Assembly: GCA_964016885.1 (NCBI GenBank)
Contig: OZ024742.1
Location: 194,246,001 to 194,310,000 of the forward strand
Reading direction: 5' to 3'
DNA: 64,000 nt
Origin: Eledone cirrhosa
Taxonomy: Eukaryota
Numbering within the stretch: position 1 is the first letter of the stretch; each line of letters opens with the position of its first letter. The translations under genes and the position numbers were made by a program. Positions 1 to 64,000 of this stretch are shown one piece after another. The notes below the pieces were generated by a model that had not been told where the DNA came from, ran no database searches, and was given only the letters and a program-made list of their open reading frames with translations.

Positions 1-861
1 ATCGAGTACTCTGGTGCCTTATGGTCCACTTGGTTCCTTACCACACTTCCTTCGTCTTATATATAATGTGTGTAAAAGGTAAAGAGAAATAACAATCAAT
101 CGATAGTGTAAGTTATACTTCGGTTTAACGCTTAAGATAACAGGAAATAATTTTAAATGATATAGAATGAGAAGAGAAATTGGCGGGAAAAGAAATGAGA
201 AAATGGGGAAATAAAATACACGTGCGTTTTCAGTCAGCCAGTTTGGAAATATGCTGGTCAAGGTGTATCTTACACGTTAGGAAGGGAGGCTGTCCGTCTA
301 TATTTAGGATGGGCATGTGTGTATGAAACAGAAAGATAAAGAAGAACGGAATGTGTTTTAGAAAAAGCACGTCTCTTTTCTAACAGATATTTTGGGGAAA
401 ATTATTCTCTGGGTATCTGATGTGATAGAGTGGTTTATAAAATCAGATAACCATTGTATGTTTTGAGTGTGTCCGTGCGTGCATGTCTGTGTACGCGTAG
501 GTTTGTTCATTTGTCTGTACAAATGTGTGAAGGATGGGCGTGTAAACTGACAACTGCAAAGAAGTATACAAATATGTATGTGCATTTCTTCATACATATA
601 CATACAATTATGGGCAGAAACATTCGCAAGCGGCTCTAGTGAAATAGCGAATAGAATTGAAGGTTGTTTTAAGGCCATAAGAAAAATACATGTTTGTTTT
701 CAGGTATGGTATATAACGGTACAACCGCAAACGGCTGAACTGTGAACTGTATGTGTATATACAAGAGTGTGCATGGAAAGCAACATTTTGCGAATTGTTT
801 AAGAAGAGTTATGCGACATGCTGTGAAATGTCAATCCTGTGGTTGTGATTTTGGCTGAAAG

Positions 862-1265
862 AATGAGAAGCACTATTTTTTCGACATTTTCTTTCCGAGT
901 TTAAATCACGCTGTGGTGAATTTTGCATTTAATCATTTCATGGTAGAGAAAATAAAGTAGTAGATAAGCACTAGGGTCGATACCAGTGACTTTATCCCGC
1001 CCCCCTCAAGCTTTTGGTCTTGATCCTAAATTAGAAAGGATTATTATAGCGAGGTGGGTAGACAGTATTGTTAGCACGTCCTACAAAATATTTAGAACTA
1101 TTTAGTTACGACTACTTTCTGTCTTCAAATCTCCCGAGATAAACTTTGCTTTTCATTCTTAATGAGTCGATAAAGTAAAGTACCAGTAACGCACTAGAGT
1201 AGATTTAATCGAAAACAGCCCCAAATAAAAATGTTGCCCTTTTGCCTAATTCAGAAACCATTATA
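862..1265 (+). mobile_element. two adjacent diverged copies of tRNA-derived SINE family A
   Basis: Degenerate matches to the in-window SINE core (gagttcaaatc..actttgcctttcatcc..gataaaataaagtaccag) near 895-975 and 1122-1195. Confidence 0.6.
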
Positions 1266-1789
1266 AACGGCAAAGTGTACTTTTTTAAAATAAAGATAAA
1301 TATTTTAAAAGTTAAACGAAACTGTTTATTAAAGTATGTCTACTTTTTTAGGCATAAAAGCCGAAATAAAGAAAAAACATTAACAACGAATTTCACGTAA
1401 CTTTTAAAAGGCAGAAATCGAAGTTTGACTTGGAGTAAAGTCACTTAAATTGGATGAGAAAACCTGACATTCCGAAGAGACTTTCTTAATAATATGCTTA
1501 CATCGAAAGTAAATCTCTTGGGAATAATCAGAAATAGATTTACGTGACAATGCCACGTAAGACTGATCATTTAAGACTGAGTGGAGGACAACAACAGAGA
1601 ATATATTAAACCTGAGGCGTGTTCATCCATATTAACGTTATTCTACTTCAATATATATGTGTGTGTATGTATCTGGTTGTGTAATTGTCTCTATGTGCGC
1701 CGATAAGTACACATATGTGCCAGTCAGTGCAGAATTTATTCTTGTAGATGGATAATATGCATTTCAGTCGCTGTAAATAAATAACCTGC

Positions 1790-3100
<1,311 letters not shown>

Positions 3101-3128
3101 TATATATAAATATACATATATATATATA

Positions 3129-4323
3129 CTAGCATTATAGCCCGGCGTTGCTCGGGGTCAGTAAGTTACCAAAGGTAGGTTGCACCACCCATTTTATGGC
3201 AGCACTTTTTTATCTGCCAGGCACTGGGTGAATGAATTGCAGAACTGGACTGCCGAAGCAGGAGCTGCGCCAGCAGTGACAATTGTAGTTTCGCCAATGG
3301 ATATTATCTCTGTGCAAAGAAGTGTTGAAATTTATTGTTTCACAGTACTTGCGCAACAGGCGCGTAGACGATGCCAGCCGAACAACAGAGATGCGATGGA
3401 ATTGTTCTGCATGGTTATCTAATGTGTGTTTTCTAAATTTTAGACAGTAGAGAGGAGTGTGATATGTGGGAGAGTTAGTTGCTGTTTCTAGCAGGTTTAG
3501 TGACCTCATAGAAGATATGTGTTTTCTAAATGTAAGACACTTGCGAGTGGTGTGATACGGGGGAGAGTTAGCTGCTGTTTCTAGCAGGTTTAGTGACCTT
3601 ATAGAGGATATATTTTCTAGATTTAAGACAGTAGGGAGTGGTGTGATATGGGGGAGTGTTAGCTGTTGTTTCTAGCAGGTTTAGTGACCGTATAGAGGAT
3701 ATGTTTTCTAAATTTAAGACAGTAGGGAGGGGTGTGGTATGGGGGAGAGTTAGCTGCTGTTTCTAGCAGGTTTAGTGACCTCATAGAGTATATTATTGTG
3801 TATAGTAAATAAACTGAAACGTCTTTCTGCCTCGTTCGTTGAGAGGTTTTAAAAATGATTTATCGCTATTTTTTTTGTTGTTAAATAAATTTCTCTGTTG
3901 CTTTTGAATAATTGTTGTTTCGTATAAAATGTAATAAGTTCTCTTTGTCATTAAAGTAAATAAATGTTTGACCGTTCCACACTCAAAAACAAACGTTCTC
4001 TCTCTCCCTCTCACTCTCTTCTCTCTCTCTCTCTTCGGCGTACCTAAAGGAAGTTTGTAAGCATGTATGTAGTTTTATCGAATTTTAAGGGGAGTAGAGA
4101 GAGGTATGTAGATTCTATTAGAGGGGTAAAACGTCATGTATTTAGTTTTATCGATTATTTCCATAATTGTGGGTGAGTTTGAATGAAATAAATAGTCGTT
4201 GACCTAAGTTAGATCATTTACAACATTCTTACAGACGAATTGGTTTGAAATTGTGCAAATGTATAAACATGGAACATGCACACACACAGACACACACAAC
4301 AACAACAATCTGCCTTTTATAGA
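3129..4323 (-). mobile_element. non-autonomous Helitron
   Basis: Minus strand starts A|TCTATAAAAGG and ends with hairpin CCCGAGCAACGCCGGG plus CTAG|T, the canonical TC...CTRR termini at an A-T site. Confidence 0.8.
3424..3790. repeat. about four copies of a ~92-bp tandem repeat inside the Helitron
   Basis: Unit ttttctaaatttaagacagtag...gctgtttctagcaggtttagtgacc recurs near 3430, 3522, 3613 and 3704. Confidence 0.9.
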
Positions 4324-4326
4324 TAA

Positions 4327-5181
4327 CTAGCAGTAATGCCCGGCGTTGCTCGGGGTCGCTCAGTAGCTGTGTTAAAGTTACAATGTTAAGTTTCTTTCTT
4401 GGCTTAAAAACTGTAGTGTCTACTGTGCAGACTTGCATGTGTTGTTTTTGATTAATATTCCCTCAACCAACAATATGCCTTATGAAGTTAAGAAAACATA
4501 ACGATAACACGAATGTTATAACAAAAGAGGATGCTGGGGATAGAAACTGCACTGGTTATTTATTAACAAAGATCGAAAATGTAAACACTGCAACGCAGAG
4601 AAAAACATTAGCGTAACCAAATTATCAGTTATGTCTGTCTGCACGCCTATATCACCTCTCTGCACGACTGTCTGTCTGCACGCCTATATCACCTCTCTGC
4701 ACGACTGTCTGTCTGCACGCCTAACGAAATTTACAGATACATATATTTTATATAAACTTATATAATTTTTGCTTTTTTTTACGAAATATTTGCTTGTTTT
4801 AAGTAGTTTTTAAATAGACTTGTTTTCAAGTAAAAATATTGTTTTAAAAGGCTTGTTTTACGTAGTCTTTAAATCGTGTATTGTGTTAATGTCATTTTAA
4901 ACGCTGAGAAAGCCAGCGTAATTTTTTTAATTTTTGCACGCAGACGCTCAATGTAAAGAGAACAAAGGGAAATAACTGATCAGTTACGCTAAAAAATCGA
5001 TACATTATATTCGATTTCCTCACATAGGGTGGGTCAATTTGAAATGTTTTTTTTTTCCGATGTCTTCGCTAGGGCTCAATGTACAAGCATAGCAATTTCG
5101 GTGCAATTCCGTGAGAGATTCTAAGAGATGTGTGCCAAAAATCGATAGACAGACAGACAACCACAGTTTTATATATATAGA
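4327..5181 (-). mobile_element. non-autonomous Helitron, head-to-tail with the previous one
   Basis: Minus 5' end A|TCTATATATATAAAAC; same 3' hairpin plus CTAG at 4327-4330; internal 37-bp tandem repeat at 4632-4722. Confidence 0.8.
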
Positions 5182-5269
5182 TTGTTTCTACTTTAGGCAC
5201 AAGACCAGCAATTACCCAGTGCATTACTGGTACTTTATTCTATCGACCCCGTAAGGATAAAAGGCAAAA
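5182..5269 (-). mobile_element. 5'-truncated SINE family A
   Basis: Reverse complement of tttgccttttatccttacggggtcgatag...gtgcctaaagtagaaacaa. Confidence 0.85.
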
Positions 5270-5312
<43 letters not shown>

Positions 5313-5719
5313 AAAATGGAACGGGAACAAAACAGAGAGGCAGTACGAACAAAGGTTTATTAGTTTCACGCTCTTGAGAGTGGGTGGGGGGACGTTTTGG
5401 CCACGAGCTCGTCTTCAGGCGAAAAGTATGTGGAAAGAGACTTCCAAGGGTGTGTTGGGGAGTGGGGGAGAGACATTTAGAAAAAAGGGGGTGAGAAGAA
5501 ACGGTGGAAGGGGTACAAATGAAAATAAATATATAAAAATAATAAAAATAAAAATAAACATGAAGATAAACAAGTGGTGGAAGGGTGTGGGCGTGTAGGG
5601 GTGGTGGCGGGAGGAGTGGGGAGAGGGAGCGGAGAGGGCTGAAGGTGGTGTGTGTGTGTAGCTGTACGTGTGTGTGTGTAGGTGTACGTATGTGATACAT
5701 ACATACATATGTACGTATA

Positions 5720-6590
5720 TGGGAAGTGATCTATTTGATATGTCTCATATGAAATCATACAGCCCATTTTCCACACAATACAATATAGTTAGCACCCCGA
5801 ACGTTTATATTAGGAATATACTCAGATATTTCCTAATATTTGTTGAGCGAGTTGGAATTTGGCCGGAGTATCACTATTAGCTTTCTCCGTTCATGTATTT
5901 ATATATTTACTCTTGGTGCAACAGATATGAACTTTCATGATATGAGGTATGACTCTCTTTGTTTATTTTTATATGAATATTGATTGTTTGTTCTTGTATC
6001 TACTTCTGTTATTTTGCCCGAGAAAATATCTATTTGTGTCATTAAGTGAAGCGCACATATGGTTATTTTTTCATATCCAATTGAGTTCTAAGCACGTGGC
6101 TTGAATTCTTATCAGAATTCAGCGACCTGCGCATGTATTGTTTTTGGAGGTAATCTCCTTCCTTCTATTTTCGAGACAGTGTGAGATTTTCTTTAGAACT
6201 GCTGTACTAACAACCTAGCAACTCCATCAAGCAATGATGGTGATTATCGCTAAATATTGATGTTGATTTGGTTAGCAATATTAATATTATTGGGCACCCA
6301 CTGAAGAATTATAAGAGCCCACTTGTATAAGTATCTGTTAATCTTATACAAGCTTCTACATAAATTGATGTATTTTCACCCAACTTATAGAAATCTTATA
6401 GTGAAACGAGACGTCTGGGAAGTGATATATTTGATATATCTCATATGAAATGATACAGCCAATTATCCACACAATACAATATAGTTAGCACCCCGAACGT
6501 TTAATTAGGAATATACTCAGATATTTCCTAATGTTTGTTGAGTGAGTTGGAATTTGGCCGGAGTATCGCTATTAGCTTTCTCCGTTTATG

Positions 6591-6598
<8 letters not shown>
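5720..6598 (+). mobile_element. 696-nt non-coding hammerhead element with ~180-nt terminal redundancy (retrozyme or mini-Penelope-like)
   Basis: Direct repeat tgggaagtgat...ctttctccgtt at 5720 and 6416. Hammerhead at 6297-6419 cleaves at the repeat start. No ORF; 3' end runs into (TA)n. Confidence 0.85.
6297..6419 (+). ncRNA. type I hammerhead ribozyme with large multibranched stem II; predicted cleavage at 6415/6416
   Basis: Stem I CCCA/TGGG, core CTGAAGA, stem II ATTATAAGA/TCTTATAGT, GAAA, stem III ACG-aga-CGT, GUC site. Inner hairpins CTTGTATAAG/CTTATACAAG and TACAT/ATGTA. Confidence 0.9.
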
Positions 6599-6647
<49 letters not shown>

Positions 6648-6652
6648 ATATA

Positions 6653-7409
6653 TATATGAAAAAAGTTTGTCCTTCATCAGTGATCTTCCAACTATCATAG
6701 GCATTTCATCGCTTTAAAGACCATATACCTCCGGTTGGTGCGAGCAACGACTAAAAAAAGTCGTTGGGACACGTAAATAAAGGGGACGCGAGGGTAAACA
6801 AACAAAATGGTGATGCACTGCTGCTACACCGTCTTTTTCGTTCTATGTATCTTTACCCTTTCTAGCAGTCTCTCTCTCTGTTAGCCTCTTCCTCACCCTT
6901 CACTCACTCATTCTCTGTCACTACCTCTCCTCCTCCTCTTTCTTCTCGTTTGATCTGTGAGTAATTCTTTTCTCTCACATTCTCAGCCAAGCTGGTCGGA
7001 ATTTTTTCTCTCTCGTCTACGATTTCACAGAACTTATGTTTACCGAATTCGCAGACCAGACCCCTTCTTACTCCCGTTAGACCTGTGCGAAATTCCTTCC
7101 TTGCTCACATTTCAACCAGGTTTGATGGTCTTTATTCTTTCGTTCACGATTTCACCGAACTTAAATTCATAGAAATCTGGGACTTGTCTCCTTCTTCCTC
7201 ACTTTCTGTTGCTTCACCATTTTGTTTGTTTACCCTCGCGTCCCCTTTATTTACGTGTCCCAACGACTTTTTTTAGCCGTTGCTCGCACCAACCGGAGGT
7301 ATATGGTCTTTAAAGCGATGAAATGCCTATGATAGTTGGAAGATCACTGATGAAGGACAAACTTTTTTCATATGTAACCCATTTGCAACTCCGCAGCGCC
7401 CTTATTATC

Positions 7410-7412
<3 letters not shown>
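6653..7412. mobile_element. fold-back element in (TA)n: ~160-bp inverted arms (6653-6813 and 7215-7373) plus ~40-nt tail
   Basis: tgaaaaaagtttgtccttcatcag...caaaatggtga versus tcaccattttg...ctgatgaaggacaaacttttttca. Confidence 0.85.
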
Positions 7413-7447
<35 letters not shown>

Positions 7448-7735
7448 GGTGCCAATTAAGCTTTCCCGTTAAGGTAGTGGATACAATACTTAGCAGCATT
7501 TCCATCTTTCATTTCTCTAGGGTCTGAGTTCAAATAACTGCAAGGCAGACATTGCCTTTCGCTGTTGGTAATATAACAGTCCACTACAGGGGTGGAACAT
7601 TTGTCATCTTTTTGAAGAAAACTGCCCAAGCCAATACACCTCCCAGGGATAAATAGGTGAAGAAGAAGAAAAGATATATATATATACACGTATATACATA
7701 TATATATGTATACATATATATACATACACACACAC

Positions 7736-7818
<83 letters not shown>

Positions 7819-7920
7819 AGTGTATATATGCATGGGTATATATGTGCGTATATGTATATAAGTGTATATATATATATATATATATCTTTTCTTCTTCTTT
7901 ATATATATATATATATATAT

Positions 7921-8026
7921 TTATTAAAATAACAGATTAAAGTTTAAGCAAAGAATCGCTGCTTTCACCCTTAACGGGATCTTCTGAAACTCTTTGGATT
8001 TTGATCTTCAATTTTATTATTATTAC

Positions 8027-8027
<1 letters not shown>
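7921..8027. mobile_element. short two-armed hammerhead element, family C (also 10000-10087, 22245-22278, 23706-23773, 42862-42898, 42931-43135)
   Basis: Shared blocks aaaataacagattaaagtttaagc..gctttcacccttaacggg and ctctttggattttagtcttcaa..ttattattac, each abutting (TA)n. Confidence 0.75.
7941..7991 (-). ncRNA. type I hammerhead-like motif with U4A core
   Basis: Minus strand: AGTTT CAGAAGA t-CCC-gttaa-GGG-t GAAA GCA-gcgattctt-TGC TT AAACT. Stems I and III are also kept in the 23722-23772 copy. Confidence 0.65.
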
Positions 8028-8069
<42 letters not shown>

Positions 8070-8198
8070 ATATGTAAATAAGTATATATGTATATGTATG
8101 TGTATATATATTTACATGTATATGTGAGTATATATATATATGTGTGTGTGGGTGCGTGTGTACGTAAACAGATGTAAATAAATTTACATATATGAATG

Positions 8199-8229
<31 letters not shown>

Positions 8230-8687
8230 AAAAAATATAGAGAGTGAGAGGGAGTGTTTGTGCGTGTGTGTGGTAGGTGACAAATTCCCCAAAGCATAAA
8301 CTATTCATTTATACAAATGGAAATTATAGAAATTATTCATATGTACTTCTGCAAATGTATTCCAAAATTATAACATTTTCGCCTAATCATTGTACTTCCT
8401 GTTTGTCGAATGCCCGCACCACGTCGCAGTTGCTTGCGCGCTATCGTGCCAGAAAGTATAGATCTCCGTCAGTTTTGACGATGAATGTTCCAGTGAATAG
8501 ATCATCCTGCACGTTATAGTATATAAGTGGCTGTGCATTTCACAGACATACGTCTTCTCAGGGAGATTGTCATACTGTCCATGGCATGGCTGATTCCTTG
8601 AATTACAGGTACTATCCAAATACTTTCACTTACATAATTTCACTAAAAGGAACGAATCCACACGCTATAGTAAATGGTATAATAATT

Positions 8688-8772
8688 ATTTCTACATTAG
8701 GCACAAGGCCAGCAATTACCCAGTGTATTACTGGTACTTTATTTTATCGACCCCGTAAGGATGAAAGGCAAA
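8688..8772 (-). mobile_element. 5'-truncated SINE family A
   Basis: tttctacattaggcacaaggccagcaattacccag...ccccgtaaggatgaaaggcaaa. Confidence 0.85.
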
Positions 8773-8889
8773 TGTTTGCGAAATTATCGCCCTACTCATT
8801 TAGCCATGGTGTGTCCACTTCTCATTTGAAGGCACTAACTCACCTCTATTGAAATCGTTATTTTTGTTGTTGGTTAGATTCAGTTTCAG

Positions 8890-9042
8890 CGGCGAATTTT
8901 CAGAGTCGTTCGAAAGTCGGATAGAATGATTTTTGGTATTCGTTCCAGCTCTCTGCTTGCTGAGTTCAAATCCCACCGAGGTCAACTTTGCCTTTCATCC
9001 CTTTGAGGTCGATAAAAAATTACCAGTCTAGTACTGGGTCGA
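8890..9042 (+). mobile_element. SINE family A
   Basis: B-box-like gagttcaaatcc followed by gaggtcaactttgcctttcatcc..gtcgataaaa. Confidence 0.75.
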
Positions 9043-9937
9043 TTCTTCCTCTATACTTCTTTCTCATTTCCACTCTCTCTCAACTTCTGTGTTTCTCTGG
9101 AAGAAATCAGCCGTACGGAGGCCCGGATAGGGGTGGGCTCCGTCTAGCTTAAAGATGCTTAAGGAACGCTGTATACGACGCCCCTACGACTCTATCAGGA
9201 TTTACGGCACCATACATATATACATATTCAATTTATCTCTGCGTAATAAGACCAACATACAACTTTTCATATGATTTAGAAAGGAATAGATTTTCCTATA
9301 CATACCTAGGTTTATAAGGATGGCAATGTGCTGTTTCAAGGAAATTGGCTGTTATTAATAGTCTCTCAAGCTTACCTGTCGAAAGATCCACTTGATCGAT
9401 TGCGTAATAGGTGAATCTTCAATTTTTATTCAATCCTTTTGATTTTAAACAGCCTCGAACTCATTTTGTTAGTGCTTATGTTAATCTTCTAAAACACGTG
9501 CTTCACAATTTTATGTAAAATTATTTAAGTGTTCTAAACACCAGCTTAATACTGGGAAAGTTAATTATATTAATAAGTCCCTCCACATTCTTGATCGTGT
9601 AAACTAAGCTTTTTTCAAAATCTCAGGCAATGTCAGTCATTAGAAAAATGTTAACTAAATGGTCGACAATCTCTTCGTCATAATTTCAGGTAAAAATCTA
9701 TATTAAGTTACGTTACAAACAATGGCTTTATAGCTATATGCCGTCTTTCTTTACAAATATGATAACGAAATAGTTATAAATATATTTATCTAAAAACATT
9801 CCATTGTAATTTTAGGAAAGAAACTTTGTTATGTTACGAACAATCGCTTAATGCAGAAATATTATAAGAAATATTGTGACGAAATAGATAACAGTTCCCA
9901 TCTCTAAAATGTTATTTAATCTTCCGGCTATATGTTG

Positions 9938-10004
<67 letters not shown>

Positions 10005-10082
10005 TCTACGGTTCTTATATATTTGATATATATTTTCCTTATCGAGCCCTCTTTGGATTTTAGTCTTCAATTTTATTATTAT

Positions 10083-10129
<47 letters not shown>

Positions 10130-10759
10130 ACTGAAATAAGGATCATTGGTTATGCTCATCACGAACACAGATTTCCTAACATCTGAGTGTGATAACCATA
10201 CAAGCCAGGTATATTAGACTGTCATTCATAGGAGTGTTTTACCCCGAAATTAAGTTCATAAAATGTAATTACCCGCTTCACCAGTATAATCAAACCCATC
10301 ATCTTGTCTTTTCTTGTACGTATTTCGGATTCTTACTGTTCTATACGCATTGACTTAAAATTCCACCGATGTCGGTTTGTTTTCCTTTCATCCTTTAGTG
10401 GTTCGACGAAATATAACGAGATACTTTGACTGGATTATTAGCGTGTTAGACTAGATGATTTGTGGTAATTGTACTCCTATTCTGAGATCTCATTTCAAAC
10501 TTTACTGTACCTAATTTAGGTGAGGGAATAGAAAGGTATTCTGTCACCTGATATATTGCTGCCACCTGGCCACCGAGTCCACTTTGTTGCAAGCGCTTAG
10601 GCCAGGTCCGTAGTTTGAGGATATTTTCCTTTAAGAAAAGGAGACAATGCTGACCTTATGTAAAGATTTGTAAAGAAACACAACATATTGTGTAGAATAA
10701 GCAACAGAAATTCAGCTGCTACTTATGGTCTGCTTTGAGAGAATTGACTTGCTTATGTT

Positions 10760-10960
10760 TCGGTTATGCGTGTTCCAGTTAATTGATCAATGGAACTGCC
10801 TGTTCGTGAAATTACATTGCAAATCGCTGAGTATTTGAAGGAGAGGTCTATATGTCTATGTATTTCCTAGGGAGATCCAGTATATTAGTGTGTGTGACAA
10901 GGCTGGCCTTGTTATTAACTGGAACAATCCATGTAACGGTTTTCCTTGTAGTTTCTGTCT
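10760..10960 (-). mobile_element. old SINE-like family B (also about 8465-8560 -, 29710-30030 +, 30600-30925 +)
   Basis: Shared degenerate blocks tacgttaagggta..tcagc/tacttgcacgttaatttcacgagcaggctgttcc..actggaac among these loci. Confidence 0.5.
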
Positions 10961-11332
10961 ACATAATTTCAGTCGCAAGGTACGGCTCAACCAGAAGCTA
11001 TTGTAACTAACATTTGCGTCTATAGCCATGTATAATGAGCTATAATATAGCCACAAGGCCAAAGGCAAAGTTGATCATGGCGATATTTGAGGTCAGAAAC
11101 TTAACAGGCTCAACAAATACTGTGAAACGTCGAACATCGAAAGTAATGTCAGAAATATTACTAGAAGCTTCAGTGGACATTATAGATACATTTTAGAAAT
11201 TATAGTGGATAGAGACAGACTGAATGAAGTGCACAGCAGGTATTATAACATTGAAGACTGTTGTCAATCTAGCAGGTAGTTCAAATCTGACATTAACTGA
11301 AAACAAACTTCTTTGCTTCGTTATAACTATGC

Positions 11333-11392
<60 letters not shown>

Positions 11393-11411
11393 CGCACACA
11401 CACGCGCACGC

Positions 11412-11455
<44 letters not shown>

Positions 11456-11817
11456 ACACACACACACACAAACGAAAACAATATTGAAATAGACAGTGGA
11501 TTGGTAGACACCATGTTCGCAGCATAGAGTTACGGTCCTTTACGTTCTGAGTTCACATCCCACCGATGTTAACTTAGCCTTTCATCCTTAAGGGATCGAT
11601 AAAATAAAGCACAAGTAATGCACTGGGGTATTTGCTAACCTTGTGCCAGAAGTAGAAACAAATATTGTAACAGCAGATGGTCTCTATAAATAAATGATTT
11701 AATATTTTGGTTAAATATGGCTACGAGCCAAAAGGAGGATTAGAAGCTGCTACGAATAATCGAACTCTAAATCCCTCGAATTCTAATTAAGTGCGATCTA
11801 CCATTTGTTATCACAAT

Positions 11818-11995
11818 TGGCAGTATCGGTAGAGGGTCAGACACCATGCTTTCCAGACTAGTTATGTCCCTTTACGATCTGAGTTCAAATCCCGCCGAGG
11901 TTGACTTTGCCTTTCATCCTTACGGGGTCGATAAAATAATGTACCAGTAATGCACTGGGTAATTGCTGGCCTTGTGCCTAAAGTAGAAACAGTTA
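11818..11995 (+). mobile_element. near full-length SINE family A (older copy at about 11495-11665)
   Basis: A-box-like tggcagtatcgg, B-box gagttcaaatccc, then core and tail ..gtgcctaaagtagaaac. Confidence 0.85.
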
Positions 11996-12390
11996 TTACA
12001 ATTATTTTTAGCGTTTGGGATTTCATATTATTCAAAGCTGTTTAACGTCTTTACAAGCATATTCATATCCGAAGTTGTTTTTGTAGCTACCTACTTCTAG
12101 CAGAATGTCATCAGAGGAAGCTTAAATTTATATTTCAACCAATGCTTTGAAGAGAAAATATATTTCATTTTTATTTATACAATTTCAACATATCTGTGAT
12201 GGTTCAACAAAGCCTGTTGGTAATCCACTAAGGTTCTTCGGAAAGTTGTCTTAGAAAAGGCTTAGTGAACTCCCGGCTTGCTTTCCTGGAACATCAACTA
12301 TAAGTTGAAAGAAATTGTGTATATGTTGTTTGCATGTTAGCATAACACATCCTGTTTCAACGCAGGTTAAATAGTTAAACAGGTGTGGCA

Positions 12391-12439
<49 letters not shown>

Positions 12440-12609
12440 GTGTGTGTGTGTGCTTTTATGTGTGTACATGTGTGTGTGTATGCTTGCGTATCCATACATA
12501 TATACATACATACATACATATACATTAGCGTGTTTGTGTGGTTATGAATATCACTTTCCAACTATGTGGTTTCGGCTTAAATTCTTAATTCTGCGATGAA
12601 GCTCTCTGC

Positions 12610-13476
<867 letters not shown>

Positions 13477-13496
13477 GTATATATATATATATATAC

Positions 13497-13577
<81 letters not shown>

Positions 13578-13584
13578 CGTATAT

Positions 13585-14015
13585 ATATGTCTATATACGT
13601 ATATATATATATGTCTATATACGTATATATATATATGTCTATATACGTATATATATATATGTCTATATACGTATATATATGTCTATATACGTATATATAT
13701 ATGTCTATATACGTATATATATATATGTCTATATAAGTATATATATATATATATGTCTATATACGTATATATATATATGTCTATATAAGTATATATATAT
13801 ATATATATGTCTATATACGTATATATATATATATGTCTATATACGTATATATATATATATATGTCTATATACGTATATATATATGCCTATATACGTATAT
13901 ATATATATGTCTATATACGTATATATATATATGTCTATATACGTATATATATATATGTCTATATTCGTATATAAATATATGTCTATATACGTATATAAAT
14001 ATATGTCTATATACA
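13585..14015. repeat. ~22-28-bp minisatellite (atatgtctatatacgtatatat)n evolved within (TA)n
   Basis: Read directly. Confidence 0.9.
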
Positions 14016-14032
14016 TATATCTCTCTATCTAT

Positions 14033-15072
14033 CTAAGGCGGGTAAAATTCCCGAGATCCATGGACGAGTTCTCTCCAGCGGTCTCTGTCCCCCATTATCG
14101 CTGCCACGTCGTGCATCTCCAACAGACCAGTGTCTGTCCTTAGTGCATCAACATACGTTAACCTTGGTCTTCCTGTTCTAGTGTGTCCATGTAGGGGCTC
14201 CCAAAGGAGTACTGAGTGCAATGTCAACTCTGGATGTCGGTGAGCATGTCCGGCTAACCTCAGTCTCCTCTGTGTCACTTTTGAGCTGACTTTTGGGATG
14301 CTCCCATACAGCTCAGAGATTTTCATCCTCAGTGTATACTGATTAATGTTCAGAGCCATCCTCAGCATTCTCGTGTAGCACCCATCCACCAGCTGAGTGA
14401 GTTTCTTGGTCAGTGTCCAAGTCTCAAACCCATACAGCCGCACATATTCCACTACAACAATGAAGAGGCGGATTTTCAGGTCTCTACGAAGGTCCGACTT
14501 CCACACCGATCTCAAGCTGTGGCACGCCGCCCAGGCCTTGCTCTTCCTCTCAACCACATCATCTTCCGTATTCGCAATTTTGCTCCCAAATACAGGAAGT
14601 CCTCAACCAATTCCAGTGGCTTCCCGCCTACATTAGAGATCCCCTCTGGCTTCTCAACATTCTCTACCAGATGTTTTGTTTTAGTCTCATTCATTCTCAG
14701 CCCCACACTCATCGACACAGTCTCAACCTCCCGCATCAAATCATCTGCCTCCTTCACTGTATTTTCACCAAAGCTATGTCGTCGGCAAATTCAGCATCCG
14801 ATACCTTTTTCGCCATAACTCTCCTGCTTTGAGCCGGTGCTACAGTAAAGCCAGGGTCCTGGTGTTTCTCCAGTGCAAGGCGCATACAATAGTCCACTAC
14901 GATGATAAAAAGGTAGGAAGCCAATGTATCTCTCTGGAGCACTCCAGCCAGTATCTCAAAGAACTCTGTCATCCCATCAGGTGTAATGACTTGGGCTTTG
15001 GTGTTGATGTAGAGCAGTGATATCAGGTCCACTATCTTCTTGGGGATTCCATAAGCCTGTAAGATCTTCATC
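14033..15072 (-). pseudogene. 5'-truncated, frameshifted RTE-type LINE (C-terminal half of RT)
   Basis: ORFs 14754-15071 (GVLQRDTLASYLF, FADD), 14512-14757 (GLRMNETKTK, FLYLG) and 14033-14557 (RRLRLAGH..GRPRLTYVD). Confidence 0.9.
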
Positions 15073-15116
15073 AGGCATTAACGGTCCACAGAATCAATAT
15101 ATATACATATATATAC

Positions 15117-15155
<39 letters not shown>

Positions 15156-15167
15156 TGTATTCCTTTA

Positions 15168-15255
15168 CATGTATACATATATGTATACATATATGTATAC
15201 ATATATGTATACATATATGTATACATATATGTATACATATATGTATACATATATG

Positions 15256-15256
<1 letters not shown>
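15168..15256. repeat. 12-bp minisatellite (atgtatacatat)n within a TA-rich tract
   Basis: Read directly. Confidence 0.9.
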
Positions 15257-15303
<47 letters not shown>

Positions 15304-15400
15304 TATATACATATATATATATACATATATGCATACATATATGTATACATATATATACACGTATATGTATACATATATATATGTATACATATATATATAC

Positions 15401-15454
<54 letters not shown>

Positions 15455-15665
15455 TTTCTGAATTTGTTTAGCAAGATTCTTTATCTGAAATCGTGTGTTG
15501 AAACCGATATTGTTATACTTTGGGAGGGTCATGTTGCCAATAAGAAACACACGCACCAGTTGCTTTCACTTCAATTTAATTTAATATATATTTATAAATT
15601 TACAAATTTATAAATTTCTGGTTGGTTGGTTGGTTCCACAACCAGATAGTTGTTTATATATATAT

Positions 15666-15710
15666 AGTCATAGTTCTTTCGTCACACACTCTGTGACCTC
15701 TTCAGTGACT
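15666..15710 (-). ncRNA. minimal type I hammerhead in the Penelope pLTR
   Basis: Minus strand: AGTCA CTGAAGA g GTCACA-gagtg-TGTGAC GAAA GAAC TA TGACT, same sense as the ORF. Confidence 0.85.
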
Positions 15711-16006
15711 GGGGATTTCTTTCTTCGTTTCTGTGCCTTTCCTTTCTTCTATCCTACGCCATTTTGTTTGTGTGTGGGTTGCGTGCTCAGTTTGCGCATG
15801 CGCCACATCCGGGTGTCTGTGTGTGTTTGTGTTCATTTTTCTATTTTTATATTTATATTTGTTTGTTTATTTATTTATTTATTGTTGGTTGGTTGTTTGT
15901 TCTATGTGTGTGTGTGTTTTCATTTTGTCTTGTGTGTGTTTTCATTTTGTGTGTGTTTTCAATTGTAAGTTGTTTATATATGTGTGTGTGTGTTTTCATT
16001 TTGTCC

Positions 16007-16504
16007 TTAATTGTAAGTTGTGATGTTGCTGTTCCACTCATATTTTCTATTTAATTTTGGTTTTAATTCTTTTATGCTTACTGCCTCTGTAATTTGCCTA
16101 AACATTGCGTCTTTCTTGTGTGTGGATTCTATTTTTATTTCTATGCTCTCTAATTTACCCCTGTGTTCTATCTTAGCATGTTGGTAGAGCACAGATGATT
16201 CTTTACTATCTTGGAGGTCTCGCCAGTGTTCATTTATTCGTTCCCCTATACTACGAGCTGTCTCACCTATGTACACTATATTTTTGTTTCTACATTGTCC
16301 CTCAGTACATCTTATGCTATATACTACATTTCTAGTTTTACAGTTAATATGGGGGCTTATTTTACAGGTTATACATTTCTTATCTATACATGAGGGTCTT
16401 TGGAACGGGTATGTCTTGCTAATAAGTGTTTTTACGGAGGTACCAGGTCTTTCTACTATCTTAATATTGAGATTATGTTTCTTTAGGGCCCTTCTAAATT
16501 TCAC
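16007..16504 (-). CDS. Penelope-type GIY-YIG endonuclease domain (fragment)
   Basis: CxxxxCxxC linker, VVY..YIG, R..EH, E..I..PKLN motifs. Confidence 0.85.
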   Translation of the reverse strand: MKFRRALKKHNLNIKIVERPGTSVKTLISKTYPFQRPSCIDKKCITCKISPHINCKTRNVVYSIRCTEGQCRNKNIVYIGETARSIGERINEHWRDLQDSKESSVLYQHAKIEHRGKLESIEIKIESTHKKDAMFRQITEAVSIKELKPKLNRKYEWNSNITTYN

Positions 16505-16536
16505 CTAGAGGTGAACTAGCCTACAAATATATATAT

Positions 16537-17930
16537 ATAGCTGACGTATCTCGCTTCGCTTGGATAAACAAGCGATAAGCCGTCTGTTTCATATAGTATT
16601 ACTGTTGAAAATATATAGTATAGTATTACTGTTGAAAATATATAGTATAGTATAATATTACTGTTGAAAAGATATAGTATAGTATAGTATTACTGTTGAA
16701 AATATATAGTATAGTAGAGTATTACAGTTGAAAATATATAGTATAGTACAGTATAACTGTTAAAATATATAGTATACTATAGTATACTATAGTATTACTG
16801 TTGAAAATATATAGTATAGTATAGTATCACTGGTAAATATATATATATATCACTGGTAAAAATATATAGTATAGTATTACTATTGAAAATATATAGTATA
16901 GTATCACTGGTAAAAATATATAGTATAGTATTACTATTGAAAATATATAGTATAGTATCACTGGTAAAAATATATAGTATAGTATTACTGTTGAAAATAT
17001 ATAGTACAGTATTACTGTTGAAAATATATAGTATAGTATAATATTACTGTTGAAAATATATAGTATAGTATAGTATTACTGTTGAAAATATATAGTATAG
17101 TAGAGTATTACAGTTGAAAATATATAGTATAGTACAGTATTACTGTTAAAAATATATAGTATACTATAGTATACTATAGTGTTACTGTTGAAAATATATA
17201 GTATAGTATAGTATCACTGGTAAATATATATATATATCACTGTTAAAAATATATAGTATAGTATTACTGTTGAAAATATATAGTATAGTATAGTATCACT
17301 GGTAAAAATATATAGTATAGTATTACTGTTGAAAATATATAGTACAGTATTACTGTTGAAAATGTATAGTATAGTACTACTGTAGAAAATATGTACACGA
17401 ATATATAATTATATATATAAATATATATATAATTAATTAAAAGCTGGTTAGAAGCTAAGTCAATACAGTCAGTCAGGCATACAGACAGCAGATAGTATAA
17501 GCGTGCGACGTTATAGCTATGTATCTATCTAAAACGACAGAGTAAGAAAGAGAGAGGAATGTCGTATTATATAAATAATATATTATAAAGTACCAGTAAT
17601 TTAGTCAGCTTTATTAACATAGAGAGAGATTGACAATATACACAGAAATGTAATCCATGATACATAAAGACGATATTATATATAAACTGCAAATATATGA
17701 ATGTTTATTTAAGCGATCGCTAACCGGAAGTGTTGACATTTGAAAATGTTAAAGAAGCGAATCTTTAGATAAATAATAAAATATCTTTAATCAATAATAA
17801 TGAAATTTAGTAGACAAAAAGACCCCCACTTTCTTTCTTGGAAAAAGTTACATCTATGATGCAAATTTCGTGCTTTTGGTCCAGCCGTTTTGCCAAAAGT
17901 TTGTTACATCGTCAGCTTTATTAATATAGA
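16537..17930 (-). mobile_element. non-autonomous Helitron carrying a minisatellite
   Basis: Minus 5' end A|TCTATATTAATAAAGCTGAC, with ~230 bp shared with the 22755-24199 element. 3' hairpin tatccaagcgaagcgagata plus CTAT (degenerate CTAG). Confidence 0.7.
16590..17392. repeat. ~26-36-bp minisatellite (tatagtattactgttgaaaatata + (gtata)n) with higher-order duplication
   Basis: The variant order (agagtattacag, gtacag, atactatag, ggtaaatatatatatatatcac) occurs twice about 385 bp apart. Confidence 0.9.
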
Positions 17931-19269
17931 TACGCCTCAATAGGGCTAATATGGATTAAATAACAACAAACAAAAAAGTCAAATTAAATGACGTAGTCTT
18001 AATACCCTAGTACATATTTTATTACAAATATCTAGAAATATTAGCCGAAGCTCTATGCAATTCACAGGAGTAAACAGCTTGCCTTCATACACTATGTCTT
18101 CGTAGATAGGAAACGTAGGGATGAAATTAATTAGTTATCTGCATACCGTATTAAAACTAAATTTACTATTCCTTTTATATTTTTCTGTTCATAAAGATAT
18201 TTATAGAGACTTATACTTATTCGATACAGTGGGGTACGAAATCGATTGCTATATTGCACTACTAATGCACCAGTAATTTATATGCAGGCAGGGTGTTTTC
18301 ATTTGTCTATACACACAGTGTTGGCTAATATTGATACATATATTCTGTGGTACATAATATCACTGCAAAAAATCCACCTATAATGCATCAGCTATTTATA
18401 ATTAGACAAGATGTTTACATCTGTTTATGCATAGTGTTTTTTAAAAGTTACAGCTACATTCGTCAGTACCACTTAATATTTTATAGTACACCATATTCGG
18501 GAGTACAACATAACATTGAAATTACACATTATTAATCAAACGGTAAATATGTGTTTAAATCTCTCTATACATGCAATGTTCGCTATAGTGTACAGGTATA
18601 TTCTTTAAATCTCTCTATTACATAGTTTTAGCTAAAATATATACATATATTCTGTAGTAAATACTACAATTACGTGCATAGCAAAATCGCTACTAACGCG
18701 CCAGTAATTTAGTTATTCAGCTAGATACAATATGTCTGAAAAAATAAGAAAAGAAAGCAAGGTAAAATGTTCTCAGCAAGAATGCTTTCCGTCTGGTCTA
18801 ATTGACCAGAGTTGACATTTTGCTAATAACAATATCAACTGATAATTTACTCTGAACTTCTAACGTTTTAATAGATATATTGACGATCAATTTGGAGTAG
18901 ATATAATTAGCTTGCAATTTACAGTAGCTGTATATCTATTATTTTGTGTCTCATATGATTGCTTGCTTATAATGTCTAATAAGCTTTATTTTCAAAATAT
19001 TAGTTGCAGTTAATTCAATTCAAATCAAATGCTGTACTTAATTCGATCATAATGGTTATCAAATATTGTAGTTACTATAACTAACTATATGACATTACCT
19101 AAATAGATATATTGAAGCAGGAATTGATCTAACGTTAATTAATGCTATTATGGTACAAAAGAATAATTTAATTCGTTTTCAATGGAGTGATTTTGAAAAT
19201 GTGCCAATTACTTGAACGTTTATTTACTACGAAGATGAATTTCGTTGCATGGGTGCATCATCATCATCA

Positions 19270-19336
<67 letters not shown>

Positions 19337-19353
19337 CTCTCTCTCTCTATGTA

Positions 19354-19424
<71 letters not shown>

Positions 19425-19426
<2 letters not shown>

Positions 19427-19521
19427 CTCTGATACTGGTTCAGTCTAATCCATTCGGATTGGTTTGTCCCAGTTATTCATAGAGCAACATCGGTTAAGGT
19501 TGGCACCATTAACTCAAGGAT
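19425..19521 (+). mobile_element. fragment of the 591-nt hammerhead element
   Basis: agctctgatactggttcagtctaatccattcggatt..ggcaccattaactcaag matches 34165-34260 and the reverse complement of 27768-27861. Confidence 0.8.
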
Positions 19522-19745
19522 TATTCCACATATATATAAAAATCATGTTTTTCCACATATATATAAACATTTGGATATATATATTAAAAACGTTTGGAGA
19601 TTTAAAAAATAAAAAATATAAATTTAGACAGTGTAAGTATATCTAAATGAGAGAAGAACTGAGAATAGCGTGGAAGAATAATATATAATGCAGGATTCAT
19701 TACGTTTTATTTATAATACTTATAATAATAATTAAATATAACCTC

Positions 19746-19786
<41 letters not shown>

Positions 19787-19905
19787 TTCATTTTATCAAA
19801 GCTAAATTGTGAGTCTTGTTACTCTGGAGCTTCCTATTTGAACTCTAATTCGGTACTTCGGTATTCAGGTATTGAGTACACTTTTCCCTCATCCATCAAC
19901 CACAT

Positions 19906-19979
<74 letters not shown>

Positions 19980-20096
19980 GTTTGAATATGTATAATAAGG
20001 CCAAAACAATGCAGGTATGGACATAGAGAAAAGAAGAATGCAATTGCAAAAGATATTGTTGACAATTCGTCTTTTACCTTAGATTTATTTTAAACG

Positions 20097-20134
20097 TCCT
20101 TAATTTTTGAGATAATATCTCTTCTTCAGAGGGA
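20097..20134 (-). ncRNA. degenerate minimal hammerhead (G12A)
   Basis: Minus strand: tccct CTGAAGA a GAGAT-att-ATCTC AAAA AT TA agga. Confidence 0.6.
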
Positions 20135-20527
20135 AATAAAGGTCTCAAACCAGCGTTCTAAATATCTTGCCAAGCCATGCTGACAGGAAATAGTATAGAG
20201 TATCTGTTCTATCTCTAATGTCAAAGAGTTAAAATTAGGTGGATAAAGAGTAGTCTCCCTTTAAAAGGGGTTTGTTTAGGGTTTTTTATTTTTTATTTTT
20301 TTTTTTATATACATGCCTGTTTAAGTGTGTGTGAGAATGCATGAAGGTGTAAGTATGTGAGTGTGTGTGTGTGAGTGTGAGAAGATAAGTCTATTCGTAA
20401 ATGTGGGGGATAGGTGTTATCTGGTGTTAGAACTGGTTTGGTGTGTGTATGTGTGAGAGAGAATAAGTGGAGGTGTAAGCGTGTGTGTGTGTGTATGGGG
20501 TGTGTAAATATGGGGCTAGAAGCCCTA

Positions 20528-21494
20528 TCAGGTTATAAATTGGGTGTTGAGTTCTAGTCTATTATTGATAGGTGGTTGTGTTTTATCTATAATTAGTGCT
20601 TCCTTAATTCTAAGATTGCCGAGGTTTCTTTCCTTAGTTTCTATCCTAACTGTTATGGTTTTGTCGGTGTTTTTGCATTTAACTAGGTGTTTCTTAAATG
20701 AGGAAGCGTTAGTATTGAGGTGTTCTTTTATTCTTATGTGGAATGGTCTTGTGGTGCTACCTACGTAGAAGTTGTTGCATTTGTCACACTCTAGTCTGTA
20801 TACGACGTAAGCCTGGTGGCATAGGTCTGTGTCGTTGATGGGGCAGTTGGCTAGTCTGCAGCAGTTGTCATGTCTGGTGGAGTGTCTTTTAGCTAACTGT
20901 CCGCGCAGAGAAGGACCTGAGTGGGCCAGTTGGATATCTAGTCCTTCTCGTCTGATGGCTCTGCGGATGGCTGTTGTTGTTTCTTCACTGAAGTGTGGGA
21001 GCTTCAGGAAGCAAGTGTTAGTGCCTTGGGTGTGGTGTCCTCTGTTCTTTCTGGCACGGTTTGTGGTGGATGTCGTGTATCCGTTCAGTTTGAGTACTTC
21101 CAGGAAATGTGTGGAGTGTGTGTCTCGGTCTCTGGCGTCGGTGCATTTGTTCCGGATACGTGCCAGTTCGTTCCTTATGTATCCGAACTTGGCACCAAGT
21201 GGGAGGGCCGATCTGAAATGTACGAACAGGTCCCTGCTGACGGCTTTTTTATAGAAGCAGGTGTGGATGTTGCCTTCCTCTGTTACCCTGAGTTGGAAGT
21301 CCAGTAGGGATAGGGATCCGCGGTCATCGGGGTGTTCCATGCTGAAATTTATACTGGCGTCCATGCTGGAGAATGTTGTGTACATTTTATCCGCCTCCCC
21401 ACGGGATGATGTGAGGATGCGTATGTCATCTACATATCGGGTGAAGAAGGCATGGGAATGGCAGGTGTTGAGGGCTCGGCATTCTAGCTGGTTC

Positions 21495-21496
<2 letters not shown>
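20528..21496 (-). CDS. Penelope-like RT (YVDD to thumb) plus GIY-YIG endonuclease, C-terminal 322 aa
   Basis: FTRYVDD, SLSLLDF, YKK..HFRSALP, VVYRLECDKC..YVGSTTR..RIKEH, KEALII..PPINNR. Confidence 0.9.
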
Positions 21497-21576
<80 letters not shown>

Positions 21577-21903
21577 TATAAATACATATAGATTAAATAT
21601 AAGTTTACCGATGTGTAAGTGTTCGGTATAAGCTTGGCCATACAACCACTCACATAATTGTAGTTCTGGTACCAGATACCGATTTTCTTCGGCGCATCAA
21701 GTTATATTTGTTGTTGACCAAGAGAGTTAGCTGACTGTTATGCGCTGTGATTGTCTTTTTTTAATTGCCTCAAATACCAACGCATGAAGATATTTACGTA
21801 CGATAAATGTCCATTGGTTTCAACAATATGTCTCAGTCGTTCTACAACTGGAACAGATTGCCCAGGAAAGAAATGTGACAGTTACTGATCACTCCTCAGA
21901 CAA

Positions 21904-21970
<67 letters not shown>

Positions 21971-22129
21971 AAACTGAAAAGGTATGTATATATATATATA
22001 GATATATATATATACAAAACTGAAAAGGTGGTCAAGAAAGCATTAACCACCCAAGCCAAAAACTAAAACAAGCTAAACAGGTCAAAACAAAATAAATGAT
22101 AAAAAATAAGTGATATATATATGTATATT

Positions 22130-22235
22130 AATTGTTTCTACTTTTGGCACAAGGCCGGAAATTATCCAGTGTATTACTGGCACTTTATTTTATCGACCCC
22201 GTAAGGATGAAAGGCAAAGTTAACCTCGGCGGGAT
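22130..22235 (-). mobile_element. 5'-truncated SINE family A
   Basis: Matches the family core; flanked by tatattaat on both sides. Confidence 0.85.
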
Positions 22236-22294
22236 ATATATTAATAATAATAAATTTGAAATTTGAAGACTAAAATTCAAAGAGGGCTCGATAA

Positions 22295-22331
<37 letters not shown>

Positions 22332-22340
22332 ATTAAATAA

Positions 22341-22705
22341 ATGGAAACTATATTTATAAAACCATATTTATTTCATTATATATATTTCGGGGATATCATA
22401 TTAACAATATGCTATGCCTTCCTCAGACAAAATACAATATAAACAGTTTTATAGATAAATAGATTCGACATACCGTTATAACACCGACTTGCATTTGAAG
22501 AGGTTAAGCTGGCAGTATTGTATTTTGTCTGAGGAAGGCATAGCATATTGTTAATATGATATCCCCGAAATATATATAATGAAATAAATATGGTTTTATA
22601 AATATAGTTTCCATCTCAGGATACCGTTCTCATAACATCAACAAATGCACGAAGGATTTCTCGAATGATTAAACGGTCTATGTAACCTCAGCATCTTATT
22701 TTGTT
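22341..22705. mobile_element. fold-back hammerhead element (arms 22341-22439 and 22516-22614; ~90-nt tail on the right)
   Basis: Arms are exact reverse complements and each contains a whole hammerhead. Confidence 0.85.
22521..22586 (+). ncRNA. type I hammerhead motif; identical mirror copy at 22369-22434 (-)
   Basis: TATTTTGT CTGAGGA a GG..CATATT-gtt-AATATG..CC GAAA TATATA TA ATGAAATA: stem I with two G-U pairs; stem III palindrome ATATATAT. Confidence 0.75.
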
Positions 22706-22708
22706 ATT

Positions 22709-22746
<38 letters not shown>

Positions 22747-23063
22747 TTTATATACTAGCTGTCCCGTCCGGCTGGCGCCCGCTAGGTATGCCGGCGTTTT
22801 ATATTTTCAGGATTCGCCCCTACATTCTGGTGCAAAGATACTGCACGCCATCTCAAGTAAGCGAGGCGGGGGTGGTTGTTAACTTGCTCTGATGTTGGGT
22901 TTGAATAGTTTTTAGGATTCCCCAGTTCAACAGCCACTATGTTAAAGAAAATTGATAGTTACAACAATAAAGGCTGAACAGAGAACAGTGTTTTTAACAA
23001 ACAGTAATTTGTACAACCATAATGGAAATTTCAAGTAACAGAAAATATTTAAATTACATTGTT

Positions 23064-23600
23064 AGAGTCTCAGAGTATACAATATTTTTTGTTCGTCCCT
23101 CCGGAGCAAAGATGAAGAGATTGTTTTGTGAGCTCACCCTAGAGCATCCAACATACAATTGACCATGGGAGAATCACTGATCTCGTAGCTCGTCTCGCGG
23201 AGAAGCTCTGTAGACATTGACCTCTGGACGCTCCTGTCAGGAGCAGGTAAGCTGTAGTGACTTAGAAGCCTACCACCAATCCCCAGGACACTGTTTTCAA
23301 GACAAATGAGCGACTCATTGAAAACGACATCGTTTGTTACGTTAGGATTGTGTCTGTATGTGCAGTGGAGGATGTCCTCAGCTACACTTTCGCGGTGGTT
23401 GTTCCACATTGCGAGAAGGTCGGCCAGATCGCAGTTGTGCAGCATAATAGCAAAATGTTTTCGTAGCTGAGAAGGGACGTTAGAAGTTGCTGCTTCTTGC
23501 AGGGTGTCATCGTGTAACATACCACGCATCTGGCAAGCCAAACGGTAAGTGGAACATTGATGGCCATTGATGGTTCTCAGATCTTGGAAAGACTGGTCCT
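23064..23600 (-). pseudogene. Helitron RepHel fragment: Rep-helicase linker fused to the PIF1 helicase C-terminus
   Basis: SFQDLRTING..TYRLAC..DDTLQEAA..PSQLRKHFAIML..C in the tracked ORF. Another frame at about 23064-23173 reads FSHGQLYVGCSRV..TKNIVYSETL (helicase motif VI). Confidence 0.85.
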
Positions 23601-23940
23601 CCAACCTCGAACAGTAACAATGACGATAAGCCGTCTGTGCTTTCGTGAAATAAATAGATTTTTGTTTTTGCATATGTAAAAATATCTGTACACGAATATA
23701 TATATCAAAATAACAGATTAGAGTTTAAGCACAGAAGTGCTGCTTTCACCCTTAACGGGACATTCTGAAACTAAAAAAATTATTTTGTGAATGCAAAAAC
23801 GTTATCTAATGCAGACAGCCAGACATACAGACTAAGAAAAAGAGGGAATGTTGTGCGACGTCATAAGAAAAAAGTGAGGAATGACGTATAACCGAAAGTG
23901 TTGACATTTGAAATTTTAAAGAAGTGAATATTTAAATAAT

Positions 23941-24016
23941 TGTTTCTACGTTAGGCACAAGGCCAGCAATTATTTTATCGACCCCGTAAGGATGAAAGGC
24001 AAAGTTAACCTCGGCC
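23941..24016 (-). mobile_element. internally deleted SINE A nested in the Helitron, with 17-bp TSD
   Basis: gtgaatatttaaataat at 23924-23940 and 24029-24045. Confidence 0.85.
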
Positions 24017-24234
24017 GGTTATTTAAATGTGAATATTTAAATAATGTCTTTAATCTTTTAACAAAATGTAGTAGACAAAAATGCCTCACTTTTTTACTTG
24101 GAAAAAGTTACATCTATGGTGTAAATTTGGTGCTGTTTGGTCCAGCCGTTTGACGGAAAGTTTGTTACCTACATACGGCCGTCAGCTTTATAGTACAGAT
24201 ATATATATACACACATATATATACATATATATCT

Positions 24235-24334
<100 letters not shown>

Positions 24335-24348
24335 ATATATATTTAAAT

Positions 24349-24381
<33 letters not shown>

Positions 24382-25205
24382 ACCATATACATATGCTTGC
24401 ATGAATAGATAACACAATAACAGTTCCACGAACATAACAATATTGTTGTTCCTTGTCTCGAGGTGGTGGTGAGGTAGTGGTGGTGGGTGGTAATGGTGAG
24501 GGTGTCATTAGTGAAGATGTCGGAGGTGGTGCTGGTGGCAATGGTGTTGTTGGTGGTGTTGGTGGAGGAGGACCATGTGGTACCTGATGAATTTTTCTTT
24601 TTTTTTCTTGAACATCATTTTTTAAATTCTCCGCCCGCATCGTCAAACTTCTGTACCCCAGCATTAACTTATATTAAAAATAATAATATATCGTTTGTAT
24701 ATTACCGCGGAAGTTATCTTAGAAATAATATTGATCATAACAAGATTTATGTAGATAAATACATACATTTTTCTCGACATATAAGTAAGTATAATGTTTT
24801 TGGGATAAAATTATGTTGTTTTTCTTTTGTTTGTTTGTAATAATTGGTTGACAATTTTATAACTCATAATAATACTGAATGGTGAATGGCAATATTCAAC
24901 ATTATTATGTTTTATAACAACGGGATAAAAGCCAGTTCCAATTCATGAAGTACTTTCGCACAAATAAAACAATTTCGAATGCTTTGATATATGATCAACT
25001 ATATGATCAACTATAAGAACTAGAACTTTACGGGTACTTGACGAGTGAGAATTACAATATTTCATAAAAGATGTAGCTATTAATTTATAATTTCATAATT
25101 CTTAATACAAAATGATATGAAATAGAAAATAAGATGAGTCAAGCGATCATAGTAAATTGTTTTCAAATATATATATGTATGTGTGTGTGTATCTGTGTGT
25201 GTGTA

Positions 25206-25237
<32 letters not shown>

Positions 25238-25601
25238 CATCTATGTATGTATGTATGTATGTATGTATGCATGAATGTATGTATATATGGGTAAGGACAG
25301 ATTTTACGGGCAAAGCCAACTGGCAGTAGACCCAAAGGTGTACCCAGAACAAGAGGGTTGGATAATATCTATGAGCTACCCTGGCTTTGTTTGGGAAACC
25401 AGCCGGATCAGTTGGGTATGGTTGCTTCAATGATCGTCTCAGGAATAAGTGGACGAAGAAGAAAATATATATATATATATTTTATCTTTATTCTTATTTT
25501 CACTTTTATCCTCCTTTATATTTTACCTTATTCTTACTTTTATACCTTATTATAGTGTAATCTTCCCCATGCCTTATTATACATTATTAATTATAGATTA
25601 T

Positions 25602-25702
25602 CCCGCCGAGGTTAACTTTGCCTTTCATCCTTACGGGGTCGATAAAATAAAGTACCAGTAATGCACTGGGTAATTGCTGGCCTTGTGCCTAACGTAGAAA
25701 CA
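25602..25702 (+). mobile_element. 5'-truncated SINE A with 16-bp TSD
   Basis: attaattatagattat at 25586-25601 and 25703-25718. Confidence 0.9.
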
Positions 25703-27189
25703 ATTAATTATAGATTATTATTATTACGCTTTTTCCATTTCTAATTACCTCATGTACTTTCTCCTCCGTTATATATATATATATTGTATGCCCTTTGTGT
25801 TTGTGTAGCCTCTGCACACCCTCTGCACCCTACTATCGACGCCACCCCATCTATGGTTCAGCTAACCACTCGACTCCCGGGAATGAATATGACCGCAGCT
25901 AGTAAACAAGGACCCACACCCCACCCTCCCGCACCAAAATTAGACTTATCGTCCCCTACTTTTGCTCTTTACTCTCTTTACTCTTTGTCCTTAATGTTTG
26001 GTTGGTAGAGTCCATAACACCAATCAAACCCCTTTTATAGCTCTGACGAATCCTACGGTTACGTAAGGAAGAAACATTGTAAGCCAATAAAAATCTTTTG
26101 ATGTTGTAGACGCTCTTGTGTTCTTTATCATATATAAATATATGTATGTGTGTGTTTATGTGTGATAAATCCATACCTGTATCTACACCGACAAGAGTGA
26201 ACAGAAACTGCGATATGTTCACCAATCCTAATGAGGTTAATATAAACAGTATCAATGATGTTAAACTTCAACACTTCCTATCTGACTTAGCCTTTGGCCC
26301 CCTCATGTCTTAGCATCAATAATGAACATTATGTACAACTCAACAATAGGTACCTCGAGTTTCCTGAAGGGGTATCGACATTAAATAGCATCCTCTCCCG
26401 ACAATATATGGAGAAACACACTGGGTATAGATTATATCACGGAATATTTTTAATCCCATTCTGCCATCAACGTTTTCAAAAGGGCAAACATGTCCCTTGC
26501 AGTGAATAACTGCCCGATCTCATTCATTTCTCAGATCATTAATATATATGAGCGCCCGATGGGATAGGGAATGCTCAATCCCTCAGAAGTAAAAATCATC
26601 TGATTTCCAGCCAGCTTGGTTCCAGCGATGGTAGGGACAGATTAACGCAGCCTGTGGATCACGTGGATAGCACCCTAAGGGTTTTGGGAGAGGGATCCAC
26701 ATCTGATGTTACTTAACTGTTTTCAGTAAGTTCAATACACTCATAAACAACATAGTTGAGACTGCCCACAATATCTCCTCCAAGATTCTGCAACTGTCCG
26801 GTTAAGATATATTCATACCATTATCTATCTCTACGCTACATTTACTCTGTCTCCCCTTATACACTGTTGCGCCTGTAGCCTCCCCCTATTTCACCTCAAC
26901 TGAACCTTTTTTTTTATTTCGTACGAAACTACATCAAGACAGAAAATATCTCATAAAAGGCAAAAGGGTGCTGATCAAATTACACTAAGAATTTCCGGAT
27001 ACACCTTCAGGCCCGCATATTTTCTCCGGAGAGCATAATTATTTGCAGGAGTGAGTCGTAGTATATGAAAAACAACAGACGTGGGAAGCATGATTTGAAA
27101 CAGTTCGCCAGGTCATGCTATACTGTTAGACATCGTCTGGGCCATTAAATTATAAAAGTAAAATATATATATTTTTTATTTTATTTATG

Positions 27190-27246
<57 letters not shown>

Positions 27247-27313
27247 GCACACACCCACACACCCACACACCCACCCACCCCACACACACACACACATACA
27301 CACATATATATAC

Positions 27314-27373
<60 letters not shown>

Positions 27374-27626
27374 GGGGTAACAAATTATTGTTATAGGTGG
27401 TCCACTTAAGTGTAGTCCAGTTATGGTACTCCGGGTAGTGGAAGATATCAACGCTTGGCCAAGTTTGACTCAACAAGGCGTTTCCATAGTGATGTTGCGA
27501 GTACGCTGTAATTCCTATGTTGTAAACACTTGGTGTAACGATAAATCAAGAAAGAAGAGTGACACGGTTTGCTATACAAAAAATGTTTTTAATCTCATTG
27601 CTGACAATTGTTTCTCTGAACTGGTA

Positions 27627-27699
<73 letters not shown>

Positions 27700-27704
<5 letters not shown>

Positions 27705-28196
27705 ATATAGAGAAACACACAGATACATGCGGACACATACATATACATGAATATATCCACATCCATCCCTGAGTTAATGGTGCCAACCTTAAAAGATGTT
27801 GCTCTATGAATAACTGGGACAAACCAATCCGAATGGATTAGACTGAACCAGTATCAGAGCTATAAAGTACATTATGAAGAGAGAAGAAACATTAGATATA
27901 ATTAGTAATAAGATGTATCATATCTAAACTGCTTCTAAATTCCTCGACTACGTAGTTTCGTGGCATAAGCTAAAACAATACATCACAGAGATATAGAATG
28001 TTTACGTGTTTTGAAACCCTTAATGAGGTATCCTCTTGATAAGTCGGCAGACCTCACAAAAATTCTATATCTCTGTGATGTATTCTTTTTCCTTATGCCA
28101 CGAAACTACGTAGTCGAGGAATTTAGAAGCAGTTTAGGTATGATACATCTTATTACTAATTATATCTAATGTTTCTTCTCTCTTCATAATGTACTA
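27700..28196. mobile_element. two-armed inverted insertion of the 591-nt hammerhead element
   Basis: Minus arm 27700 to about 27990, plus arm about 27995-28196; inverted identity between 27866-27989 and 28062-28195; (TA)n on both sides. Confidence 0.9.
28031..28120 (+). ncRNA. type I hammerhead with U3-A8 core, extended stem II and GUC site (28115)
   Basis: TCCTC TTGATAA GT(c)GGCA..TCACA..TGTGA..TGCCAC GAAA CTACGTAG TC GAGGA. Confidence 0.85.
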
Positions 28197-31100
28197 TATA
28201 TATATATATATGTATATATTGACACTAAATATAATTGTGTGTATAAAATTGAAATATGTCATAGTGTCCGCCTCTCGATCTCTTCTTGAATTAGCTATTC
28301 TTCCTAGAGCGTCAACATTACCCATATAACATGATTAAATGTAACATAGTATTGACATAATTATAATTAGGTGCAAAAATCGATCACATAAGGACTTATA
28401 CGTGGCACTTCTTTTCTCCTTGTCAAAAAGAAATATCAATGTATTGATTCGCTTTGCTTTGTTGTCATTTGCTATGGGCTGTGTGAGAATACGTATGTTT
28501 TAAATAGAAGTTATCTAATGCATTTTCAATTCAATTAAAATATACATATCAGTTGAATATATCTAGCATCTATTGTCTCTCCGTTGTGAAGAAATTAAGT
28601 GCCGTCAGATTGTACAATTACATGGCTTGTTGTTCTAGTTCAGTGCACACTCAGATCAAATCCCACCGAAGTCAACTTTGTCTTTCCATTCTGTCATAGC
28701 CTAACTTATGTAGAGGACGGTGAATTGGTGCAATTTTTATAGAGTCTGACGTGATGATTTCCATTATCTACTCCGTTCTGAATTCCAATTCCACCTCATT
28801 CTGCAAGAAGTGTAACCCACAGATTGTATCAGCAGTATAGCGACTAATTGAATGAGTGTTTCTATTGTCGAATTTGACAATAAAATATTTTTATTTCTAA
28901 GGAAAATTATTATTAAATTTAATGACTCCTTGTCAGTTTTCAAAACGATTTTGGGATGTCAATTTCAAGGAAACAAGGATGCGCTTTGTAAAATTGAGGT
29001 TTCTACTTCATAAAGGGATTTTCTTATATCTTAACCGAAAAAATTCGCTAAATTCATTGAATTTTTAATTTTTAATATGATGGAATGTAAGGTATATTGT
29101 TAAAGACCAATACAAATATGCTTTCACGTAGTGTATGTATTGTAAGAGTGATACGGAGAAGTGGGGTTTAATCCTTCAATAATATGAGCAGAGGTAACGT
29201 AGGCGGCTGGTATTCACAAGATACATATTTAAAGTAGATATAACAGTATATATATCAAGGGTAAATATTCAGGTATATAAAGATATATGCCTATATAATT
29301 CCAATGTAATTGGAATCGAAAAGATATTGTGATAGAACATGTTGAGAAGAATATAATTAATTAATATTTAATGTTTGCCTTGTTTTCTGCATTGTGTATG
29401 AATGTATTCATATATGCGTTTGCGTGTGTATGGATGTGTGTATTGTGTGTGTATGTGTGTATGTGTGTGTGTGTGTATGTTTATGTGTGTGTGAATAAAA
29501 CTTATACGGAATCACAATTTCGTTCTCCAAAATCAATGGTGATATTAAGATGCATTATATTATATTTAATAGGTCCTACTAATAATATGCATTCCGCCTC
29601 CACATGAATAATTCTGATATTAACTGTGTATTTATCTCAAACGAAAACAACTTTACTGCTTAAGAGCTTACGTTATCTACCATCAGTTATGAAACAGAGG
29701 ACTTACTAAAGCGTTTATTTTGTATAGGTGAAGGACAGTGGTTTAATGTGAACGCTGTTCAGTTCATGATGGTAAGACCGCTATTCCGGACAGGCTAAAG
29801 CATTGTGTCCTTTTCAAGTTGCTTTAGTCCGCTCAACTAGAGAAAATGAGTTGTATCACTAATTCAAGGGGTCTGCCTTGTTACCCACGTGTCACGTTGC
29901 ATCTTCTTAAGAGCTACGTTACATGTGCACATTTCACGGGAATATTTAGCTACTTAAACGTGAATATTTAGCTACTTTCACGAAGAGGCTGTTCTGTCGT
30001 TCGAGGAATTGTAGTACTCGACGCCGAAACAGATATAGACCCGGTTATTTTCTATTGATTAAAAACAGTAGGAAATGAAAACTCTGCAATTATTTACGAT
30101 GCCTATATGGCAATTTCGTTGATTTATATTCAAAACTATAAGATGATAAATTGAGTGGCGAGTTTCATTTTCTTATGAATTTTGATTATTTCAAACTTTA
30201 GGATATATTTTTTATTGATAATAATTTGACATTAAGTAGATAAGAACTTAAAAGGAGAGAATATTATTTATTTACAATGTATAAGAAAATCATGTCAATA
30301 ATCAAACAAATATTCTATGAAGTTTATTTTCCATGAGTAAATATGATAACCCTAGATTTTTTTTATCATTGATTATACATTCAAATCTGCGGCTACTACT
30401 GCATATATTTATGAACCAATTGAGTGTTATTGTTTTATGCGCCGGATGAGACCTAGTTCCGTAGTAAAATAAATCTAATGAACAGCACATGATGTTTTTG
30501 TTTTTGCATTTTAAAGATTTTGAATATATAATACTAAGATTTCTTCGATAAAAAAACATGTGCATGATCTTTTTGTCGCATAGCCAAGTGCATAAGGGGT
30601 TCGCTTTGCAAGCATTATATCCTAAGTTTGATTCTACTGTTTGGTATATTGACCAAGCGTGGTTAAACATACTCTGCAGTCGACCCATGATTTCTAGGTG
30701 AAATTGTGTAGACGGAAACTGTTTGGAAGCCAGGGTGAATGTACTGTACCAGCAATCCAAAGAGCCAGATTTTTCACACACACAGTGTCACTCTAAGCCT
30801 GCCTCATAGTCACGTTAAGGGTAGACTGGTCTCTGAAATGCTCAGTAACTTACATGACAATTTCAAGAGCAGGCTGCTCCGGTGATCAAAATACTGGAAC
30901 AATCTTCGTTGAAACCGACGGTGATTCATTCCATGTGTACATGAGCAGTGAGATGATATGCAGAATACGATATTGTTTCAATATCGCTTTTCCTTTTAAA
31001 TAAAGTGATATGTTGATCAAATAATCCTAAGAGGGCATGGAATGAAGCTAGATAATATGTTTGAGTAGAGCGCTTATACAGACCTAAAATGCGTTCCAGC

Positions 31101-31844
31101 AGAGTATTGGTTTTTTTGTTACCATTCCACAATCCCCTCTATTCATTAAAATGCCACCGGGGCTTAAGCACATCACATTATTTAGAATCCGGCCATGATC
31201 TATTAGCATTAGTAATAACATACCGTTTTATGTTTAAACGATACACAGACGATCCTCTCCAGTTGATGTTTATTTGCTTTATATGCAAGTGAAAATATTC
31301 AACCAATGTTCCGGTCGAAAAAATATATAAAAGCTATATGGTTTTGATTTCTCGATAATGAGTGATGGAACGTCACCGATGATGGATAAAAATACAGACA
31401 CATGTGTCTGGGGCTCTCACACGTCTTCAGATATAATGAGAGATGATCACAGCTAAAAGCTTTCATAACTAGATATTTCAATGTGAATTGTGCGTAAAAA
31501 TATCTTATATGGCTTCCTATTAGTTAATCGTAACTTGCCAACCTCGCACCATATGTGAATAGGCATCACCAACCAATGTTCGGTTTGTAAAATATTCAAA
31601 TGAGAACGCACATCTGGTGTTTCATTGGCAAGAGTGCAAATGAGATATAGTTTATACTTTTCTCATTACCCAATGTAAAACAGCACCAATTACGGAAAAA
31701 TAATCTAAAACAAGCATGCTAGATGCTCTAAACACGGCTACTGAGATGGCAGAAATCAGGATTACAGCTTAAAATATCCGTAGCTTCTCTAGTTAATATT
31801 CATTGACATACAATATATGCATTCATACTCATTTCCATTATATA

Positions 31845-32674
<830 letters not shown>

Positions 32675-32689
32675 GAACCATGTATATAT

Positions 32690-32896
32690 ATAACGAACCA
32701 TGTGGTAAGGAACCATATGGACCATAACGCACCAACGTACTCAATACTTAGGGTAGTAGAGTGGGTAATAGGAAAAAGTATGACCCAGACGGCCGAGCTC
32801 AAGCCTATTCGACGGCTAATTCTGGACTTCTAATTGTCGACGTCCAGAATTAGCCGTCGAAACGGCTTGAGCTCGGCAATCGGGGTCATACTTGTT

Positions 32897-32900
<4 letters not shown>
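32690..32900. mobile_element. small fold-back element (arms 32768-32827 and 32841-32901) with a tail on the left
   Basis: ataggaaaaagtatgaccc..ggctaattctggac versus gtccagaattagcc..gggtcatacttgttcctat. Confidence 0.8.
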
Positions 32901-32949
<49 letters not shown>

Positions 32950-33020
32950 CATTATGAAGAGAGAAGAAACATTAGATATAATTAATAATAAGATATACCA
33001 TACCCAAATTCCTTCTTTAC

Positions 33021-33113
33021 TCCTCAACTACGTAGTTTCGTGGCATATTATGCAAAAACACTACATCACAGAGGTATAGAATTTTTATGAGGTCTGCCGA
33101 CTTATCAAGAGGA
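33021..33113 (-). ncRNA. U3-A8 hammerhead (GUU site)
   Basis: Reverse complement reads TCCTC TTGATAA GTCGGCA..TGCCAC GAAA CTACGTAG TT GAGGA. Confidence 0.8.
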
Positions 33114-33611
33114 TGCCTCATGAAGAGTTTCAAAACTCGTCGGAGGACGCGAGATAGAATCCCGAAAGGCGGAGGGGGAGTCAATCACGTGATACAGCGG
33201 TCAAGAAACAGAGATAAGCCTCTTATAACCATGAAAAAAATACCACGGAGGCGGAGAGGGTACTTATATCATAGCCGTAGAAGAGGTGGCTAAGTGGGCG
33301 AGAAGTATGAGTAATGATAGCTTTCCAGCTGTCACTACACTTCAATGGTTATTCTACAAAAGGGAGTTATAAACAATATATAGAAACACACATATACATG
33401 CGGACACATTCATATACATGAATATAACCATATATATCTCTGAATTAGTGGTGCCAACCTCAGCCGATGTTGCTCTATCAATAACTGGGACAAAATAATC
33501 CGAATGGATTAGATTGATTCAGTATCAGAGCTATATAATACATTATTAAGAGAGAAGAAACATTAAATATAATTAATAATAAGATATATCATACCCAAAT
33601 TCCTTCTTTAC

Positions 33612-33704
33612 TCCTCGACTATGTAGTTTCGTGGCATATTATGTGAAAACAATACATCACAGAGATATAGAATTTTTGTGAGGTCTGCCGACTTATCAAG
33701 ACGA
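33612..33704 (-). ncRNA. U3-A8 hammerhead (GUC site, one stem I mismatch)
   Basis: Reverse complement reads TCGTC TTGATAA GTCGGCA..TGCCAC GAAA CTACATAG TC GAGGA. Confidence 0.75.
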
Positions 33705-33993
33705 TACCTCATTAAGTGTGTTTCTATATATTGTTTATAACTCCCTTTGGTCGAGTAACCTTTGAAGTGTAGTGACTGCTGGAAAGCTATCATTACTCAT
33801 ACTTCTCGCCACCCTAGCCACCTCTTCTACGGCTTTGATATAAGTACCCCCTGCGCCTCCGTGGTATTTTTTTCATGGTTATAAGAGGCTTAGCTCTGTT
33901 TCTTGACCACTGTATCAAGTGATTGACTCCCCTTCCGCCTTTCGGGATTCTATCTCGCGTCCTCCGACGAGTTTTGAAACTCTTCATGAGGCA

Positions 33994-34086
33994 TCCTCTT
34001 GATAAGTCGGTAGACCTCACAAAAATTCTATACCTCTGTGATGTAGTGTTTTTGCATAATATGCCACGAAGCTACGTAGTCGAGGA
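33994..34086 (+). ncRNA. U3-A8 hammerhead with A15.1G substitution
   Basis: TCCTC TTGATAA GTCGGTA..TGCCAC GAAG CTACGTAG TC GAGGA. Confidence 0.7.
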
Positions 34087-34482
34087 ATAAAGAAGGAATT
34101 TGGGTATGGTATATCTTATTATTAATTATATCTAATGTTTCTTCTCTCTTCATAATGTATTATATAGCTCTGATACTGAATCAATCTAATCCATTCGGAT
34201 TATTTTGTCCCAGTTATTCATAGAGCAATATCGGTTGAGATTGGCACCACTAATTCAAAGATATATGTGGATATATTCATGTATATGTATGTGTACGCAT
34301 GTATCTGTGTGTTTCTATATATTGTATATATATATATATACATATATATGTGTGTGCGTGTGTGTTTATGTGTGCCTGTGTGTGTGTGTGTTAAGTCACT
34401 TCCCCTACAATATCAACCGTAAAACTAATAATATATCTCTTCATTGTACTGTGTCGTTTGCTTTATTATTTATGTTTGCCTA

Positions 34483-34524
<42 letters not shown>

Positions 34525-34885
34525 GCTAAATATCAACGTAAACCTGTTCTATCCATTCACTAGATTGCCATAAAGTGTGCTTAATGGCTTAATTACACAA
34601 GGGGACGATATAAAAATGGATATGTGCACACACATATCCATATTCATAAGCTAAACAATGTTAATGGACTATTAATTATTGCTACGCATACGTAGGATAC
34701 GAGTACACAGAACTTATACATTTCTGTTGTACATACTGTATCATTCTGCCCAACCAAAAATGACATTCAAGTGAATACTGAATTCAAGAGATGTCAAGAT
34801 GAATGGAGCTGTTATTTTTATCTAAATACATTTTTTTCGAATTCTAACCTGAATCTCCTTTCAATCTATCTTATTTCTTATTATT

Positions 34886-34921
34886 TCTTCCGATGAAGGA
34901 CTGGCGTCCGAAACGTTATAA
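34886..34921 (+). ncRNA. degenerate minimal hammerhead in an old pLTR-like relic
   Basis: CCGATGA a GGAC-tggc-GTCC GAAA CG TT; stem I is poor. Confidence 0.5.
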
Positions 34922-37900
34922 CCCTCGTCCTTCTATTTCAAGTTTTAACCTAATATATTCCTTCCATACACTGTACCGATTGTGTTGTTATTTCTGTTCA
35001 ACTCTTACACACACGCAGACACACATATTCTTGAACCTGTCGGTGTTTGTTGTTTTTATTATTCGATGATTACATTCTTGTTATTACTTTATTATATAAA
35101 TTGCCATATTATTGGCAGCACTGTGAACATCGTAAAGTTCAGAGTATTTTGTTTTATTGACACAAACTGGCATATAGTCATATCAAAGAAATAAATTAGT
35201 GTAACCATTCAAACGTTCCTACGTAATTGTTGTTCTCTGCGGTATTTAACATTGGATAAATATTGAAACTATTTCATCCGAAAACAATTACGTTCTCATA
35301 AATATTATTCCATAATTAACACATGTTGACATAGACTATTGTCATGCTCATAGTTTCTTTTTAAGGAATGTTATCTCTATTTAGAAGTGAAGGTTACAGT
35401 GCTGAGCACACGATCCCAAAGCCTAGTGTTTTAATTCCAGACCGGCTGATTCATTGTTTTCCAGCAAAGCATTTTATATCACCTTATTCTAGGTCATTCA
35501 CCGGCAAAAGAATATGCGATAGCTGGTGGTTATTTCCGCTACGACGTTAACTTTTCCTCTCGATACCGTAACTCCCATGAAACCGAGATTAGTTCCAGGC
35601 CTCATTCAGCCCATGCAATGTGCAAAAACAAAAGAAAAACAAGCATAAATCAATAACTCATCGTTAATTATAGTAAGTTGTTGTAGTTCCTTCAATCGTT
35701 TTGATTTTAACACCTTTCTTGCCTTATTTCTAATGAAGCCATTCATTATCTATGATATTCAATTGCCTTTAAAAGAAATTCAGAATTTTGGGGATTTAGT
35801 AAAATAATTAAATATTTCATCATTATATTTTTAAGAACATCAGTTAAAAGTTTCTTACAAAAATATTATAATGTGCATTAAGGTGTTCGCTCCAATATAG
35901 CTGTATACATATAAGTATGTGTATTTTGATATTTATCTATATACGGTGTGTTTACGAATACACATTTGAAAGCCTTTAGGTATTAATTTTGTTACCTTAT
36001 GGCGTAGTCATTATTCGTAAAAATAATGTATACAGCTAGATATACAAAATATATACTTATATTTTGAGTTACAAATTTAAAGATGGACACATTAAATCAA
36101 GTGGGTTTTTTTTTCAGAACTAGAGAGTTGTAAGGTGGTTTCTTATGAAAAGAGTTTAAATGGCATTTGTCACTTGTATATGACCTTTATACTCGTATAT
36201 CTAAGTAATTTGTTAAAATTGCATTCAATTGTTCGTGCTTCGGTTCTCGTTAATTTAAAAGATAGTCCAATATTTTCTGAGATAATCGTAAATTTATTCA
36301 TCAGGAGATACCAATTTGTAAATCTTGCTTGACTCTGTACGGTATATCCAAACAACTGTTCCCTCGTGTGTAAATATTACATCAATCGTTCTTTTCTCCT
36401 ACATGTGTTTAGTTTGACTCATGTCTAATTTAAATGTCTCTTGTGAATATCAGCCGCCTCCGATTATATTGTTAAAGGATTACAACCATCTTATCCGTAT
36501 CACTGAAAAGTAATCTGTGTCCTCAAAATATACGGTTCATCGTTATCGGTGTTGCTGTTGATTTAATTAGCATTATCTAACGTAATACTGATAAGTTTAC
36601 TTATAATAAACATTTTGTCTCTTTGTGAGTATTTTAAACTCAGATAATATTACAGTAACCTCAGCTTCAGAATAAAAGGTTTGGATACATACTTCACAGT
36701 TGTTAATGTACATAAGCACTCGCTTATTTACGCGCAGATGCTCAGTTATGAAAGACAGTATCATCGTATAGATTTTGTAAACATACATAATCGATGTTAG
36801 TGATGTCACAAATAATTACTGGACGGTCAAGCTTATGAGAATACAAGACTTATCTCAACCTATATACATTTTGTTTATGTATAATAATGAAACAGTCCTC
36901 ACTGTGAGGAGATAAGCCGTAATCATGTCGCAGTTACATCAGTAGTCGGATTTTCACTATTGCTCCAGTTGGACAACATTCACGTTGTTATGTCTAACAC
37001 AATTAAATATGTTTATGCATAATATCCATATATTTAGACTAGTTGTGTGTATTTAAGATCTAATCGTGATATATCTATTTCAATACCAGTGTAACAGCCA
37101 AGGAAACAGTTCTCTGTCATTATTTATATGACTATTGCTTAAATTAATTACAACAAAACTAAATGAACGCTTGTTATATGCAAATATTTAAAAGTGTCCC
37201 TTAAAAATATCAACATCAATCCCAATAACTGGGAATCACTTGTCCTTGATCTCCAAACCTCGCGAAGCAAAATCTTTGAAGGATCATTTACCACCGAATC
37301 ACCCCCTTCGACTGAAGCTCTTATCCATATATTATGACCCACATATATGTATGATTGTATGACCCCGGTTAGCTTTACCATTCACCTCCTGACCCAGAGC
37401 TAAAAACCCTTTATTCAACATTGAAGTCGTTGTCGTCTTCTACTCTGAAGTTACAACAATAATATATATTGTAAATGGATATATATAAACCATTATTTTC
37501 AATGTGGTGTGTAACAAATTATTCCATTTCAATAATATTTCAGAATTTAAAATGGCTCTTAAATTCCTATGCTCTTACTTACAACATACATTATATACCT
37601 GGACATGAACAAAAAGGCCTTATTTCCTTTCATGTCACATTTCTGATTTAGTATTCTTTAAAGAGCTTTTCTTGAATATCTTCAACTATTTGATCTATCT
37701 CCTTGACGTCTCTCAATTTTACCGCGTTACGTTTCTCAGCTTTCAAGATTCATCCGTTTCTCACATTTAATTGTTGAATGTCCACATACCCGTTACTTGC
37801 ATTTAAAATGCACTGAATCTTTGATAAACTAATTTAATCTTTCTTTCATCTTCCAATTTTCGGTTAAGTGATAATGGAAATGTGACAGCTGTCACAATAA

Positions 37901-38656
37901 TCCCACGTTTGCTTTGATTATCTATATCATTCAGTGAAGCGCTATTCTCGTATCTCCAATTTGTGTCAGTTTTCTAAGCCTTTCTCTCTTATACCTGATT
38001 CCAACTCATATAATCTTTATGTTAAATCATTATTACTCATTATAAATGACGCAAGAGAAATTTATTATTCGGCGGCTATTACTTCATTTTCCTGGGGTTT
38101 GATGACAAGACTATTTGCTGCCAAATCTCTGTATATAGTATAGCCATCAAGGAAACCCTGTAACAAATATTTAGTGGCAAAACATGAACAAGACCAGAAT
38201 TTCAGATGGTTGATGATCTGATGAAAACAGTTTGGCTATAGGATCTAGGAAAGATTAGGAATAGTTCGAGGTACGGAAATTGGTATATCATAAGTGATAA
38301 GAGTCAGGATATACGGGTATTGTTGATGACTTGGTTGAAAGTCGTATGCAATGTCTGAAGTTAGTGAAGAAAGGACGCAGAAGCAACACGTCGGGAGACG
38401 AAAAATTGAAGTCTGTTCGTGAATATATCTTTGCAATTCATTATGACATTCGTATCATGACAGTCTACGATATTTATATGTAGTGTAAATATTATCCTCA
38501 ATTGATGTTTCACTTGTAAATTATAGGGTAAAAATAGGCAAGGGCATCGCATACAATTTGCAAAGTGCATGGTCCAAATCTGAAACTGGATGATTTTTGA
38601 AAGCAGCACGGGATAAATTGCAGGTATGTATATATGTATATATATATATATATATA

Positions 38657-39352
38657 AACAAACATAAGTTATCGAGATTCGCATTTCGGCCCACGAAATA
38701 ACGAAAAACAACCTCCGAGATGTGTGGCAAGTGCTCAATGATTCAGATGAACCAGAGCTATAACAAACGTTAAAGGCCAAACACACTGAGACGATGGTTA
38801 AACAATCATTCGCATAGCCAAAAGAACGAACAAGTAATTGGGGTATTGAAAATTTTCCCGGACCCCTGGAAGGTTGGTAAAATCCAGTATATGGGTTTCT
38901 GCGGCTCCTAAATCAAGTACCGTCCGCTTACATAAATAATTTCAGGCTTCTGGTAAGATGATTGAACCAGGAAGCCACTTTCTCAACAGGATTTAGTTCA
39001 ATGTTAATACAAGGACTGACTATTACTGACCCCACGTGAAGATCGGCAAAGGAGGCAACCCTTATATCAGGCGAATGAATTCAGTTGTGTATATTTTGGC
39101 AAGAATGCAAAAACATCACAAATCGAATAGAGTTCTCAACAGAAGGGTTAAAATTAACATAAGCTATTCATCAGTCAATAGAATCAACTAAAAATCAAGA
39201 AAATTAACTGGTCAATAGCTAGAGTCTGGAGAATAATACAAACATAAATTATCGAGATTCGCATTTCGGCCCACGAAATAACGAAAGATAACCTCCGAGA
39301 TGTGCGGCAAGTGCTCAATGATTCAGATGAACCAGAGCTATAACAAACGTTA
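38657..39352 (-). mobile_element. 580-nt non-coding unit with ~113-nt terminal redundancy in (TA)n
   Basis: Direct repeats about 38658-38772 and 39238-39352. Degenerate hammerhead on minus at 39122-39179 (ATTGA CTGATGA ATAG..CTGT t GAGA..TCGAT); strand assigned from that motif. Confidence 0.7.
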
Positions 39353-39365
39353 TATATATATATAT

Positions 39366-39647
39366 TAGAAAGTGAGGTTTTTTTACAAAATGAAAAAAAA
39401 AACGAGGTGTCCTACATGAGTAGGAAAAGAGATGAAATCGAAAATGCAACTCGAGTCTTTTTTTATAAAAATATATATTTATTTAGTTCTTTTACCGGTT
39501 TCGCAGTTCTTCTGCTTTTCAAAAGTAGAATTGGGATGGAAGATTTGTAGTTTTTCTCACACGTGAACCAAATAAAGGAACCAAATAAATATATATTTTT
39601 ATAAAAAAAGACTCCAGTTTCATTTTCGATTTCATCTTTTTTCCTTA
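39366..39647. mobile_element. fold-back hammerhead element (arms about 39421-39493 and 39574-39647; ~55-nt tail on the left)
   Basis: ggaaaagagatgaaatcgaaaatg..atatatatttattt versus its reverse complement. Confidence 0.8.
39487..39530 (-). ncRNA. minimal type I hammerhead with U3-A8 core and GUA site
   Basis: Minus strand: ttctactt TTGAAAA GCAG-aagaa-CTGC GAAA CCGG TA aaagaa. Confidence 0.75.
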
Positions 39648-39655
39648 TATATATG

Positions 39656-39710
<55 letters not shown>

Positions 39711-40223
39711 TTGTAAAGAAAGAGAAAGACACTTACTAATAAACACACATTTAGAAACACACATTCGTACAATCTATTCGTCATCATGTATATTCTGTCT
39801 CCTGCTATTTCACCTTTTGGAAGTAAATTATGTTATTTCACATATATTTTCATGTAAAATGTAATACCCACATAGACAAACAACGTACATATAGGAAGTT
39901 AATATAAATAAACACCCATACACACCATCACGAACAATACACGAATGCAACAGAACGTACGCACATACACATAATAATGAATTAAATACAATGCACATAC
40001 ACATGCTCGTCCACCCTTTCTATCCCCTTGTAATCCGTAAACCACATATTTGCGTGTCTTCTACTCCTGATGAACGCCACCGTCCAATACGTTGAACATT
40101 ACGCTTCTTCTATTTCAATCGTGAAGCTAATAAACTGCTGTTATTGTATCTCTGGGTTTGTCCCTATTTATCTACACACACACACAAACATCTATCTATA
40201 TATATATATATATATATATACAT

Positions 40224-41700
40224 ATAGTGAAAGAGTGAAGAATAACATGGTCAACAGTTCAAAAAGGGTTTTATTTACAGTATTAACTTTTGTTTCATTG
40301 GCTAAGTTGTCTTAAAATTGGTAATTACTTAATGTTAACTGCATAGCTGAAGTGGCACATAGGAAGGTCTCAAATTGTAACTGTTACTTACCGGATAAGT
40401 GCCCACTACAAAATAGATGCCTTGAATCTAATATAGTGTACCTACGTACTATAAATTCAGGCAACTTAGCATGGCACTACATAGGTTCTACGGCGGTGGG
40501 AGTTGAAAAAACGTTGGTACGTCCACAGACATTCTATAAAGAAACGTAAATTAATGAAAACAACAGCGTTCGCCAATAAATTCTGGCAGCTTAAAGACAC
40601 AAACCAACAATACAGGATTAACTGGTCTAAATTGTCAGGGGCAATGGCATACGAAATAGGTATGTTCCACTGTAGACTTTGTAATATGGAATTATTCCAT
40701 ATTTTAAAATATGAAAAAATGCTGCTTAACAACAAAATTGAACGGTCAATTAGCAGCAAATAAATTCAAACAAATAATTTCAAACAAACTTGATTTTACC
40801 CAACAATTGCATAATTCAAATTATACCACCTGAGTCTATTATAATAACCCATTATCATCATTGTTGTTATTATTGTTATTAACTGTCAATGAATCAATAT
40901 CATAATCTATTATATTTTCTCTCTTTCATTTGCTATCTTCCAATTTCTTTCCCTAAATATATTTCATCTCTTACATAATAACCTATCGTATTATCTTCCC
41001 TTCTAATATAACTTGCAAATTATTAATTTATTAATTTAATTAATACATATATGAATATATTTAATACTTTCATGTTTATACCATCATATCTTTATATTTT
41101 AACCACCAACACCACTACTATTTTCAACAATCAGATTATGTTCATTTTCCTCGCACAAATATAAACATTTTTTAATTATTTATTATCATCTTCGCTATAA
41201 CTTATTTATTATTATTCATTTATTATCATTACTTTTATTTTTTCTCTCTATTTTTCTCTCTATTTTTCTTTTTCTTTATCTTTTTTCTTTATTCTTTTTT
41301 TCTTCTTTGTTTGTTTGTTTCTTTATTATTTATTTATTTATTTCTCTTTTTATCTCTCTACCTTTTTCTTTTTCTTCTTTTTCTATTTCTTTCTTTATTA
41401 ATGATGTTGCAATTTGAATTTGTAAACGTTGTGTATAATTTGTTTCAGTTATCTGATGATTTGGTTAAGCATACATCGTATTTTAAGTTGAGTGACACAA
41501 CTTCAAGTGATAAGCAATTTTAAGACAACTTAACCAAAGAAACAATTGTTAATACTGTAAATAAAACCTTTTTTGAACTGTTCACCATGTTATTCTTCAC
41601 TCTTTCACTATTATTACTCCATGATTAACTTGCATAGGAACTCCTGAGAACTCATATACTCGCTACCTACAGAAACCTCTTAGCCGTACGCTAAAACTAT
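40224..41700 (+). mobile_element. decayed Penelope-like element with inverted partial pLTR at the 5' end
   Basis: GIY-YIG remnants 40352-40763 (CNC..CPL..CL..NIVY..YIGST; KKRWYVH; CRLC..E..LLN). 40224-40320 is inverted relative to 41515-41611. Right boundary approximate. Confidence 0.8.
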
Positions 41701-41759
41701 CCACAATGGGGAGTATTCACAACCTCTAACTGGATTACCTATAACGATAACTTGTTATC

Positions 41760-41800
<41 letters not shown>

Positions 41801-42241
41801 GCCCGAAACGTCGAAAACGTCGAAACTCTCAAAAGCCTGAACCTAATAAACTACCATTTGTAATGCCTCTTTGTTTTTTGTTCGTGTCTAATATTTAAAT
41901 TTATATATAGTTAGAGAAATCCTTCTCTTAATGCTTACCTGTGTTTTCTCTTTTATATATATACTTTTTCTCAACCTGTTAGTTCTTTCGTTACTTTGGT
42001 ATTGTGTGTTAGATTTTGCCTACCATAATGTTCTATTTGTCAAGCTATTTAAACGTATGTTATTACTCTAAGGACCTGCCTTGTCGAGTGCTTTGCTAAC
42101 TTATTCATATAGTAGGTCGAATTTGCTTGCACACCGCCAAAGATTCGATTTTACTAAGCCTCCAATTGTATATATATATATATATATACAGAGAGAGAGA
42201 GAGAGAAAGGGAGAGAGAGAGAGAGAGAGAGAAAGAGTGTA

Positions 42242-42274
<33 letters not shown>

Positions 42275-42760
42275 GTGAGAGAGTGTCTGTGTGTGTGAGA
42301 GCGAGAGAGATTGAGAGGTGTGTGTGTCTGTTTATATATGTCTGTATACGTATGTAAATCTGTTCGGATTGACTTAAATGGTATCGAAAGATAAATAGCC
42401 GACACTAGCTTATATGATCGACCAAAATCGATTGAAGGTTGTGGCCCATTATCGCTGTAGATTATTGTGTGAACCCAATATCGAAATATTACAGAGAACT
42501 ATAATTCACTGTCCTAGAACAAAATAACATGGAAAACAATTTAGAAGAAGAATTTTTGTCATAATATTCGTTTTCAAACCATAATAGATACTTTCTTAGT
42601 TTCTAAAGTGCATTAATTAATTTAATCATTCCTCTTCATACTTTATATACTTTTGTTGCTAATCATCCAATATCAATAAATTATATTTTCTTCTGAAATT
42701 TAAATAAAATCTAATATACAACATGACGGATGCATAATATACAACATGACGAATGCATAA

Positions 42761-42832
<72 letters not shown>

Positions 42833-42894
42833 GCATTCGTCATGTTGTATATTAGATTTTATCTTTGGATTTTAGTCTTCAAATTTATTATTAT

Positions 42895-42930
<36 letters not shown>

Positions 42931-42934
<4 letters not shown>

Positions 42935-43128
42935 ATGATAATAAATTTGAAGACTAAAATCCAAAGAGGGCTCTATAAGGATAAATATATTATCAAATAT
43001 ATAAGAACCGTATAGAAAATATTTGTTAAAATAACACATTAAAGTTTAAGCAAAGGATCGCCGCTTTCACCCTTAACGGGATCTTAAGGGTGAAAGCAGC
43101 GATGATTTACATAAACTTTAATCTGTTA

Positions 43129-43135
<7 letters not shown>
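42931..43135. mobile_element. family C two-armed insertion (long minus arm with tail, short plus arm)
   Basis: ..gctttcacccttaacgggatc|ttaagggtgaaagcagcg..; the inversion junction falls inside the hammerhead. Confidence 0.8.
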
Positions 43136-43180
<45 letters not shown>

Positions 43181-43425
43181 ATATATATATATATATTGTA
43201 TATATAGAGAGATAGATAGAGAGTGAGAGAGGGGGGGGAGAAGGCGAGAGACTTATAATAGTCGAAGACAGTGTTGCATAAAATATACAAACTGTATTTG
43301 CATATTACAATTGTTTCGATATCGATCAACACAAGGTATAATTAAGGTGAAGCTGTCCGACTCCTTTTCGACATCTCGTCAGTTATGCAAGCTTACACAT
43401 ATCTAACCCCCCCCCCCCCACCCAA

Positions 43426-43474
<49 letters not shown>

Positions 43475-43607
43475 CATGTGTGTGTGGATGTGTGTGTGTG
43501 TGTGTGTAGATCCCTAGTGGTATCGGTTGGTAACCACAGTTAAAAAGAATCTCAATACCTTACTGCTGATTATATATGAATGAACCAATTCTAGTCCCGT
43601 AGAAGTC

Positions 43608-45836
<2,229 letters not shown>

Positions 45837-47040
45837 GGTGTTTGTGTGTGTGTGTGTCTGTGTGTGTATACATCAATAGATATATATTTCCTTAATTGTC
45901 ATTTGGTTTCGCTCCTTTTTTCTGCCTAACAGGTCTGTGTTTTGTCTTATGTCTAGCACACAATGTTATATAAGACCTTTGATAACTTATAACCCAACCA
46001 ACAACGTAATAATGAGAAAATTAGTTACATTACTGAATCCCTCTAAATTCTTGATTATTTCTTGATTATTTTCAACATTCTAAGGAGAGGTTTCACATAC
46101 TCAATCGATTAATCATTATAACTGTTTGACAAGCTGTCGTTCTGTTCTAATGAGCGACGAATAAGTAGATCCTTTAGAATGTTGGATAAAATGCATTGCG
46201 GTATTTATTCCGACTCTCTGCGTTCTGAGTTCAGCTTTGCCTTTCATTCTTTCTAGCTCGATCCAAAATATACCAGACTAATGTTGACGTTGAACCTTCT
46301 ATATTTTTCTATCTCATTTCCTTTGTAATTCTTAATCCCTCTCCCCTTCTATGTAAGAAATCAGCTATGTTCTGACCTTAAGAGCGATGCATTGAGTTAG
46401 GCTTAAAGTGCCCGAGACTTATCGTATATCACTACTGTACCGCTACGAGGGCATAATTAGTTACAAGTCTATGGATATTTACAGTTGCTGATGAAATGTT
46501 ATTATCCTCTTCGTTTAATAGACTAAAAATATTCGCTACTATCTCTATTGTTTCATTGTTTTCAAGTCTTTTCGCTATCATCTCTTCGAATAGAATATAT
46601 CTTTCTACTCTCCTAGTTATGGCTGTAATTCGTACGATATATACTCCACTAAAATGTTAGCAATATGCTTCCGTGTAGTTTTATCTTTATACTATGTCGG
46701 CTTTAGCTACTCTGCGATCTTTTCAATTTCGTTTTTTTTTTTTTTTCAATTTCACGGATCCCAAGATATCTTTACATGTCACCTTCCTTGTTCTCTATTT
46801 AGATTAATCTCAGAAAATGTTCTATACAAAGTCTTATCATGTATTTATCATAGCATTACAATTTCTGGAATGAACTATTATCATTATCATCATCATCATC
46901 ATCATCATTATTATTATTATTTGTTTTTTTTATACGCAGAAATGCCCATTTGCACCGTCCTCTATTGCCATGTACTGTCCTTAATGTCTAATTTGTGTAA
47001 ACCCTTGTGGTTAATAAAGAAATCATTATTATTATTATTA

Positions 47041-47083
<43 letters not shown>

Positions 47084-47091
47084 GTGAATTC

Positions 47092-47243
47092 ACAGTATCG
47101 GTAGAGTGTTGGACGCCATGCTTTACGGTCTGAGTTCAAATCCCGTCGAGGTTAACTTTACCTTCCCCCTTGCGGGGTCGATAAAATAAAGTACCAGTAA
47201 TATACTGGATAATTGCTGGCCTTGTGCCAAAAGTAGAAACAAT
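47092..47243 (+). mobile_element. SINE family A between (TTA)n tracts
   Basis: cagtatcggtagag..gagttcaaatcccgtcgaggttaac..gtagaaacaatt. Confidence 0.85.
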
Positions 47244-47270
47244 TATTATTATTGTTATTATTATTGTTAT

Positions 47271-50200
47271 TTGAGTCTCAGTCATTGATGTTATTTAACT
47301 GGAAAGTTTGTTGAAATGAATATCAAGCCCCTACATGCAGCCTCAGATATTCAGGACGTATCGGAGGTTCTTGCTGTTCGCAGCAAGCATGCCTTTTGAA
47401 GTGTTCCAAAAAGCGGAGCTGGACTAATCTTCTTTAACCATCCTTGGAAACTCTTTGAGATAGTACCTAGAGCGCCTATGACAATCGGGACGACCTTGAA
47501 TTCATGGCAATTCCAAATCCTTTTTTACTCCCACTTTAAATACTGGTATCGGTTAATTTTCTCCCTCTCCTTTTCTTGCACTCTCGTGTCGAATGGGCAG
47601 GCTACATCTACAATCAGGCACGATCCTTTTTCCTTGTCCAAAACCACCAGGTCTGGGCTATTGTCTTCTAATTTCTTGTCCGTCTGTATCCTAAAATCCC
47701 ATAGCAGCTTCACCTAATCGTTTTCTATCACCGACTCTGGCTTTTGCTCATACCACTTCTCAGAGTGTGGTAAATTGTTTACTTTGCATAGGTGCCAGTG
47801 GATCACCCTGCCCATCATGTCATGTCAGCCTTTATAGTGAGTCTGGGCAAGGTGTTTACACTCGGATACAATGCGAGCCACAATCTCCTCTCTCTCTCCA
47901 CAGATCCTACAGAGTGGACTAGCCTCCTCCTTGTAAATATGGTGTTTCACCCACTTCGTCTATCAACATCACTCCTCTTGTGGAACATGTAGATAGTCAT
48001 TAGCTTCCTAATCTTCTTATCCATTTCTTTCTCTTCAGCAACATTCCATCTCAGAATTCCCGCACTGTATCTAATAATAGACACAGCTCGGGAATTTACT
48101 GCACTTGTGGCATTCCTACTATTTAGATGTGATTTTAATACGCTCCTTACTCTACTAATGCACTCAGATCATATCAATTCCTTTATTTTTTTTTGTTCTT
48201 GATGTCATCAGCCTCCAGAACAGCTAAATATTTGTATGCTTCTATAGTGTCAATTTCCTTTATCATCTCACCTGTTGGATTCCGTTGCTACTGCTTAATT
48301 TACCCCTCTTCATCACTTGGACTCCACAATTATTAATACCAAATTGCATACATATATCATTGCTGAAAATACGGACAGTGTCAACAAGCACATCCAACTC
48401 CTTCTCACTCTTGCCAAAGAGTTTAAGATCGTCCATGAAGAGGAGGTGATTGATGGTAAGCTCTCCTTTTACCAACTTGCATCCTGCTCTCACATTTCGC
48501 AGTATAATGGTCAGGGGTATCAGGGCAAGGACAAACAACAGAGGGGACAAACTATCTCCCTGGAAGATACCTCTCTTGATCTTCACGCCTCCCAAGGATT
48601 ATCCACCCGATGTAAACTCTGTTTCCCAGGACTTCATATTTTTGCTCAACAACTGTCTGATGTTATCTGCCACCTTGAAGATCTCTAGGCTTTTGGTTAT
48701 CCAAGAATGAGGTACATTGTCGAATGCCTTTTTGTAGTCTATCCATCCCATGGCAAGACCAGTTTGTCTCCTCTTGCAATTCCTCATTACCATCTTATCA
48801 ATAAGTAACTGGTCCTTTGAACCACGGGACTTCTTTCGGCATCCTTTCTGTTCGTCCGGTAACAAGTTGTTTGTGTGGAGGTGATGGTAAATTTCTTCAG
48901 GCACAATGCTTCTCAACAGTTTCCATATTACGGACAGACATGTGATAGGTCTATAGTTGGTAATATCATTACCCTTGATTCGGTATTTCATTACCAGAAC
49001 TGTGGTACCTTTTGTCAACCACTCTGGAACCTCACCTGACATCAAGCAGTCATTGAACATTGTTGTCAATTTCGAGTGGAGGGATGTTATATTTTTAATC
49101 CAATACTCCTGCACACCATCTTGGCCTGGTGATATCTAGTTGGTTACTTTTTTTGGCCTGCCCCTTAAGATTTTCAACTGTGATACTCAAATCAGTTTGT
49201 TGGTGTGCCTGTTCACTAATCTCCTTTTGTACTGTCTCAATCCACACTGCCTGATCATTATGTTTAACATCCTGTTCCCATATTCCTCTCCAGAATGTCT
49301 TAGTCTGTTCCGCCTCAGGGATCAAGTCGTTGCCTCTTTCTTTCTCCTCAAGCTGTCCAAACAACATCTTGTTGTTGTCAAACTACATGTTTTCTAGTGT
49401 ACCATTCAGTAGGGACTCAAGCTTTACAATGTCATTTCTCATTTCCCTGATTTGACCATTCAGTCGTTTCTTCCACCAAGGTTCTGATCTTTGTTGTTTG
49501 TTGTTTCCTCTCGCTTTTATGCCCAGTAATTTCCTCACCGCGTTTGCTGTTGCTTTGAGGATATTGTTGCATTGGTGAAGGTTCCTCGTCTCAAGGTATG
49601 GGATGACTTTGTTTACCTTAGCTGTTGTTTCTTTTAACTTTTTCCTGTCTACAAATCTTAAGTTCATAGGTTTCCCACTATCATTGTTCATTTCATCTAC
49701 CACTAAGTTTAGGATATCAACCAAATCTTGTCCTAGCCCGTCAGCATTCATTTCTTCAGTGGCCGTATATTTGTTCCAGGTATTATTTATTTCAGCATTC
49801 AGATCATTGTCTGCTTTGGGTGCTTCCTCCGTTCTCTCAACCTCTTCACCTTCATTTCCCACTGGCTCGTTTGCCTGGCATACTCCACTCTCCATTTCCA
49901 ACCTAATCTCTCTGCTCAGTTCCTTCAGTTCCAGCTCGCTTATCCATCCATTAGTTCTTATTACACGAGCCTGTCCGGCCAATTTTTGTTCATCTAATTT
50001 AAATAGACCAAACTCGTTCCAGATGTTATGCATCCGTTTCCTATAGCCTTTTTCATTGGGTTTACTCTTCAGGTAACATTGCATAACAGTTCTATTCAAT
50101 TCTTTCGTCCAGTTGGTTCTGGTCCCTTTCCTTTCTTCCTACCAGCAGTATTTGGATGACAATCAGGTCCCTGCTGCTGGTCCAGGGAGCACCTGCTGGG

Positions 50201-51305
50201 TGGGAGTCTGTCACATGACGTTCAGTCTCCACTTCACCGTTATTCGAACTGTTTAATTCGACATTTAAACACTCATATTGAGGATTGGTGAATGTATGGT
50301 TACATAGCCACCAGTGATTCATCACCCCCAGTGGTTTGATCACCCCCGGTGATTTTAGCGTGGCACTATCAGGCTGTAGACGAACATAAAAAAATAAACA
50401 AATAAATAGTTAAAAACTTTAAAAAATAAACAAAAGTTTCATTGTAATGTTTGAATGTCTGACTTAGTTTTTTTGGTTTGTTTTTTTTTTTTTTCGTTTT
50501 TTTTTCCTTCTCTTTACGGTTTTCGTTGCTGCTGTGCTGTTTTGATTTTAGCTTCATGCGATGTAGGGCTGTTGCGTTCAAAACTTTTGAAATTTGTTTC
50601 AACTTGTTGCTTATCATTATTATTATTATCAGCCAAGGTTAACCTTTCCCTCCATCCCCAAGGGGTCGATAAAACAAAGCACCAGCAATGCACTGGGCAA
50701 TTGCTGGCCCTGCGCCTCAAAAAATAGGAACAATTATAAATATTATATTATACTTTAAGTTTGACATCGTTTAAACTAAACACTTTGAGAGAGTTTTAGA
50801 GATACAGCAGCAATAATGTTGTTGGTGTCGTTGTTGTTGTTGCTTCTGACCGGGTCACCAAATCAGTCTATTTATATCTTTTGTTACCTTCCTCACTTAG
50901 TGGGACTACTACTACTATCCCTCTGTCTTAAGAGGAGGTAGTGGGAGAGAATAATGGTAGCGATAATGATCCAGTGGTGGTGGTGGTGATGTGATAGTAG
51001 TACTGTAGTGATGGTGTTGAGGTAAACATTGGTTTGGCTTGATTTTTGGCGTGTGGTAGTGTTGATGGTGACAGCGGAGGTGGTGGTGTTGGTGGTGAAA
51101 CTACTTGCCTGTTGTTTGTAGCCATGTAGCCAATTTTTTTGTTTTTACTATAACATTTCTGATACAAAATTAAATATTAAATATTGGGGCCCTATGCCAT
51201 AATGTGATGCGTTGTCACTTCATGAGAGTAAAACTGTAATCTTATGTTCTATTTCTAATAAGAATTATTCTATCACAATTGTTTTAAGTACGTAAAAATC
51301 AAAAA
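47271..51305 (-). mobile_element. R4/Dong-type non-LTR retrotransposon copy A, decayed with internal deletions; SINE A in the leader at about 50633-50735
   Basis: ORF fragments homologous to 54739-58131 (YRPITCL, KAFD, FQGDSLSP, FMDD, PDLVV). The 3' end abuts (TTA)n; the leader is homologous to 58130-59160. Confidence 0.9.
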
Positions 51306-52906
51306 CTTACAGTTTCTGTTTCAGTTCTTTATTTGCAGTTACTTTTACCTGCTTTGCTTTTTCTGTGTTTTCCATTTCAGCAGTAAATGGGACTTCTGAA
51401 ATTTGTAGTCCATTACTGTATCTTTGTGCATCTTTTGTAATGGAATATGATCTTTTGATGCTTTCGTGTTTCAAAACGAGTTTGATCATCCAATCATGTG
51501 ATTCCCTTAGATATGTAGATAATCCAATTGTTGCAGTTTTCAACGCAATGTCTAACTGGATTAACCCACGTCCTCCTTCTTTCCTAGGGAGATATATTCT
51601 ATCTATATCTGCCTTAGGGTGATGCATTCTGTGCATGGTTAATTATTTTCGAATTTTGGTATCGAGCCTACGGATCTCTGTGGTTGACCAGTTGATGACA
51701 TTGTAACTGTAGGTTATTACTGGTATGGCAAGCGTGTTTATGGCATCGATCCTATTCCTTGCATTCAATTCCGTTCTTAAGATTGCTCTTACTCTGCGGA
51801 AACATTCCTTCCTTATCCTTTCCTTCATTGTCGAGTGCTTGATTCCGTCTCCTTCACAAACACCTAGATATTTGTAAGTTTTTTCTTGATCAAGTTCTCT
51901 TATCACGTTCCCCCGATCAAGATTAATGTCTGAACTCTTCAGCAGCTTTCCTCTGGTAAACGTTGCTTTGGCGCATTTATCTAGTGCAAACTCCATTTTA
52001 ATGTCATCACTGAACTGCTCCACAGTGGATAATAGCCCTTGCAATTGTTCATCATTTTTTTGCAAATAGTTTCAGGTCATCCATGTAGAACAGGTGGTTA
52101 ATGGTTTTGTCATAGACTTTATATCCATGTTTTCTATCATTGAGCATTTTACTTAATGGTATAAGCGCGATGCAGAATAAAAGCGGTGATAAATAGTCAC
52201 CTATCGAATGCTTTTTTATAATCTATCCAAGCAATCGATAGATTTTTGTGTCTATTATGACAATCTTCCAGTATCATTTTGTTAACCAGAAGCTGATCCT
52301 TACAGCCATATGAGCCTCGTTTACACCCTTTCTGCTTAATGGGAAATAGGTCATTTGTTATCAGGTGGTCATATGTGTATTCAGTTAGGACTGATGTTAA
52401 AATGTTATACATTGTGGTCAAGCAAGTTATCGGTCTGTCATTTTTGGGATTGTTTGTCTCATCATTCTTCGGAAGCAGGAATGTAATGCCGTTAACTAGC
52501 CATGATGGTATCTTTTCTGGCTCCTTAACTATTTCATTGTAAAGATGGGCTAACAGCACATGAGACTCTGTGAAGGCATTTATCCAACAGTTTTGTATTT
52601 TGTCTTTTCCTAGGAATTAACATTTGCTGGTTTTTCTTAGAGCCAAGCGCAACTGTTCAACTGTTATATTTTCCCATATTTGTTCCTCAAGGTGAGCTGT
52701 ATCTTTCATTTGTCTGTCTATCCATGGGGCATGTATGTTATGAACTTTTTCTTCGGCCCAGATCTTTTACCAGAATTCTTGCACTTCCTCCTTGGGTGGT
52801 ATTGATTTAGCAGTTATTGTTGACTTACCAATTTTTCTGTAGAAGTTTCTTTGGTTGTTTTTGAATATATTATTGTCCTTATAGAATCTAGATCGTTTTT
52901 CAAAGC

Positions 52907-52908
<2 letters not shown>
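51306..52908 (-). pseudogene. second R4/Dong-type family, RT region only, frameshifted
   Basis: RPITCLTTMY, QKGC..KDQLL, WIDYKKAFD, YKYLG, RIYLPRKEGGRGL; sequence clearly distinct from copies A-C. Confidence 0.85.
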
Positions 52909-52971
<63 letters not shown>

Positions 52972-54630
52972 GTTCTTTGAGTCTCAGTCATTGATGTTAG
53001 TTAATTGGAAAGTTTGTTGAAATGAATATCAAGCCACTACGTGCAGCCTCAGATATTCAGGACCTATCGGAGGGTTCTTGCTGTTCCCTGCAAGCATGCC
53101 TTTTGAAGCGTTCCAAAAAGCGTGAAGAGGCCAATTTTCTTTAGCCATCGCTGGAAACTTTTTTGAGATAGTACCTAGTGCGCCTATGACAATCGGGACC
53201 ACTTTGACTTCATGGCAGTTCCAAATTCTTTTTAGCTCCCACTTTAAGTCCTGGTATCGATTAATTTTCTCCCTCTCCTTCTATTGCACTCTCGTGTCGA
53301 ATGGGCAGGCCACATCCACAATCAGGCACGATCTTTTTTCTTTGTCCAAAACCACCAGGTCAGGTCTATTGTGTTCCAGTTTCTTGTCCGTCTGTATCCT
53401 AAAATCCACAGCACCTTCAGCTGATCTTTTTCTATCACCGACTCTGGATTATGCTCATACCACTTCTAAGAATGTGGTCAATTGTTTACTTTACATAGGT
53501 GCCAGTGGATCACCCTGCCCATGGCATCATGTCTACAGTCCTTATAGTGAGCCTGGGCTAGGTGTTTACACTCGGATACAATGTGAGCCACAGTCTCCTC
53601 TCTCCACAAATCATGCACAGTGGGCTAGCCTCCTCCTTGTAAATATGGTGTTTCAACCACTTCGTTTTGAGGGCCTGCTCTTGAGCAGCCATTAACATTC
53701 CTTCTGTAGCCTTTTTAAGGTCTCCTCTTTTCAACCAGTTCCATGTCTGTGGATCTCTGAATTTAGTTTTCTCAAAGAAGGTACTATGAAGGGATTTTTC
53801 CTGAAGGCTGCTCTTTCTCCTTGTTGTTATTTCCTCCTTGAACATCCCCTGGTCTATTGTCCTCTCCTTCAGTACAGTTCTGAGCATTGGCTCCTTACAA
53901 TCAGTCACGTATTTGTGTAGGTTGTTTTTCTCCATCTGATCACACTCCTCTATGCTGATAAGACCTCTTCCACCTTCAGCTCTCCTTAAGTAGAGTCTAT
54001 CGACATCACTCCTCTTGTGCAACATGTTGTAGATAGTCAATAGCTTCCTACTCTTCCTATCCATTTCTTTTTGTTCAGCAACATTCCATCTCAGAATTCC
54101 CGCACTGTACCTAATAATAGACACAGCTCGGGAATTTACTGCACGTATGGCATTCCTACTGTTCAGATGTGACTTTAATACGCTCCTTACTCTCCGAATG
54201 TATTCAGTTCTTATCAATTCCTTCATTTTTTTGTTCTTGATGTCATCAGCCTCCAGAACAGCTAAATACTTGTATCCTTCTTCAGTGTCAATTTCCTATA
54301 TCATCTCACTTGTTGGTACCTGGATTCCGTTGCTTCTGCTCAATTTACCCCTCTTCATCACAAGGAATCCACACTTACTAATACCAAATTGCATACATAT
54401 ATCTTTACTGAAAATACGGACAGTGTCAACAAGCACATCCAACTCCTTCTCACTCTTCCCGAAGAGCTTAAGATCGTCCATGAAGAGGAGGTGATTGATG
54501 GTAAGCTCTCCCTTTTCCAACTTGTATCTTGCTCTCACTTTTCGCAGTATAATGGTCAGGGCATCAGGGCAAGGACAAACAACAGAGCGGAGAGACTATC
54601 TCCCTGGAAGATACCTCTCTTGATCTTTAC
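52972..54630 (-). mobile_element. R4/Dong-type copy B, 5'-truncated, (TTA)n on both sides
   Basis: ORF fragments 54296-54538 and 53558-54226; same 3' UTR as copies A and C. Confidence 0.9.
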
Positions 54631-54661
54631 TATTATTATTTTTATTATTATTGTTATTGTT

Positions 54662-57600
54662 ATTCCTTGAATCTCAGTCATTGATGTTGGTTAACTGGAA
54701 AGTCCGTTGGATTGAATATCAAGCCACTACCTGCAGCCTCAGATATTCAGGACGTATCGGAGGGTTCTTGCTGTTCCAAGCAAGCATGCCTTTTGGAGCG
54801 TTCCAAAAAGCGTGAAGGGGCCGATTTTCTTTAACCATCCCTGGAAACCTTTGGAGATAGTCCCCAGTGCGCCTATGACAATCGGGATCACTTTGACTTC
54901 ATGGCAGTTCCAAATCCTTTTCACCTCCCACTTTAGATCCTGGTATCGGTTAATTTTCTCCCTCTCCTCCTCTTGCACTCTCGTGTCGAACGGGCAGGCC
55001 ACATCCACAATCAGGCACGATCTTTTTTCTTTGTCCACAACCACCAGGTCAGGTCTATTGTGTTCCAGTTTTTTGTCCGTCTGTATCCTAAAATCCCACA
55101 GCACCTTCACCTGACTGTTCTCCATCACCGCCTCTGGCCTATGCTCATACCATTTCTCAGAATGTGGTAGATTGTTTACTTTGCACAGGTGCCAGTGGAT
55201 CACCCTGCCCATCACATCGTGTCTCCAGCCCTTATAGTGGGTCTGGGCTAGGTGTTTACACTCGGACACAATGTGAGCCACAGTCTCCTCTCTCTCTCCA
55301 CAGATCCTGCACAGTGGGCTAGCCTCCTCCTTGTAGATATGGTGCTTCAACCACTTCGTTTTGAGGGCCTGCTCCTGCGCAGCCATTAGCATTCCTTCTG
55401 TAGCCTTTTTGAGGTCTCCTCTTCTCAACCAGTTCCATGTCTGTGGATCTCTAAATTCAGTTTTCTCAAAGAAGGTACTATGAAGGGATTTTCCCTTAAG
55501 GCTGCTCTTCCTCCTTGATGTTATTTCCTCCTTGGATATCCCCTGGCCTACTGTCCCCTCCTTCAGTACAGCTCTGAGCATTGGCTCCTTACTATAGGTC
55601 ACGTATTTGTATAGGTTGTTTTTCTCCATCTGAACACAGTCCTCTATGCTGATAAGACCTCTTCCACCCTCAGATCTCCTTAGGTAGAGTCTATCGACAT
55701 CACTCCTCTTGTGGAACATGTTGTAGATAGTGAATAGCTTCCTAGTCTTCCTATCCATTTCTTTTTGTTCAGCAACATTCCATCTCAGAATTCCCGCACT
55801 GTACCTAATAATAGACACAGCTCGGGAATTTACTGCGCTTATGGCATTTCTGCTGTTCAGATGTGACTTCAATACGCTCCTTACTCTCCGAATGTATTCA
55901 GTTCTTAACAATTCCTTCATTTTTTTGTTCTTTATGCCATCAGCCTCCAGAACGCCCAAATACTTGTATCCTTCCTCAGAGTCAATTTCCTTTATCATCT
56001 CACCTGTTGGTATCTGGATCCCGTTACTTCTGCTCAACCTACCCCTCTTCATCACAATGACTCCACATTTACCAATACCAAACTGCATACATATATCACT
56101 GCTGAAAATACGGACAGTGTCAACAAGCACATCCAACTCCTTCTCACTTTTCCCGAAGAGCTTAAGATCGTCCATGAAGAGGAGGTGATTGATGGTAAGC
56201 TCTCCCCTTCCCAACTTGTATCCTGCTCTCACTTTTCGCAGCATAATGGTCAAGGGCATCAGGGCAAGGACAAACAACAGAGGGGACAGGCTATCTCCCT
56301 GGAAGATACCTCTCTTGATCTTCACGCTTCCCAAGGATACTCCAGTTGATGTCAACTCTGTCTCCCAGGACCCCATACTCCTGCCCAGCAACTGTCTGAT
56401 GTTATCTGCCACCCTGAAGACCTCCAGGGTTTTGGTGATCCAGGAATGAGGCACCATGTCAAATGCCTTTCTGTAGTCTATCCATCCCATGGCAAGATCA
56501 GTGTGTCTCCTCCTGCAATTCCCCATTACCATCTTATCAATAAGCAACTGGTCCTTTGTACCACGTGACTTCTTTCGGCATCCTTTCTGTTCGTCCGGTA
56601 ACAAGTTGTTTGTGTGGAGGTGATGGTAGATTTCCTCAGACACAATGCTCGTCAACAGTTTCCACATTACGGGCAGACATGTGATAGGTCTATAGTTGGT
56701 AACATCATTACCCTTGATTCGGTCTTTCATTATCAGAACTGTGGTACCTTTTGTCAACCACTCTGGCACCTCACCCGACACCAAGCAGTCATTGAACATG
56801 GCCGTCAGCTTCGGGTGGAGGGATGTTAAATGTTTAATCCAATACCCCTGCACACCATCTGGGCCTGGTGATTTCCAGTTGGTTAGTTTTTTGGCTTGCC
56901 CCTTAAGAGTTTCAACTGTGATACTCAAATCAGTCTGTTGTTGTGCCTTCTCACCGATCTCCCTCTGTACTGTCTCAATCCACCCTGCCTGGGCATTGTG
57001 TCTAACATCCTGCTCCCATATTCCTCTCCAGAATGTTTTAGCTTGTTCCGCCCCAGGGATCAAGTCGTTGCCTCTTTCTTTCCCCTCAAGCTGTCCAAAC
57101 AGCATCTTCTAGTTGTTGTCGAACATGCGGTTCTGTTTATACTGACTGACTCTGTTCTCGTATCGCCTGATTTTGGCACTCTTTGCTACAATGCGTTGCT
57201 TCAATTCCTCTATGATAATATTTAGCTTTTTACTCCTAGTTTTGTATTTTATTTCCAGTCTATTTTTAGTGCCTATGTTTTTTAGTGTCCCATTCAGTAG
57301 TGACTCAAGCTTTCCTATGTCATTTCTCATTTCCCCGATTTGCCCACTCAGTCGCTTCTTCCACCACGGCTCTGCTCTTTCTTGTCTGTTGTTTCCTCTC
57401 GCTTTTATACCAAGTAGTTTCCTCACCGTATTTGCTGTTGCTTTGAGGATATTGTTGCACTGGTCAAGACTCCTCGCCTCAAGGTATGGGATGACTTTGT
57501 TTACCTTAGCTGTTGTTTCTTTTAACTTTTTCCTGTCTACAAATCTTAGGTTCATAGGTCTCCCACTATCATTGTTCAATTCATCTACCACTAGATTTAG

Positions 57601-59205
57601 GATGTCAACCGAATCTTGTCCTAGCCCGTCAGCATTCATCTCCTCAGTGGCCGTATCTCTGTTCCAGGTATTATTTATCTCAGTATTCAGATCATTGTCT
57701 GCTTCGGGTGGTTCCTCCGTTCTCAGGACCTCCTCACCTTCATTTCCCACCGGCTCGCTTGTCTGGCATACTACACCCGCCATCTCCAAGCCATTCTCTC
57801 TGCTCAGTTCCTCCAGTTCCAGCTCGCTTATCCACCCATTAGTTCTTATTACCCGAGCCTGCCCGGCCAATTTTTGTTCATCTAATTTAAATAAACCAAT
57901 CTCGTTCCAGATGTTATGCATCCGTCTCCTGTAGCCCCTCTCCTTGGGGTTACTTTTCAGGTAGCATTGCATAACAGTTCTATTCAATTCTTTCGTCCAG
58001 TTGGTTCTGGCCCCTTTCCTTCTTCTTCTTCCTCCAACATCAGCAGTATTTGGTTGACAGTCAGGTTCCTGCTGCTGAGCCAGGGGGCACCTGTTGGGTG
58101 AGAGTCTATCACATGACGTTCTAGTCTCCATTTCACCGTTATTCGAACTGTTTATGTTCGATATTTAAACACTCTTATTGAGGATTGGCGAATTTATGTT
58201 TACATAGCCATCTGTGGATCCGCCATCCCACTTGGCCCTTGTGTGGCATTATCACCACGCTGTATACGAACACACATAAACAAACAAACACACGGGCAGA
58301 AAGGGCCCCAAAAATGAATAAGCATAAGTTTCATTGTAATGTAGTATTCGAATGTCTGACTTAGTTTTTGTTTTTTAAGTTTTACTTTTTCCCCCTTCTT
58401 CTCTGTCCGTCCGCCTGCTTCTCTCTTCATTCTTATTTTCTTTACGTTTTTGGGGTTTCTTTTTTTGTTTTTGTTTTTCTCTGTTTGTTTTTCTCGTTTT
58501 TTGCTGTTGTTGCTGTACTGCTTTGGTTTTGTTGTTTGTTTTTTCTTTTTTCTTTTGAGTCTATCTATATATTTTGATGCCTTCCTCTTTGTTAGTAGTA
58601 GGGATTCTATAATGTGGAAGTAGTAGCAGCCAGCAGGGAGAAGTGGGAGATTGGCGGCGTTGGCGATACTGAGACAGTGGTGGTGGTGATGTCGATACCG
58701 AGGCAGTGGTGGCGGTGATGCGACCGTATTACTGTAGTGATGGTGCAGTAGCGGTAGCAGCAGCAGTGAAGGAGTCAAGGGGTGGTGGCGGCGGTGATGG
58801 GATAGTGGTGGTAATGATGGCCGTAGTGAGCGGTGGCGGTGAAGGTGAAAATGCTGTTGTGTTTAGTGTACACAGATGATGGGGTGGGTGGTGTATCTAG
58901 TTTCTGGTGTTGGTGAGTTTAGCTGTCCTATATAGTGTAGCCAGAGGAGAGGAGGGGGGGGGGTTCTTCTTCTTCCATTTATAGCCATTTTTTTTTTTGG
59001 ATATACAGTGTACAATACAAAGTTGAATATTTGAATATTTGAGCCTTATAACAATATATTTTGGGTCCGAATTTTTTGGGGCTCAAGCCGGGTGCTTTAC
59101 GTAGCATTTGTACTAAGAGTTGTTATTTCACAAATGATTTAAATATGTTAAAAATTCAAGGAGCGATTTCATGACCTCCGTCACCTCGTGCGTCTTCTTC
59201 CCATA

Positions 59206-59207
<2 letters not shown>
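54662..59207 (-). mobile_element. full-length R4/Dong-type (RLE) non-LTR retrotransposon copy C at (TAA)n
   Basis: Single ORF with RT, CCHC and restriction-like endonuclease; ~1-kb leader; TTA repeats at both ends. Confidence 0.92.
54739..58131 (-). pseudogene. ~1130-codon RT-RLE polyprotein interrupted by one in-frame TAG (57109-57111)
   Basis: ORFs 57109-58131 and 54739-57105 are in frame. Motifs SPGPDG, YRPI, KAFD, FQGDSLSP, FMDD, YKYLG, CRICG..ETVAHIVSEC, RHD, RPDLVV..D, KINRY. Confidence 0.92.
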
Positions 59208-59255
<48 letters not shown>

Positions 59256-59961
59256 GGCGACCTACGTAGTAAATCGTATCATCGTGAGCTCCGCAATGGT
59301 TTGTTATTTCCGTTTCTTAAAAATTGACATTTATGGAAAATTTTATTGTTAACTGTTTATAAGCGCACATACATTGTTTTCCGAAAAGGACACCCAAAAA
59401 GATTGGGGCCTTGTGCCCAAAATTTAAACTTTTATGATTATCAAAAATTTCTTTGAAAAAAAATGGCTAATCCACCTCTGCACCAAGCAGCTGAGAGCCT
59501 TCCTCACACCGACACCACCATTGTAAATATTACTACGTTGGCCAACACAAAAAATTTAAGCAGTAGCAATATTTTAAATTTGTCTCAGGCAAACATTCAT
59601 TTCCCGCCATTACCAATGCGACAACCACCACCCCCACCACTACTGCGACAACAGAAACAAAAGGAAAAAATAAATCAACTCGTGATGTCGAAATGTTTTC
59701 AACCAAAATGGACTCTTCCACGCCGAACACCACTGACGTCACCACCACCACAACTGAAACTAAAATTAATAATAACAAAAATAACGGTAAAGAAAGATAT
59801 GGTAAAGAAAGATGGGTACAGGGTCAGCCCCCACCCCCACACACACACACCTAATTATATGGAGCATCGGCGCCTATGCACCGTGTCGTATCGAACAATT
59901 AATGTAAAATCGCGCCAAGTGGAACGGGCATCCGAGTCCCAAATCCAAAAAGCTTTGGGAC

Positions 59962-60819
59962 ATGTGTGGGCAAGAAAAAACCCACATCAGACGTGGGCAG
60001 ATGTATGGAACCGTGGACGTGTTCTTTGAAACACCAGAGGAGGCTAGAGAACACTCCATGGCCCCATTAAGAAGTGACGACTTCACACTCGTCCCAAAAT
60101 ATTGTGGCCAGAGACTCGTAAAGATCAGGGTGACCCACGTTCCACCGGCCATCGAAATTCCCTGGCTAATAGCGGCCGTCCTCGCCGGCATCGAAGCCAA
60201 CACAAAGATAATAGCAATAGCAAAAGAAAAGCAGGAGAAATGGTCCGGATCTGGGATGGAGCTCCTGATCCAAGCGGACCAAAAAAGCATTGAGGAGATC
60301 CCAGACGTAATAGACCTCACTGACCGCAGCCACCTCACCGTAATTGTCGAGGGCAGAAGGACTCGGTGTGTCGTTTGTGGTGAAGGAACCCACCTAAGGG
60401 CTTTCTGCCCTCAGGCTAAAAGGTTGAGGCCACCTCTCCTACCCACCCCAGTGACTCAACCATCAACACCACCAGTAGCAGAGATGGCAGCAACAACTGT
60501 AGCAGCAACAACAGAAGCATCTATAACAGCAACAACCCCAGCAACAGTAGCAAAACCAACACCACCACTATCAGCAAAACCAACACCACCACCACTCAAC
60601 GCTTCAGAACTAGCACCAGCGCCTACACCATCCACCACGCCACAACCAAAACTAACGCCTGTGGAGGATTTTCCACTCCTCGGCCTATCACAACTGGAGA
60701 CAGATTGTGACGACGAGGAGTGGGAAACGGTATCAGGAAAAAAAAAAGAAACCAAAAAAGAAAAAAATCTCTTCCTTCCCCCTCCAAAAACAAAATACAG
60801 AGGGAAACAAATAAATTAA
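59962..60819 (+). CDS. LINE ORF1 (gag-like) fragment with CCHC zinc knuckle and Pro/Thr-rich tail
   Basis: VIVEGRRTRCVVCGEGTHLRAFCP (CX2CX4HX4C). Confidence 0.75.
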   Translation: MCGQEKTHIRRGQMYGTVDVFFETPEEAREHSMAPLRSDDFTLVPKYCGQRLVKIRVTHVPPAIEIPWLIAAVLAGIEANTKIIAIAKEKQEKWSGSGMELLIQADQKSIEEIPDVIDLTDRSHLTVIVEGRRTRCVVCGEGTHLRAFCPQAKRLRPPLLPTPVTQPSTPPVAEMAATTVAATTEASITATTPATVAKPTPPLSAKPTPPPLNASELAPAPTPSTTPQPKLTPVEDFPLLGLSQLETDCDDEEWETVSGKKKETKKEKNLFLPPPKTKYRGKQIN

Positions 60820-61042
60820 CAAACAAAAAAGTTAGGACAGATATGCCACCATCCATACCAGCATCACAAACCCCATCACCCCAAACACCAACACCATCAC
60901 CATCATTAACCCGAACACCACCATCACCTACACCACAAAAGTCACCAGAATGCGAAACAGAAACAAACGCACAACAAACTCAAACAAAACAAAACAACCA
61001 AAACGATACACACTACACAGCATTAAATTTGAACAACAACAT

Positions 61043-61170
61043 CCCCGTAAGGATGAAAGGCAAAGTCAACCCGCCGAGGTTGACTTTGCCTTTCATCCTT
61101 ACGGGGTCGATAAAATAAAGTACCAGTAATGCACTGGGTAATTGCTGGCCTTGTGCCTAAAGTAGAAACA
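61043..61170 (+). mobile_element. SINE A insertion with 5' fold-back and 18-bp TSD, nested in the LINE
   Basis: TSD attaaatttgaacaacaa at 61022-61039 and 61171-61188; 29-bp perfect inverted repeat 61043-61071 / 61078-61106. Confidence 0.92.
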
Positions 61171-61487
61171 ATTAAATTTGAACAACAAGCAATTATTACA
61201 CTACATCCAACACAACACCAGCATCACAGAAAAAGACTACACAACAACCCAAATTTCACACCACCTCCACACATACAAATCACTCGAATCACACAGAAAA
61301 AGTACATGACACTAAAACAAAAATTCCCCAAAGACATTGGAGACTTCCGACAAGCACTCTCCAGAAGGATTTATAAGGACATCCTTCCTGAGGAGGCCAC
61401 AGGCAGTGAAAAGGATGGAAAAACCGTCCTTCCTCTACGAGAAGTAAGGGTAAGTGGTCTTTCCCATCTTTTCCACTTCTTTTCAAC

Positions 61488-64000
61488 ATGACCTCACTCA
61501 GAATAGGCAGCATAAATGCGCGTGGCTTGGGGTAGGTCATGGAAGCAGGGCCACCTGCTCAACGACCTCAGGTCACTAAACATAGATGTAGTGGCCATCA
61601 GCGAGACCAGAATCTCCGAAGCACGGGCCTTCGCACCGTTCCTCGGCGGCTACGATGTGTACACATCTCCCAGCTGTCCTGGATAAGGGGGAGGTGTTGC
61701 TGTGCTTTTTCGGAGAGGTTTGGATCTTGCCATACGGGCCATCTTCCTGGACCCAGAAGGTAAGTTGGTGGTGCTGGACGTGACCAGCGGTGACAGGCAA
61801 GCTTTGAGGTTAGTGCCGTCTATGCCCCGACAGGAGCAGCGCGGCCTGATTTCTTCCGGCGTCTGGAGACCTTTCTTGGAACGTCCCGCTCTTTGGTGTA
61901 AGTGGGCGACTAGAACGGGATCTTAGATGCACGCTGGAATTGTGTGGGATTAATGGATAGGGGAGGAGGGTGCTAGAGTCTCACCAACCTGCTCAGGCGT
62001 TTTGAACTGTCTGACAGGTACCGATTGGATTTCCCGAATGTACCAATGTGGACTTGGACGAATCGAATAGGGTCATCCAGATCATATCTAGATAGAGTAT
62101 TTTGTAGGGAAATAGATAGGTCTAGCATAGGTGTCTACAATTCAAGATAGTCAGCTACACGGACCACAAATTCGTGATATGTGTGCTTGACTTAGATAGG
62201 CTTCATAGACGAGGACCCGGCTACTGGAAGCTAAACGCGTCCTTACCAGTGCGCAAGGCCTACAGAGATCGGATTAGCGAACTAGTTAAGCGGGCGTTGA
62301 CGGGGGCCATCGCCAACAACAAGTGGTGGTTTGCTCTGAAAAGAGCAATTAGAATAAAGTTCATTAGGTTTAGTAAGGCTTTAACAATAGAGAAAAATAG
62401 AGCAGAGGGAGAATTAGTCAGAAAATTAGACGAGGTGCTTTGAAAAGGCATCGCAACCGACGTACTTGCGGCGGAATTGGCCCTTGACCAATTATTCAAT
62501 GCAAAGGACGAAGGCTGCATTGTCAGAGCTAGGGTCCGTGCTCTCAGACACGAGGGGACGAAAGCCGTTCAATGCGCCCGAGTGGCGGAGGCGCGTCGTG
62601 GCAACAAAGCCACGATCCGGACTTTGGTGGACCACGACGGGCGCATGCAACTCGATCCCGGGAAAATGTGTGAAGGTTTTCAGCGACACTTCGCTCAACT
62701 GTTCGGGGGCAGTGGCGGGCCGGGTCGAGGGATGGACTTTAGTGTCTACCTCGACGGACTGCCGCGTCTCTCGGCCACTGAGGCGGAGTGTTGCGAAAAG
62801 CCGATAACAGCCGCTGAAGTACGGGAGGCAATGACTGGCTGCACAATGGGTAAATCGCTAGGTTTGGATGGTCTGGCCTATGAACTTTACGTACAAATGC
62901 CAGACTCGTTCGGAGGCCTCTTGGCGGATGTCTACTCCAACTGGCAACAGAACGGGAGAATTTCCAGCTCTGTGAGCCGTGCAGCGGTGGCGCAGCTGAG
63001 AAAGGATCCGAACAAAGGGGATAACATAGATAATTTTAGGCCCATAACTCTGCTAAACACAGAGTTCAAGATGTTGGCCAAGTGTTAGCAAAGAGGTTGG
63101 CGCTTGTCGTTGGTGGTCTGGTGGGAGAGGCGCAGACAGGCTCCATTCCCGACAGATCCACCCACGACAACCTCCACCTCGTGCGATACATCGTAGAGAG
63201 TGTAGCTAGGGAACCTGGCACGGGTGGGTCTTTGATAAATTTAGATCAGTCGAAAACCTTCGATAGGGTCGACCATCGTTACCTAGCGGCAGTCCTGAGG
63301 GCGGCTGGCTTTGGGCCCGTCATCAGAGGCTGGATCGCTGCCATGCACAGCGACATCTGCTCCGTGGTGAGAGTGAACGGTCACCTTTCGGAACCGTTCA
63401 ACATCAAGCGCTCGGTCCGCCAAGGATGTCCCTGCTCGTCCCTCTTGTACGTATTGACTCTCGAGCCATTACTGCACAAACTGGAGACGTTGATGGGGGT
63501 CCCGCGCGAACTAGGATGCGGAAGATCCGTGTCAGCATATGCGGACGATGTCACCGTAGTGGTGTCGAACGCCAAACACATTGAGGCGATCGGCACTACA
63601 CTAAGAGAATACGAAGCGGTGACAGGAGCAATGATCAACAAGGAAAAGTCAGTGGGCCTGCAGCTCGGCACCTGGAGAGGCAGGTCCATGCCGTCCAACA
63701 GCGTCGTCGGGCGCTGGACGGACGGACCGGTTAAATTGCTAGGGGTCTGGTTCGGTCCGGACCTCCAGACGGACAAAAGCTGGGACGAGGTGACGAGCAG
63801 GGTGGCTTCTCTCACCCAGAAATGGGCGGAGAGGAAGCTATCCCTGAAAGGTCGAGCGGAGGTGGCTAACGCGTACATCGCGTCCGTCATCTACTACCGC
63901 CTGACCGTCGTACCTTGTCCTAAGCCACGCTTGACTGCGCTGGAGCGTTTGCTCTTTCGCTTTTTGTGGAAGGGACGCGCTCCGATGGTCGGGCGGTCCA
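61488..64000 (+). pseudogene. LINE ORF2 (APE endonuclease plus RT) with stops and frameshifts
   Basis: MTSLRIGSINARGL, SYLDR, GPGYWKLN, GLDGL, NFRPITLLN, DQSKTFDRVDH, VRQGCP, YADD at 63538-63549. Confidence 0.9.

Follow-up and report, generated by a model that had tools for sequence, protein, structure and literature searches.

The window (the whole 64-kb stretch of DNA that was analyzed) contains a non-coding repeat made up of one full 696-nt unit and a partial second lap of about 185 nt, inserted between TATA and a (TA)n run (Table 1). The 9-mer that follows the predicted cut of its hammerhead ribozyme, TGGGAAGTG, matches the + strand of the window at 5720 and 6416 only, a spacing of 696 nt, and the sequence at 5720–5909 aligned to that at 6416–6604 with 94.7% identity over 189 nt (10 mismatches and one gap). 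At its 3′ end, the element grades into (TA)n at about 6598–6601. When the unit was read in six frames across the junction, the longest stop-free stretch was 61 aa and the longest from ATG 51 aa. These results agree with a first-pass annotation of this DNA, which had described a 696-nt non-coding unit, a complete type I hammerhead cut at the site given in Table 1, and an element end ∼180 nt past the ribozyme in (TA)n.

Table 1. Features of the element, in positions of the window
Feature	Position	Strand	Remarks
One full unit, predicted cut to predicted cut	5720..6415	+	696 nt, no ORF
Partial second lap, unit positions 1 to about 185	6416..6600	+	3′ end is the fixed end of the family and the putative start of reverse transcription
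(TA)n target run receiving the 3′ end of the element	6587..6657	.	
5′ junction	5716..5720	.	TATA abuts the first base past the predicted cut; without clear target-site duplication
Type I hammerhead	6297..6419	+	predicted cut 6415/6416, C17 at 6415
Stem I	6297–6300 with 6416–6419	+	CCCA with UGGG
Hammerhead core	6301–6307; 6403–6406	+	CUGAAGA; GAAA
Stem III	6406–6408/6412–6414	+	3 bp
Extended stem II	6308..6402	+	95 nt, branched; 9-bp helix 6308–6316/6394–6402
Possible pseudoknot or competing helix	6291..6321	+	6291–6295 pairs with 6317–6321

The window copy itself has one hammerhead, which was the sole match in a canonical-core scan of the 64 kb. Its stem II helix closes a 77-nt insert, inside which two or three hairpins are predicted. 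Support for the proposed fold is comparative and comes from two subfamilies that are ∼79% identical: a stem II pair changes in a compensatory manner, being A-U in 69 and G-C in 58 of the 133 segments that cover both columns, and core position N7 is variable (A in 66, T in 69), with the remaining core positions invariant. The additional helix at 6291–6321, possibly a pseudoknot or a competing pairing as modeled, can form in both subfamilies, with no compensatory change seen between them. Immediately 5′ of the cut, the larger subfamily has an extra CGTC, of which 3-nt or doubled versions occur in single copies. The hammerhead region folds no better than shuffled sequences (z −1.21), unconstrained folding of the region did not return the active fold, and in the window copy the active fold lies 4.5 kcal/mol above the minimum-energy fold. 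Rfam searches of the whole window and of 6250–6460 returned no hammerhead family, just chance miRNA matches; standard models probably miss hammerheads with long stem II inserts. Further minimal hammerhead-like motifs, which belong to other repeat families, lie at window positions 26043 (+), 39522 (−), 32043 (−), and 2403 (−).

In the 3.0-Gb host genome that we surveyed, which its SINEs suggest may be that of an octopus, a 27-nt word had 1,339 exact matches. The family to which the element belongs thus numbers more than 1,000 copies; these are dispersed, their 3′ ends are fixed in (TA)n, and their 5′ ends vary. As a sample, we took the first 100 word matches in position order, all on one contig, which gave 92 distinct insertions after two duplicates were dropped. 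The 3′ end was fixed, with 89 of the 92 insertions stopping at unit position 169–190, and a TA run was present at the 3′ end in 87 and at the 5′ end in 72. Insertion length ranged from 63 to 2,502 nt (median 482), the longest having three full laps; 8 of the 92 were at least 900 nt long, and some loci have head-to-tail repeats with two or more hammerheads. In the 65 insertions that reach past the cut, the upstream sequence was the end of the same unit, for up to three full laps. Such a layout is that of a retro-copied element, the synthesis of which would begin at a fixed internal site and then cross the hammerhead; the annotation's view of a non-autonomous hammerhead retroelement is supported. 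The commonest 5′ end in the sample lies at +6 to +13 (about 15 of 92). We rejected this pile-up around +10 as evidence of cleavage, as ends also gather near unit position 175, at a similar ATATAT site; 5′ ends near +10 are explained by ATATAT microhomology.

Insertions of the element are often found within the (TA)n tail of another TA-targeting repeat; several of these repeats have hammerheads of their own, and nested clusters result (5′ flanks of L012, L020, L025, L047, L155, L190, L219, L246, and others). At two further loci, L244 (G000:C312) and L245 (G000:C2:78358766), the first base past the cut is joined to unit positions 573 and about 406, respectively; these joints skip the hammerhead and could be microhomology deletions or jumps from the cut end.

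The annotation had predicted that 5′ ends would pile up genome-wide at the cut, and they do. Exact pattern counts at this site gave 983 read-through junctions and 57 rows with a base other than C before the cut, the latter made up of 13 read-through junctions with a mutated C17, three joins to other or internal sequence, and 41 plain starts (one of these is complex and two have a flank in common; the window copy falls outside the 41 by a variant in the anchor). Upstream of the cut, the truncation rate was 0.18% per nt, an average from the sample on one contig only, from which 1.9 starts would be expected; the 41 observed thus represent a ∼21-fold excess. The control positions −1, −2, and −3 had 3, 2, and 1 starts (44 rows). 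Similarly, a hand tally of TA-flanked starts among the matches listed (100 of 124 rows in one set and all 87 in the other) gave 37 at +1 versus at most six at any position from −1 to −20. Positions +5 to +8 are also raised (7–25), and +1 offers a 1-nt T microhomology. A 5′ end at the cut is not the rule among copies: only about 4% of passes end there, and about 96% read through. Of 35 cut-site starters examined, 33 were short (about 185 nt or less), and two, like the window copy, comprised a full lap plus 185 nt.

Among the best 30 full-length matches, the window copy and one other alone start at the cut, so the 5′ end at a single locus could be a matter of chance. The claim that the window copy is a reverse-transcribed copy of a self-cleaved RNA therefore draws its support from the family-wide excess of 5′ ends and could not stand on one locus, given that ∼4% of passes stop at the cut and 983 junctions are read through. 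With the excess taken into account, the 5′ end of the window copy very likely records a cut RNA. Its template was most likely a linear RNA longer than the unit, in which the upstream hammerhead had cut and the following site was uncut or re-joined, because a cut monomer alone would give just a 185-nt copy and because the copy crossed one hammerhead site intact. The window copy is therefore no evidence for a circle.

A second line of evidence comes from one of the 57 rows, locus L243 (G000:C1:337,331,984 onward), where a 672-nt monomer running from the first base past the cut to C17 is flanked on both sides by the 3′ UTR of a Neptune-type Penelope-like element. The host sequence is split exactly after ACCGGTA and before AAACTT, and comparison with the intact loci L077 and L087 revealed nothing lost and nothing duplicated. 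The host 3′ UTR is 5′-truncated, and the entire insertion is bounded by (TA)n. The split point is where the minimal hammerhead of the host itself, with a U3-A8 core and a palindromic ACCGGT stem III, is predicted to cut; the U3-A8 variant has been described (PMC4209133, Cervera and de la Pena 2014). Intact copies of the host junction number 11,688, and the host family encodes a reverse transcriptase with a C-terminal GIY-YIG domain. In contigs of one other sample, the intact Neptune joint is present without the 672 nt, and the chimeric junctions of L243 were not among the matches listed from them, an absence that carries no weight; the unit family and its tandem joint, as well as the intact Neptune joint, are present in three contig sets of one sample. 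Insertion in the ordinary way would give an end in TA at unit position 185; because L243 instead has joints without shared homology and three coincident cut sites, it points to an event at the RNA level. The event would be either a double ligation of cyclic-phosphate and 5′-OH ends or two template jumps, and either would require that both ribozymes had cut.

L243 is a single locus, as no further cut-to-cut chimera appeared in junction searches of 17, 26, and 3 rows or in the 100 of 171 matches listed. In two of these searches, 16 of 17 and 26 of 26 rows were point or small variants of the normal junction, and none of the 17 + 26 rows was a copy ending at the cut directly into TA. Two further chimera candidates were discarded, one being a natural Neptune variant and the other a chance match. 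Short duplications at the Neptune cut occurred in 2 of 100 matches listed, which is within chance by a rough estimate; they resemble the doubled sequence 5′ of the cut in the unit family.

In the Neptune families of this genome, the hammerhead is followed by 145–200 nt and then by (TA)n, the same layout as in the unit. Their hammerhead junctions repeatedly form inverted pairs at a constant distance of 125 nt (five pairs in the first 100 matches listed, for example at G000:C1 21363530/21363655, 25261289/25261414, and 26825270/26825395), which may reflect either folding back at a preferred point or a short derivative that is non-autonomous. The window itself contains, at 2587–3099, two 5′-truncated Neptune-type 3′ ends in inverted orientation, which have U3-A8 minimal hammerheads (cores at 2939 on + and 2789 on −) and are akin to the host family of L243; the arms end about 35 nt apart, which corresponds to the optional tail known from Penelope-like elements. 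Immediately following the element's (TA)n tail, at 6651–7376, is another repeat family with 167-nt inverted arms, in which a clear hammerhead was not found; a partial tandem of a similar element is present in L096. Coding Penelope-like fragments (reverse transcriptase/GIY-YIG) occur in the window at 20528–21592 (−), which is 94% identical to L091, and at 16007–16504 (−) and 44126–44803 (−). Long reverse transcriptase plus endonuclease-like frames of 789 and 351 aa lie at 54739–58164 (−), with fragments at 48599–50138 and 53558–54295; these frames resemble a non-LTR retrotransposon of the R4/Dong type.

To account for these observations, we propose, with good confidence, that the element belongs to a non-LTR retrozyme family that was likely copied into (TA)n by the reverse transcriptase/endonuclease of a Neptune-type Penelope-like element and the hammerhead of which likely cut part of the RNA in vivo. 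Transcripts longer than the unit would self-cleave only partly. A nicked (TA)n would then prime reverse transcription by the Neptune-type enzyme at the UA-rich site inside the RNA, some 185 nt beyond the cut, and synthesis would mostly cross uncut or re-joined junctions before stopping at random or at TA microhomology, with about 4% of passes, that of the window copy included, running off a cut 5′ end. The cut ends (5′-OH and 2′,3′-cyclic phosphate) could be joined to each other to give circles and multimers and, occasionally, to the cut RNA of another element, through an RtcB-type ligase or template jumping. As judged from the genomic copies, it is likely that the hammerhead works, and that its ends are joined, in living cells: the excess of 5′ ends at the scissile bond and the cut-to-cut monomer within the cut of another element would be in vivo records of this. 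The same counting of 5′ ends can be applied to any assembled genome with such a family. A report on an anole element, in which insertion in vitro did not depend on hammerhead cleavage and no reads began at the cut (PMC11167929), counts against this proposal.

A wider proposal, which we offer tentatively and hold to be nearly but not quite as probable as its opposite, is that hammerhead-cut RNAs from different retroelements undergo end joining in the germline. The cut would then serve as a point of recombination at the RNA level, by which a retrozyme monomer can ride on autonomous Penelope-like machinery. If this is true, such joining would also be how Penelope-like elements acquire their tandems and pseudo-LTRs, and Neptune's weak minimal hammerheads with the U3-A8 core would have in vivo activity.

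Among the alternatives, the one that survives best, which we regard as unlikely yet far from negligible, retains the element and its cleavage and dispenses with ligation and circles: the tandems and L243 would arise when reverse transcriptase, on reaching the cut 5′ end of its template, switches to the cut 3′ end of a second RNA. Two such jumps in succession explain L243 equally well, and the joints of L244 and L245, from +1 to internal unit positions, are of the kind that such jumps would leave. Further, rare variants are common to laps in 23 of 80 pairs, only modestly above the 13 of 80 for the nearest other copies, and rare variants are unevenly spread over the two laps of the window copy (23 in 679 nt versus 0 in 172 nt; p 0.006, the most extreme value among 83 copies and not significant after correction), a hint that the window copy, too, may join two molecules. 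However, the laps of an insertion match at 1,916 of 2,012 subfamily-diagnostic positions, which is what a single circular or same-locus template would give. Circles are also the form in which other animal retrozymes accumulate (PMC7229834), and RtcB is described as joining such ends before retrotransposition in U6/L1 chimeras (PMC6789731). Lap agreement and shared rare variants are compatible with circles and no proof of them.

We consider it improbable that no cut occurs in vivo and that the excess at +1 reflects reverse transcriptase stalling at the folded ribozyme. A stem III of just 3 bp and the 983 read-through junctions accord with stalling, as do reports that metazoan minimal hammerheads cleave poorly in vitro (PMC4209133) and that eight of nine Xenopus dimers were uncleaved (bioRxiv 10.64898/2026.07.22.740005). 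A stall would, however, be expected at the edge of a helix (+4 or −2) and not at the scissile bond, and starts at −1 to −3 are few. Nor would stalling explain L243, in which the cut also defines the 3′ end of the monomer and the host is interrupted where its own hammerhead is predicted to cut.

Marginally weaker still is the idea that the unit is merely part of a coding Penelope-like family, its pseudo-LTR or 3′ UTR, seen as 5′-truncated copies. Coding Penelope-like elements also show a fixed 3′ end, 5′ truncation, and partial tandems (PMC8557442), and our inspection of GIY-YIG loci covered only 40 of 10,596 candidates. Against this, the sequence upstream of the cut in the sampled copies is the end of the same unit. 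Of the 40 loci, L096 alone matched the unit; the match is a short copy nested there separately, and we rejected it as a coding parent; Penelope-like protein matches occurred in 7 of 175 5′ flanks, and none that we looked at continues the unit (in the flank of L189, the match is an insertion between unit pieces). A tblastn search of the genome's Penelope-like ORFs against 30 copies gave no significant match (best E 0.32), and the last 180 nt of the unit had no similarity to any of five Neptune tails (p 0.24–0.98), a dissimilarity that also weighs against the reading that we prefer. A coding ancestor of the unit is likely. Least probable of all is that the window copy stopped at the cut by chance, since background truncation puts about two copies at any one position and the 21-fold excess leaves about 1 in 20 of the +1 starts to background.

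The reading that we prefer, a non-LTR retrozyme family cut in vivo and copied by a Penelope-like enzyme, places the element within a known kind, in variant form. In titles and the openings of abstracts, mostly outside subscription papers, we found no report of a cephalopod retrozyme, of genomic 5′-end pile-ups at such hammerheads, or of retrozyme–Penelope chimeras joined at cut sites. The accessible main text of PMC13282606 does not contain the word ribozyme; its supplement and those of PMC7229834 and bioRxiv 10.64898/2026.07.22.740005 could list the family, and an unnamed consensus may exist in Dfam or Repbase. What sets it apart is its genomic record of probable cleavage and cross-element joining, of which we found no earlier report.

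The comparisons that follow refer to the accessible portions of the cited papers. The unit has the testable features of a non-LTR retrozyme, namely a type I hammerhead with a full core, no coding capacity, and head-to-tail repeats; for the putative self-cleavage at the predicted site, the genomic footprints are indirect. Plant LTR retrozymes have type III hammerheads in LTRs and 4-bp target-site duplications, whereas the unit has type I topology, tandem laps, and (TA)n junctions. With the animal non-LTR retrozymes (PMC7229834, Cervera and de la Pena 2020; bioRxiv 10.64898/2026.07.22.740005, Li, Clavereau, Pollet), the unit shares a non-coding AT-rich sequence with one type I hammerhead each, head-to-tail repeats, a short near-palindromic stem III, and co-occurrence with Penelope-like elements. 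The first-pass annotation had thought the element unusually long; however, published animal lengths span 51–972 bp (bioRxiv 10.64898/2026.07.22.740005), and the unit lies inside this range. It differs in that its copies are mostly dispersed and 5′-truncated with one fixed internal 3′ end in (TA)n, in that its stem II closes a 77-nt branched insert missed by Rfam models, and in that no pLTR parent was found for it; it is known here from genomic DNA alone.

Consistent with a non-autonomous Penelope-like element, the family has a fixed 3′ end, 5′ truncation, a microsatellite target, and partial tandems; an ORF with reverse transcriptase and GIY-YIG, as in autonomous Penelope-like elements, is absent from the unit. 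Neptune-clade elements and their non-autonomous derivatives (PMC8557442, Craig et al. 2021; PMC4209133) resemble it in having the hammerhead 145–200 nt from the fixed 3′ end, a microsatellite target, partial tandems, 5′ truncation, and no clear target-site duplication. In contrast to them, the unit lacks an ORF and detectable similarity to the five Neptune tails, has a canonical C3-G8 core, and does not regularly carry an inverted copy or the optional 30–40-nt tail. As with Poseidon of Anolis (PMC11167929, Frangieh et al. 2024), reverse transcription would start inside the RNA, downstream of the hammerhead, and uncut RNA would be the main template; the start in the unit is UA-rich like the target, whereas the anole start is not homologous to the cut DNA, and in the unit family cut templates appear to have left a measurable trace. 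Finally, the U6/LINE-1 chimeras made by RtcB (PMC6789731, Moldovan et al. 2019) offer a parallel to L243, in that a cyclic-phosphate end would have been joined to a 5′-OH as RNA and then retrotransposed; in L243, however, both ends would be ribozyme-derived, the monomer would have been joined on either side, and a Penelope-like element is the partner.

Follow-up and report, generated by a model that had tools for sequence, protein, structure and literature searches.

Which kind of element left an inverted pair of hammerhead-bearing arms between positions 32941 and 34325 of the window, i.e. the whole stretch of 64,000 nt analysed, and by which route did it arrive there? A preliminary description, made from the letters alone, had read these arms as a permuted tandem repeat of a retrozyme-like family. 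Both the hammerhead and the class were borne out, the latter within the non-LTR retrozymes derived from Penelope-like elements (PLEs), while the Penelope-type anatomy of the insertions had been overlooked. The 591-nt unit is probably a non-coding, non-autonomous retroelement mobilised by a PLE's reverse transcriptase and GIY-YIG endonuclease. Its class is best read as the one that includes the animal non-LTR retrozymes, a kind already known, to which it adds a new family.

Arrangement of the 591-nt unit

Positions within the unit are given as q (window position minus 33713), numbered along the right arm. Both arms aligned without gaps to a doubled 591-nt unit, which agrees with the period described before, and the left arm was identical to it at 734 of 779 positions. 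The left arm (32941 to 33716, minus strand) consists of 1.3 units head-to-tail and is 5′-truncated at q269. Read along the minus strand from 33716 down to 32941, it runs from q269 to q612, wraps to q22 and continues to q453, where its 3′ end lies in a (TA)n target sequence (32899 to 32946). The right arm (33716 to 34325, plus strand) consists of one 591-nt unit and a further 19 nt, with its 5′ end at q594 (equal to q3) and its 3′ end at q612 in (TA)n; this end enters a TA-rich microsatellite at 34326-34349. As had been stated, the plus arm begins and finishes with the same sequence, a segment of 19 nt (34307-34325, plus strand) that has its second copy at 33716-33734 and marks the wrap of the unit. 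The right arm is inverted relative to the left over 454 nt with 95% complementarity, and the two arms of this one repeat meet head-to-head at 33716, both 3′ ends pointing outward into (TA)n.

Two further loci were found in the window. Locus 2 likewise has two arms ending in (TA)n: a left arm (27700 to 28003, minus strand; q308 to q612), which carries only the 3′ half of a ribozyme (27941-28003), and a right arm (28004 to 28200, plus strand; q254 to q453). Locus 3 (19420 to 19521, plus strand; q448-549) starts at (TA)n, has no ribozyme and shows 3 differences in 96 nt from the left arm of locus 2. The four complete ribozyme copies had been listed correctly before, but the 3′-half copy and the ribozyme-less piece had been omitted. 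Locus 3 stops at q549 in an apparent short local inversion of the next 19 nt, which are present twice (19521-19570).

The 5′ ends of the five pieces vary (q269, q594, q254, q308 and q448), and none of the five falls on the predicted cleavage site. The 3′ ends of the four arms, by comparison, occur at two places only, twice at q453 and twice at q612, all four in (TA)n. At both two-armed loci one arm stops before and the other after a tail of 159 nt (q454-612; 34167-34325 on the plus strand of locus 1). An inverted 5′-truncated partner together with a one-sided tail, the anatomy of PLE insertions, was thus present at both two-armed loci, and a partial tandem at one of them. The wrap junction is present in both arms of locus 1 and, within the window, at this locus only; locus 2 has no wrap.

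The unit is non-coding, has a GC content of 38-39%, is arranged head-to-tail and contains one type I hammerhead. No ATG-initiated ORF of more than 72 aa overlaps 32941-34325, where nine ORFs of at least 40 aa occur, so that the earlier statement of no credible ORF held. No ORF remnant was found in any of the six frames of the unit, and an ORF for reverse transcriptase and GIY-YIG was not found. An Arg-rich ORF of 57-68 aa on the opposite strand of the unit was not regarded as a gene. Introns are retained by PLEs, and a 64-nt stretch at 34104-34167 (plus strand; q391-454) looks intron-like when read by eye, with a GT start, a branch-like motif, a pyrimidine tract and an AG end. The short arms stop one base before its last G, its pyrimidine tract doubles as the 3′ arm of a predicted hairpin, and the GT is missing from one copy.

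Hammerhead ribozymes

Four complete type I hammerheads (28031, 33021, 33612 and 33994) were found in the window; in each, the core is of the U3-A8 form and the 10 nt of stem III, which precede the cleavage triplet, are palindromic. In agreement with the preliminary description, all four complete copies have the core TTGATAA, a stem I of 5 bp and an extended stem II, with 59-62 nt between the core boxes. The only fully canonical copy lies at 28031 to 28120 (plus strand) and has a GUC triplet, an intact palindrome and 59 nt between the core boxes. The copy at 33994 to 34086 (plus strand; core 33999-34005, predicted cut after 34081) carries G15.1 (34071) and, in helix II, a U in place of C. Two successive motifs occur in the left arm: in the one at 33612 to 33704 (minus strand) a pair of stem I is mismatched (33702) and the palindrome of stem III is broken, and the one at 33021 to 33113 (minus strand) has a U at position 17 (33026) and is otherwise intact. 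The predicted cleavage sites of these two, 33617 and 33026, lie 591 nt apart, as had been noted. One altered copy had been described before; in fact three of the four complete ribozymes are altered, and the minus strand of 33000-33720 holds two of these. A Watson-Crick pair at 3-8, G12 A13 A14, A15.1-U16.1 and H17 were all found at 28031 and 33612, and also at 33021, there with U17; at 33994 position 15.1 is G, where reads have A.

Reads of run X6 carried the canonical letter at each altered site, i.e. 230 of 230 reads at 33026, 46 of 46 at 34071 and 172 of 172 at 33702. Since reads of a related genome have the canonical letters, the alterations at these three sites are local decay. The U3-A8 core is described here for the four copies in the window; the 40 of 351 read differences listed include none at positions 3 or 8.

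A 16-mer across stem I and the core occurred four times at no more than one mismatch, compared with a chance mean of 0.06, and none of 100 shuffles reached four; a hammerhead descriptor gave 0.07 matches per shuffled window. Chance resemblance to hammerheads is excluded by these two counts. Rfam hammerhead models were absent from all 37 matches at E values up to 10 within 27600-34500 and from the matches listed for the whole window (150 of 170). Two-box matches at two loci in metagenomes were attributed to chance; by eye, they lie in bacterial-looking DNA and have neither stem I nor helix II pairing.

Predicted folding

Helices I, II and III can form, with constrained folds of -12.6 to -17.5 kcal/mol. 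The structure cells were paired in 97.3% of cases, compared with 39-53% when slid, for a structure derived from these same sequences. In all four single copies the hammerhead fold lay 1.1-3.2 kcal/mol above the minimum-energy fold. None of 41 pairs changed on both sides among five close copies, 88-97% alike. The palindrome alone is predicted to form no stable hairpin (0 kcal/mol) and, as a 10-bp duplex, to reach -12.9 kcal/mol. These calculated values are as expected of a dimeric ribozyme and support the earlier suggestion that palindromic stem III permits dimers.

Compared with shuffles, the ribozyme strand folded with z-scores of -4.0 and -4.7 as a 591-nt circle and of -5.2 as a linear molecule, while the reverse strand gave -2.3 and one flanking control +1.4. 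A hairpin of 20 bp is predicted directly past the cleavage site (34091 to 34145, plus strand); five of its pairs vary on one side only and none on both.

A pseudoknot is also predicted at 28024 to 28056 (plus strand), where the 5′ flank (28024-28029) would pair over 6 bp with the internal loop of helix II (28051-28056). In all four copies 5-6 nt just upstream of stem I can pair in this way with the loop after the proximal part of helix II. Among random 10-mers of the unit, pairing of 6 bp arose in 0.6% and of 5 bp in 3.7%, in a test devised after the pairing had been noticed. The same arrangement with other letters was seen in an unrelated element at 5720-6597 (5 bp, expected in 4.9% by chance) and was missing from both short-helix ribozymes of the window (2 bp). 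A pseudoknot between the flank and helix II is plausibly a known device and not a new one: according to PMC3088659, about 40% of hammerheads have a pseudoknot that joins stems I and II.

Occurrence in sequencing reads

Five runs contained the stretch, each with at most 0.34 of its words, and reads were compared at 80% likeness. Three runs of organism A covered the unit in 30 of 30 bins and one run of organism B covered the stretch in 23 of 30. The covering reads were mostly less than 95% alike to the window. Because runs of two organisms cover the unit, mostly by such diverged reads, the repeat is a dispersed family of many copies, as the earlier proposal of a family beyond these loci had implied. 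Summed read depths are not copy numbers, and most read records derived from a neighbouring repeat at 32700-32900.

The (TA)n joined to 33376 (q609) was observed in 144 reads with 10 starts in X6 and in 144 reads with 11 starts in X7. The presence of this joint in both raw-read runs indicates that the 3′ end at q609 recurs elsewhere. Three further joints, 33946/34260, 33971/34260 and 33230/34211, had few starts each; joints follow from the 80% threshold, and several had a single start. These three are interpreted as head-to-head pairs with 5′ ends at q547/q233, q547/q258 and q164/q498, and two of them may represent the same locus. In organism B, two contigs span the wrap junction, the short side being 19 letters only.

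Other elements of the window

The window is AT-rich and full of microsatellites and retroelements. Next to the left arm, at 32680-32901, another head-to-head pair (134 nt, 85%) lies between (TA)n runs, one arm being 70-90 nt longer. This pair was far deeper than the 591-nt unit in all runs compared, and is probably a second, very abundant TA-targeting family.

The unrelated element at 5720-6597 (plus strand) is a partial tandem with a period of 696 nt, in which 5720-5905 repeats at 6416-6600 (94.6%). It contains a C3-G8 type I hammerhead (6297-6419) with 95 nt between the core boxes, has its 3′ end in (TA)n and folds as a circle with a z-score of -3.5. In this one copy the 5′ boundary coincides exactly with the base that follows the predicted cut, suggesting that a ribozyme had cut the template.

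A GIY-YIG PLE that has a Cys-rich linker is represented by two 3′ fragments (15453-16504 and 43657-44803, both minus strand), each carrying a short C3-G8 hammerhead (cores at 15705 and 43921) about 220-230 nt from a (TA)n end. A 5′-truncated PLE ORF, comprising the end of the reverse transcriptase and GIY-YIG, abuts (TA)n at 20528-21498 (minus strand); the best of 12 matches to its protein, and the only one with a named organism, was 60% identical and came from Octopus bimaculoides. Judged by this one mobile gene, the host is likely to be a cephalopod. A long inverted repeat at 6660-7370 has arms that stop at TA runs just past a CTGATGA half-core, where a second core box was not seen. Also, a near-complete non-LTR retrotransposon with a reverse transcriptase frame of 789 aa occurs at 54739-58164 (minus strand), with decayed relatives at 47300-54700. 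A near-perfect hairpin of 125 nt (2802-2926), matched by Rfam miRNA models below their cut-offs, is probably a small inverted-repeat element.

Comparison with known systems

The earlier reading of U3-A8 as a compensatory pair is supported by the natural U3-A8 covariation reported in 2011, for which activity in vitro is cited (Perreault et al. 2011, PMC3088659). In Schistosoma PLEs, a U3-A8 descriptor is reported to have found about 1,300 such motifs, with opposite-strand pairs 100-700 bp apart (PMC4209133). Ribozymes of this kind had been called invisible to CUGANGA searches, and Rfam does miss them, but in view of the Schistosoma motifs a variant that is new or concealed from the field is not supported. 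The activity of those motifs is described as low even in dimers, and minimal PLE ribozymes as cleaving weakly (PMC4209133).

The hammerheads of PLE pLTRs, such as Cercyon of S. mansoni (U3-A8) and a Drosophila virilis variant, resemble those of the unit in U3-A8, a 5-bp helix I, G10.1-C11.1, a helix II bulge, a palindromic helix III and opposite-strand pairs 100-700 bp apart (PMC4209133). Their helix II is given as 7-8 bp with a short loop and their palindrome as 4-6 nt (PMC4209133), whereas the unit has 59-62 nt between the boxes, a palindrome of 10 nt and a predicted 5′ flank pseudoknot, and no adjacent ORF for reverse transcriptase and endonuclease was found. A 10-bp dimer stem from a palindromic stem III is likewise described for repeat-type hammerheads of Aedes aegypti (PMC3088659). 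Pseudoknotted hammerheads are treated by Perreault et al. (2011, PMC3088659); here such features are combined with a long helix II extension in one mobile unit.

Partial tandems, an inverted 5′-truncated copy at the 5′ end, a one-sided tail and microsatellite targets are the reported marks of PLE insertions (PMC8557442) and recur here, although the tails reported are of 30-40 bp and the tail here is of 159 nt at both two-armed loci. Non-autonomous PLEs with head-to-tail copies are described from Chlamydomonas (PMC8557442). The Hydra-clade PLEs (Craig et al. 2021, PMC8557442) share with the unit (TA)n targets, a 4-bp palindromic stem III and a loop of 1-2 nt. According to the supplement of that paper, nearly all of this clade, which has 4-bp palindromic stems III, target (TA)n, and one comes from Octopus; the ribozymes tabulated there are C3-G8 with short loops II, whereas the unit is U3-A8 and has no ORF.

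In coral, mussel and axolotl, circular RNAs arise from non-LTR retrozymes whose units measure 170-400 nt (Cervera and de la Pena 2020, PMC7229834). Retrozyme units are reported to range over 51-972 bp and to be linked to PLE pLTRs, and in vitro cleavage was seen for one predicted dimer of nine (Li, Clavereau and Pollet 2026, bioRxiv 10.64898/2026.07.22.740005). That preprint counts a retrozyme as active when complete ribozyme motifs stand in two units in succession; the left arm has two such successive motifs, one of them with the stem I mismatch and the broken palindrome. The unit resembles the metazoan non-LTR retrozymes in being non-coding, low in GC and head-to-tail, with one type I hammerhead and a well-folded monomer; its 591 nt lie inside that range and a PLE origin is proposed for both. 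It differs from them in its PLE-type variant ribozyme, theirs being canonical, in its inverted partner arm, in being longer than the circle-making units of 170-400 nt, in its tandem of 1.3 units and in being known from DNA alone. The literature searched yielded no account of the family, of a PLE ribozyme whose helix II is this long and is predicted to form a pseudoknot with the 5′ flank, or of a tail measuring 159 nt; the variants of Lunse et al., small PLE hammerheads that reportedly cleave as dimers, may include this fold.

Origin and mobility of the unit

The two fixed 3′ ends at q453 and q612, the variable 5′ ends, the dispersed loci and the strand-biased folding point to reverse transcription. 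If the unit is a non-autonomous PLE, the hammerhead strand of a tandem copy would be transcribed and would fold, and, as known PLE ribozymes suggest, two ribozymes would pair via the 10-nt palindrome and cut after GUC, probably slowly. Pairing of the 5′ flank with the helix II loop, as a pseudoknot, may keep stems I and II in contact. The PLE endonuclease would cut a (TA)n run, and the two DNA ends would serve as primers for reverse transcription at a pair of TA-rich RNA sites, q448-453 and about q612. Two copies would then end at variable 5′ points and join head-to-head, giving the inverted pair with a one-sided tail of 159 nt that is seen in the sequence. The three ribozymes of 32941-34325 have since decayed. 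The length of helix II, the pseudoknot predicted for it and the pair of putative priming sites are taken to be real details, drawn from few copies and from prediction.

The template was longer than one unit, because the left arm crosses two cleavage sites. It was probably an uncut multimer or the product of a template jump, these two being taken together, and a ligated circle is the less favoured, though still serious, candidate. Classical twin priming on one contiguous template was rejected for the two loci in the window, which would need gaps of at least 140 nt or an overlap; it would suit the three read joints, with their short arms starting inside the tail.

As mobiliser, a PLE that targets (TA)n seems the best guess, of the Hydra clade by the form of stem III, and this is a lead only. 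Three GIY-YIG PLE fragments were detected in the window, two above the Pfam cut-off and one below. Against the five PLE ends or other candidate stretches of the window, however, the unit scored no better than shuffles in any case. Six to seven short motifs of the unit had no match in the consensus file for Naiad, Chlamys and Hydra (PMC8557442 supplement), in which line breaks could mask one. The ribozyme of Hydra-1_Obim, as given in that supplement, differs in sequence from that of the unit. Cephalopod Naiads are listed there as targeting (TA)n, two of them flagged as having a half-core. A Naiad partner, considered for this reason, was discarded: the 3′ ends of two octopus families were by eye unlike the unit, and the short motifs gave no matches.

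The preferred explanation contains within it a stricter model, in which tandem transcripts are cut with high efficiency, the resulting 591-nt monomers build up as circles, and new copies arise by rolling-circle reverse transcription; what this adds is abundant circles, and we consider it possible but rather unlikely. Arms longer than one unit with permuted ends would suit a circular template, as would the well-folded 591-nt circle (z-scores of -4.0 and -4.7), and the retrozymes of coral, mussel and axolotl do yield such circles (PMC7229834). The units behind these known circles, however, measure about 170-400 nt and have canonical ribozymes (PMC7229834), whereas minimal ribozymes of the PLE type cleave poorly. 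Also, 13 of 185 sites differ between the two units in tandem in the left arm, which a single monomer circle would have made identical. Of 16 variable sites, 5 have a derived letter common to the second left unit and the right arm where the first unit keeps that of locus 2, and a single one unites the left units; gene conversion at a later time between the inverted arms, in their outer parts, would explain the shared letters equally well. Further in, 15 of 247 sites differ between these two arms, a level close to the 6-8% of the other within-locus comparisons.

The copies might otherwise be 3′-terminal fragments, i.e. pLTR debris, of an autonomous PLE; the period would then go back to a single event that placed two truncated copies in tandem, and a non-coding family in its own right would not exist. 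Other PLE 3′ fragments of the window do have their ribozyme about 220-230 nt from the (TA)n end, compared with 245 nt here, and a 3′ region of similar length, and locus 2 lacks the wrap. This origin is nevertheless improbable, as the identical wrap junction occurs in both arms of locus 1 and in two contigs of organism B (short side of 19 letters), and no ORF remnant was found in six frames. It is more improbable still that the repeat is a satellite or palindrome formed at the DNA level, its hammerhead a fossil or chance match and an RNA stage never involved. Such an origin would account for three altered ribozymes out of four, and fold-back of DNA also makes long inverted repeats; but chance is excluded by the 16-mer count and the rate of 0.07 descriptor matches per shuffled window, and the fixed 3′ and variable 5′ ends, the dispersed loci and the strand-biased folding speak for reverse transcription.

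A broader view of the non-autonomous PLE reading is speculative, and we think it unlikely to hold as a whole. The host might harbour a group of unrelated non-autonomous Penelope-type RNAs with a long, structured helix II (59-95 nt) and a 5′-flank pseudoknot, missed by Rfam and by short-loop descriptors. Both ends of a cut (TA)n would prime at two fixed sites 159 nt apart on an RNA of more than one unit, and in the second family (5720-6597) the 5′ boundary lies exactly on the predicted ribozyme cut site.

The unit adds one family to a known class and is a useful case for annotation, its ribozymes being invisible to Rfam. According to PMC8557442, PLE retrotransposition has yet to be set up in vitro, and it is unclear what PLE hammerheads do. 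Since the family is short, non-coding and inserted head-to-head many times, with two putative fixed priming sites, its copy ends could be counted genome-wide relative to the cut site, and such counts could separate circular from linear-multimer templates. If 5′ boundaries at the cut site proved true across copies, the genome itself would show directly that, in PLEs with an endonuclease, the end of the template is produced by hammerhead cleavage.
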